Source: Anthoceros angustus (taxonomy: Eukaryota; Plantae; Anthocerotophyta). From it: a DNA stretch of 64,000 nt. The stretch covers positions 757,002 to 821,001 of the forward strand of contig MU008186.1 in assembly GCA_010909165.1 (NCBI GenBank), in the 5' to 3' direction. Positions within the stretch are counted from its first letter, which is position 1; the number at the start of each line of letters is the position of its first letter. Of the stretch, positions 1 to 64,000 are shown in pieces. The position numbers were made by a program, and so were the translations under genes. A model generated the notes under the pieces. That model saw nothing but the letters and a program-made list of their open reading frames with translations. It made no database searches and was not told the origin of the DNA.

Positions 1-350
1 GGCGATCCGGCCTGCAGCCCAGGCGAATCATGGGCGTAGTCAGCTCACGCAAATCCACATTGAGGAGGCCCGCGCGAAGCCATTCCCATCAAGCACCTTC
101 TTTCCCGATGGGTGCGTGCCGAACTGCTCCGTCCATCGACCTCAGTTGTCAATGGAGCTCCCTTGAAGATTTCTTCCCATCCTGAGGAGGGCTCCGTTGC
201 TGGGGTCAACCCTAATTCCTCCGGGGCCTATTCATCATCTGCATCCAGGTCAGCAAAATTGTCCTCTTCGGACCACGCCTCTTCCTCTGCCTAATCGATC
301 TGCCGCTTGGCCTTCATTTTGTTGCTTTTTCTGCGGTAGCGAGTGTAACC
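1..350 (-). pseudogene. Fragment of a further gypsy accessory-gene copy (acidic/basic middle region)
   Basis: 1-350 aligns by eye with 2380-2690 (e.g. ctcacgcaaatccac, tcttcccatc, cttcctcggacc.cgcctcttc), which lies inside cassette A. Confidence 0.5.
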
Positions 351-943
351 TTGTGCCCGAGGGACAGTGAGGTCCACATTTACCCTCAATGTCGTTGTAG
401 TCTTGGGATTCGCTCCCAAGGGAATGGTTTGTGAGGCTAACTTCTATCTACTCTTGACCTTCACCTAAGTCGGACTTTTCACCTATTCCTCCTCTTACTA
501 TCTATTCATCTACTACTACCTCCCCCAGACTACTCCCGACCACGGATCTTATTCCCCAAATCTTGCTACTACCGCGGTGGCTCTTACCACTCTGGGTAGT
601 TGCTTGACCACCGAGGTGGGTCCCACAAACCCTAGCGACTTATTTAGGCGCATGGCGCGCGGATCTGCCACAGGCGTATCTCACCCGTCGGACTTTATTT
701 GGCACTCCACACTTCATGCACACACACCTGGGGACTAGGCTCCCACAATCCCTCTCACGCACACACACACAGGCGCCTTCACACAATTCGGAAGATCCCT
801 CTTGTGCTCACTTCCACGGCACCGGTTTGGATTTCTTTTGCGCAATTCCCTTTAGTCCTCAATTAGTTTTCCTTCCCAACTTCACCACCTTCACCTCGCG
901 CCAGCGTCTGCTCACTCTTCCTTCTCCTCCCAATTGCTTCTCA

Positions 944-962
944 CTCTCTCTCTCTCTCTCTC
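944..962. repeat. (CT)n microsatellite
   Basis: Uninterrupted ctctct run. Confidence 0.9.
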
Positions 963-1499
963 GACACGCCTCGGGCTTCATCCACACACTCAACATACCT
1001 CTTAATTTGAACACACTGAGGAAAAGGGGAGGAAGAACCGGGCGTCCAGGCAGGCGTTACGAGCAAGCTCGACCCGCCCAGCGCCAATCCCTCGTTTCCC
1101 TCCTTGTCGGCGGGCTCCTCACCCCTCTCCCGTGCGAGCAAGCTCTCGACCACCCCTAGGGCGTCTCGCACCCGCCTCTCAATCGGACGTCTCCAACCAG
1201 CCACAGGCGTGGGGATCTCAACCGAGATCTTCGTGAGGCATAGTCGCCCCTCTTATACATCATGGCGCCATGCCCCGGATTTTAGGTCCCAAGATGGCTA
1301 TCATGAAGGGCGCCCACAATTCGGGCGATCTAGGTCGGTCGACATCCTAACCAAATTATCCTTAGGATGCTATCCTATCGCCTCGCTATCTGCGCGCCCT
1401 CCTCGACTTGGCGCTGGCCCGCCCGTCCTCCATTGCCGCCACGAGCCCTCCTGCCTTGTGATCGGGGTTTCCCACAATACTTCCACCTCACATCGCTGG

Positions 1500-3470
1500 G
1501 CGTCCTAATTTGAGGTACACCGCCTGGAGCTTCGCATCTTCGGCCGCCTATTCTTGAGGATTATTACGGTTCCTCGTCCACCCAAGCTGGACCTCCTCCT
1601 CACTTAACTCCTCCAAAGTCGCCTCCGCATAATAGGGGCCAACCCCACACTGGGCGATGGTAGAAGTATGCACTTGGTCCTCACTTGCGATGGGTAGGCC
1701 CACAGTCCCTCCTATTTCCACCATGGGCCGGTGAAGTTAAGCCGCGTTCCCCATTCACATATAGACCGAGAACATAAGTTTCCTCATCCATGTGCCGCAA
1801 CATAATAGGACCTCCTGTGGTGAGGTGCTTACCCCTCCTCCGTGGGCTACACACAGTTGCTGGTCCATGTCTCGCGCGGTGCGCGTCGCATCTGTCACTC
1901 CGCTCATGGCCTTGAGTTGGGCTTGCCAATGCGATGGCTTCCACTGCGGTGGTGGACTCCGGCGTCGTTCGCAACCACGGTAGGTGTTTGGCTACGGTTC
2001 TTTGCTTCCTTCGCCGGTAGTTCCTTCCACTACGGTCGTGGTCCGCTACCTCGCTTCCCTTCCCTTATCCTTTACGGCTCACGTGCCTCATCCGCTCCGT
2101 TTATTTCGCGACTTCTCCAGGCCGCCTCTTGCTCTGGGCTAACAACTCCCCCATCTCTGGTTTGTCTCGTGGGCATCCTTAATTTGAGCCATGGCGCTTC
2201 CTGCTTCGGGCATAACTTCTCACAGGCCTGCACAAATCCTCGAATCTTGGCCCTTATTTCCTCTAGGTTCGCTTGTCTTCCTCCGGTTGCTTGCGCTTGG
2301 CCTCCTCTTCGTCAAACTGGCCTTCACCACTTCCTCCGTCGCCCTTGCACCGGTGCCATGCTAAAGGCCGCTTGATCTAACAAATCCGGGGCCGGATCGC
2401 CGATGTGGTCGGCTCACGCAAATCCACTGTTGTGGCGGCCCGCGACGCCATCCCCACAGCCGAGCACTTTCCCGGCAAGGTGCGCACCCTCACCAATTGG
2501 TTGCATCCACATTGCGGTGGAGTCCTTGAAAATCTCTTCCCATCTTTGAGGAGGTCCGCTTCGAGGTCAGCCTAATCTCTCCGGGGTGGGTTCATCATAC
2601 ATCGGTGACTGCTGGTCTTCCTCGGACCGCGCCTCTTCTTCCGCCACCTCAACGCCGATTGGCCTTCACTTTTCTGCGTGTAGCATATCGCCAGTGACCG
2701 CGTCCACCTTCACCTTTTTAGCCGTTTGCCACCCCGGTCTTCCTCTTCTTCTTTGGTGAAATTTCCTTCTCTTCCTCGAGGCTGCCACGGACTCCCGGTG
2801 TCGATTCCTCCTCGATTTCCTCCTTGGGCTCCTCACTTCCACTTCACCTCCCTAAGCTTCCACATGAAGGGAGGCCACAATTCTACCTGGCGGTTAGCAT
2901 GCGCATAAAGATGGACCGAAAAATTGAAATTGGGGAGGGCGAGGGGTAGAGAATCAGTTCAACCTCTCTTCCACACAACATCGAGAAAATCCGTCCCCAA
3001 TTGATTTTCGCCCCCAGCAACTTCATGGAGGAACAACGTGACAGAGTGGTCGGACAAATAATAATCCACTTCTTGTCTTGTAGAAAACATAGGAGCCATC
3101 GGCAAACCCATCAAGCGTGTTTGTTGCCAATTAGCGTCGGCCGGTTGGGTTCCGGATTCGCCCGCCTTAACCGGGCGGCTGCTTCTTCTTGCTCCTTTTC
3201 GAGAAGGTTCCATCACCGGACCACACCTCCCTTGCTTCCGCCCATACACCCTCCTAACCAATTCCAGTCCCAATCACGAGGGCTCTAATCCCCTCGCCCG
3301 ATTGCTTGCCTTTCAGATGGCGAGCGCACTCCTGTACCAGTCCCAGGTTCACGTAATTCCAGCGCTTCTCCATGAAGCCAAGCCCCAGCTCTTTGACCAA
3401 TTCCCCAGCTCGGACCTTCCAATGATCCATGTTTGGCCATTGGGCAATTCATTGTGCCTTTAGGCGCCAT
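1500..3470 (-). pseudogene. Cassette A: gypsy accessory protein (Athila-type putative plant transposon protein-like), frameshifted, with a basic/acidic and coiled-coil-like tail
   Basis: ATG GCG CCT AAA at 3470. Joined frames give ELVKELGLGFMEKRWNYVNLGLVQECARHL, later LFLHEVAGG and RSPRRKSRRNRHRES. Homologous to the copies at 4945, 6824, 43236 and 56832. The 3' limit is uncertain. Confidence 0.55.
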
Positions 3471-3699
3471 CCCTCTGGAGTTCCCAGCGCTGGAATGGTG
3501 TAGTCTTGCCTTGAAATTCCTAGCAGGTTCAGCCGTCCAGTGTTCCTTCCTTCTCAACAACCCGCGCCGCCAGCAGCGCCGCCCTCCTTCTACGCCGGGA
3601 TTCGCGATCTCACTGGTGAGGGTTTGAGGCTGCCCTCCTCCGCGATTGCGCCCTCTCGCTCTCCAGCAGATCGCGGTATCCCCCCGGGTGCAGCTCCTC

Positions 3700-4140
3700 G
3701 ACGTCCTCGCGCTCCAGCCGCCGTTGCGCTCCGCCGTTTGAACGCGTTTAAGGGTCACTTTCCCCCAATTTCCTTAGGGTTAAGTTCCCGGGTTCCCTAC
3801 TGTCTTCTGACCCCTCTCGGCCTCCACACCCCATCCACAACCCCACCCTTTCAACTCGGGTTGGTCGACCTCTAACTATAGTACCCTAATTATTCCAACC
3901 CCTACCTCACATATATAGACTTTTTAGAGGATACCCCAAGTCCATGGGCCAAGGAACATCGAGTACCCGGACCACTTATTATCTAATCTAAGAAAAAACA
4001 AAAAAAACCCCATAGGCCAAGGTCATTTCTACTATAAATACCTTTGCCTACTGTCAACCTGACTTATTTTCACACCACTCTTAACCAAAAAAACAAAAAA
4101 AACACTTCAAGCACATTTCAACGGGAGTTTCCAAGTCGGA
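3700..4140 (-). promoter_or_regulatory. Spacer S1: T-rich 3' region followed by a TATA-box promoter (minus strand)
   Basis: On minus: TTTTTTTGTTTTTT tracts, then AAAAAGTCTATATATGTGAGG (3906-3926), upstream of the cassette A ATG. Repeated at 5150-5530 and 17750-18225. Confidence 0.6.
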
Positions 4141-4945
4141 TCGTTTGGCCCCGATCTGGTGATGCGATCCACCCTTCCTTCGCCGTTGAGGTCCTTTGCC
4201 TCCCGGCCTTTCTCTTCTTGCTTGTGCAGCTCCTTTTCCTCTTACAGGCGCCGTCGCCCACGGACTCCCGGTTGTCGATCCTTCCTATCTCCTCCTTGAG
4301 CTCTTTTCCACTTCACCTCCCTAAGCGGCTTCCCATGTGGAGGAGGCCCTGTTCATCTCCCGTGAGGCAGTTAGAGTGCGCATCTGGTGAGATGGCGAAA
4401 TTAGAGAGGACGAGGGAAGAGGATCGATTCAACCTCTCCTCACATGACTTGTCAAAAGAATCCGTGATCAATCCTTGTACCCTTGACAACTTCATGGAGA
4501 AAAAGCAGCAAATGGTCAGACAAATAATCCTGCTTCTTATGCTGTAGGAAGCAAAGAAGCCATCTGGCCAGACCCATCAGTTGTGCGGATACCAATTCTC
4601 GGGTCAACCAACCATTAGGTTCCCGAAATTACGCCCGTCTTGACCAGAGCCGCTGCTGCCGCTGTTGTGCTCCTCTTCCGAGAGGGTTCAATCACCAATC
4701 CACCTGCTTCCTCCTTGCTGCGCCCATACACTTCCCTGACCAATTCGATGTCCCAATCACGAGGCTTCGCTCTAATCCCCCGATTGCTTGTCCTTCGGAT
4801 GGCGGCGCACTCTACACCGTCCAAGTTCATGTAATTCGCTTCTCCATGAAGCCGGCCCCAACTCCTTCACCAATTCCATCGGACTTTCCAATGATCCATG
4901 TTTGGCCATTGGGCAAGCAATTTCATTTGTGACCTTGGGCGCCAT
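4130..4945 (-). pseudogene. Cassette B: short accessory-protein copy (~270 codons, frameshifted)
   Basis: ATG GCG CCC AAG at 4945. Frames give QWPNMDHWKVRW, LEPSLVIGTSNW-type and FLHEVVKGTRIDHG segments. Ends at spacer S1. Confidence 0.55.
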
Positions 4946-5149
4946 CCCTCTGGTTCCGCCTCGCGCCAATGGTGACGCCGAATTTCTGGTCGGTCTCGGG
5001 TTCCTACCTCCTCAACAAGGCGCCGCCGCGCGCCCGCCTTCCTCTCGCGGGATGCTCGCGGTGAGGTTGAGCTGCCCTCCTCGCGTTGCGCCTCTCGCTC
5101 CTGCGGTCGCGGTATCCCGTGCCTCGGCGTCCTCGCGCTCCGGCCGCCC

Positions 5150-5530
5150 GTTGCTCCGCGTTGAGCGTTTGGACTTTCATTTCCTAGGGTTAAGTTCCCG
5201 GGTTCCCTCTTCTGACCCTCTCGACCTTCCCCTCCCAATCCACAACCCTCATTCAACTCTGGCGGTTGGTCGACCTCTAGACCTATCACCCTAATTATCC
5301 CAACCTACCTCACATATATAGACTTTTTAGTGGACATCCAAGTCCATGGGCCAAGGAACATCGATCCGGACCATTTATTATCTAATCTAAGAAAAACAAA
5401 AAAAAAACCATAGGCCAAGGTCATTTCTACTATAAATACCTTTGCCTCATCAACGACTTATTTTCACCACTCTTAACCAAAAACAAAAAAACACTTCAAG
5501 CACATTTCAACAGGGAGTTTCCAAGTCCAG
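5150..5530 (-). promoter_or_regulatory. Spacer S2 (copy of S1)
   Basis: Near-identical blocks to S1, including catatatagacttttt (5313-5328) and the A-tracts. Confidence 0.6.
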
Positions 5531-6824
5531 ATCGTTTACATGGCCCCGCCCGGATCTACCGGTGATGTAACGTCCACCCTTCCTTCTTGGGTGAGTCACT
5601 TTTGCCTCCCGGCCTTTCTCTTCTTGCTTGTGGCAAGCTCCTTTTCCTCTTACGAGCGCCCGTCGCCCAGACTCCCGGTTGTGGATCCTTCCTCTATCTC
5701 CTCCTTGAGCTCTTGGCTTTCCACTTCCTCTAAGCGGCTTCCACATGTGGAAGGCCTCCAATGTCTCCATCTCCGGGGCAGTTAGAGTGCGCATCTGGTG
5801 AGCAGGAATGGCGGGAAATTAGAAGGAGACGAGGGAAGAGATCGATTCACCTCTCCTCCACCTAGTGACTCCGATGTGCATATGTGTGAGATGCGCTTTT
5901 TCCATTCGCCTTGTCTTCATCCCCATGCGCACCGTCCCTTCCCCTCTTACGCATACTCTTCTCCGTCCCCTCGTCCTCCAAGCACCTCGTCCTCGGAATT
6001 TGTGTCCTCGTATGTGTCATCCCCATCCGGCTCTTCCCCACCGTCTTCATCCTCATCAGCACCAACATCCGAATCGAATTAATTCCACGAATTGCGTTTG
6101 GCCTCAAGGGTTTTGGCATCGCGTTGAGCCCTTATTATGACCCGCAGATCTTTGAAAGTCGCACGTGGTTCTCCCGCTTCATCACATCCCACGGTTCATG
6201 CATTTTCGCTAGTGGCGAGTGCACCAAATTCGCATTCTTCGTCGGTTGGGGCTCTCCCATACTTTTCTTGGAACTTGAACTCCCAGGCGTCAGCCCCATG
6301 GGTTTTGGCCCTTGTCCATTGGATTTCTCCAATCTCGCCTTTCTTTGAAGCGATGCCTTGAGCGTTCCGTGTTGTCGAGTTCAACTCGTGCCCATGTGAC
6401 AATATCCCTCCACACCTTTTCATCCGCCATGAGGTTTCAAAGCTGACTTTTTTTCCCTACTCTCTTCTCCGCTAAGGCGTATGCCTTTCGCCTCCACATA
6501 TCTGTTCGCGTTGGTGTCTTGACTAAACTCCGACCTAATCATGGACTTCACGAGATCGAACCGTGAAGCCACTTCACGCAGTTCCTTCCTCCTTGCTGCG
6601 CCATACACTTCCGACCAATTCGATGTCCCAATCACGAGGCTTGGCTCTAATTCCTTCGCTGGTTGCTTGTCCTTGGTGGCGAGCACACTCTGCACGGTCG
6701 GGCTCACATAATTCCATCGCTTCTCCATGAAGCCAAGCCCCCTCCTTCACCAATTCCCGACTCGGACCTTCGTGGTCCATATTCGGCTGGCGGTCCTAAT
6801 TCTCTTTTCGGCCTTGGGCGCCAT
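5520..6824 (-). pseudogene. Cassette C: accessory-protein copy interrupted by a CACTA-derived fragment
   Basis: ATG GCG CCC AAG at 6824, then MEKRWNYVSPTVQSVLATKDKQPAKELEPSLVIGTSNWSEVYG. The C-terminal part resumes at ~5830-5520 and matches 4200-4450. Confidence 0.55.
5830..6560 (-). pseudogene. CACTA TnpA-like (Ptta/En/Spm-type) fragment outside the TIR-bounded element
   Basis: 5850-6350 matches 7697-8190 closely. Translation contains WEFKFQEKYGRAPTDEECEFG followed by an acidic tail. Confidence 0.5.
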
Positions 6825-6839
6825 GCTCCTGACAACCTC

Positions 6840-6868
6840 CACTACTAAGCGAGGTGTCCATGTTATGG
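6840..6868 (+). repeat. CACTA left terminal inverted repeat
   Basis: Starts CACTA and is imperfectly complementary to 17423-17453. Confidence 0.85.
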
Positions 6869-7689
6869 TGTTTTATAACGGGATTCGGGGTTTTTAACGT
6901 TATGCGGTTTTGTAACATGGATTAGGCCGTGTCCGGGCCTCGGATCATTACAAAACCTGTAACATGAAGGTCGTGACAACAAAATTTGTTACACACTTTT
7001 GGGCCCGGTTTGTGAGTCGGTCGGTTCCGCCTTGTCGAGTTTGTGGCCTTCCGGTCCACGCATTAATTACCATCGGGTTTTGTTTTCAATTGATGGAATT
7101 GGGAATAGTTTTGACACACGGCAATTTATTGCCGCACATCCTTACATGCGAGCGAGAAAACCGATGGACTCGCCATCGGCGTTACCGGACTACGGTTTTC
7201 CATTCTGTTATCCGCATGCCACCCGTTCTCATTCCAATTGCATGGGGCGCGGGGGCAAGTGTTACACGCGTTTCCTTTACTCCTCTTCGTTACAACCGGC
7301 TTTGCACGCGCGTGGGAAGGCAAGTTTCATACATGAATCTCATCGTTCACAATGCAATCGCAACAAAGCCGCCAAACACGCCGTCATCGGCTTGCCCTTT
7401 CCATCGTTGGTTCTCTTGACGGATGGTTGCAGGCCCTCCACATTGACGTCCATGACCGGTTGTGCGCATGAGAAGAAACATTAGTGCAACTAACGGGCAG
7501 CCCAAACCTCATGAGTCCATCAAGATCGTCTCACCCACGGATTTCGCGCTCTCTCCTTCCCCTTGACGCCGAGGCCTTTGTCTTCACCGCCACGCCGGGC
7601 CCTCGTCATTCACGCCAAGACGTGGCCACCTGCCCGCCTTTCTGTCGCTCGAGCAGTATACACTTCCTCGAAATCGGGTTGTGCGCCCG

Positions 7690-8330
7690 ATGCCCCTCCA
7701 CCTAGTGACTCCGATGTGCATATGTGTGAGATGATGCTTTTTCCGCTGCGTTGTCTTCATCCCCATGCTGCCCTTCCCCTCTTACGCATACTCTTCTCCG
7801 TCCCTCGTCCTCCCGGCACCTCGTCCTCGGAATTTGTGTCCTCGTATGTGTCATCCCCATCCTCTTCCCCGTCTTCATCCTCATCAGCACCAACATCCGA
7901 ATCGGAATTAATTCACGCACACTTACAGTGCGTTTGGCCTCAAGGGTTTTGGCATCGCGTTGAGCCCTTATTATGACCGCAGATCTTTCGAGAAAATCGC
8001 ACGGTGGTTCTCCTTCATCACATCCACAGTTCATGCATTTTCGCTAGTGGCGGAGTGCACCAAATTCGCATTCTTGTCGGTTGGGGCTCTCCCATACTTT
8101 TCTTGGAACTTGAACTCCCAGCCCCACGCCCCATGGGTTTGGCCTTGTCCATTGGATTTCTCCAATCTCGCCTTTGTGCAGCGATGCCTTCTCCTTCAAA
8201 TTCACCTCCGCCCGATCGTGCGGACCTACGGACCTTCATCTCGCCTCCACGACAATGTCCTAGGGTATGGATGTGCGGGTTCACATCCTCCGCCCTCCCT
8301 TGAACGCGCCACTTTTGGTGTCCGTTCGGT
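7690..8330 (-). pseudogene. CACTA TnpA-like C-terminal coding remnant
   Basis: Same EKYGRAPT-type and acidic-tail frames as 5830-6350, with frameshifts. Confidence 0.5.
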
Positions 8331-8519
8331 CACCATGCGCATCGTGCGAGAAAGAGATGACTCGTTCGCATCTCCATCCATAGGCCCTCACCATTTATAG
8401 ACCGGTCGTCCTTGGGTGTCGGGCATAATGCAGTAGCATTGTCCACGTTTAATTCTGGATATTAATATATACCATTCTCCAAGGTCAAATTTATGCGGCA
8501 TCATTGGTTTGCCAAGGAT

Positions 8520-8579
8520 CATGTCGGTTCCGTGCCTACATATGTCACATGTCGGTTCCGTGCCTACATATGTCACATG
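8520..8579. repeat. 28-bp tandem repeat, two units
   Basis: catgtcggttccgtgcctacatatgtca twice, followed by catg. Confidence 0.9.
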
Positions 8580-8687
8580 ACCACATGTCTGTATGTGGAA
8601 AATGTCCATATTTTCCGCATACATGCGCGCCAGCATTTATAGGCCGGTCGTCCTTGGGTGTCGGGAATAATTAAGTACCATTAGTCG

Positions 8688-8721
8688 GTGTATTAATACA
8701 TTATTGAATGTATTAATACAC
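8688..8721. repeat. Perfect 15-bp inverted repeat with a 4-nt loop
   Basis: gtgtattaatacatt-attg-aatgtattaatacac. An identical copy lies at 10785-10818. Confidence 0.95.
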
Positions 8722-11700
8722 TATTCGATGTATGTCATCCCGTTCCATTATCCAAGGATAATTCATCCGTCCTCCCAACCTCTTGTCTATATATGTCACA
8801 TTAGCTTCATGTGTGTATGTGGTGTCCATACATCCATATGCCTCCTTGGGTGGCGGGCGCCACATTCCCTTCCTCTTGCCCGCCACTTGTTAGCTCCAGC
8901 AGTTGGTCTGGACCCACCGCAATCCCCTTTTAGTAGTATTGCTCCGACCAGCTCCTTGTTGTCCATGTCGTCCCACACAATGCTGGCCCATGTTTTGCGC
9001 AACATGGTGCCTCCGCCGTTGACCGCTGCAGAAATTCCCGCCCACACTTGTGAGGCTGCAAAAGCGAGCTCGCGGGCACTACCCGTGCCATTACACTCGG
9101 CATCTTCTTTGTGAATCGGAACCTCGTCCATTCCTCCAGCGAGGTCCTCCCAACATCCATGTCCTCCATCGCATCCGGATCCCATATGGCATTTCCATGT
9201 GCTCCCAATCTCCACCCTTAAAATTGCCTCACAACCCCAGCGGCATCGGTTTGCCCGAGGCGTCGTATGCTTCCTTCCGGCAAAATTCTGTCACCGTGAC
9301 CAAGGTGCGGGCCGCCCGCAAAGCTTTAGTATCAAACGGACAGCATGAACAAGTGTAAAACTAACCGTGTCCGGCAAGGTATAGGCACAAACCATGTCTT
9401 TGAGTTCTCTCCACAGAAGTGCCGGACTCACGAATCGGGTCTGTCGATGTGCAAGGCATTTCGTGCCGTTAGGATAAAGCGCAAGATGGGAAGGCGTAAG
9501 CGAGATGGCAAACCGCGGAATGGCGCAGATTGTAGCCTCTTTCAAACCCGTGGTTCCGCCTCCGCATGCCGCCGGACAAAAGACCACCCGTTCGCGACTC
9601 CCGCCCGCGCCATGTGACCGAAATCACCAGCAAAGGAAACTTGTTCCCTTCGACTCCATCTCGACATGGCGGCCGGACCCTCCCTCCGCCTTGCCCGGCC
9701 GATGTTTTCAATTGATGGAATTGGAATAGTTTTGACACGGCAATTTATTGCCGCACATCCTTACATGCAGCGAGAAAACCGATGGACTCGCCACAATCGG
9801 TACCTCGACTGACCGCTTCCATTCCTGTTATCCCGCATGCCACCCGTTCTCATTCCAATTGCATGGGACGCATAGGGTGACAAGTGTTACGCTTCCTTTA
9901 CTCCTCTTCGTTACAACCGGCTTTGCAACGCGTGCCGGAAGGCAAGTTTCATACATGAATCTCATCGTTCACAATGCAATCGCAACAAAGCCATCGCCAA
10001 ACACGCCGTCGGCTTGCCCTTTCCATCTAAGAAAGGGCGTGTGATATTCATTCCAAGATTTCCTACTTCTTCCTCACATGAGGGCTGGTTACCAAGTACC
10101 GTGTCTCTATTCCAAAGAGGCGGGTGCATACCCGAGCTCCCCGCAATCGGTACTCCCCAATGACGCGTCATCCTCCATATGTGCACACATTCGCAAGAAT
10201 CGAATCACGAACCGCTTCGCAAGTTCCTCCGTGTTATCGGCATCTCTTTGTATTTTCGGGATGGCGTGGTTGTATGGCCGCGTGGGCGATCGATGCCTTC
10301 TCCTTCAAATTCACCTCCGCCCGATCGTGCGACCCTACGGACCTTCATCCTCGCCTCCACGGACAATGTCCTAGGGTATGGATGTGCGGGTTCGCACATC
10401 CTCCCGACGCCCTCCCTTGAACGCGCGCCACTTTTGGTGTCCGTTCACCATACCGCGCATCATAAAAGAGATGACTCGTTCGCATCTCCATCCATAGGCC
10501 CTCACCATTTATAGGCGGTCGTCCTTGGGTGTCGGGCATAATGCGAGCATTGTCCACGTTTAATTCGGATATTAATATATACCATTCTCCAAGGTCAAAT
10601 TTATGCGGCATCGTTGGTTTGCCAAGGATCATGTCGTTCGTGCCTACATATGTCACATATCGGTTCCTGCCTACATATGTCACATGACCACATGTCCGTA
10701 TGTGGAAAATGTCCATATTTTCCGCATGCATGCGGATTTATAGGCCGGTCGTCCTTGGGTGAGAATAATTAAGTACCATTAGTCGTGTATTAATACATTA
10801 TTGAATGTATTAATACACTATTCGATATGTCATCCGTTCCATTATCCAAGGATAATTCATCCGTCCTCCCAACCTCTTGTCTATATATGTCACATTAGCT
10901 TCATGTGTGTATGTGGTGTCCATACATCCATATGCGTCGTCCTTGGGTGGCGGGAATGAATAAGTACCGATGTCCGTGGGTTTTTCGATGTTTTGCTACA
11001 CACCATTATCGAAGGGTATATCCTCCCATCTTTCCGCCTATACATGGCACATGACCTTCATTGCGATATGTGGTACATGTCCATGTGTTCCATACATCAC
11101 CCTCACCATTCACTTGTTTTTGCAGACACACCTACATGCTTGTCGAGGCAATGGGCATTGCGGCGTGCATTGAACAAAATCTTTACCTGCTAACTTGATT
11201 CCCGCGCTTGTGCGGTGCGTGCCCGGCCTCGTGCTGTGCGCGCCGTGATGCGGCGCATTTCTATAATTCATCGATGGTTAGCCATTCCTCGGGGCCATTG
11301 TTCCAAACTGCGTGCACCGCTCGCGGCAAGCTTGTGTGTGGTGACCTCTTCACTTTCATGCGTTTCCGTCCTTCCGCGCCCGACCTTCCGCTCACCACCG
11401 TTTTGTGCACTTGCGAGCATCGGTGGAAAGTGTCTCGGCCGCACCCGATGCGCCGCGCAATAGGGATCCTTTTCGACGGAGATGGAGCATCATCCGCGGA
11501 CACGTGCACAGGCGTCGCCAGCCCTCGCGCCCGGCAATCGCGAAGAAGGAGCTCGCCAGGGGCTGACTGGAGTCGACAGCAGATGCCTTGGATGCTCGCA
11601 GGCGCGTGCAGGAGGTAGGGAGGTGTTTACTTGAAATCACACAGTGGATGGACTTGGTGCCGGCTCTCGATGTTTGGGCTTGGTTCGTGGATGAGCGCCA

Positions 11701-11949
11701 AACTTGGTGGGTCCTTCTTAAAGGCGTGGAGAGCAGCTGCGGACAAAGCCCGCCATAAATGACCGAGGTCGCCACCTTCGCATATCTGGATAGTTTTTGG
11801 AAAAGAAGGCGATGGCATAGAGCGAATTGTTGTTGACTTCCGAACATCCGACATCTCGGGAATAGTGCGAATTGTTATCGCATCTCTTGTTATTAGCCTA
11901 AAGGCGTAATTGAGCTTGTAAGGTCCATACATGCGGGGTAGTAGAGGTT

Positions 11950-14650
11950 TCGAGTTAGGGTTTCAATGGATCGTTTCACTTCCTATCCGAAAGCCGTCAC
12001 GTTGTCCATCACGCTTCCTCCTTCGTCCTCCCTCCACCCCCGTGCGGAGTGGGCACGGCTAATGCCCACCCCTCTCTCATCCATGCATGTAGAATACCGG
12101 GTCACTTGATTTGGCCATATGAATGGGTATCGACATCATCGCCCGATCATAATAGCGCCTAGTGAACACGGTGGAAACTCGGATCGTTTCTATCAACGAA
12201 GGAGATCTGCCGTGCGGATTGCACTCGAACCACTTCACCTTCGGGATGAGTGGTTCGTACCCCACGAGACCAGGATTTCTTGGACATGGCCATAGTAAGT
12301 CCGCTCCCTTCGTCCCCATGACGTGCGGGTGAACACACCATCACTGTCACTTTCGACTCTTTCTGCGGCGTCAGAAGGTGGCTTCCCTTGCATGCCATGT
12401 GCCTGTATGCCGTGGCCCAAAGGGACGGCCCGTCCATAACTGCAGCCACATCGTCAGTGAGATGGTGAATCTTCCCATCGGCCTGAATTTCTGCCAGCAT
12501 GGATCCATGCACGAAAAGATGGCTCCGTCGTTACTCCTTGTTCCACTTCCTCCTCGTACTGCTGCAAGAATGGGTCTAAGATTTGGATGTGGACCAAGAT
12601 GAAAGTGTGGACCTGGTGCAACTCCGTCGTAAACTTGTATGGGCGTCCCATGCCTAATGCCTTTCCTGTCGCATTCTTCATGAACTTATCGCTCCAAATA
12701 TGGGAGGGGAGGATAGTGTTCACTAAGGTACGACTTAGCATACTGACAAAGATTCCTCCCTCACATATCCCTCATATCGCCCTCGGGTTTGCTGCTGTCT
12801 AATAGTGTCCTTCCTCCCCAAATACCTCTCCACAGGATACATCCAGACACTTACGGGCCCAATGCCGCAACATCATCCACCAAGTGAATAATGAGATGCG
12901 TCGAAATATCAAACAAGTTGGGTGGAAATTCTCTTTTCCGGTGACACATGACCGATGCACTCTTGTTGCATTCTCCCAACCTCATGCCCCGGAATCCGGC
13001 GTTGGCATATCCAGATATAGTTTCTTGGCGTTCGCTTTGTATCGAGGGCTTGATTCGTCCCGTAAGACAATAGGAAATAAATCTCCATGACAACATGCCA
13101 ATCATGAGCTTTGAGGTTTCCCAGTTGCGGGCCTTGATTTGCAGCGATGTTTGATGCGTATCCGATTGGTAACGTATGGCTGCATCTCCGAAAACCATAT
13201 CCAAGTCCGGCTTGGATAAGACATACGAGCAAGAAGGTCTCCTATTCCTAGCAATGGCCATAGCTCATGCTTGCCCCGTATTCTTCCATGTCTAACGGGA
13301 TCGTAGATCATCTTTCTCTCCTATGAAGGTGCCACAAAGCCTCTGCATTGTTCTTCTCAATGTGCATAACATCCCCTTTGTGTCCACCTCGGCATGTGTC
13401 TCCAATACGGAGTAATCAAACCATAAGCTTTTTTGGTGCCAAACTTGCCTCTCCCTCAACTCCCTGTTGCATTATCTCTCTTTTCCATATCCGCCATTAG
13501 CGCGTCAAGCGAGGGGATTGGGACGAGGCCGCTCCACTTCATTGTTGTACCGGTCCATGTCTACCCGCCGCATGGGATGATTGGGCGGAAGCCACCGCCG
13601 AGCCAAGGTACTCCTCCTTCGCACGTGGTGGCCCAGAGTCTAAGCCATCCCAACATTCCGCACATGCCCTTGAACCCTTCACTGGCCGTGGAGTGTGCCA
13701 ATGCCGGATAATCAGCTATGGTGTGCAAAGCATTGCTGCCGTGAAGCGCGCCGTCACTGTCCGGGGAAAAGAAGTCGTCCATGGGTATCCCATGCCACGG
13801 GTCTCTCAACTCCTCCAAAAGAGGTTCCATGTAAACATCAAAGTTCGGCACAATGTGAGGGCCGGCACAATAAGCGGCATGATGGTATAAGCGGATTTCG
13901 TGCTTAGCCATGGTGGAAGGTTGTGTAAGAATAGCATAACAGCCATATAGATGTAGTTGTGGACTTGTGTCCAAATGGGTTAAACCGTCCGTTGCAAGAG
14001 CGAGACGGATGTTTGGGTTCCGAGCCAAAGCCATCCAATCCATCTAAAACCTCCCATGCCGGGTGTGTATGCCCATGGACCCATCGTGCTCCGCAGATCC
14101 ATGTCCATTAGCCTTGCGATTATGCGGTGCTCTAAACATGCGGGCCTATCCTTGACGGAAAGTGCCAGAACTTTCACAGGAGCTCTCCTAGCGCTTTGGC
14201 GATCCACGCCCTCGACATCTGTCTGCGAGCATTTAATGCATTCGCGTGGTCCGCATAGGGGCAGCGACATGATCATTTACGGGCATGAATTTTCTTGAAG
14301 TGCGGCCGAAGGAGTACAATGTCTTTTAGCCTCCGTCATCGACTTGGCGGAGAATTCCTCTCGGGCAACAAATGCAGCCCAACAACACCGCAATAAATCG
14401 ACATCGACGTCGGTATGCCATAACGAGTTTGAATGGAAAGCAAGAGCGGGGTTGCGATTAAGCGGGACTCTTTCGAGGTGCAAGGTTGCGATGGTGAACA
14501 AGGGCATTCGCGATCCGGGCATATGCTCTCTCCTTGCGAATGCGTCGGGAACACCGGTAGTTCATCCAAGTCCGCATCTCCTCCGTCGGCATGAAGGTCC
14601 GCCGCGTCAGTCCGCGCGTCCGCATCGATGTCCACTAGCGTCCGCATCAA
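11950..14650 (-). pseudogene. CACTA TnpD-like transposase (tnp2/Transposase_21 core, DUF4218-like and DUF4216-like regions), frameshifted
   Basis: NIRLALATDG...FDVYMEPLLEELRDPWHG...LHTIADYPA (13561-14043); EFPPNLFDISTHLIIHLVDDVAALGP (12851-); KWFECNP...DPVFYM (12077-12319). Confidence 0.88.
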
Positions 14651-17422
14651 GGTCCGCAGCATGTCCTCTCTTTCACAACCATACACCGTCAACTGCTCTG
14701 TATCCGCCCGTGGTGGTCGGGTTCACCACTCGCATTTGCGGTGGGCGGGCGGCAGCGGCGTGGCGAGCACGCCGGAATATCGGCTGGCCCCATAGTGCAG
14801 TGGAAGGCGGGTGGCCATTGCCAACTTCATGAGAATGGGCATCGGCTGCGGGCGAACTCAATGCGGGCATGAGGGTCGAGGCGGATCATCGTTCGCATCC
14901 ACGAAGAGCTGTAAAAACATCAGTACACACCTGAACCAAGACCGGATTGTTTCTTTGGCGGTCGAGCGAAATGTCGCGAATTTTAATGGTGCTTCACTGC
15001 TTCGGGCATGGGCGGTGCATATACGTTGTGAACTCCGGATCCGGCGTCGGACCATTGTGCCGCGAGGATTGACAAGGAGGCGTGCTTCTTTCGCCGTGTC
15101 GCGAGGAAGGCGAGGGTGAGAATGAAGTGGCGATGGTGAGTATTTGTCGCCGATGGCGGCGCGGCGTGAGGGCCGTTGTGAACTCTCCAAGCGGCAAGTG
15201 CTTTATGGCGAAAACTCATGCCCGTCGGAAATGTGCGGTACTAAATGTGCTTACGCTACCCGGTGCGCGGACAACCACCATCCTGCGAGGAAGCGATATC
15301 CGGTGCTCCGGTGGTAAGTGTTCTCCACAATTCCTGCGTCGTTTCTTCCATATCGATAGGGAAGAGGCGGTGTGGTCGGAATCCGGTGTGCGGTTTTCTC
15401 AGCCCGATGCCTTTGCTCCGCCGCCATCGCGCTGCGCCATGGAAGAAACGAGAGAGCTTACTTCCGGACATGTCCCGGCCATTACGTACACACACAGCAT
15501 GGAGCGGTGGTGTCCTTAGCAATGGCCGCCAATAGAATACCGTTTAGCATGGAGGCGGCATGGAGGCGGAGCGTCTGAAGGAGTTATGACACCGAGAGCG
15601 GCCAGCTCGCACCACGGGCGAAGGGGATGAAGTGCTGCCCCTCCGATTTGGGCGCGGACCTCGGGCCCGTGGAAGGTGAGGAGAAGGTGTATGTCCTGGG
15701 CCTACCGATTTGGGAGTGAAGACACCGTGTGGGAAGCGGGAGATGGCAAGTGGGTGGTCCAGTCATGGAGGCATCGGGGTTGCAAATGCATCATCGTTTT
15801 TTGCAGCAAGGCAAGCTTGGAAGGCGATGGTCCGTTGCGATCGCCATCCGGAGATGGTGGGGAAAGGCGGATGTGTGGGCGCATGCTCGGAAAGGTTGGG
15901 TGTGGGCTTTACAGCGGCGAAGAGCTCGCTATATTTGGCGATCCGAACCGAGGCAAGCATGGCGGGACAATATCATTGTCACGAGGTTTGAGACTCAAGG
16001 AGAGAATGTATTGCGATGCGATGGTAGGGACCAACAAGTTTGGCGTTCTTGTAGTGAAGGTGGCCCAATTTGGTGAAAATATGTCGACACCAAACAAGGC
16101 ACAATGGATTTGTGGGAACTTGCGGACATCTTTGCAAGAAGAGGCTCAATATCACAAGTGGATGTGGGGCCGGCATATCTATGTGCGGAAAGGGCCCTCA
16201 ATGGGATGAGCGTCGGTACACCGCTGCGGGCAGGGGCGAGTATGCGATCCATGCTCACATCCCCTTGAGCATGTGGTATAGTGACGCTTATGAAGCAACA
16301 AGTGGGCGGTGCAAACTTCCACAGTTTCGAACCAGTTACATTCACTAGCGGTGGAGAGCGGTTTGCAGTTGCAGATTTCATGTGCAATGACGAAGGGCAT
16401 TTCCGACTTCTAGAGGCGAAATGATAGTCGAGCGTGCTACACCTTGGCTGGAGGGATCTTGTATGGGCTCCTCGGTCGATCGCATGCACTGTTAGAATAA
16501 AGTGTCTTTCCGATCCCGTGAGCGTGGAGGTTTTTGAAGGCGAGTTTCTTGGGGCAGTTCATGAAACTTGGTGTCGATGTATGCCTGTCGCTAGGGAATG
16601 TCATGTTCCATGATCTTGATTGTGCAGTGTTTTGCAAGAGGCACAATTCATTGCGCTCCACTAGCTAGCAACCAACTGCGGCGTTGTTTGTCGTGTGGAG
16701 ATCCCAAGTGTTCATCGCCGATGTTGCGGTGTTTGTAGGATCGACCCTCTCCCGATGCCATTCGAGTCCCAAATTTCAAGGCCACGCCTCTGGAAATCCC
16801 TTGGGGACACGGGATGAAAACCATCCGACACGAGCTTGGACTTCACAAAGGTAATGCAAAAGCGGCATCCCAAGGCTGGTCGATCCACCCAGCGCTTGTC
16901 GCGTAGTCGCGCATTGAGTCCGCGGTCACGCCCTCTTCGCCTCGTCAAATCGTTTGCCCGCTTGGAAGTACCCACAACTCACCCTAGCATGGGCATTCTG
17001 GACATACCGACTTACATGGCGTGGCCTGGGCGGCCGTCCGGACGATCGTGCGCCCTTTATGGCCATCGCTCCATTTCCTCCATGGCACCTGCATGTCGTC
17101 GCCCTATCTGGGGTATGGAATGGTAGAGGCGGACACGACGACGCCATCGATGTGAGCCACTTAAAAACGCGTACAAGCGGGAGGCGGAACTCCGGTTCGA
17201 CACACGCGCATCGTGTGGAGCCCGCGACGGACTCTTTAAACCGAGACGAACGAATATTGTATTATAAGGGGCTGCGAAAGGCGGGGAGGCGGGTAATAGG
17301 AACACAATGCACCCGCAGGAAGGAATAGTGTTACAAGCGGTGTAACAAATGCAGGCTTGTATGCAAAGCATGCAGAAACAAGAAATGTAACGTTCTAGAG
17401 GGCGTATCGAGCAGGTCACAAC

Positions 17423-17453
17423 CCGTAACATGGGCACCATGTTTCTAGTAGTG
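17423..17453 (-). repeat. CACTA right terminal inverted repeat
   Basis: Ends in TAGTG and is followed by the TSD CTC. Confidence 0.85.
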
Positions 17454-17749
17454 CTCCCTGCCCTTGGCGCCTCGAATCGGTGATTCCTTGCCTCGAATTT
17501 CCTAGCGGGGTCAGTCTTCGAGGGTTCCTACCTCCTCAACCAACGCGCCGCCGCCACTAGCGCCGCCCTCCTTCAGCGTCGCGAGCCCGCGCCCTCGCTA
17601 GTGAGGATTTTAAGCTGCCTCCCTCCGTGGGTGCGCCTCGCGCCCTCCTTCCTATCGCGGTGCTCCTCCAGTCGCAGCTCCTCGACGCCTAGCTCACTCC
17701 AGCCGCTTCACGCTCCACTCCTCGACGCTATATTTGCTCCGGCCGCCGT

Positions 17750-18225
17750 TGCGCCTCCGTTTGAATGAGTTTACAGCCGGTACCCTTCCCAGGTTCTCTT
17801 AGGGTTGATTCCACTTCCCCACCAGTTCCCACGACTACTTCTCCTTGACGGCCGTTCTCGGCATACCCCCACACACCTCGATCCCAACCTCACACATGAT
17901 AGGCCTACCAGTTGGATCGACCTCTAACCTATGGACTTAGCAACCTCTACCAAATATGAGGACCCCCCCCTCCTCACATATATAGACTTTCTATTAGATA
18001 TTCCGAGGACAAAGGCCAAGGAATATCGAGTTTACGGTCCAAGGACCATTTATTCTTTAACCTAGGAAACAACCCATCCCCCATAAGCCAAGGACATTTT
18101 CAAGTACAAATATCCCTTCTTACTGACAACCTGACTCACTTTAACACCACACTTAACAAAAAAACAAAAAAAATCACTCAAAGACACAATCCAACAGGGA
18201 GTTTTTGAATCCAAATCGTTTACAC
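17750..18225 (-). promoter_or_regulatory. Spacer S3 (copy of S1/S2), original promoter of cassette C
   Basis: catatatagacttt at 17977-17990, A-tracts at 18156-18173, same block order as S1 and S2. Confidence 0.6.
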
Positions 18226-18463
18226 CATGCCTTGAGGTTGGCCCCCGCGAGGGACCGGGTGCACCATGAAGGACGCTATGCGTGGAGCCCCTGTCTCTTG
18301 AGGTGCCGCGGTGGCCCCTCCGGCCTAGGTTTATTTCATAGCGGCGGGGATGCCCTCCCCCTAGCCTATCTTATACACGGCTCGCTGTCTACCCGCCTCC
18401 ACTACACAACCCGCCCCCATTGGTTGCCAACATTGCTTCCCTCGACGCACCTCAGACGAAAAG

Positions 18464-18761
18464 TGTTCTGAAGAGGTTAAGGGCTCTCCATGTCCACACT
18501 GTGCACTAGGAACAAGTCATAAACTTAAGCATTAAGTGCAGGTCAATTAAATAATAAACGATTAAATAATTACATCTTGTCAAGGAAGCTACTCGTATAT
18601 ATGTTCTTGTAAGTCCAACTTAAGTTATTATGAAAAGGTGTGCCTATTGATGAAACGACGTAACCCTAATGAAAGGGTAACCTGCTGACTTTAAACATTA
18701 ATTAATCTATTTCTTAATATGCTGATAACACACCTAATCTAACCACTCTTAGGTTTTATCA
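18464..18761 (-). repeat. Putative 3' LTR of copia element 1
   Basis: On minus it begins TGATAAAACC directly after the purine-rich CAAGTGGGAG (18762-18771), is AT-rich, contains TATATA, and probably ends ...GAACA. The distal boundary is uncertain because no 5' LTR is available for comparison. Confidence 0.55.
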
Positions 18762-19028
18762 CTCCCACTTGTTGAAGCATGTTAAGAACAGAACAGTCTC
18801 CTGAAGGTCTTCTCGTGACAGTCTCTTCAGCTCCCGTCTTGAAGGCGGCGCACATGTAACACTCAACTACGCCCCACGTCCATTACGCTCCACTCCAGTC
18901 CTTGATAAACAATGGACTTTGACGGCATGGAACCGTATCCTGTGAGGTGCGCCCCGTTTGTAGGCATCTTATATGCCTTCATTCTTGTGATAAGGCTCAA
19001 GATTGAACGCCGCTTGCTAGAGCTCACC

Positions 19029-19933
19029 ATGTCGCCCTTTTCAGACGAAAATTCTCCCAGGCGGCGGCTTAGAGCCTATGTGCGCGATAGCCAAGGCCGA
19101 TTCACCAGAAGAGCTCGGACACCTGTCAGCGATGCTAACAATGAGATTGTGCTGTGGCGCGCGGTGATTGGTGAGGCGCCCAAGAGGAAGGCCGCGAGGC
19201 AGAGGAAGAAGTCCGGCGCGGGGAAGAGGAAGAGCGATTCGTATGCCTCCAGCTTATGCCCGCCCTTCTTCACTAACTCAAGATCACCAACACCCATCAC
19301 AGTCGCGAGCCTGAGTGTGAATACCAGGATCATGAGGCTCTGCCAAGGAAACCCTCGATGTTTCCAGACACTGAAGACTATCTGGAGGAGACTAGAATTG
19401 TCACCCTTGGCAGCATTACTAATCCTAGATCACCTGTTTGGTACAAATGCACAAACAGCCGCCTTGTGATGAAGAGGGTTTGTGTCCAGGCTTGCCAAGA
19501 ATATCCAAATCATGTTGTCAGCCATTATCGTAAGTTGATCACACCCTTTGATTTATGCTGCCACCATCTGTAGCAGATTGCTGCCCTAACTCCCACTTAC
19601 TGCTGAAACTGTGAATGTTGTGTTGACATAGGTTCTGAAATAAGACTGCGTGAGGAAGAGAGGTTGAGAACTGAGGCACGCATCAGAGAGGAAGAGCAAC
19701 TGTCCTATGAGGACAGGAAGAAACGAAACAGTTCAAGTTCCTCTGAAGATGCCTCCAACTCTCAGTCCATTGAATCTAGGTTGCTTGATTCTGACAGCGA
19801 AGAAGCGTCCTCCCACGAGTCAGAATCACAGCACTCTGATCCTGAAAGTAAAGAAATAAATTCCCCAAGGACTCCAGATTCCATCAACTATCCAACAAGC
19901 AACCATTCAAACTCCAACAACAGCTGGGATTAG
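19029..19933 (+). CDS. Predicted three-exon gene antisense to copia pol (exons 19029-19240, 19303-19529, 19632-19933; 246 aa, unknown function)
   Basis: Intron 1 GTATGC..CACTAAC..CACAG (19241-19302, 62 nt) and intron 2 GTAAGT..CCCTAAC..CATAG (19530-19631, 102 nt). Both splices join three separate ORF-track frames into one stop-free frame ending at TAG 19933. Start context is CACCATG. Confidence 0.75.
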
Positions 19934-19956
19934 GCATAGCTTGTTGTTTCCTTTTG

Positions 19957-21509
19957 TTACTGTGACTGTAGGAAGTCTTCAGACTTCCCCATACCAAGAC
20001 CTTTAACATGCCTTGCATGCAGATCCCTTCCAAGGGCTTTAGTAAGTATGTCAGCTGGATTATCAGCTGTTGGGATATATTGCAGTGTGATTTTTCCAGC
20101 TTGCACTAGCTCTCTGATAAAGTGGTATTCCACTTCAACATGCTTGGTTCTTGAGTGAAACACTGGATTTTTGGCTAATGCAATTGAGCCTTGGTTATCT
20201 GTATTTATAGTTGTACAAGTTGGTAAGCTTATGCCCATTTCTTTAAACAATAGCTTGAGCCATACAACTTCTTTAGCAGCAGCAGTTAGGACTCTGTATT
20301 CAGCCTCTGTACTGGAAAGGGCTACTGTTGGCTGCTTTTTGCTGCTCCAACAGATAGGGCCTCCAGCAAAACAAATAACATACCCTGATACTGACTTCCT
20401 TGTGTCTATGTCCCCTGCATAGTCAGAGTCAGTATATACCTCTAGGTCTAGGGCATCCTTTTGATGCTGATACTTCAGCCCTAAGTCTGCTGTACCCTTT
20501 AGGTATCTAAACACTCGTTTGAGACTTTGCCAGTGTTCTTGACCAGGGTTTTCTAAGTACTGGGATAGCACACTTGTAGAATATGCTATCTCTAATCTAG
20601 TTGTATTTGAGGCATAGATTAATTTCCCTACACCCTTCCTGTAAGGTATGTTAGCCATAGCATCCTTCTCATTTTGTGTTTCAGGACTCATGTCTTTGCT
20701 GAGTTTAAGTCCAATAGGAAGTGGGGTTGCTGCAGGTTTAGCATCCTTAAGCCCCATTTGTTCAGCACTATCTAGGATGTACCTAGGCTGAGTTAGAGTG
20801 ATAAGTCTTCTACTCCTATCTCGCTGAACATGTATTCCTAGACAGCTGTGAAGTGGTCCTAGGTTTGTCATATCAAATTTAGCTGCTAACAGTCCATTCA
20901 GTTCTAGAATATAGTTAGGGCTGTTGCAAACTAATATCAGGTCGTCTACATAGACAGCCAGATAGCAAACCACTTCACCTTTCCTTTGGACATACAAACT
21001 GCCATCAGCCTTACATTTCTCAAAGCCTAAAGTCTGAAGCTCTTCATCAAGGGATTCGTTCCACTTTAGAGTTGACTGTTTAAGGCCATATAGAGTTTTC
21101 TTCAAAAGAAGAACATGATCCTCTTTCCCTTTAACCTCATAGCCTGGTGGCTGCTGCATGTAGATTTCTGTGTCAAGCTTCCCATGAAGGAAAGCTGTCT
21201 TCACATCAAACATTTGTAACTCATAGTCTTTGAATGCAGCTTCTGCGCAGAGAGTTCGAAAGGTAGCCATCTTTACAACAGGTGCATATGTCTCAAAATA
21301 GTCAAGGCCTGGTACTTGGGAGAAGCCTCGAGCAACAAGCGAGCTTTGTACCTATCAAAGGTACCATCAGCCTTCACTTTGAGCTTGAATACCCACTTAC
21401 AAGACACCATTTTTCGTCCTGGAGGTAATTCAGCAAGTTCCCAAGTGCCATTTTTTATTAACGAGTCATACTCTGACTGTATGGCCATCTGGTCACAGTC
21501 TGTGGCCAC
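19957..21509 (-). CDS. pol: Copia reverse transcriptase-RNase H (a 1-bp frameshift near 21335, otherwise open)
   Basis: CKWVFKLK, FDVKTAFLHG, LKKTLYGLKQS, YVDDL, YTDSDYAGD, SSTEAEY, RTKHVEVEYHFIRE, ADILTK. Confidence 0.95.
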
Positions 21510-24419
21510 AGTCTGGTTTACTCTGAAGGTAGTCTGATCGGGTGTGAGGAGGACGTCCAGGACGAACCTGAGGACACCGAGGGCTTTGCGGATGGCATTC
21601 TACCATGTGGGGAGGACAAAGATGCGCGTTGGAGGAAGTCAAGGTGGGTCAAGAGGAGGAGGAGAACTCAAGAAGAGGCGAGGATGACCTCGGGATATTA
21701 TCCTGCACGTGATGGTTCACGGCGGTCGCTCGGATCGCGGAGGAGTGCAGTGCAGGCCTTCACAGTGGGAAATGTGAAGAAAGGGGGAACACAGGAGAGG
21801 CCCTGCAGATGGCAAACACATTCCTGAAAGGGACGGGCGGTAGCGAAAGCCAAACCTGTGGCAAGGCGGAGAAGCCTGGAATTGTGGAGGAGGAGGAGGA
21901 AGAGGATCCACCGCCAAGGTTGTGGAGAGATCTAAGGGCAGTAGTCGCCATTGGCGATGATAGGCTCGGCGCCATAAAAGCGAGATGCAAGTCGGGACGT
22001 CGAAAGGACGGTATTGCTATCAAGAGTCCGGGAGTCTACCTTGAAGTTGCCAATCAAGTCGCCGCACTCCCAAGATCCGTGTGAGGCAACAAGGTGAGGA
22101 AGCCGGATCTCGCGTGGGTAGAGGCTTTGATGCGTAAGATGAAACACGCCATGGGTAGCCGGTGTCTGCCAATGGTTGTGGTTGTCGACCTCTCGCAATG
22201 TCCTCACAAAGAGAACTTTGACGCGTTGAGAAGGTGGGATGAGGGCTTTACAATTTCTTCGCCTTGGGAGGGAACCATTCCTTCCGTGCAAGGTCCCGCT
22301 CGATCCGCACTCAATGAAGGAAGAGTTCAAGTGGATGGATGCATATGTGCTAATGGACTCATCGAGGACGAGATGAGGATCGATGAGTCCGAGTCACTGA
22401 AGTCCCGCCAGTGAAACCGCGGACGTCCGGTGCGGCGGTGAGTATCATGGACACCACGGCGGCAGACAAACCGAGGCTTCCGGATCCCCATGTGGTATTG
22501 AAGAAGCATTGTTGGGATGCCTCGCCACCGGAGTATCGGGTTGCTCCCAACAAGCAAAGATCATGGGTTGCTTCAATTTAGCCATAGCGGTGGCCATAGC
22601 GGTGTAGTAGCTGTCTGGAGCTCTTCGTCCATTGGACACGGCATGGAAATGGTATAACCGGAGGAGCATTCAAGAACCCAAGTGGCTCTTCCAGATGAAG
22701 TGATAGTGGATTTACACTAGCTAGACGATATTTGGACATGAGCGAGAGGTTTATACAGTAGGCCACAGAATGCTGCAAGAAGGGAACGCCTAGAACAAAG
22801 AAGATGCAGGATTGCACAGTAGATCCAGTGGCATGATGATTGCGGTCCAGCGGAGATGATCCGACGGCCGTCCTTTCTCGCTGGGTGGGCTGGATGTAGA
22901 CCATGAAGTCACTGGACCAGTAGCGCAAGTCCACCGGTGGCGATCAAAACCCTAATGCATTGGAGGGTAGGTATTTGGAAGAGTGGGTGCTACAACCCTC
23001 CCAGCCGTAGAAAAGGTCGACGCAGTGCACCCTTTGAAGAAACATGTGCAACCAATCAAGCTTTTGGAGACCACAATCATGGGTTATGATTTCGAGGTTG
23101 ACGAGGAACAAGACTTTGAGCAAAGACACAATGGACATCTTTGGGGAGGAAGGTCTTGAGTTACAGGCGAGCCAAGTGAGGCAGAAGCTTTGCTTCCTCC
23201 ACACATTGATGGTGAAGCAAGTGGTGACGAGCAGATTGATTCCGAAGACTTGGACAGCGTTGAATCTTAGATGCATCAGATTGATTATTTGGTAGACTTC
23301 TTTGGAAGGTGTGGACTGGGTGAGAGCAGGATCTTAACCCACCAAGGATTCGAGAATTTCGAGGTTGGCCCAGGAGAGATCTTGAGTGAGGCAGGTGAAT
23401 ACATAGTCGTGGCATAGATGTTTTGAGGGTATATGTGGATGTGTGATCCAGTGTTCATGTTTTGACATAGAGTTTTGATCTTGATGCATTGTGCCCTTGT
23501 ACCGGATGTCCGTGCTAAAGCTCTCAGTCGGTTTTTAATTGTGGTGAGCAATCCGGCAAGCTGTTCGGCGGCCAGCGGTATTTGGGTTTTGTGATAGGGT
23601 GCGAGGCTCGAGCCTTACGTGATTGAGGTGCGGTAGCGGGCTTTTGGTGACAGGCGGGGTTGGGGGCGGTGAGGGCGTAAACGCCTGCGCTGCCGTGTGA
23701 TGGGGAGCGGACGGAGGCGTGCGGCCAAGAGCAGTCGGCGTGAGGGAGCCGGATTACAGGCCGTGCGCCACGCGTCCAGATTCTAATGAGGCGGCGGTCA
23801 CAGGGGCCGAGGGGCAGGCCATTTGCGATGAGGCGGGGAGGCGGGGTGCAATAATGACTATATGGGCGGGGTGCCTATACTGCAGAAGCCTTCCAATGTC
23901 TTTTCTCTCTCTCTTCGTTAACTTCCTTTCCGTCATTTTGTTTTTCCAATCCTTTTACACAATAAAAGGATTATCATCCTTCTCGTAATTAGGCTCTAAT
24001 CAAAATAGTTTTTGGTTAAATCACACATATTCTATTGGAGTAGATGGAGTGTAATATGGTTGTGTCTTCTCTTGAATAGTACTTTTTGAGCTGCTGATTG
24101 TATGGTCCGGATAAATGTATAATCATTTGAATATTTCATCCAAGCGAGAATATTTCAATTTAAACCATTGTCGAATTCATATATAAAACTTATCTATTTT
24201 TAACTTTAGTACTCACCTCAAAGAGTGAAAACAACTCGTTTTGATTCTTGATAACTACAAACAAAAAGTAAAAGTAATTAGTCATTTACCTCCATTTCAA
24301 TTCGGAGAAGATCTTTCTTTGCATATACCTTTTACAAGCGTTAAACACGTGTGAAGATTCCCCACCTGGAAATGTGATCGTATGTTACGAAGAAACATAA
24401 ACATTAGAATTTTTCTTGG

Positions 24420-25480
24420 AATGCAAGCGGATATTACCTTTCAAGCGATGTACCTTTTGAATATTTTTCGTTGTCTCGGTTCTTCCATGAGAGACAACAA
24501 GTTCGTTTTCAACTCCTTATTTTCAATTGCCTATCTGCATTCAATGCATACGAATTACATTACATAGAATTATATGTAATGAAAATAATAGAGAAAGAGT
24601 TATCGCGCTTACTTGCTTGGATCTCATCTGTCTGCTCGAATGTTGGGTTGGACCCATCTTCATTCAAGATGGGCTGTGCTCTTTTAGACTATGCTCCCAA
24701 ATTGCGAATACTTAGTTTTAAAGTCTTGAAAAGTGGTGGATATTGAAAATTGCTCATCCACTTTCCAAACTCGGTGAACTCAAGTGACGGCCGTAAGTTG
24801 GTCCATCCTCCTTGAAGTCATCAATTTTCTCTTTTTGCACGATCAAAAACCAAAATCATTACTTTCTTAAACCAAAATCATATTAATCCAAATTATATAC
24901 ATTATACATTTTGTATTGGAGATGGCTGCGTTGTCAATGTTGTTGTCAATCTATCGACTTTGTCCTTTATATTTTTTGGACGACTTGTTTTCCGGCGATA
25001 CGAATGCCAAGTTATAAAGGTAAATGTGAAGAAGCAAAGAAGGTATGAATGTAATTTGATTACCTCGATCTTGCTGGATTGAACTTTGATATCCCTCAAC
25101 ATTGTTTGCATTGAAAATCGGTGTCCATTAAACCTTTCCACAAGTGTGTATGTTTCCGGCTCAATTGTTTGTTGTCGAAGGTTCTTTTTTAATATCCTGC
25201 GAGATAAATTTAGGGTTAAGATTTTGGATTTGAGCATACTTAGATCAATTTATGAATTAAAGAAAAGCTTACCTTCTTTATCTTATTCAATCAAGGTGCA
25301 TCTCGCAAAAGATGCTTAAGGTCTTGTTTGTCCATGATGAGAACATTGTGTGCTCGCAGAGGACGCAACCCACGGTTTTGTTAGACTCACCAACGAGAAC
25401 ATACAGACTAACAACAATCATTTTTCCGAATACCTTTTTCTACGATCTTTCTTATCTCCAGTGGTGGTTCAAACTGAAGC
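24420..25480 (-). pseudogene. AT-rich, intron-containing gene remnant of unknown identity
   Basis: Canonical minus-strand splice sites: intron 25197-25272 (GTAAGC..GCAG), donor GTAATC at 25063, donor GTAAGC at 24612. Open exon 25064-25196 (ILKKNLRQQTIEPETYTLVERFNGHRF...). Neighbouring exons do not join cleanly in frame. Confidence 0.35.
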
Positions 25481-25777
25481 CATATCCGGATCCCCATGGG
25501 TGGGAAGTAATTTGTCGAGTGGCGCTCAGTGGTGGCGCCCGTAGTTGCTAGGGGTTGACACAATAAATATTAGTAAAAGTAAAAAGCAAAGTAAAAACGT
25601 AAATACGAAGAACAATCAAGTACCTTCTTGGATTTGAAAATCGTTATTGCCGTTGTCGATTCCATCTGATTCAAACGAAAAGCCACCGTAACACCGTCAA
25701 ATCAAGCGCCAAGACGCATCAAGACATCGCGCATCAAAACACTGACGACGCGCCAGACAAAGATCATGATGAGCAAG

Positions 25778-26027
25778 AGAGGATCGTGGGGCAGCAAGGC
25801 CGGTGGAAAGAGGAGAGGAGAGGAGGAGGAGCTCTCTCACATTGAGATGAGGCTTGGAGGTATTTATACCTCCAATAGGGCTCCCTAGGAAGCTCCACAA
25901 GAAGCCCTAGGAAGGAGCACAAGAAGCTTCCTAGTGATTAGCTTAAGCTAAACTAATGATACTTAATCGACACCTAACTTAGACTAAGTGTATTAGTCTA
26001 AGTACATTGGGCTTTAATACCCTTACA
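25778..26027 (-). repeat. 3' LTR of copia element 2
   Basis: On minus it starts TGTAAGGGTATTAAAGCCC after the PPT AAGTGGGAGG (26029-26038). Nearly identical to 60149-60401. Confidence 0.88.
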
Positions 26028-29000
26028 ACCTCCCACTTAAAGGCCAATTTACCTTCAGAGGAGAATGGACTATCTCATGCCCATCTGTCCGAGCTTGTGC
26101 AAATTGCTGTAGAGAGTCCCTTGGTAAGAATATCTCAGGGGTTGGTGGTGAACCTTGACAAGTTGTACCCTCTTGTCCCAACACCTCTCGAATGAAGTGA
26201 TACTTCACATCCACATGTTTAGTCTTCGCATGAAACATCGGATTCTTTGCCAATTGGATAGCACTGCTATCACAATGCAACACCGGCAGCCTCAACCTTG
26301 ATCCCCAAGTCTCCCACTAAACGAGCAAGCCATATGGCTTCCTTGCAAGCCTCTGCAACATACTCGGCCTGTGGTAGATAGCGAATGCACGATCGCAAAC
26401 GAGATCGCCATGAGATCGCCTCCAAAGCACACGTGAAGACATAACTCGATGTGGACCTCCTTTTGTCCATATCCTCGCATAATCGATCTGGTACCCAACC
26501 ACATGCATCTTCACTACCAAAACATATGCACAAAGCTTTTGTACCATTCGATACCTCATAACTCCTTTTATCGCCTCCCAATGCTTCTTGCCGTGGTTTG
26601 ACATAAACTGCTAACCACTCCCACGCAAAGGCAATGTCGACGTAGCAATCATTGCATACATCAAACTCCCTACATGATGAGTATGGGACCTTCTCCACTT
26701 TGTCCTCCTCGTAGCTTGGGCAATCCGCGCTTGAAAGTTTCACATATGGAGGCAATGGAGTACCCAATGGCTTCCCTTCTCCATGTTGAAACGTTGAAGC
26801 ACACGTTAATGTATTCAGAGACAAAATAAAGCGACGCTTATGTCCTGCTCCGACACGCATGCCAAGTATATGGCTCGCCTCCCAAGTCTCGCTATTTCAA
26901 AGTGAGCATTCAACTTTGACTTCAACGAAATCCAAGATCGCTCCAAAGAATTAGCATATCATCCACATAGAGGATCAAAATGAGCAAGCTTTGATCCTTA
27001 GCTTGCTCAGATAGAGGCAATGATCCTCATCGCCACGCTTTGTAGCCTTGAGAAAGCATAAATGAGTGGAACTTGTGATACCACCGGGTGCCCGTTTCAA
27101 ACCATAAAGGCTCTTCCTCAACTCGCACACCGATGCTCTTTGCCCTTCTCAACAAAACCTTCCGTTGTGCATGTAGACGCCCCTCTTGAAGGTCACCATG
27201 CAAGAATGCCGTTGACATCCATCCGCATAAGTTCCATATCATCTCGCAACCAAAGCAAGAACACATCGCAAAGTTGTCATTTTGACTATCGGTGAGAAAA
27301 TCTCATCAAAGTCAATGCCTGTTGTTGCTTGAAACCCTTAGCAACCAATCGCCTTGTACTTTGGTTTGCCATCAAGTATGACCTTCATCTTGTACACCAT
27401 TTGCACTGAGTGCCTTCTTATCCTAGCAACCAACCAACTCCCAAGTTTGGTTCTTATGCGTAATTCATTTCGATCGCATGGCCTTCTCCCACTTCTTGTT
27501 ACTCGTTGACATGGCCTCTTTGTAAGAAGAGGGTTCCCCACAACTGTCGATAACATAATCCGAGATGGATCATACCGTGAGGTCGTGTAATCCGCCTCGA
27601 CCACGGCAGTGCACCTCTATAGGTGCTTGTTCGACTCTTGGTTCATCTATGGTGGAGGAATGTGCTCGCACATTACCACCAAACCCCGCCATGATGATCA
27701 TGTCCATCTTCTTGGAAGATCACCCTTCGCACCTCCACGCTTGGAGTAGGCTTCTGCGTGCATCTTGTTCTCATTGAAGAACACGTACGAACAACCTTTC
27801 TAGCCTCGGATCCCACAAACGGTATCCCATCTCACCGAATCACCATAGCCAAGAAAAATACATTTCTTGGACTTAGGTGCCAACTTGTCCGAAACTCTTT
27901 TGGAACATGGCAAGATGCCTCACAGCCCAAACACTCGCATGCTTGTAGGATGGTTTCTTTCCGCACCATAGCTCCTCCGAACTCGCTCATCAATGCCTTA
28001 TTAGGAGATCTCATTAAGATGAATGCAGTGACATCGCCCAAAACCCATTAGGCAATCCGAGTTTGACAACAAACTACGCATCCTCTCCTCGAATGGTTCT
28101 GCTCATCCGCCGCCCACACCATTTTGTGGAGGAGTATACTGCAAATTCTTTTGATTCCCTTGGAATCAATGACTGAAAGCTGAAACATACTCGCCACCAT
28201 TATCCGCCCTTAGACACTTCAATCGGTGACCGATTCTCTACAAGGGTGACAAATTTCAAACACCGCCGAACTTCATCCTTTTTCCTCAAAGGATAAAACC
28301 CACACCTTGCGTGAGAAATCATCTATGAAAGTGACAAAATAGAGGCACCGCCTAATGATGCAGGCATAGGTCCACATACATCAGTGAACCAACTCAAGAG
28401 GTTTACTCCTACTTTTACCTCGTGTTCGATGTGATGATTTTGTCTGCTTTCCCATATAAACAAAGGCTCACATCGAGAGATCAGAAGTTAAGAACAGGAT
28501 ATAACCGTAACGAGATAAAACCTTCATTCCCTTCTCGAGACATATGTCCTAACCGCAATGCCACAAGGAAACATTTGGTGCTCTCAACGATCACATGATC
28601 TTTGATGTTTACTCAAGTGAGTACAAAGTGCCACACTTCGATCCACGAGCTAACACAAGAGAACCTTTGGAGATCTTCCAAGAGTGATCCCCAAAACCAG
28701 TGGTAACCAAAGATCATCCAACCGCCCGCGCTAATCATGCTCTTTGTCAACTTCGAACATGCCTAACGCCCTTCAAAGATGAATGAAGATCCGTTGTCAA
28801 ACTTGAGTTGCACATCACCCACGCCCGCGATCCGCATGCATAGTTATTTCCAAGCCTAACGATCCTTTCCTTGTAGCATCATACGTTAAACCACTCTATG
28901 AGGAGTAACATGGAAAGATGCACCGAGTCAATTATCCAATTGCGTAATAAATGACTATCCACACGTTAATCAGATTCAAGTAAGAAGAGATAAGGACATC

Positions 29001-29950
29001 TCCGCCCCTCCGTAGTTTAACTCTTCCAACTCGATGACGTCGCCTTCTTGTCGCCCCGCTTCTTCTTTTCCTTGGTCCTTTTGAACTTCACTCTTTTGAA
29101 GTGACCCCTTTTGTGACAATAGTGACACTCCACATTCTTGTTACGACTACGAGATTTGCTACGAGAGAAGCTCGTCCTATTGCTTCCCTTCGCAGCGGAC
29201 CTCCCTCTCACTATGAGGGCACCGGAACCTTTGAAGGTTCCATGTTTTTCCTGCTCACCTCGCCAATGTGCTACCTTCTACATTTACAATGGTAAGACCA
29301 CCAAAGTGAATTACTCGAGTCGCATTTAAAGGTGTCCCAACTCTCCGTAATGTGACCAATGTAAACATAGCTCTCACTAACTGGGAACGTGATACCTTGA
29401 GATGAGAGTCCTGAAAATGGTATTGAAATCATTCGATGATCGGACATCCTCGTCCCTTCCTTCATCTTCAAGTCCACCAAATGTTTCAACCAATACACCG
29501 AGAAGCCGCACTTTGCTTCTCATACAGTCACATCCGCCATCCGTAACTCGTGGTCTTATCTTTCACATTGAAGTACACTGCTTTTGACAATGTTAGCATG
29601 ATAGTAGATCTAGCAAGCTCATCCAGTCCCGCCACTCATCCCGTCATACTATCCGGTTTGACGCCTAACAACTTTATGGGCTTGATCCGCTCGCACTAGA
29701 ACATTATACACTTGTTCTTTCCGTAACGGAAGTTAGTACCATCTAACTTCTCGATATTGAACATGATTTTCGATGATGAAGACATCATGACTCAAAATCG
29801 ATACAGAGAAACACTCGACTCGCCTCATATCGGGGTAAAAGTCAAAGAAGAAAGTCAGCCACCGGTGACGCTGGCCCGTGGTATTTTCCTTTTCGCTGGA
29901 CTATTCCGACTCCCGAATGTTCCGTCCTCAACATTCTCGATGTTGACGAC
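25778..29950 (-). mobile_element. Ty1/copia element 2 (gag-PR-INT-RT-RH heavily frameshifted, 5' LTR not found)
   Basis: Gag FDIEKLDGTNF (~29750), zinc knuckle CHYCHKRGH (29017-29211), integrase CLRADNGGEY and CVFLGY-type motifs, RT AFLHGDL, RNase H FHAKTKHVDVKYHFIRE. Confidence 0.9.
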
Positions 29951-31822
29951 TTCTGCCACGCCCGGCTGCTCCCGGCAAGACCTTACACTGACGGAATGGC
30001 TACTACATATAGGCATACGCCACGCCTCGGGCGTTTCAGATGTCTCATTGCATGGCGCCAGAGAGACTGTCGAGCCATCTACGCGGACACGTGGCGCACT
30101 GCCGCCTAGCTGCCATAACAGCTCTCAAGCCTGTTACAGCCAAGCCGCCACCAGTTGCCTTGGCTACGCCTCAATGGCCAACAAGTTCGGTTGGATGCCC
30201 ACAAGCCAGTGCATGGCCGAGTGCGGGGTCAATACTGCTCGTGCATGGGCGTAGCCGCTTCAGTCTCCCGCTGGGCTGTCGGGCGCAGCCTACAGCTTCA
30301 AGGTCTTCGGCCGGGCTTGGCCCACCTTTCACATGCGCCGCAGTTCTCAAGGTCTCTGGCCGGCGCCAGCGTTTGTGGGCCGGCAGTGCCACAAGATGCC
30401 CCAACCCTCACGGCAACCGCTGGTCATGCAAGCTCAAGATGCCGCTTTCGTGCGCACACCAAAAGTCGGGCTACTGCCGGCCTGACGGCATTCCACGCGC
30501 CCGCGGTCCGCAGGCCCGCCCGCCCATGCCCGCACGGCCTACCAGCAAAGTAGCCTCCCAGGAGGTTACTTAGGGAGCAAGGGAAGAAAGCTGCACCAAG
30601 CTTTGAGCACACCAACAAGCAAAGGAAGAAAATCTTGGTGGTCTTGTTACACTTGCGGTGAAAGAAGAAGAATTATTCACAGTGAGGACAACCAATGGGT
30701 AGCTGTGGGCAAGCAGCCTTAGAGCAAAGGATTTCTGTTTTTATGGGGAAGAATGTGAGGGCTTGAGAGATAGCGCCATCCGGATGATTGTGTGGTTCAG
30801 AGCACAAAGGTGGAGACGTGAAGGTCGGAAGGGGAGAAGCTTGTGGTTGACCGGAATCGATGACTCTGTAACAGACAATTGAGACATTGTTGTTTTGTGT
30901 CACAAGTGAAATTATTGGTAGGTGTGGTTTGAAGTATGATTGCTAGGTGTGCTACCTTGGGAGCAGCCGTCGTGGGAGCAGCCACCAGCAGCACAAGTAG
31001 TCTGTGACGCCTTGAGAAATAGATGTGGGAGAAATGTTTAGTGTTTTAGGATGGGAGGTGGCTGTATGTGGGAAAAGACGACCAGGCAGACGGGGTCGGG
31101 GAACCTACGACGACATTCCTCATGTATACCCGACAAAAGCATGGGATTCTTCCCCACCCGTCACCTTTGTGATATGTTATCGATCAACACATTTGTCTTC
31201 AATCGCGGCAAGGGCTGCCCATGTACCCTTCCCGATTTTCAAGACAACAAGGTTGCTTCAACCTTGTAGCATCCGGTAGGAATGCATCCTACTGATAGCA
31301 ATTGGGTAGGCGCCTGACGTTCTATGAATAAAGGTTGCTCGAGGAGACAAGTATGTATAAAGGAACCTGCCATCCATGTAGTCCGTGTTGGTGGAGGAGG
31401 AGGCAGACAGATGGTCGCTGGTCGCACCAAACCGTTGAGCCAGCTACCGATTTTTAACTACAACAACAAGTGGTAACGGAGACTTGGCACAAAGACGCAC
31501 ACCATGCCGAATGTGCTAGATAAGGGGTCGACACCGGGAAGAAGAAGCGATATCTGTGTACTATAAATAATAATAATCTAGTGGTGATGTACATATCCGC
31601 GATATACATCATATATGCAGAATATATCTACAAGTAGGTACCTATACATTATAAAGGTGAAGAAAAAGGTTGATAAAGGAATTGTGACCTTGGTGAGGTG
31701 GAAGGAAAGGTGACAGCTTAATGGGCATGTTACTTTGATATTCGTGTTTGGGCACCATTATCAAATAGTTGTGAAGAGACATTAACGATTGTACTCCCAA
31801 TGGGGTGTACAAAGATGGGGAT

Positions 31823-31838
31823 GAGAGAGAGAGAGAGG
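31823..31838. repeat. (GA)n microsatellite
   Basis: Short gagaga run. Confidence 0.8.
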
Positions 31839-33039
31839 GTCCTTGTTAGGTATGTTGCAATTGCATTTGGGAATTCATAAACAATGGATGAGAGAGGGAT
31901 GTAGTTAAGAGGGTGAAGGGTAGGAGAGAGGGCAAGTTCGTGTTAAGATGGTAGGGCCCACTTGGGGGAAAGGAAATGACAAACTTAATACAAACCTCCA
32001 AATCATGTTGCAAGTTAGAAGTGTAACATAAAATTGCAACAACGACTCAGAATATAGTCCTCGCCCTCCTCTAGGAACTGTCCCTCGACGCCATCGCTTG
32101 AAAACGGGCTTAACCCGGAGCCTCCTCCTCCATTCTCTTGGGGAATGGACCTCTTGCTAACGAGCAGTCCTCCTCTGCTCAGGCGCTACCACCCATCCTC
32201 ACCGCCGCTGAAAAGTCACGCCGAGATCCTACACTTTTTCCGCCGCTGAAAGTCATGTTTGGGCCCACACGCTGCTACGAATCGACGTCTTGCAGTCCAT
32301 GATCGTAGCCCCTGACTATGGTCGCCTCATGCTTGCCAATCCACCTTCTCTCTCACACCTGCACAAAGGTAGATCCCTCTCCGCTCATCTCTGCCTTGAG
32401 CTTGTTTCCTCCTCCGCGCAGTCTTCAGCCTCCTTTTCCCACTCCGCCCCTGACCGTGCTCAGTCTAACAGGACCGATCTCTAGTGACCCTCTCGCCCGG
32501 CTGAAAATTTGAGAGAAATCACAGTATGTGCAAGTACAATCCTTGCCATCATGCCCATGGTCACCTCGTCCACGATGGTCCTTCTTGCAGCTCCTCGATC
32601 CACGGCTTGGAAGTATTACTCTTAAGGTAGAGCAGACCTCCCTCCTCTCCCCTCCTCCTCCTTCCCATCCCTGTCACTCCCTCTTCTCGCATGTCCTACT
32701 GTGCAGCTGCCCCTCTCCCCCTCCTCTTGCCCTAGTGCCTCACACTCCTCCTCCTTATAATCTCCCCTTCATCCTCTTAGCGTGTGTCCCCCTCCTCCTT
32801 CCTTCACTGCAGTCTCCGCAAAGTCCCTCAATCACCCTTGCCATTCTTATGGCCTCCGCTGCAACCTCCTGCTGCTCACCCTAGGGATCGCTGCTTTCAC
32901 CCCTGCACTGGCCACTCCTCACCTCTCCCTCGGTCTTCCGACCGCCTTAACCACCGCTGCTTCCGGCCCATCTCCTCAACACTGTCAGGCGTACCGCCTT
33001 TGTCAGAAACCGGTCGTCGGTGGCCTCAAGCCATTCCTC

Positions 33040-34700
33040 CACCGACGAGAAATGAAGTCCGTCAGATGTTGCTTCCCCCGCCCCGGTCTCCACCTCGAAA
33101 TTGAATTCTTGCAGCATCAATACCACTTGGCTATCCTTCCTCGATAAATCGGGTTTGTTCTGCTGCTGTACTCAACGCGAAATGATCAACATGAAATGTC
33201 ACCAAAGCCAGCCAGCAAATAATGCCTAAACTTCTTATAGGAGTAGATGATACCAAGACCCTCTCTCATTCCGTGGTCGAGTTGTTCCTTTCAGCATCCG
33301 TGAGCTGCCTCTCAAAGATAAAAAATCGGGTGATCTCGCTTTTTCATCCTTCTCTACTCGAGATGGTCCTAATGGCATAAGTTTTGACACATCCACACAT
33401 GTTATACGAAACGGCTTCTCCAACTGGGGTTGTAACGCTGAGCGCCACCAAACTGTCCGCCTCAACTACATCGAAGGCCCCGCCGCTGGTTGTCCATTCA
33501 AAGGGTACATCCTTCGTAGTCCAACCTGTGGCAGCACAAGGCTGCCTTTCTCGGCTGTCCTTGATGAACCCCCAGAATACCCTACTAGTCCTACAAAGTC
33601 TGCAGCATTTGCCTCACCGCTTAGGTGGGGCGATCCACTCCGCCATCAATACTGCCATTTTCTCCTATCTACCTACAACTGCAGATCGAGATCCTCGATG
33701 TGCTAACAAAATGCCCCTCCGACCATACCAAAATAACACACTTCCCCCGGGATGAAGTTTCGAAGTGTCTCGATTCTCCTCGCACTTCCTCGAAGCAATC
33801 GCCTCAAATGGTCCATGCGCCTTTTCCCCAAACATGCAAAAATCATCCAGAATACCTCCATGAACTTCCGCTAAGAAATTTTAATATATAGCATTCACCA
33901 CATGCTGAAAAGTGGCAGGCGATTACACAACCCAAGGGAGCTTCGAATGAAGCCGTGAGGTGCTCTAATCGCCATAGAATGTCGCCTTGTCATGATCTTC
34001 CTCCATGAAATCCTGATTGAATTTCGCAGTATCCGTCCAGAAACTATACATCCTATGCGTCCGCCACCGTGTCCAGCAGCACACCGCCTGATGAAGGGCA
34101 AGGTGGTGATCCTTCTTGTCGCTTCATTGAGCTTCTAAATCTTGGCACACACCAACCTTTCCTACCGCTTGGGTACGATCACAATGGGAGCAACCCACTC
34201 ACAAGGTGAGTACTGGAAATTACTCGCCTCCAAATATTGGCTCGAGTTGATCCCAACGACTATGGAATACGGGGTTCTACCAGCTGCTTGATCCTCTCGG
34301 GAGTGCTGCCCTCCTTCAAATCAATTCGTGTATGCCCGGGTCCCAACTCATGTCACAGAATCTTGAAGGCAAACATCGACATCCCCTAAGCACCTTATCA
34401 AACTCCCTCTTCTCCTTCCCTAGATACCTAGAAATCTTGACTACCTTGCAGGTTCTAACTCTAAGTCTCTACTGCGTCGGATTCATATCCCTCCGACCTC
34501 GCCACTTACACTAGTTCCATCCCTCCCTTGGAAAATCACGATCATAGGCCTTTACCTCCAAAGGCTACTCCTTCCCATGTGCCTCATCCTCACGACTCCT
34601 CACACACCTTCTTACGTGTGCTGTGAATACACCAAATCAACCTTTATTCGGTGGACCTCAAGCGAGGGTCTCAGGCTCTGGTATTTCCGACTGCCTTTGA
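33040..34700 (-). pseudogene. Ty3/gypsy RT-RNase H remnant (non-chromoviral type)
   Basis: Minus-strand pieces RIDLKEGSTP, WVAPIVIVPK, KKDHH, F.EVF..DF, ERQLTDAERN, KKFRHYLL, LQEFNFEV. No integrase follows. Confidence 0.85.
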
Positions 34701-34985
34701 AGAGCTCACCGACATTACTTCTGAGGTGTACCCACTGTTGGGTACCGCGGACTCCCCTTCATAGGCTGCCTTGAGAGCCTCCCAATCACGTCGGTGCCAG
34801 GTGCTAGGTAGGTGCGACCATACCACCATTGTTGCGTTATACCCTACGTGAGTCCAAGAAAGATGCGATCAGATGAGCGACTCACAGCATCCTCAAGTTG
34901 GAATGGGGACGTGGTCAACAGAGTTCATTTTCGCCTCAGCGTCGGTATCGCCTTCTTCTTCTTCTGGCGGTTGACATGGCTTTAC

Positions 34986-35974
34986 TGTTGAGCAACTATG
35001 CGGTAGCCATGACCCTACTCCGCCAGCAGCTCCTCATATTGCTTCGTCCAATTTGCTCCCTGCTTACTCCTATGCTTCTCAACCCCTCGGTGGGTGTAGA
35101 CAGTCCGCACTCTGGCCACCCCGAGCTCGCCTCGGGGCCATAATTTATCCCACGGTCGCTGAATGAGGTTCGATCCCAAGAGATTTGGTCTCGGATTGTT
35201 ACAGTCGCTCCTCCTCACTCTCACTCGCCATTCGCCGCCCACTTGTCCTCGGTGGGCAACAAACCGTGTGGTCGGGTTCCTCGGGTCTGCCCACGGCGCC
35301 GCCTCCCACGCCCAGATTCCTTACTTCCACCCTCAACACTCTCCTATGCCACCATCGTCCAACTCGATCTACAAACACACATCCATACCAACCACTTCAC
35401 CATTCTCAAAAGAACACAGGTCACAAATCATCACATACAAACTCACTCACGATCCCAAATCTACTCTATGACGCGCTTAGCACGCCTCCCTTGCGGCACA
35501 ACCGCCTGGGTGACTAACGGTGTTTCTCTGGGCCGATTGCCGCAGGTCACGAACACCGACGCGAGCGTAGTCGAGCGCGTCACTCAGGAGGCCAACCAAC
35601 AAAGAACACAAAGTGCACATCCAACAACAATTTTCACGAGGAGGAGCTGGCCGAGCGAACCCACCGCGAGGGCCTCCGATCAACCCCACTTTCGCCTTCT
35701 CGCCGCCATGACGACGGCCACCGCGCACACACAAAGGGTTGCTCGAGACGAAGAGTGTAAAGCAAGGTCTGTGTTTATTCATCCTTCCACCCTCCCTTTT
35801 ATAGGTGGGGGAGTCGACTGGTCACTCGTGCTAGTTTAATGCTAGGGCGACTTGCCAAGTCCAACAATAGGATCCTTGTCAGTCCCCTTGCAGTTCATCC
35901 TCTCAGCTTGGTCCAGCTCACTTTGATCGGAATATCCTATTTGTCTATACTGCCGCCACTCTTAAATACTCACA
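34986..35974 (-). repeat. Gypsy-type LTR copy 1
   Basis: Plus-strand start TGTTGAGC, TATAAAAGGGAGGG on minus, homologous to 36561-37499. Interrupts the gypsy pol remnant. The inner boundary is tentative. Confidence 0.6.
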
Positions 35975-36560
35975 CTTCCCAAGGTGTGCACCCCTTGGGA
36001 CAAAACGTCCTATAGAAAAGTTCCCATCGACACCACGCTCCGCTTATTCACCAGCTTCAATGTCTCCCTTCGATGGGTCGCTTAGCCTTGCCTCCTTCAG
36101 AGAGTCTTCACCAGGACTCTCCCCGTAGTATCGCCTCACGCCGGGTAGGTCCTCCACCGTAGGAGGTTCCATTCCTCCCACTCATCCCTTAGTAGGTTCC
36201 TCCCCACTCTGCCTTCTTGGTAGGCGGCCTCCTACCATGTGCTGATCTCGCTATGGGGGTTCCTTCCTCACACTGGTTTCACCGACCGAGATTCCCTCCT
36301 CCCGGGTCTCCTCCTCCTCAGCTTCCCACCGAGTAGGAACTTTGGTAGGTACCACCTACCATCAATCTCTCCTCCCTTGATGACTCCACCGTCTGGAGGT
36401 CTCATCGCGCAGGTGCTTCTGACACCCTTGTTTGTGTCTGTACCGCCTTTCCTTGTACCAACTCAAAGTCTCACCTCCGTGGCCATTCCACTTGGTGCCC
36501 GTAATGCTGAGGTCTGCTTTCCGTCCCCTCACCGTAGTTCCTCAATCGCTTCTAGGAGGT

Positions 36561-37499
36561 TGTTGGCAACTATGGGTAATGCCCTACTCCGCCAGCAGCT
36601 CCACTCATATTACTCGTCCTGCTCCGCTTACTCCTATGCTTCTCCCTCGGTGGGTGTGGGACGGTGCCTCGGTCACGGAGCTCGCCTCGGTGCCCACACT
36701 TATCCCACAGTGTTGAATCGTGGGTTCGATCCCAAGAGATTTGGTTCGGATTGTTTGCAGTCGTTCCTCTCACTCTCTCTCATCGTTGGCGGTCTACTTG
36801 TCCTCGGTGTGGGCAACAAGCGGGTGTGGTCGTTCAGGTTGCAGCCCGGCGCCTCTCCGCCTTCGAGATTCCTTCCTCCACCCCAACACTCTCCTATGCC
36901 AATTACAACGTCAATTCACTCTACAAGACACATCCATACCCAACCTCTTCACCATTCTCAAAAGAAACATAGCTCACGACAATCACATACAAACTCACTT
37001 CATTCGATCCCAAATCTAACTCTACTAGCGTTCGCGATTGCGCCTCCCTTGCGGCTGCAGGGTGACGACTAGCGGTGTTTCTCTCGGGCGATTGCGTACG
37101 AACACGGCGGCGTGGTCGGCGCCGATCACCCTGCGAGGCCAACCGGCAACACAAAGTCCAACAACAATCTTTCACGAGGAGGAGCTGCGTCGGCGAACCC
37201 AGCGAGGGCCTCGGCGAACCCCTCTTCGCCTTCTCGTCGCTTGGCGGGCGGCGGTCAGCGCACACAAAGGGATTGCGAGGCGAAGAATGCATGACAAAGC
37301 AAGGTCGGTGTTTATTCATTCTTCCACCCTCCCTTTTATAGGTGGGGAGTCGGTGGTCACTCGTGCTAGTTTAATGCTAGGCGACTTGCCAAGTCCAACA
37401 ATAGGACTCTATCGGTCCTTGCGGTTCATCCTCTCGGATCCGGCTCACCTTGACGGAATATCCTATTTGTCTATCTGCCGCCACTCTTAAATACTCACA
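36561..37499 (-). repeat. Gypsy-type LTR copy 2
   Basis: Plus-strand start TGTTGGCAAC. Same TATA block and internal order as copy 1. Confidence 0.6.
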
Positions 37500-38289
37500 C
37501 TTCCCAAGGTGTGCACCACTTGGGACAAAACGTCCTCTTGAAAGGTCTCACGACATCTCGTTTGCTTTTGTTCCCTTGACTTCAAGGCCTTCCCTTGATG
37601 GGTCGCTTAGCCTTGCCTCCGAGTCTTCTCCGGACTCTCACGCAATCTTGTCTACCTCGGCCCTCGGTGGTAGGTCCCAGTGGTAGGAGGTTCCATTCCT
37701 CCTACCGTTCATCCTTATGGGTTCCTCCCCTCATCTTCGTCTTCTTGGTAGGCGGTTCGTCTCCTACCAGTTTGGATCTTGCTATGGGGTTCCTTCCCTC
37801 ACGGCACAGTTTCGTGGCCGGAGGTACCCTTCCTTGGTCTCCTCCTCCTCTTCAGCAGTTCCTACAGTAGGAACTTTGGTGATACCATCCTACCATCAAT
37901 CTCCTCCCCTTGATGCTCCACCGTCTCGGGAGGTCCTCTGGCGTCGCCGTGGGTGCTTCTTGACTCGCTTGTTCGGCTATCCAGCCGCCTTTCCTTGTAC
38001 CAACTCAAAGTTTGACCTCGGCTGCCATTCCGCTTCGAGCGGTGAGGTCATTTCTTCGTCTTCCTCCTTTGGCGTTCCTCAATCGCTTCTAGGAGGTTGT
38101 TGTAGTAGGTCGCCACCCTACCACTCTCCTTCTTTTGTCGTCCATGATGCGGACCCTTAGTGGGATGGCCTTTTCGTCCCACCCGGCTGATTTGTCACTC
38201 CTACCGGCCTCTTTCTCCACTACCGCTCCCTCCAATTCCAGGGCAAGTCTCCCAATCTCCTTTTCCTTCTCCATGGCTTCCATCGCCAT

Positions 38290-40400
38290 GCGTTTTACTA
38301 TAGCGTGATCGCCCTACTTTGCTCCCCTCGAATGAGACCCTCCAAAGATCGTTGGGCCATCAAAACTTCCTTCCGGTTCCTTGCCTCCGTCTCATAGGCG
38401 TGGGTAAGGTCGTCGGCCTTCTTCGTTCTTTGCTCCAAAAGTTCTCGTGTCTGAGCTCCTCTTTGTGACCCTTGGTCACATTGTCCCATCCTTGTCGTTC
38501 TTTCACCAAGCTGTATTTTCCCTTGTAATGCTCCTTCCGTTGCTCCATGGCTAACTTCTTCGTAGGAGGTCCTTCTCGTCTTCAAGGTCGGCCTTGCTAG
38601 GCTGAATCTTCCTCCTTGCTGCGTTCGATGCCTCCTACCCTTGCTAAGGTAGCCAATTTTCTTGCCTCCTTCTGGCGGTTTCCAACTCCTCGCCCTCTTG
38701 GCTGATTTTGCCTCTGCTAAGACACGGTCAATCATTTCCCACATTCACCAACTTGGTGGTCATCACGCTCTTTGGCGGATCTAGCAGTGTTGCTTCTCGG
38801 AGGTGGTTTTGAGCTCCTCTCAATTTCTTCTCGGCGTCCTCCGGCTCCTTTCGTAGGTCTCGAGTTCGGAACTTGACACCTCCGACATTGTCCACTAGGG
38901 CGTCCATAGATCCTGCGCCCACTTCCTCATCGGACTACCCTTTGGGATGCGGCATTCTCAAAACACTTCCTCTGCTCCTCCTTGGTGCGTGGGTCACCGT
39001 TCCTCGGCGTTCTTCTCTGTCTCCATCGGGCTAACAAGTCTGTTACTACCTCTTTGGTGGGAGGTAAAGCTCCTACCGTAGGTCCTCCATCCTCCACAGG
39101 TCCTCTGGTAGGTTCACTCCTACCAGTGTTGTCGGCCTTACCAATCCTCAACCCTCGGTAGGTGGTCTCGTATCCTTTCCTCCTTGTAGGAGGTACTTCT
39201 AGCCTTTTCCCTTTCTCTTGTTGGGTTCACGATCACGAGGCCTCATGTTGGTTCGGCGTGGCGGTCTCTTGCCCGGGGCCTCTGCCTGTCTCTTCATCCT
39301 CTGGGGGATGGCTCTCCTTCCACCACCCTCACGGAGTAGCTTCTATCTTGGCTTCTTCCGGCTCGTCGGTGAACCTCCTCCCTCGATATAGGTGTCTGAG
39401 GAAGGTAGAGACAAAGCGATTCTTGCTCCCTCCATCACCAAATGGTTGGTGCGCACTTTGTTCATCTGAGAATGGTGGCCCAATCCACCAACTTTCCACA
39501 GGACATCTCATATATCATCATTAAATGGGAATTTCCAGTCGTCTTCCTGCGCGCACGTTAGTCCTAGCCATATCTTGGCGAATAAATTCCACTTCGCTCC
39601 TTGAGCGAGATCCTCCAGCCATTGCCTTGCGACCATACTTCCTCCTTTGGTCGGAACATACCATAACCTCCTCGGGATCGATTCTTGGAGGCGAGCGAAT
39701 GATCCCTCCTTGTGGGCTTAGGTATCAAATCGTATCACGGAAATGTCGTACCTTCCACATCCGGGATGACTTGAGTCGCATCCTCGGGGTGGCCGTCGCC
39801 TTGGTCACTCTCATTCGTCGCGCACACTCCACAGACCAAGGCGGGGCTGCAAAGTGCCACCAGGCACCAAATCTGACCATTCCATCTTCATCTCGGGCAT
39901 GGCGCTCGAGCGCCTCAAATCTCGGTGAAATTTGGGCGGCCTACCTACTCGAACTTCGGGGTGGGTGTTTCTTCCCTTTTCCCTTGTGGGCGGTGTGGCG
40001 GTGGAGGTTTCCTCCCGTGGGGGCGTACCCCGTTCCTATCCTCACTATCTTCACCATCGCAGGGAGCACACACAAGGATAGCAAGGTTGGAGAGATTGGA
40101 GTAATCTATCGGGCTAAGAGTGGTGAGCAAAGAGTGGTGGTTTGGGTGAGACGGCAAGGGAGCTTCCGTGCTCTCAGCAGTCGGCCTCCACACAACCTAG
40201 AGGTGGCCTTGGCCCCTTCAATCTCCCCTCCAGCAGTTTCTTCACCCGCCTGTCTCACGCCCGGCAAGCTCTTCCCTTCAGCGCCTCTCCAACAATCGCT
40301 CGTCCGCTTGAGTATCTCCACTTCGCGCCTGCGGACCTCCGAACTCCTCTTGGCTTCTCGGCCAGCATACTTGTGCGGTCGTCTGCGTCTCCTTATTGCC
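38290..40400 (-). pseudogene. Accessory-protein copy F with a long coiled-coil C-terminus
   Basis: IYEMSCGKLVDWATIL motif (~39500), then charged heptad-like segments (EPEDAEKKLRGAQNHLRE, KKADDLTHAYETEARNRKE). TATA-containing AT-rich region upstream at 40600-40850. Confidence 0.5.
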
Positions 40401-40999
40401 CTTCCTTGCGGTAGCATCGCCCGTCGCTCGCGCCCTCCTTGCTGCCTCCGAGCTTGCGCTCCTCCCAGTCTACGCGCGCTTGCAATCGCCCAATCGCTGC
40501 TCTGCTGCCTCGGCGTAAGCTCCTCTTACTCTTCGTTTGCGCCATCACTGAGTCACACGCCTCAGTTCAAACTCGGCTAACGAGTTTGCGGTACATGCAA
40601 ATCCGACTTATCGCTCCTCCTCTTGGATCGCCATGTCGGTTCAAAACTCTGACTATTTTCTATTTACAACTTAACCAGCCCTATTTGGCATATATAGCCA
40701 TGCGGAATCTAAATAATTCGAAGGCCAAGGAACTGCTCATCCCCGAATATTCCTATTTCCCCAAGGTCCAAGGAATTATCATTCCTATATATGCTCCTAT
40801 CTACCCATGCTTCCTACTAGGTCGAACCTTCTACGAGTTCGCCGACTCACTTAAGCCCCGAACTTCCCTCGGACGTCCGACCACCTTCCTACCTGTCTCT
40901 ATCGTCCTACCTACTTCCTACCTACTCGATCGACACTACCCATCCTACGCGACAGTCTTCCCCCCTTCCGCGTCTGGGGTGACCAAAATTCTTCGTTCC

Positions 41000-41594
41000 A
41001 CAGTGGGCCAGAAAACCGATCGGGGTCTTTGGGTGCCGAAGTTCTGAACCAACTGAGGAGTAGCGACCTCCCCTGTTGTCCGTCCCAAAATCTCGAGTTG
41101 AGCAGCGATATGATCGAGGCGTTCAGCTAGATCCCGAGACCAAGCACAGAACTCCCGCTACCGACCAGGTGCAAATCCGTCGATTCGCTCAAAGTTGGGG
41201 TGGATTCACTGCCTCGAGAGGCCCAGCGTTGTAGAGGTTCCGCAACGGTCGCGAAGTGCAGGCTGCGCTCAAGAGAGGGGGCCTCCTCCTTGCTCCCAGA
41301 CACCAACTCCTCCTCCACAACCTCTTTCCTCTCGCTGTCGGTGAACTCCGCCCCTTCTTCCTCCGATCCATCCTCCCATTGACCACTGTCCTCTCCTTTG
41401 TGCGTCGTGGCAAGGATGGCCTCCTCTTCGATTACCCGTAACTCGTTTTCCTCCTGCTGTCGACGGGTGGCGGCAGCAGCAGTCTCTTCTCTCAATCGAT
41501 TCCTCCGTGAAGCTCGTAAATCTCTTGCAGCGACAGGCGGGGGTGACCTTCTACGTTCTTCTCCTCGGGTCTTTCCTCTACCAGACATCTGCAA
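41000..41594 (-). pseudogene. Gypsy gag-like N-terminus, truncated
   Basis: MSGRGKTRGEERRRSPPP... basic/acidic ORF downstream of an LTR-like segment, ending near APKDPDRFSG. Confidence 0.45.
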
Positions 41595-41649
41595 GAATCC
41601 TCATGACCTCCAGCCCACAATCGTTAAGAAGGAGACAACTCACACCCTT

Positions 41650-42215
41650 TAGTGTCTCAACCGTTCACCCCTATGACAGCTAGAGGGCGTGAAGTTCCTT
41701 CTTCACAACATATGGTCAATCCTTAGTCCCTTCTCAAACATTCTGCAGCCTAGCGATGGAAACCACAAAACTGCAAACTTTCAGCAACAAATCCCGGCAG
41801 CGGGCGCATACCGCAAAAATGTGGAGGAAGGCAAGGGCTTAAGGCTTCCCCCTCTAAGCGTACACTTGTCCCTTTGTCGCTGCTTAAATAGATTTGGGTT
41901 TAGTCCCATGAGACTTGTGTGAAAGATCGGGTCTTGTGGAAAACAATCGCTACTGCGGTGTGCACAACTTCTGACCTTCCTAAACAAGCAAGAAACGCCT
42001 CTATCTCCCTCTTCTGACTAACCCACTTGCCTTGCTCAGAAAATCCCGCCAATCCTCGACCCTGCAATGACACAACACAATTGCACGAGTCTGCCTTAGC
42101 AATGAGCCCTACATGGCCTCTGTGAGGACCTGATCCTGCCATAATCCCTCGTCCCTTACTTTCTCGGAATTCAATCGTCTCTCCCACTTAGGGCCAGCAC
42201 ACTTGCAGATTGGGG
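41650..42215 (-). repeat. LTR-like segment homologous to 52865-53190
   Basis: Shared blocks tgtgaaagatcg.gtcttgtg, taaacaagcaag, ccaatcctcgacc, gacacaacacaattgca, acttgcagatt.ggga. Confidence 0.65.
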
Positions 42216-42539
42216 ACTAGAACGAAAGTTTGGGCAACATGTATCCAAATTAGCCAAAAGACGAACAAGTTTGTTTTTTTTTTGCTAGGAACGATTGAAG
42301 AGGAGCATGCCAGGAAAACTTCTGAGAATCTTGAAGCTGGAGTCGTAAAATATTGTTAGGAACGTGAAGAGGATATCCCAGGAAGAAGAACGGGTCGAAA
42401 CGACTCGAGGGGGAGAGCACCGGAAGATTGGTAGGTCGCGACTACCATCGAGGGCTGCCACCCACGCCCGAGGGTCAGGTAGTGCGCAGACTGGTCATTC
42501 ACGCGGTAGCCTGACGGCATCTTGGCCAGGAAAAGCAAC

Positions 42540-42610
42540 GAATATAGGAGGATATCCACTATATATGCTCATCCATAGGGAAATAAATATATAGGTTAAT
42601 TAGGGGTAGC
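42540..42610 (+). promoter_or_regulatory. TATA-box promoter upstream of accessory copy D (second copy at 45110-45200)
   Basis: ctatatatgctcatccatagggaaataaatatataggttaattag versus ccatatatgctcaccaatgggaaataaataaatgggattaattag. Confidence 0.5.
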
Positions 42611-43235
42611 GGCTAGAATAGAAAAATAGGGAGGATTAGGATTTTGAAATGATGAACCGGATCTAGGGTTGTGCAGCGTCCAGGTGGCGGTCATCCAAAG
42701 AAGGCGAATGAAGGCCAACTTCCTTCGAATCGAGGTAGCTCACTGTGAGGAGCCGAGACCGTGCTGGAGCGTAAGAGCAGAGGAGATTTAGAAAGCCGCC
42801 ACTACCCCACTGCGGGTCGAGCCGAAAAGTGGCATGAGAGTCAAGGCAAGGGCGTGTGTGTGGAGCAAGGAAGGAACCTTAAGCGAGAGAAAAAGGAGGC
42901 AGCACGAGCCGAGAGGCTTCTAAAATCGTGGAAGAGTAGAGGGACATTGCGAAAGGAAAAGCCGCCAAAAGGGCGCGAGTTTGGGACGCGAAGCACAAGG
43001 TTAGAAAAGAGAAAGTGAAAAATCACGATCACCTACCGGCGACGCCTTGCCCTGAAGAAATCGCGAGGAGATTGGCGACAGCGGAAGCACGTCACCGAGC
43101 CTAACGTTGAAATTGTGTGTTGGGGTGGTTTTGTTTTCGGTCTCGAGGAGAAGGAGCGTTGGAGGCGAGGCCTCGAAACTGCCAGATTGGGGAGTAATTT
43201 CCTTCTTCCAAGCACTTGGAGGAAAGCCAGCCGCC

Positions 43236-44900
43236 ATGCCTCGAGCTGGGAAAGGCAAGGGAAAGGAGCCACCTGCCAAGGGTTCTTCCTCGCGAGGGGG
43301 CAAAGAGAAGAAGAAGGCGTGCAGAGGTCATACGCTGTGAAGTGAGCTTGTAATGCCCTTAAGTTACGGTTTGGCAGGCAGCTCAACCCGGCGATTGGTT
43401 GATTTTCGCACGGGCGTATGATAACATCCATTGGGATGGGTGTATGGCCGCCAATGGCCCACACCAATTCTGGAGTTGATTGAAGAATGCTTCATCAATC
43501 TCCATCAACTGGAGGCAGCAACCTAAAGCGTGTTACTCTAAAGGGGAATGCTCGAACGGATCCCCACCGCCGACCGTGAAAAGCATTAAGCAGTGACAGT
43601 GTATGGGAGGTCGGGAGGAGGAGAGCTCCTAACTGCTCTCATGAAAGGTCGAATGGAGGGAAGAGGGACCGCCCTCTCAGGAAATCCCTAAGAGTTCCTT
43701 GACACATGATGGACGGAGAGGTGAAGGCCCATTTACGCCAGAATGGCTGGAAAACGTAGAGCATCAAGGAGGCTGAAGTGGAGGCTCTTAGCAAAGGTGT
43801 CTTGAGGTCAAGTTGGTGAATTACCAACGAACTTTATGTTCAGCACCAACTTCCTCCAATTTTTGTGGAAAATTTCCATGGAGCCAAAAGCCGGATTGGG
43901 GAACCATTATACATGAAGCGTACATCCACCATCGGGAGAAACTCCTCAAGCAATTCGGTGGATGAGGAAGGGCCTGTGCTGCTACCTCGGCACCTATTTG
44001 GTGCATTTTATGGGAAACAGGAGGGACTTCTCACAAGCAAGGAGCTTGAGGATGCTGGCATCCCTTTGAAGTCATCCACCAGCCAAGTTTGGAAGGCCTT
44101 TTGCCTTTTGCATTATGGAAGATGGGAGTCGACCTCCAAGCATGCCAAAGACCAAGAGCGAAGAAGAGGGGCAGAAGATCACGAGTGGGGAGGCTTTCCC
44201 CACAAGAACGAAGAAGAGAAGAAGAGCAAGATCCGGCCAAGGAGGCCAAGTGGTAGTTTCTGAGGAGGAACTACCACTCGGGTGAGGTCCATGCATGGAG
44301 TCCCACCGCCTAGGGGCGGCCCTGCAAAGGGTGGGCGGACTAGTGGTGGCAGCCTACCAGTAGGTAGGCAACTACATGACAGGGAACTACCCTCGGTAGG
44401 CGGGCAGCTCTGGCCAGGTGAGTGCGACCCTGGCGGAAAGGAAGGAGAAAGCGGTGTGAGGCAGCGGCAAGGCCCGCCATCGCCCGCGGGTGGAAGGCGG
44501 ATGGGGGCGGTGAGGGACCCAGCGCCCGGCCGCGTGATGGTAAGTGGGTCTGGGTAAATTTCGAAGAAGCCAGTGGATTAGGTATAGGAGACTGGGTGCT
44601 TGTGAAGCACTCGGCCAGGTAGACCCAAAGAATGGCTGGGGCGGGGAAACTTGGAGTTGAGTGGATGGGACCCTGAGTGGTGGCGAAAGGAATGGATCCG
44701 TGCAGCTGCAGAGGGTGCTGAAATCCAACTAGGAGTAATGCAGTGGAAGGTTGACAGTACCTTGAGGTACCGTTGTACAGCATAAGCGGTGAGGAAGGGG
44801 TATATGGAATGCAAAGTTTGGGCAGGTCAAAGCAGGCCAAAGGAGCCACCGAACTTGATTTTTTGCTAAAATCGATTGGAGGGATCATCTTGGGGGTTTT
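43236..44900 (+). pseudogene. Accessory-protein copy D (Athila-type putative plant transposon protein-like), frameshifted
   Basis: MPRAGKGKGKEPPAKGSSSRGGKEKKKA, LGWVYGRQW, LELIEECFINL, FSTNFLQFLWKIS. Inverted homolog of 56832. Confidence 0.65.
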
Positions 44901-45439
44901 AAAGAAATCAAGGCTGAGTTGTATACTATTAGGAGGCATAGGAAAGTGATCTTAGGGGAAGAAAAGCGGGTCAAAATGCCAAGGCGAGAATGGTGTGCAG
45001 CTAGAACGTGGTGAGCTGCGGACTACCATGAGCCACACCTCGCCGGTGGAGTGAGAAAATGTGCCTCCTCCATGTCAGGTGGAGTGACCACCTTGATGGT
45101 GTGAAGATCTCGACTAAAAAGTCTAGAATAAATGGATCCTCCATATATGCTCACCAATGGGAAATAAATAAATGGGATTAATTAGAAGTTCATTAGTTAG
45201 GGGTGGGAAATGGACAAAGATAGGCAACAGAACGCCGTTATTTTAGGACGGTTAATCTCTAGGGTAGAGACCTCCGGTGGCGAGGCCATCAAGTAGAAAT
45301 GGACTCGAGGCGAGTCACTCCTTCGCCATAGAGTTGGGCGGTAGTAGCGCCAAAGGTGGAAGATGGCGAAGGAGGAAGAGTAGCTGACCCACTTCCAACC
45401 ACTGCGAGAGGAAGATGCGGCCTGACCAACTCTAAAGGA

Positions 45440-46040
45440 CACCGACTGCTTACCCCTTTGTTATGATGTTTCTCTCAAATAAAACTTTATATGCCCTTTG
45501 CCGCTCGTAGGGTCACGTGAAATCCTTCCTCATCCTTCAACTTCCACCATCTTACAAATTACAATAGTCGTGGCCACGGAATGTCTTGCTTCCCTTGCTT
45601 CCATTGGGTAGGTGGCTTGATCGGTCCCACAAAATCGATTCCCCACGCACGAGACTAGTGGTGAGTATATAGGTGAGGGGCCATTGTGGCCGACAATGTA
45701 AACCCAACCCTCTCGACATGCATCACACCTCGAATAAAATCCCACATCCTTTTGCATCGTAGCCCACAGCTTACGCATTTAAGATCTTCTTCGGCCGTCA
45801 CTGTGCACAGAATAGTGGCCGCCTCTTACGCACATGTAATGCCTGCATGAGCGGCAGTCTTTGCTGTCTTGAGGCGTCGAGACATAGGAGATCTTCTCGT
45901 CCGGGCCAAGCTTGTATAGGATTCCTTCCCTTAGGCAATAGGGTGCGGCTTTATGAATAAAGACTGCGCGCCCTTCTCGAGATAAACCATCAGGTATGGT
46001 GCCATGCTCCAGGAACTTGCGGACTTCGCCGTTCAGCAAA
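45440..46040 (-). pseudogene. Gypsy integrase N-terminal (zinc-binding) remnant
   Basis: KFLEHGTIPDGLSREGRAVFIHKAAPYCLREGILYKLGPDEK, GGHYS, TMQKDV..Y..RCDAC, GIDFVGP-type pieces. Confidence 0.85.
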
Positions 46041-46749
46041 TGTCTTGGGCATGGTTAACCCTCACGTTCAAGTCAGTTCCGCCGTTTCCGGCGGATAAAC
46101 CAATGGCGATCCCTTGATAGGAGTCGTCTCATTCATCAAATCTCGCCTTTCCTTCTGTTCGACTCGAGCGTCAGAGCCTCTGTGCTGCAATTTGGTCGTC
46201 CGCGCTATTATAGTATAAAGAGATTCTTTAAAAGCATCCCTCTGGGTGCTTTGTTGATCTGACCTTCTGCGCTCGGGTCGGGGCCAGGGTTCCTTGGGCG
46301 ACCTCTTGCCGTAACCCCCCTCTTGGCCGCCTACTTATCCATCATCATTGTCGAGCCCATGGTAGACCAATGGATTCTCCTTGTAGCTCCACGCTGCGAG
46401 CACTTCCGGATATGAACTCTCCACCATCTTCCTTCTGCGCGCGCTATGTGGGTCTCGAGGGCCATCCTCACCTGCAGGCCTGGCGGTACCCTCCCTCGGC
46501 CACGTACAGCCACCATCGGCGGCTGCCACAATGGTCCTCCTTCCTTTCGGCGTGGAGCTCCTCTGCCAAGTCCCTCATCATTCTTCGCCATACATTCTTA
46601 TGGCCTCCGGCAGCCCTCCTGCAGCCTCGGTACTCACCACAGGGTGGGTCGCTGGCGGCTGCGCCCTGTGTGCCCTGGCTGGCACTCCATCACCTCTCCC
46701 GCTGGGTTTCTAAGTCACCCAGCGCACGGCTGCTTGCGCCCATCTCCTC

Positions 46750-47720
46750 TCAAGCATTGGGTTGTGGCGACCAATGAATTCTTCGTCGGTGGTTCAACCG
46801 GTCATGGAGTGGCCTCAAGTGGATTCTACTCGGTTTTCGGACGAAACAGGCCAGTAAATCTGCATTGGATGTTAGCTTCTCGCTTCCGACTGGTTTCCAC
46901 ACTTGAAATCGTGAATTCTTATGTATAGTACCCACCTAGCTTCTCCAAAGTCACGATAAATCGACATTTGTTCTAAGGTATTTCAACGAAATGAGTCCAC
47001 AGATAATGTCTGCCCCTTGCAAGCCCGGCCAAATAATGTCTAAACTTCTTACAGGTAGATGATCTGACCTCATAAGGCTCCATGGTGCGAGTAGTTCCTC
47101 TCGGCATCAGTGAGCTGTCTCCCGGCATAGAAAATTGGGTGATCCCGTTTCTTTTTAGTTTCATCCTTGACTCAAGATATATCCCCAGTAGCAGCATGGC
47201 GGACATCCATGTATACATGGCTTGGCTTCTCCCAATCACAGGGTTGTATAGCGTTGGAGCGCAAGAACCTATAAAGATTGAACTTCCATGACATGTGGTC
47301 ATCTCAGACTCCATCCCGACGCGCAATAAGAAGCTCATCTCAGAAATATCTTACCTCGTCAATAAAAGACATTTTCTTCCGCTTGTCGACATTGTGTTAT
47401 GGTCGGTTGCAAGAACTCTATCCGCACCGTGAAGCTGCTGTGATACATGCCTAACATATTGAACGGACTTCCTCATAACATTCGCCAAATGCTTCATAGC
47501 AAGATATGTGTGGTTCCCCAAGTACCCATAATATATCTTGGCCTCAATTTCCAACTAACTTGCTAATATCGTGCACCCCGGTCAATGCAAGAATGGTAGA
47601 ACCCTTCTTCAATCCTTCCTCTAAATAACTCAGGCTAGGTGGTTTGACCATGCCCTCGCTCCACCCCCTGATTTACCGGTGTAATATAAGATGCAGTTTC
47701 AAATTCTCAAGCTTTTACCA
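46750..47720 (-). pseudogene. Gypsy RT C-terminus and RNase H remnant
   Basis: HPIFYAGRQLTDAERNY, CKKFRHYL and SNAD motifs across frames. Confidence 0.8.
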
Positions 47721-49039
47721 AGAATAAGTCTCGAACAACTTTCTTCATAGGCAGAGTCCTAATTATTGTCAATGGGTTGATTCTGATGGCATCTTCAAGC
47801 CTTCCCATCTCGTCATCGCACATGGACAACAAGCTATGTTATCCGAGTGGGCTTCACTCACTGCTTTCCTTCCCGGATTTCTTCTTCTCTTCCCAGATGG
47901 AGCCTCGCTATGTGAGCGACTAGTATGACCCAAGGCGGGCGCGTGCCCACCATGCCTTGCTCTCACTCGAGTCCCCCTGCCTCCATACCTCTGGTCTCTG
48001 GATGGAGCGTGACGGCAGTTCCTCAATCAGAAGCCCTTCTTTTGACCGCCCGCCCACACCTTTCGTACCGTCTCTTCCGCAACAATTACCGTGCGTCCAA
48101 ATCAGGCATGCCGGCCGTGGGCGCCTTTGTCATCTTCATTGTATGTGATGAAAGCGAAGCAGGCACCTAAGACTCTGGTGGATTTGGATCTTGGTGAGCA
48201 TCCCCGGCATAAGCCCCGGCGCAAGTGCTTGATGATGATGATGGCATGTCTCATATGACATGTATGCCATGTATGCATGTGCATGCGCATGCATGCGTAT
48301 GGAGATGAAGGATGACATGTGATGTATGTGGACATGTGTGATGTGTCATGGCGCATGCAATCTATATGCATGGTTATGCATGTAAGGCGCGGTGCTATGA
48401 CGATATATAGATAGCATTTATATTAGAAAATACATAAAATCATAAATCAAGGAAAAGGACGAATAGGCTGTTAAACACATAAAATATTATTATTTCAAGG
48501 CCAAGGAAAGTAGGATTATAAAGTGCCCACCATCGATACGGGTGGACACTTCATCGAGAACTCTGGGGTTTTGCCTATATATGTAGGCACCATGGATTCT
48601 TGGATTGTTGATGTTTGTCTTGTTCTAATAGACAGCCATACTTCCCCCGTCGTGTCTTTGTCTCCTAGAGGTTCTTGTGGTTCGTTGCATTGTCGGTTGG
48701 GAGAATTTTCCATCTTGATTTCACCACATCAACAATCCTCTTGTTGGGGACTAAGATACTGATCGGAGGAGACGTGGCTACCGGAGATTGGAGGAAGAGG
48801 CGGAAGTCGCCCACCATCCAACCTGTGAGACATGCGATCCGAGAAGGTTGAGTGTTGCGTAAAACACCGAGAGATAGGCTGATGTTTTTCGATGGATGAA
48901 TTTCGCCATTGATTATACATGCTTAGGTGTGGTAGTCTCACGATTGCCGAGTTAGCGTAATTGCGGAGAAGAGCCTCGCATACGCCCTGGAGCCAGGGAT
49001 AGATGATGTACTTGGCTTAGCGGTTAACGGGAAACAATT

Positions 49040-52000
49040 TGCCATTTGACAACATCCGCAAAGGGTCGCATAGGAGAAGTAACCATTGATGGTGTTCCCG
49101 AGATCGTGGTGGATCGACGAAAGGACACTGCTACTGCCTTCACCGGAGAAGTGCACGACGCCTACTACTCGCCATTCAAGAGGACACCGAACAATAGAGA
49201 CAACGCACCACAAGGAGACAACGGATTGGAGCGAGAGTCCGCAAGAATGGAGCTTGAGTTCACACCAAGAACGATGTCTTCACGGAAAACATGGAAGCAT
49301 GTCTCTTGATTTCGAGGAGAAGTTTCGTGGGCAATGGCGGAAAACAAGATGAAATACAAGGACGAGTTCACTCGAGGATGGCGCTCATGAAGATGTCATC
49401 CTACCTGGGTGAGGCTCTAATGTATTACAGAGATGAGAAGGTGGGATCCGAAGGTGGCCGAGAGAAGAGAAGCAAGGCACGAGCCAAGAGGGCTGGTTCG
49501 ATTGCACCCCCATCGACGAGGACAAGCTCGAGCATCCGTGGACTTGATGTTCGCCAAGTTAACCACCATGTTTCCTACCTGAAAAGATCCAGAACCCGAG
49601 GTTTTCTTCAGCCTAACGAGACATTGCGTGCATCTTACCTCGATTGAAGGTTCCGTGGAAGACACGGATGTCAAGACGATGAGGAGGTCAGAGATCTTCA
49701 TGGCATTGCCCGCCGTGACAAAGAAGGAAGGTGATGGACTCACGCATGGAGCGATGGGAGAGAGATATCGCTTGATAGACGCCATCAAATTGCCGAGAAG
49801 GTGCTCAAAGGAGATGCGTGCTTACTTGGAGGATCACGAGTCGTGAAGGGCCCTTCGCAAAGACGGGTCCGGAGGACACGGAATTCCGTGTTGTTCCAAG
49901 GTACCAAGACGGGAGCACCCTCGTGACATGGCAAGCACCACATGAAGGAGAGGCCCTAACAATGCAGTCAAGTGAAGTGTGGCAGATGCCGGGAGCGCAT
50001 AAGGCGCTCAATGCGACTACAAGCCGTGGTCCAAGGGCGGAAGCCTGTAAGTCTTGTGGCGATGGGGCACATGGAGGCAGTGTTGGGAAGCTCATCCAGT
50101 GAAGCCCAAGCTTGCATCACCGAGAAGGAGAAGGGCAAGGGCCCAAGTCGTAAGGCTCTCCTCGGGCAAGTGGAGGAGCTCAAGAAGGAGATGGCCAACA
50201 TGGCGTAATGCGAGGATTTTGTTCTCGACTGGCGAAGATGAGGCGTTTGGCATGATGGCGGTGCGCAAGAAAAGAAAAGGTCATGTTGACTTTGGTGAAG
50301 GCGCCATCGCAAGGGAGTGCCGGAACGGGAATCGACCAAGATGCCGGAGAGTTTCGTGTCGAGGAAAACTCCACGACATAAAGTGTGTCGATCGAGACGT
50401 TGAGGCGTTCTGGACAAGGCCATGGAGGTGCTCGCAGAAGTCTTGTGGATCCGGGAGTGAAGGGCAACAACTTCAAAAACATCATGCGAGAATGGCTGAG
50501 AAGGAGCTTGAATGCAGGATCTCTTCCTAGTATGGCGGTGTGTGTGGCGATCATCTGATGCCAGAGGAGCGAGGTGAAGGAGGTGTTGCCATGATTGATA
50601 ACACGGGACGGCACGTGACTTTTGATGGCTATGCTCCAGTAAACGTACTTGTAGACACAGGAGCGGATCCGAGATCGCCGGGAGCACGGTGGAGGCACTA
50701 AAGTCAGACGGACACAAGCTCGCTCCGAGCGACGTGAACATCACCACCTGCAGTACCAAGGAATGAATCGGGAATGACGAGGAGGCCGTGAAGATTGAAT
50801 TGAAGCTCGCACGAAGGATGCCAGATCATTGAAGTGAGATGTTTGGTCACGGTGCAAAGACATATGATGTCTTCTGGGGTCGGACGGAACTCACCGCCCC
50901 GCCATGGGGGTTGATCCCTTGCACAAGCTTTCTGCATTCCGGTGGAGAGGAGATTTCACGATGTTGCAATTCCTCTAAGGATGAATAGGAGTGGTGGCAA
51001 GAGCAGACGAGGATGACTGTGCGCCACCATGATTGCCCGTGCTCGAGTGAGCATCGACATGAGATGTGGGAGGAAACACAGGAGTTATCCTCTCTGGAGA
51101 TGCCGAAGCCAAGAGAGCGGAAGGGTGTGCTCAAGGTTGTGCGCTCAGAATATTTGGATCAAGCAAGGGTTCGAGAAAACCAGCGAAGGAAGGAGGATCG
51201 ACCGTGGAATCTCACAGACACATGTCCTGAGAGGTCGATCCCAGGTATGAGGCCTGCCAAGTCGGGAGATCGACGCATCGACGATGCTCTAGTACGATGG
51301 AAGGTGGGCGCTGAAGGCATCCATCTGTTGGAGCTCGCTCGAATCGCATGGAAGCGGTGTTGCGTGGCGTCAAGATACGCAATATACTGCGGAAAAGGAT
51401 GAGAAGATTCGAGGCCGCTAGGGTCGAATCTCGTGTTCGCTGATCCAACACCATCGAGCGAGGAAGCGCGAGGCCGAGGTGGCTGCCCACGACGTGAACC
51501 GGTTGGGAAGCAGAAGCCTTGTCAAGCCGGTGGCGCCGATCGGATGGGAATGCAAGACATTTTCGAGTGCAGGCAAAGGTGAAGGCGTTTCGTTGGTCAC
51601 CGAGCTCGCACGAATCACGCGAGAAGTCCATTGCGAATCCACGATGTTGGTACATTCTCGAGAATGTGTGTGCCATGGACAAACGCCCACCGTTAGGGCC
51701 CCGTATGAAGAGATTCGGGCGTGGTTCGCAATGAGTTGATCATGGACGGTGCGGTGGCTCATATGCACACAGCAGCCATCGGACAAATGTCGGACCGGAG
51801 GTGCTCGACAAAGACAGAATTTGACTCAAAGCGGAAGGTTGTGGATGATATCCTAGAGTTGGGAAGGTGCTCACAGTGAAGAGGATGGACAAGTTGCCAT
51901 TTTACCGTGAATCGAGTAGGGGAAGCCAAGGGCATGGCCAACTCGTGAGCACACCGCAATCTTATGCCTTCGCAGGAGGAGATGGTGTGATTACGGATTT

Positions 52001-52620
52001 GAAGGGAATGAGCTTGAGAGCTCAATGTTGAGGAACGCGAGCAAGCGATGGGCTTTGCCAAGAAGGACACTCGCACCATGGGCATCACTGCAAGATGCAG
52101 GATGCTTGGACAGCATTTGACTCATCCCGAGGTGGTGGTAAGCATGTGATGCTCCAACTTGCGTCAAGGAAGCAAAAGCCTTCCTCCAACTACCGCAGGA
52201 TAAAGAGGTTCCTAAGGCGATGGAAAGAGAGCCACCAAGAGTGTGACGAAGAGGTTCATGTATACATTGCGTAAGATGTGAGCCCGGAAGATAAGCAGAA
52301 AAATCATCAACATGCTTGAGAAAAACAAGGGTGCTTTTGCATTCATTGGAAGGAGTAGGTATGAGAAGATCAAGTTCAAAGTAGTGACGACTCATGAAGA
52401 GCCCATTGAGGAGGCATCGCCCGTTCAGAGAATGGGAGATTGTTGACAAACGCCAAGAGTTGTTCGGGGTTGATAAGAAAATCAAGCTCTCAATATGTCC
52501 GCGACCCCTACCGCTCAAAAGGATGAGAAGCGGTGAATGGAAGGGGGGAGGATGTGTGGCGAACTGACCCTCTAAATGAGGTGACTCCTATGGGCGGTAC
52601 CCCATGCTACTGATCTACGA
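49040..52620 (+). pseudogene. Gypsy gag-protease-RT(start) remnant
   Basis: Aspartic protease VNVLVDTGAD (GAC ACA GGA at 50654-50662), IINMLEKNKGAF and HEEPI before RT, RMC..L..LNEVTP..RYPM-type motif. Cut at ~52620 by an LTR-like sequence. Confidence 0.75.
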
Positions 52621-52629
52621 GTGCGGTCT

Positions 52630-53200
52630 CAGACGCCTTTCCGAGTCGCGTCAGAGTCCCTGCCTACTCGGGAGTGAGGTCCGAGTCATCTCATCTACTC
52701 GGGAGTGAGAGGTCCGAGCCAACTTATTACCCATCCACGGCCTTATTCTGCTTATTTCACTCCACACCCAAAAACAAAATCTAGCCCATTCCCTTCTACG
52801 GGAGAGTGTGGGAGGGAAAACCCGGGCCCGAGGCTTCCTCTCTAGCGGCCACACTTATCCCACTGCTGCTTTTATACGTTGGGTTTCGCCCCTACATTGT
52901 GAAAGATCGAGGTCTTGTGAAAGCTTGATCGCTACTGTGATGACACGCTTCTCAGCCTTCTAAACAAGCAAGGCGCCCTCTACTCTCCCTCTATGTTGCA
53001 TTACACCTTTGCTCTGAATCACCAATCCTCGACCTACAACGACACAACACAATTGCAGGTCCTGCCGTAGCAGCGAGGAACCTATCACGGGCGCTCAGGG
53101 ACCCCCTAATCCACACCACAATTTCATCCCTACTTCTAAGACCAATCTTCTCCACTCAGGGAGCGCCCTTTTACTTGCAGATTTGGGATTCGTCCCTTAG
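52630..53200 (-). repeat. LTR-like segment, probably the 3' LTR of the element carrying copy E
   Basis: Homology to 41880-42215, and the shared cacacttatcccac block also seen in LTR copy 2 (~36696). Confidence 0.55.
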
Positions 53201-54499
53201 GCTCTGCCTATGGCCTTCCACTAACACCTACACTCTAATCCTCTACTCATCTCCTCCTCTTCCTCCTATTCTAACCTTTGTTTGGGGTTACTGGCCTCGG
53301 CCTTAACAACCGCTGGGTCGGCCTCCACCAAGTTCTTCCTTGGGCGGTTGCTGAGTTTGACACGAGCGAGAACCTCCAGTGAGTCTTTCCTCAGTCTACC
53401 CTCAAGCCGAGAGTTCACAGGCATTGCCACACACAAAAGCAAAGCAATTTCAGCAACCATTCACAAGGAGCAACTCGTTTAGGCACTTGCGGTGAGCAAG
53501 CCCTCCACCAAGCACGACCACCGCGACTTCTCTCTGGAAGCGTTGGCTCACTGGCACAAATTCCTTTACAAGGGCAAAGGACTCATGAGTATGGAAGCGC
53601 AAGACGTGATACTTTACTTTGTGAAATCCTCCTCCTCTTATAGGAGGCCTTCCACATACACCCTCCCTGGGTGACCCCGCAAGTCACCTTTTCCAATATT
53701 CTATTATTTCCTACAACAGATTTAAGACCCTGGCATCTAAGTCTTGTCTGATTCTAGGTAAATTCTATTCTAGCAACTTCACCTAAGATCATCCTTAAAG
53801 GATGTCAGTCTACATCACCTATCCTTTCTATTATTCCTCTCATCATTTATGGTCTTTGACCATATCTAGTCCTCACCCTGCTGGGATAGTGACGCGCCCT
53901 TTGTGGATTGGCTCCCTCGCCCTCCTTTTGCTCTCGTCTCTTCCCAGATCTTGTTGCCTTCCTAACTTGTGGGGCAAGTACCATCTGCCCCTTCCTCATC
54001 TCCAGGTGGCGCCTGATTCCTCATTATCCGGCAATCGCGCCCCTCCCGGCGCTCGAGCACCTTCTCTTGCCTCCGCCCGCTGCGCCTTCTTCCTCCTAGC
54101 TACGCGGTGAGTCCTCACCTAGTGACTGGTGGTATCCTATCCCTCTTCTCTCTCTCCTCTTCTTCTATCTGGATCTCCTTTGCTCCTTTTGTTGTTGCTT
54201 TGTTTGGTTGTCCATACCTATCATGGAGCATTCTTCAAAGTCTTCTTCCCCATTTGTTGGCGATGTTTCCACTAACTTCGGGCCCTTTTGCGTTGGTCTC
54301 CTCTCCGGCTCCTCCCCTTATCGTGGGGTGAGAACTTCTCACCCCTCCCCTTCCTCGGCGGGTGGATTCCTTGTCTCCTCCGGTGGGGTTGCTCCTCCCA
54401 CCCTCGTCTCCTCTCAGGGGTATGCACGGACCCCGGCTCCTTCATCCGGGCCTTGTGGCTCTCCCCAGGCTCCCGCGGCACCCTACCCGGTGATGCAGC

Positions 54500-56832
54500 G
54501 GACTAGGCGTGTGGGTCTACCACGGTAGTGGCGGACTCAGTGGTAGGTGGTCCTCAAGTGGTAGGTGACCCCGGGTCCCCCCCTCCTTGCTCTCTGCGCC
54601 ATCTTCCCTCTTGGCGGCGGCTCCTCATCTCCAGGCTCCTCAGTTCCTCGGAGTCCATGTCAGTGGCCTCATCAAAATCGGAGGCCTCAGGTGCACTGGC
54701 AGCTCCTTCCATCATCATCATGAGGACCCAATGTCCTCCTCTTGGCCAAGACCTCATTGTTGGCCTTCAAAATCTGTGTGGTGGGCCCCAAGCTGTAATT
54801 GCATTTGGAGATCATCAATCTCAGTGGGCCTCTCCATCTTCACACCTACCTTGTAGGCGTCCCTTGGTGGTCAATTCCCCACCTTGGAGGTCACATTCTC
54901 CTCCCCTTCTTCCTCGTGGTTGGCCAATTTTGCACGAAGGGCATAATCACTTAAAATCTCTTCCTCACCACATTCTATGCACCACCTTCTTGTGGTGCTC
55001 CTCCTCTGGACCTCCTCCTGTCCTGATTGGCAAGCCCTTCCTCTCCACTTGCCAAACACTCTTCCGCTCCAACTCTTGCGATTCTTGGTCTTGACTCCGC
55101 TCCGCTTCTCTTCCAAATTGTACGGGTCCTCAATTCCTCTTCCATGTCCGGATTTTGATGGCTTGAGTAGCCATCACTGTTCTTCGTCCATTCTTTGGAC
55201 GCTATCTTCTCTCCTAGAGCCTCGGTTTTGCTCTTCCTTTCCTCTATTGGGCAAAATGCTCCTCATACTTTGCCTCCATGAATCCTTGGTGGTTGCTCGG
55301 ATAGCTCTCTCTTGGTTGACAACCTTCCTCCAAGACCTTCTCGCTGATCCACAAGGTCGGCTGGAGCTTCTCCAGCCTTTTCCAACTTGCCTTCTCATCG
55401 GACTCCATGGCCTCCAATTGCCATTTGGTCCTGCTCTCCTCCATCTCTTGGGCCTTGTTGCGGACTTCCTCTTCTTGCGCCCAAGGAGGCTGCTCTAGCC
55501 CCTTCAAATCCCATGGTGAGTGCTTCACAAGCTCGGCCAAATCTCCTAGGGGTCCCCAATTCCCTGCTCCTCTTGCTGGAAATTTCCAGCTCCCTCACTC
55601 CTCGACCCAGCCAGCGTGGTCCCTCGTCGCCCCATCCGCTCTTCACCGTGGGTGATGGCGGCCTCGGCGCCGCCCGCCGCCTCGCCTCCTCTCTTCCCTA
55701 CCGCGTGGGCTGCACTAGTGGTGCTGCCTACCGGTGGGGCCCCCCGTGGTAGTGCCCACCTACCGTGGTAGGGCGCCTACCACGGTGATCCCCCCACCGG
55801 GGTAGGCTGCCTCCCTAGAGTGCCTCTTCCACAAATGGTGGGGACTCCACCACCCTTGGGGCATCACCCCTCTGGTAGTCCCTCATAGACTACCACGGCC
55901 TCTCGGCGGGTTCTCCTCTCCTTCGCTCTTGTGGGGAAAGGCCTCCCACTCCGGCAACCTGTTGCCTCCACCTCCTCCTCTCGGTCTGGGGTGCTTGTGG
56001 AGGTCGACCTCCCATGGTCTTCCTTAGGCAAAGGCAAGGCCTTTCCTTGGGCTGGAGGTGGATGATCTCGAAGGATGCCAAGCATCCTTCAAGCTCCTTC
56101 TTGGTGAGAGCCCTCCATCTCCCACAAATGCACCAAATAGGTCTGAGTAGCATAATGGCCTTCTTCATCCACGAATTTGGCTTAAGGCTTCTCCTATGTG
56201 GATATAGGCCTCATACATGGTGCCCCAATCCTTGGCTCCTCTGAAATCTTCCACAAAAATTGGAGGAAGTTGGTGCTGAAATAAGAGGTCCGTTGATATT
56301 CACCCCAATTTTGCAAAACCTCCACTTGACTCCTTGATGCTCTCGTCTTCCAGCCATTCTTGGCGTGGGCCTTCACTCCTCGTCCATCATGTCGAGGACC
56401 TCCTGCGGAATCGGAGAGGAAATCCTCTTCCCTCCATTTGTCCTCTCGAGGAGAGCAATTCTGAGCTCTCCTCCGTCTCCCATACACACGCAGATACTCC
56501 GGACTATCCATGAGGATCAATCAGCATTCCTCTCGCGCAAGAGCCTTAGATTGATGTAGGTTGATGTAGCACTCCTCAATCAATTCCAAATTGGTGTAGG
56601 CCCACTGGCGGCCATACACCCATCCCAATTGGATGTTCTCCTCTTCCCACTGCCTAAAATCCACCAAGTCCCTGGGATTGAGCTGCCCTACAAAGCACGT
56701 AAATTGTGGCATCTCAAAATCTTCTCCTCCTGGTGGCGTAGTTCCTGCTGCTGCCTTCTTGCCTTTTCCTCCTCTTGAGGACGAGCCCTTGGCGGGTGGT
56801 TCCTTCCCCCTGCCCTTAGCAGCTCGAGGCAT
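54500..56832 (-). pseudogene. Accessory-protein copy E with coiled-coil C-terminus, frameshifted
   Basis: MPRAAKGRGKEPPAKGSSSRGGKGKK...IQLGWVYGRQWAYTNLELIEECYINL, FSTNFLQFLWKIS, then EEVRNKAQEMEESRTKWQLEAME. Confidence 0.7.
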
Positions 56833-57467
56833 GGCGCCTTTTCATGCAAAATGCTGCCAAGGAAGTGAGCTACTCCCCAATTGCGAGTTCTTTCGCCCTT
56901 CTAGTGTCTCAGCCCAGAAAACACCCCTGGTGGAAAGCAACTCCGTCACACAATCTCAAGGTTAGCCCTGGCTTGCTTCCCACCCGCTTCTTCTCTCCTT
57001 TTTCTCCAACGTGCCCGTGCTTCGCCTAAGTGACTCGCGCCTTCCTTCGGTCCTTTCCTCCAATTTCGACGTTGCTTCCACTCGCTCGCTGTCGCGCCCT
57101 TGTGCCCTCTGCTTCGCTTCGCCTCCAGTACTTGCGGCACCTCGTGGCGCTATACACTCCACAGCAGCTGGCGACCTCCTCATGTTCCACTCCCGCTTCC
57201 CTCTTGCTTCGGTGAGCTCCACCCCAACTAGGGTTTCCTCTCCTCTCTCAGTTCGCGCACCTTGCGCTCAAATTGGATCGCGGTAGTGCTGGCGAGGGCG
57301 ATGGCGGTTCTCTCCTCCCCTCTTGCGCTTACGCCCCAGCTCCAGTCTCGCGAAGTGAGGACGCCCCAACTCGAAGAGAAAGTTGGCGCTGCCAAACTGC
57401 ACTTTGCCCTCCTTGCACTACAAGGAGGGGCTACCTTTTACAAATGGGTCTAAGTTTAGTTAGAGGA

Positions 57468-57700
57468 AACTACAACACTCTTACTACAGCTCAAAGCCTT
57501 GTTGTAAGTTTTTCGAACATTTACAACAAGGGTTTTCAACTAATATGATGTGGCATGGATTTTACAACAGGGGCTTGTTGACATGGCATGTTGACACGAA
57601 TTTTACAACCGGGGTTTGTTGACATGGCTTGCTCGTTGTACATGACGTTGTTAATTGTGCATAAACTCTTTTTGATTTAGAAAACTAGGGGGGTTATTTG
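57468..57700 (+). mobile_element. Possible degenerate CACTA-like terminus with subterminal repeats
   Basis: AACTACAACA (one mismatch to CACTACAACA), followed by tttacaacaaggg, ttttacaacagggg and ttttacaaccgggg. No partner end found. Confidence 0.35.
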
Positions 57701-57989
57701 TTAATAAAACTACATTTTGTTGAATATATAATGGCGTGCTTTGTTTCTTGTACAAGGGATGTTATGTGGTACTTGTAAAAGACGTTTATAAACCATGTTT
57801 GTTGTAGATGAATGGTTTATATGAATTATGACTTGATTTTTGGAATAATACCATTTATAGAATATATATGAATAGATTTATTATTCTGATGTGGCAGAGT
57901 TACTTTGCAAATGATGTTGTAAATATGTTTCTCGGATTGATGTTAGTTATGGGATTGCCTTATTTTTAGTGCAAGTCAGCGTTCCTTCT

Positions 57990-59214
57990 AATTTGTGGAA
58001 GTGTATCTGCCCTTTGCATCTTCCGGCTCCACCATATTTTAGCGGTACATCCTCTTTCATGGGTCGTTCAATGTCAAAACTTTGCGAGGCATTTTCAGTT
58101 CACCAATTTTGCATACATGGCATAGCGGAGGAATCTGGGGCAGCCGGATGTCGGCCAGAGATAGAGGTGGACCAAGACAACGTCAGGTCATCGATCACTG
58201 CGACCACCCCACCATCGAAGGAGTTGAGAGTTCTTGGGCATGAGTGGGTTATTACAGGCGGTTCGTGGGACTTTGCAAAACGTGTTGCCAAGCTAACGAA
58301 GTTACTCGGGAAGGAAAGGGAGTGGGCACGGACACACGAGAAAGGGAGGCGAGGCGTTCGATTTGCGAGACCACCTTGATAAGTGCTCGGTATTGAAGGG
58401 TCCGGACTGGGGTGCGTTTCACGTATGTGGATGTGGCGTTACGCCATCGGTGGTGCTCGGCCAAAAGGGCGACGGCGGAGGGATCATCCGATCTACTTTC
58501 GCTTTCGAGCGCTCACTGTGAGCGGTACACTACCATAGGCGAGCAGCTGGGCATGGTGTCTGCCCGGTCGTTGAGGCACTACCTCCTACAGCGAGTTTGT
58601 GTTCTATGTGGACCATTTTGCGCTCAAGCATCTGGCGAATAAACTGTCGAGTGGTGCGGTGGATTACTCCGGGGAGTTCACCTTTGAGAGGTGGAGACAG
58701 CGAGGACGCAACACCAAAAGCCCGACTTTCGCCGATTGAAGGCAGGCCGGTCTGCAGGCGAGAAAACGCCTTTCCGGCGAGGCGGTGGCCACGGTGGCGC
58801 GGGCGGAGAAGCGATCAAGAACGCCAGCTTGTGGGCCAGCGTACCTGAAAGCGGAAAAGGGAGGCGGTATAAGGGGCCAACCCACTATCGGGCTGGGCAG
58901 TACATGGGAGATGCAGAATACTTCAAGCGGATTGACCCGGACCAGCGAGCCTTTGTACTCGCTCACCCGTTCGGATGTACAATGGGCGCATCTTCCAAGG
59001 TAGCCGGGCGAGTTGAGATACACCTCCGGCGGAAGCGGAGGTAGTAATAAAAGGGATGCATGTGAAGGGGGTGGACATTATCGTGAGTCACCACAAAAAG
59101 ATTCTTGGCGAATCTTGGTGGCCCACCATGTATGGGGAAACGCACCAGTTCGTAAAGCGATGTGATGCTTGTCAGTGGATTGGGAAGCCTACCCCAATGA
59201 CTCAATGGCCGCTG
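57990..59214 (+). pseudogene. Gypsy RT(C-term)-RNase H-integrase(N-term) remnant
   Basis: EVDQDNVRS, DFAKRVAKLTKLL, VLKGPDWG, DHPIYF, YVDHFALKHLANK, WWPTMYGETHQFVKRCDACQWIGKP. Cut by the LTR at 59215. Confidence 0.85.
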
Positions 59215-59402
59215 TGTTAGAGTAAAACCCCGTTAGGGTTTGCTACTTATAACGAATCAGCTGTTAGCTGATAGTTGAATATATTTTAGGTTATATGAAT
59301 AGTCATGACCCTTGAGACAATTTTGTATATAAGATATATTACAAGCTTAATCAATTATTCTCTGCATCTGCGTGCACTCTTTGTACGTAGGATACTTTAT
59401 CA
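59215..59402 (+). repeat. Short (188 bp) copia-type 5' LTR
   Basis: TGTTAG...TTTATCA, inserted in gypsy integrase and immediately followed by a perfect PBS. Confidence 0.9.
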
Positions 59403-59414
59403 TGGTATCAGAGC
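59403..59414 (+). promoter_or_regulatory. Primer-binding site, tRNA-iMet type
   Basis: TGGTATCAGAGC. Confidence 0.95.
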
Positions 59415-60148
59415 TCCAAGCTTTGATATGCGATCAAAAATTCTTTGTCTACAATTATCCTAGTCTAATGCTGTAAATGCAAGTAGCAAAAAGGGATTAT
59501 TGGACAAAAAATCCAGTAGCCACAAATCTATGGCTACTGGGTTATGTGTCTAATATTCTTTCTTACTACCTGCACGACAACATCAGTAATGGACTATTTT
59601 GTACAATTAATGATGAGATGATAAACTTCATTGTCGCGAATGGTACATGGCAGGTGCGATCGTACCTATAACACAAAGATGACTCGACGACGTTCTCGCG
59701 TCCGAACCGTATAGATTGCCACGCAATCGTCCACAATAAGGCGTCGGGGAGTTTTCCGGTAGCGGGGTCAAAAGCAAGCGAGGACGTTTGCAGATACTTT
59801 CAGATCCCGTGCCACTGACCTACCTAAAATTGTTGGGGCATACAGAATACTCAACACAGTCGGGGACCACGGGAGACGCTGCTCACCACGTGTTCTTCGA
59901 GGATGAGGAATACACTCTTGCTTTAAGTACCACCGAAATTTTAGGCGGCGGTCGATCTCTGCGCCAGCGAGACATTGCCCGATGGGGATGTCTGAAACTT
60001 ACAGATTTGGTGACCAATCTACAAAGGCAAGTGGCATTGAATTCCCATCCTCCGGCCTGGCAAGGTGCTGGGGCTGGTTGCCGTAGAGAGTCTAGATCCC
60101 AAGCGTCTTCACGCGTGGGGTGGGGCGCCTTGCATCCATTATCATAAG

Positions 60149-60401
60149 TGTAAGGGTATTAAAGCCCAATGTACTTAGACTAATACACTTAGTCTAAGTT
60201 GGGTGTCGATTAAGTATCATTAGTTTAGCTAAGCTAATCACTAGGAAGCTTCTTGTGCTCCTTCCTAGGAGCTTCTTGTGGAGCTTCCTAGGAGCCCTAT
60301 TGGAGGTATAAATACCTCCAAGCCTCATCTCAATGTGAGAGAGTTACACTTGCCTCCTCCTCTCCTCCTCTTTCCACCATCATGTCTGCCACGATCCTTC
60401 A
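60149..60401 (+). repeat. 5' LTR of copia element 3
   Basis: TGTAAGGG...CCTTCA, matches 25778-26027 in reverse. Followed by a degenerate PBS cggtatcgagcc (60404-60415). Confidence 0.88.
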
Positions 60402-63400
60402 AGCGGTATCGAGCCATGGTTTGGTTGTGTTGTGATGCTAGAATTTTCTAGGCTGCGGCGGCTCGTGAATTGCAGTGATCGGCATGGCGCGGCGCGAGCG
60501 CCGGCGAGGCCTGGCGAGCGGCGGGCCTGCCGCGGGCACGCGGCCGCGAGGCCTCCGTGGCCAGCGCCTGGCAGGCGGTGGCGCAGCGGCCCGCTGCCGG
60601 CCCGGCCCACGGGCGGCGCGGCCCGGCGCGCCGCGCGCGCCGGCGCGAGCAGCGGCCGCAGCCGCGGGCGGCCGAGCGCGCGAGCGCGGCCCAGGCGCAG
60701 CCGCGGGCGTGGCAGCAGCGCGTGGCCCGCCCGGGCCCCAGCGCCCGGCCCACAGGCCTTGAGCGCGCGGCCGGCCCTTGCCGCAGCGCCCGCCGTGCGG
60801 CGCGGCCGTCTGGCGGCGAGTGGCGGTGGCGGGCGGTGCCGTGCGCGAGCCCGGCGGGCGGCACAGTTGCGGAGTGCGAGCGCGGGCGGTGGCGAAAATT
60901 TCGAAATCGGCGGAATACTCGTGGAATAACGCGCAAAATACAGGAGCGGTATTTCTTCTTTGACTTTTCGACAAGGCGAGTCGTGTTTTATCTGTATCGA
61001 TTTTTGAGTCATGATGTCTTCATCATCGAGCGTCATGTTCAATATCGAGAAGTTAGATGGTACTAACTTCCCGTTGGAAAGAACAAGTGTATAATGTTCT
61101 AGTGCGAAAAAGCGGATCAAGCCCATAAAGTTGTTAGGCGTCAAACCGGATAGTATGACCGGGATGAGTGGCGGGACTGGATGAGCTTGCTAGATCTACT
61201 ATCATGCTAACATTGTCAAAAGCATGTACTTCAATGTGAAAGATAAGACCACGAGTTACGGATGGCGGATGTGACACAGGAGAAGCAAAGTGCGGCTTCT
61301 CGGTGTATTGGTTGAAAGCTGGTGGACTTGAAGATGAAGGAAGGGACGAGGATGTCCGATCATCGAATGATTTCAATACCATTTTCAGCCGCTCTCATCT
61401 CAAGGTATCAGTTCCAGTGAGAGCTATGTTTGGGTCACATTACGAGTTGGGACACCTTTAAATGCGGCTCGAGTAATTACTTTGCTAGTGGTCTTACCAT
61501 TGTAAATGTAGAAGGTAGCACATTGGCGAGGAGGTGAGCAGGAAAACATGGAACCTTCCAAAGGTTCCGGTGCCCTCATAGTGAGAGGGAGGTCCCTGCG
61601 AAGGGAAGCAACGAAGCTTCTCTCGTAGCAAATCTCGTAGTCGTAACAAGAATGTGGAGTGTCACTATTGTCACAAAGGGTCACTTCAAAAGAGTGCGAG
61701 AAGTTCAAAAGGACCAAGGAAAGAGAAGCGGGGCGACAAGCGACTTGCATCGAGTTGGAAGAGTTAAACTCGTTGAGGACGGAGATGTCCTTATCTCTTC
61801 TTACTTGAATCTTGCACAATTACGTAGTGGATAGTCATTTATTACGCAATTGGATAATTGACTGTGCATCTTTCCATGTTACTCCTCATAGAGTGGTTTA
61901 CACGTATGATGCTACAAGGAAAGGATCGTTAGGCTTGGAAATAACTATGCATGCGGATCGCGGGCGTGGTGATGTGCAACTCAAGTTTGACAACGGATCT
62001 TCATTCATCTTTGAAGGGCGTTAGGCATGTTCGAAGTTGACAAAGAGCATGATTAGCGCGAGACGGTTGGATGATCTTTGGTTACCTTCTTTGGTTTGGG
62101 GATCACTCTTGGAAGATCTCAAAGGTTCTCTGTGTTAGCTCGTGGATCGAGTGTGGCACTTTGTACTCACTTGTAAACCATCAAAGATCATGTGATCGTG
62201 TGACAGCCAAATGTTTCCTTGTGGCATTGCGGTTAGGACATATGTCTCGAGAAGGGAATGAAGGTTTTATCTCGTTACGGTTATATCCATTCTTAACTTC
62301 TCGATCTCTCGATGTGTGAGCACTTTGTTTATATGGGAAGCAGACAAAATCATCACATCGAAATAAAAGTAGAGTAAACCTCTTGAGTTGGTTCACGATG
62401 ATGTATGTGGACCTGCCTCTGCATCATTAGGCGGTGCCTCTATTTTGTCACTTTCATAGATGATTTCTCACGCAAGGTGTGGGTTTATCCTTTGAGGAAA
62501 AAGGATGAAGTTCGGCGGTGTTTGAAATTTGTCACCCTTGTAGAGAATCGATCGGCCACCGATTGAAGTGTCTAACGATAATGGTGGAAGTATGTTTTAA
62601 AGCTTTCCGGTCATTACATGATTCCAAGGGAATCAAAAGAGAATTGATAGTCTCCTCCACAAAATGGTGTGGCTGAGCGGATGAACAGAACCATTCAGGA
62701 GAGGATGCGTAGTTTGTTGTCAAACTCTGGATTGCCTAATGGGTTTTGGGCAGAAGCAGTGTCTACTGCAGTTCATCTTATTAACAGATCTCCTAATAAG
62801 GCTGTTGATGAGCAGGTTCCAGAGGAGCTATGGTCTGGAAAGAAACCATCCTACAAGCATCTGCGAGTGTTTGGCTGTGAGGCATACTGCCATGTTCCAA
62901 AAGAGTTTCGGGACAAGTTGGCACCTAAGTCCAAGAAATGTATTTTTCTTGGCTATGGTGATTCGGTGAGATGGGATACCGTTTGTGGGATCCGAGGCTA
63001 GAAAGGTTGTTACTAACACGTGTTCTTCAATGAGAACAAGATGCACAGGAAGCCTACTCCAAGCTGGAGGTGCGAAGGGTGATCTTCAAGAAGATGGACA
63101 TGATCATCATGGGCGGGTTGATACGTGGTAATGCGGGGCACATTCCTCCACCGATGATGAACCAAGAGTCGAACAAGCACCTATAGAGGTGCTGCCGTAG
63201 GTCGCAGATTACACGACCTCACAGCGGTATGATCCATCTCGGATTATGTTATCTTGTGATTGTGGGGAACCCTCTTCTTACAAAGAGGCCATGTCAGCGT
63301 AACAAAGAAGTGGGAGAAGGCCATGCAGTCAGAAATGAATTCGCTGCATAAGAACCAAACTTGGGAGTTGGTTCCGTTGCCTAAGGATAAGAAGGCACTA

Positions 63401-63517
63401 CCGTGCAAATGGGTGTACAAGATGAAGGTCATACCGCTTGATGGCAAACCAAAGTACAAGGCACGACTGGTTGCTAAGGGTTTCAAGCAACAACCAGGCA
63501 TTGACTTTGATGAAACA
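60149..63517 (+). mobile_element. Ty1/copia element 3 (same family as element 2), gag-PR-INT-RT start, interrupted at 63518
   Basis: MFNIEKLDGTNF (61035), zinc knuckle, WIIDCASFHVTP protease region, AERMNRTIQERMRSLL integrase, CKWVYKMK...KARLVAKGFKQQPGIDFDET RT. Confidence 0.92.
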
Positions 63518-64000
63518 TGATAATCTTGGAAGGGGGTTAATATACGATAAGGGGGTTTTCATCCAAATATCGTCGGAAGGGGGTTTGGGATGGGTCGCAT
63601 TCTGCTCCTTTGGGCAACATCGCTCATTCCAAGTGGGGTCCCAACTCTCCCAGGGATTCGGGATTACTACTACATTCCCGGGCTGTCTGGTCCAGTACCC
63701 TTCCAAGTCCTGGGACCCCAGCCTACTCTCTCCCGTGGGAATTCAGGTCCTGTGACCGGCTCCAACTCTATATTTCCGGATCGGTTGGTTTCCTCCTTCC
63801 TCCACACTCCTTGCTACCTTTCAATCACTCCATGATTGGTTCTGTTGTCTTACTCTCCAAACCGGTTGTGTTGGCGCGTCCAGCTCCTCCACCGGGAGGC
63901 TCTTTCCCACTTGTTGCTAAACCGCCAGGGGCCATCCAAGGCTTTTATCAACTGCCCTTCCGTCATGTCTCGGATTCATCCGGGATTCGATGAAGCCGGG
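63518..64000. mobile_element. Nested insertion, probably an LTR, truncated by the window edge
   Basis: The RT frame stops abruptly at TGATAATC... and the downstream sequence is unrelated and non-coding. Confidence 0.55.

Follow-up and report, generated by a model that had tools for sequence, protein, structure and literature searches.

A predicted spliced antisense gene between pol and the 3' LTR of a Ty1/copia remnant in Anthoceros angustus

The copia remnant and its antisense reading frame

The window, which is the whole 64,000-nt stretch of Anthoceros angustus DNA analysed here, carries on its minus strand the 3' part of a Ty1/copia retrotransposon and, on the plus strand, in the spacer that separates the pol stop from the polypurine tract (PPT), a predicted gene of three exons. 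The features of the locus are the following:

18490-18761, minus strand: start of the putative 3' LTR, with its TG at 18761-18760 and running to lower coordinates; position 18490 is merely the end of an A+T-rich stretch
18762-18775, minus strand: PPT, purine-rich on this strand and directly followed by the TG of the LTR
18912-19240, plus strand: exon 1 of the antisense gene, with a probable start at ATG 18912 and the originally predicted start at ATG 19029
19241-19302, plus strand: proposed intron 1, 62 nt, with a GTATGC donor, a CAG acceptor and CTAAC at 19273-19277
19303-19529, plus strand: exon 2, the Cys/His-containing middle of the product
19530-19631, plus strand: intron 2, 102 nt, with a GTAAGT donor, a TAG acceptor and CTAAC at 19586-19590
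19632-19933, plus strand: exon 3, a charged helix-like stretch followed by an acidic Ser-rich tail, with the stop at 19931-19933
19957-21542, minus strand: remnant of copia pol that opens with the start of RVT_2 and extends to the C-terminus, with its stop at 19957 and one frame change

The host element is marked as copia by a Pfam RVT_2 match (E 1.8e-39) on the long open stretch of pol, with the start of the domain in a separate small piece. The two pieces of pol homology correspond to a single break in the reverse transcriptase (RT), one of them being still open for 437 codons, and pol ends after the RT-RNase H region, with no integrase beyond. The original prediction had taken the element to look young. 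It is 5'-truncated and broken once in RT, and its gag, protease and integrase were not found within the window, where the integrase matches belong only to two other copia fragments, B and C. At no setting was a 5' LTR or an LTR pair found in the window; the stretch 18490-18761 has no repeat in the window, and blastn and tblastx of 18401-21600 against the window returned no further copies of the element. Because it is 5'-truncated, the element is a remnant that is itself dead in its present copy, and a young or intact state is not confirmed.

A search with pol yielded thousands of copia matches at 45-48% identity and a single closer one, the protein P0021 (69% identity over 57% of the query; 67% in direct alignment), through which the 2.5-kb Logan contig L001 of another sample (run SRR33208241) was found. 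The stretch taken as the 3' LTR has a GC content of 0.33; its start by the PPT aligns to the end of L001 (41 nt, 83%), and a 17-nt block at 18759-18775 is identical to L001 2455-2471. The spacer from the pol stop to the PPT covers 18776-19956 (1.18 kb) and contains the gene. Both the PPT and the LTR start are found on the far side of the gene and show conservation with L001, which places the gene inside element sequence. The location originally claimed for the unit, within copia sequence, on the opposite strand and between the pol stop at 19957 and the PPT/LTR start, is borne out; the gene is antisense to pol and convergent with it, and 23 nt separate its stop from that of pol.

Two other copia fragments were encountered in the window. 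Fragment B (26158-28455, minus strand) belongs to another lineage and extends in several pieces from integrase through the end of pol, and fragment C (62373-63517, plus strand) runs from integrase to the start of RT and is about 51% identical to the present element in their overlap. The same PPT core accompanies fragment B at 26028-26037, and pol of this fragment ends only about 120 nt away, which leaves no room for an extra gene; the long spacer is therefore specific to the lineage of the present element.

On the plus strand, the three-exon frame at 19029-19933 agrees with the original prediction in its letters, its coordinates and all the peptide pieces quoted from it. Counted from ATG 19029, exons of 212, 227 and 302 nt add up to 741 nt, stop included, and encode 246 codons. 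Both introns are of the GT-AG type with CTAAC upstream of each AG, and in intron 1 the distance from CTAAC to the CAG acceptor is 25 nt. Left unspliced, the frame of exon 1 is open from ATG 18912 to 19469, an ORF of 185 codons. The ATG at 19029, at which the gene had been proposed to begin, is present; because homology and open frames reach upstream of it in both elements, ATG 18912 is the likelier start, and the coding sequence probably begins there and yields a product of 285 aa. Translation from ATG 19029 (246 aa) is possible, given a later transcription start. A TATA-like motif at 18970 was considered as a promoter and dropped, the stretch being probably coding by homology. Just 5' of ATG 18912, in the interval that separates the PPT from the gene, 18860-18897 holds 2.5 copies of a 16-nt unit, which could belong to the start zone.

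The in-frame double splice had been named as the main evidence for the gene. Its value was gauged with a spliced-ORF counter, which reports the longest path from an ATG to a stop that uses no more than two introns, and with two comparison sets, namely 238 tiles of 1061 nt from both strands of the window and 300 dinucleotide shuffles. When GT..AG is the sole rule, frames of at least 246 aa arise in 30 of the 238 window tiles and in 1 of the 300 shuffles; with so many tiles doing as well, the in-frame double splice alone is weak evidence. A further rule demands CTAAC 10-50 nt before the AG and was run with or without the donor GT[AG]NG[TC]. The splice rules were chosen after the model had been seen, and the figures obtained under the CTAAC rule are indicative only: the best model of the region consists of exactly the two introns originally proposed, with 285 aa from ATG 18912; none of the 300 dinucleotide shuffles reaches 246 aa (maxima 207 and 199); and 3 of the 238 window tiles do so, all through long unspliced ORFs, with a maximum of 257 aa and none at 285 aa. 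Applied to the spacer, the counter gives 285 aa on the plus strand versus 85 aa on the sense (pol) strand, which holds no longer ORF even with splicing allowed. No tandem repeats were found in the ORF, and the open frames are not explained by repeats.

A related element from another sample

In L001, the spacer from the pol stop to the PPT block measures about 840 nt and holds an antisense ORF that ends 28 nt from the pol stop, the corresponding distance in the window element being 23 nt. In this ORF, a charged stretch leads into a tail that is acidic and rich in Ser. Its frame is interrupted by one stop, and L001 is without a counterpart of intron 1 and of most of exon 2; sense-strand ORFs of 65-98 aa are also present in its spacer.

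The intron of L001 is 137 nt long (GTGAGT...CTAAC...AG), and its place matches that of intron 2 within one codon, with phase 2 in L001 versus phase 1 in the window. A 12-nt block of intron 2, CTAACTCCCACT (19586-19597), is identical in the L001 intron, where about 0.003 matches would be expected by chance for stretches of such sizes, and the acceptor context, AG and then GTT, is alike in the two introns. The PPT core occurs twice in each element, at 18760-18769 and, within intron 2, at 19588-19597 in the window, and at 2455-2471 and about 1905-1917 in L001. On the plus strand the 12-mer reads as a branch-site motif, whereas its minus-strand reading is a second PPT-like core, and either or both could be what is conserved. 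Conservation of the splice sites in a relative, as the original prediction would have it, is seen for the place of intron 2, whereas intron 1 is absent from L001. Intron 2 would accordingly be the sole intron common to both elements, and the proposal of intron 1 would depend on its own signals and on its bridging of the conserved exon 1 frame and the exon 2 frame.

The N-terminal part was compared with L001 at the protein level. For the alignment that begins at ATG 19029, 3 of 2000 shuffles were as good; extended upstream, the alignment scores 49, versus 23.8 +/- 4.2 for shuffles, none of 3000 reaching 49, and it takes in a hydrophobic segment in both sequences (Kyte-Doolittle 2.5 and 2.3 over 15 residues). 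The frame pair concerned is the sole one of 18 that is stop-free in both sequences and has the top score; one pol-strand frame pair scores 44 versus 49, and the frame-specificity of the N-terminal match may be regarded as moderate. In a frame-blind DNA alignment, the indels of the N-terminal part measure 3, 12 and 3 nt, and those upstream of it 1, 1, 3 and 10 nt. Mismatches at the three codon positions number 26, 22 and 36 over 53 codons, a count biased by the choice of the alignment at the protein level. The end of exon 2 aligns weakly with L001 (33 of 2000 shuffles as good), and for the C-terminal tail 599 of 2000 shuffles were as good, the likeness being compositional only.

Given that L001 has the same antisense layout, is homologous at the N-terminus and carries an intron in the corresponding position, the unit does not behave as a one-off capture, in keeping with the original view of it as a component of the element. 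In a metagenome scan, pol identity did not exceed 49% at any of the 11 loci obtained, none of which matches the exons and whose antisense ORFs are unrelated; two further contigs stop right after pol, and searches of the viral and prokaryote collections returned no further relatives. The unit is accordingly seen in one close relative only, L001, in a shorter and once-interrupted form, and is lacking in the more distant copia loci.

The two elements also share a gradient of CpG content. In the window, pol (19957-21542) has a CpG o/e of 0.15, with 0-3 CpG per 300 nt despite its long frame, exons 2 and 3 have values of 0.32-0.38, and the 5' end of the antisense gene (18912-19240) reaches 0.99 at a GC content of 0.56. 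L001 shows 0.26 in pol (109-1612) and 0.70 in the N-terminal ORF (2126-2368). Elsewhere CpG is not depleted, the o/e being 0.80 in copia B, 0.53 in copia C and 0.81 in the whole window. Because L001 has the same gradient, and because the other copia fragments and the window are not depleted, the CpG contrast is a trait of this lineage. CGN arginine codons supply part of it, and the contrast fits a start zone that would be spared the CpG depletion affecting the remainder of the element.

Predicted product, known systems and rival explanations

Protein traits and searches were taken exon by exon. Exon 1 is rich in Arg and Lys (pI 11.8, net charge +13) and contains one NLS-like Lys/Arg cluster, and a hydrophobic N-terminal segment precedes this basic part if the start is ATG 18912. 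Exon 2 contains 4 Cys and 3 His and is close to neutral, and exon 3 is low-complexity and acidic (pI 4.7), 25 of its 99 residues being Ser. A hydrophobic segment with basic residues after it would be compatible with a membrane anchor that keeps most of the protein on the side of the cytosol or the nucleus. For the nuclear protein originally proposed, the hydrophobic N-terminal segment makes a purely soluble form less certain.

Searches for relatives of the product, likewise made exon by exon, gave no credible homologue for exons 1 and 2 and no Pfam family for any exon. Neither the exons nor the 185-aa ORF matched a Pfam family at E up to 1, bZIP included, and no sequence match was obtained in the PDB at E up to 1. 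The 185-aa ORF (exon 1; targets of 102-324 aa) found nothing in a large-database search, and exon 2, searched against 1.84 billion representatives, met only repeat proteins, P0121-P0123 and P0124. The first three, which are bacterial Cys-repeat proteins (E 1e-16), were rejected as homologues of exon 2, as a short Y-x-C-T-N...C...C motif is inflated there by 5-10 repeats; P0124, likewise a repeat protein, was treated as a chance match. The exon 2 motif that resembles the Cys-repeat unit lies at 19430-19510 and was judged to be due to chance. AlphaFold gave a poor fold model of exon 2 alone, with a pLDDT of 52.

Ty3/gypsy elements have been described with additional antisense ORFs, termed aORF-3R, in the region from pol to the 3' LTR, including gene23 of maize Grande, rice RIRE2, Silene Retand, 15 Phaseolus ORF2 families and Boty of Botrytis; their products are orphans, evolve fast and are thought to be regulatory, and the Grande gene has a promoter of its own and a nuclear product (PMC7264820, PMC4093653, PMC11963269). 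The present gene resembles them in its place between pol and the 3' LTR, its antisense orientation, its orphan protein and its fast evolution. It differs in that its element is copia (RVT_2), whereas the named examples are all gypsy, and in that the present model needs two introns and gives a small product of 246-285 aa, whereas gypsy aORF-3R are described as continuous ORFs. From none of the searches, which in the large databases covered exons 1 and 2, did any likeness emerge to the Grande gene23, RIRE2, Retand or Phaseolus ORF2 proteins or domains (Transposase_28, SMC). We take the present gene, with moderate confidence, to be of the aORF-3R kind, here in copia, and by these searches none of the named examples is related to it in sequence.

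Among copia elements, the SIRE lineage carries an env-like extra ORF (eORF-3'F) on the sense strand between pol and the 3' LTR, which is heterogeneous and fast-evolving (PMC6317226, PMC4093653). Both cases belong to the copia superfamily and have an additional ORF placed after pol and before the 3' LTR; the SIRE ORF is sense-strand and usually longer, whereas the present one, as modelled, is antisense and spliced, and no similarity was found between them. According to a plant-wide survey, the SIRE sense ORF is the only extra ORF typical of a copia lineage, and this survey took only continuous ORFs of at least 250 codons (PMC6317226). Being limited to continuous ORFs, it would have missed spliced ones. 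In a limited literature search, no account of such a spliced antisense gene in a copia element came up.

In HTLV-1, the transcript of the antisense gene HBZ is spliced. HBZ is transcribed from the 3' LTR of this retrovirus and has a nuclear regulatory product (PMC7264820, PMC11963269). The present unit would be like HBZ as an antisense unit starting at or in the 3' LTR, a likeness by analogy only. Unlike HBZ, which comes from a human retrovirus, the present gene lies in copia and has no bZIP match, so that membership is excluded on the tests made.

We give an about even chance to the reading of 18912-19933 (plus strand) as a predicted, lineage-specific antisense accessory gene of one Ty1/copia lineage. 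Transcription would begin in the CpG-rich zone at the border of the PPT and the 3' LTR and proceed towards pol. Because the introns lie on the strand opposite to the genomic RNA, they would never be spliced from it and would persist through copying of the element. The product, of 285 or 246 aa, would consist of a hydrophobic N-terminal segment, a basic NLS-like stretch, a Cys/His middle, a charged helix and an acidic Ser-rich tail, and its C-terminal part would be fast-evolving. It would most likely work for the element in or at the nucleus, in a regulatory or chaperone-like capacity and with effect on the element's expression or its nuclear steps; the anti-silencing or targeting function originally suggested is hypothetical. 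The convergent transcript may also supply antisense RNA against pol. A fuller version, in which a conserved intron-bearing copia antisense gene would be expressed from a CpG-island-like 3' LTR border, would encode a membrane-anchored or nuclear regulator of the element and would be the first copia counterpart of gypsy aORF-3R and retroviral antisense genes, is offered tentatively, and we consider it doubtful.

The spacer might instead be non-coding, perhaps a 3' UTR with cis signals such as the second PPT, possibly with an antisense ncRNA, the frame having arisen by chance through free choice of GT-AG sites. This is a possible reading, though an unlikely one. The ease with which GT-AG alone yields at least 246 aa (30 of 238 tiles) and the lack of any homologue or domain found are in its favour, as are the low-complexity exon 3, whose likeness to L001 is compositional, the stop in the L001 frame and the sense ORFs of 65-98 aa in the L001 spacer. 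To these may be added the score of 44 for a pol-strand frame pair and the fact that the conserved 12-mer equals the PPT core. A chance frame fits poorly with the CTAAC rule, under which, with figures that are indicative only, 0 of 300 shuffles and no tile equal the model, and with the contrast between 285 aa on the gene strand and 85 aa on the pol strand. The top-scoring frame pair is also the only one stop-free in both sequences, the indels of the N-terminal part are in-frame, and the open frame ends 23-28 nt from the pol stop in both elements, all of which speaks against a chance frame.

Two further explanations would place the selection or the origin of the unit in the host. The remnant could be a domesticated copy, in which host-level selection keeps the frame open though the element is dead; such a reading could draw on the intact frame within a 5'-truncated element and on the CpG-island-like 5' end (o/e 0.99) adjoining pol at 0.15. 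The intactness is nevertheless not special to the gene, since the adjacent piece of pol is also open for 437 codons; moreover, the unit in L001 is an ordinary part of its element, with PPT and LTR start beyond it, and no orthologous single-copy locus is known; we judge domestication improbable. Even less probable, in our judgement, is a host gene or gene fragment, either captured once by a single copy (transduction) or merely adjoining a broken copia fragment. A CpG content and composition unlike those of pol and the lack of a second copy in the window would agree with a host origin, but the unit recurs, again flanked by pol and the PPT, in L001, which is from another sample and whose pol is only 67-69% identical. 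In addition, the gene is followed by the PPT and the LTR start, and neither the window nor the databases searched yielded a paralogue of host type.

Gypsy elements and retroviruses are the groups from which antisense accessory genes in the region from pol to the 3' LTR have been reported to date. If the reading as an antisense accessory gene is true, the aORF-3R-type layout arose in the copia superfamily too, and ORF-based surveys under-count spliced antisense genes. The steep CpG contrast offers a measurable handle, through methylation and the mapping of transcription starts, on gene expression from a silenced element.

Other features of the window

An ORF on the minus strand at 13561-14043 matches Pfam Transposase_21, of the CACTA/tnp2 type, at E 1.2e-6 and just under the gathering score; a word-based protein search returned no relatives of it. 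Many ORFs of 150-350 aa in the window are without a Pfam family, and for none of the window proteins tested does the nearest database relative exceed 69% identity. The window gave no match to any Rfam family, rRNA and tRNA included.

Several repeats were also noted. A C-rich repeat is present in two diverged copies, at 3500-4140 and 17470-18230, which are about 73% identical in their best 91 nt, with the latter a short way to the left of the copia remnant. Direct repeats of 105 nt at 8740-8844 and 10834-10938 are 99% identical and 2094 nt apart, and could be the ends of a small LTR-type element. Another pair, at 5855-6074 and 7695-7908, is 79-83% identical and about 1.84 kb apart. Finally, the window shows strand asymmetry in long blocks, with a GC skew down to -0.31 and an AT skew to -0.37.
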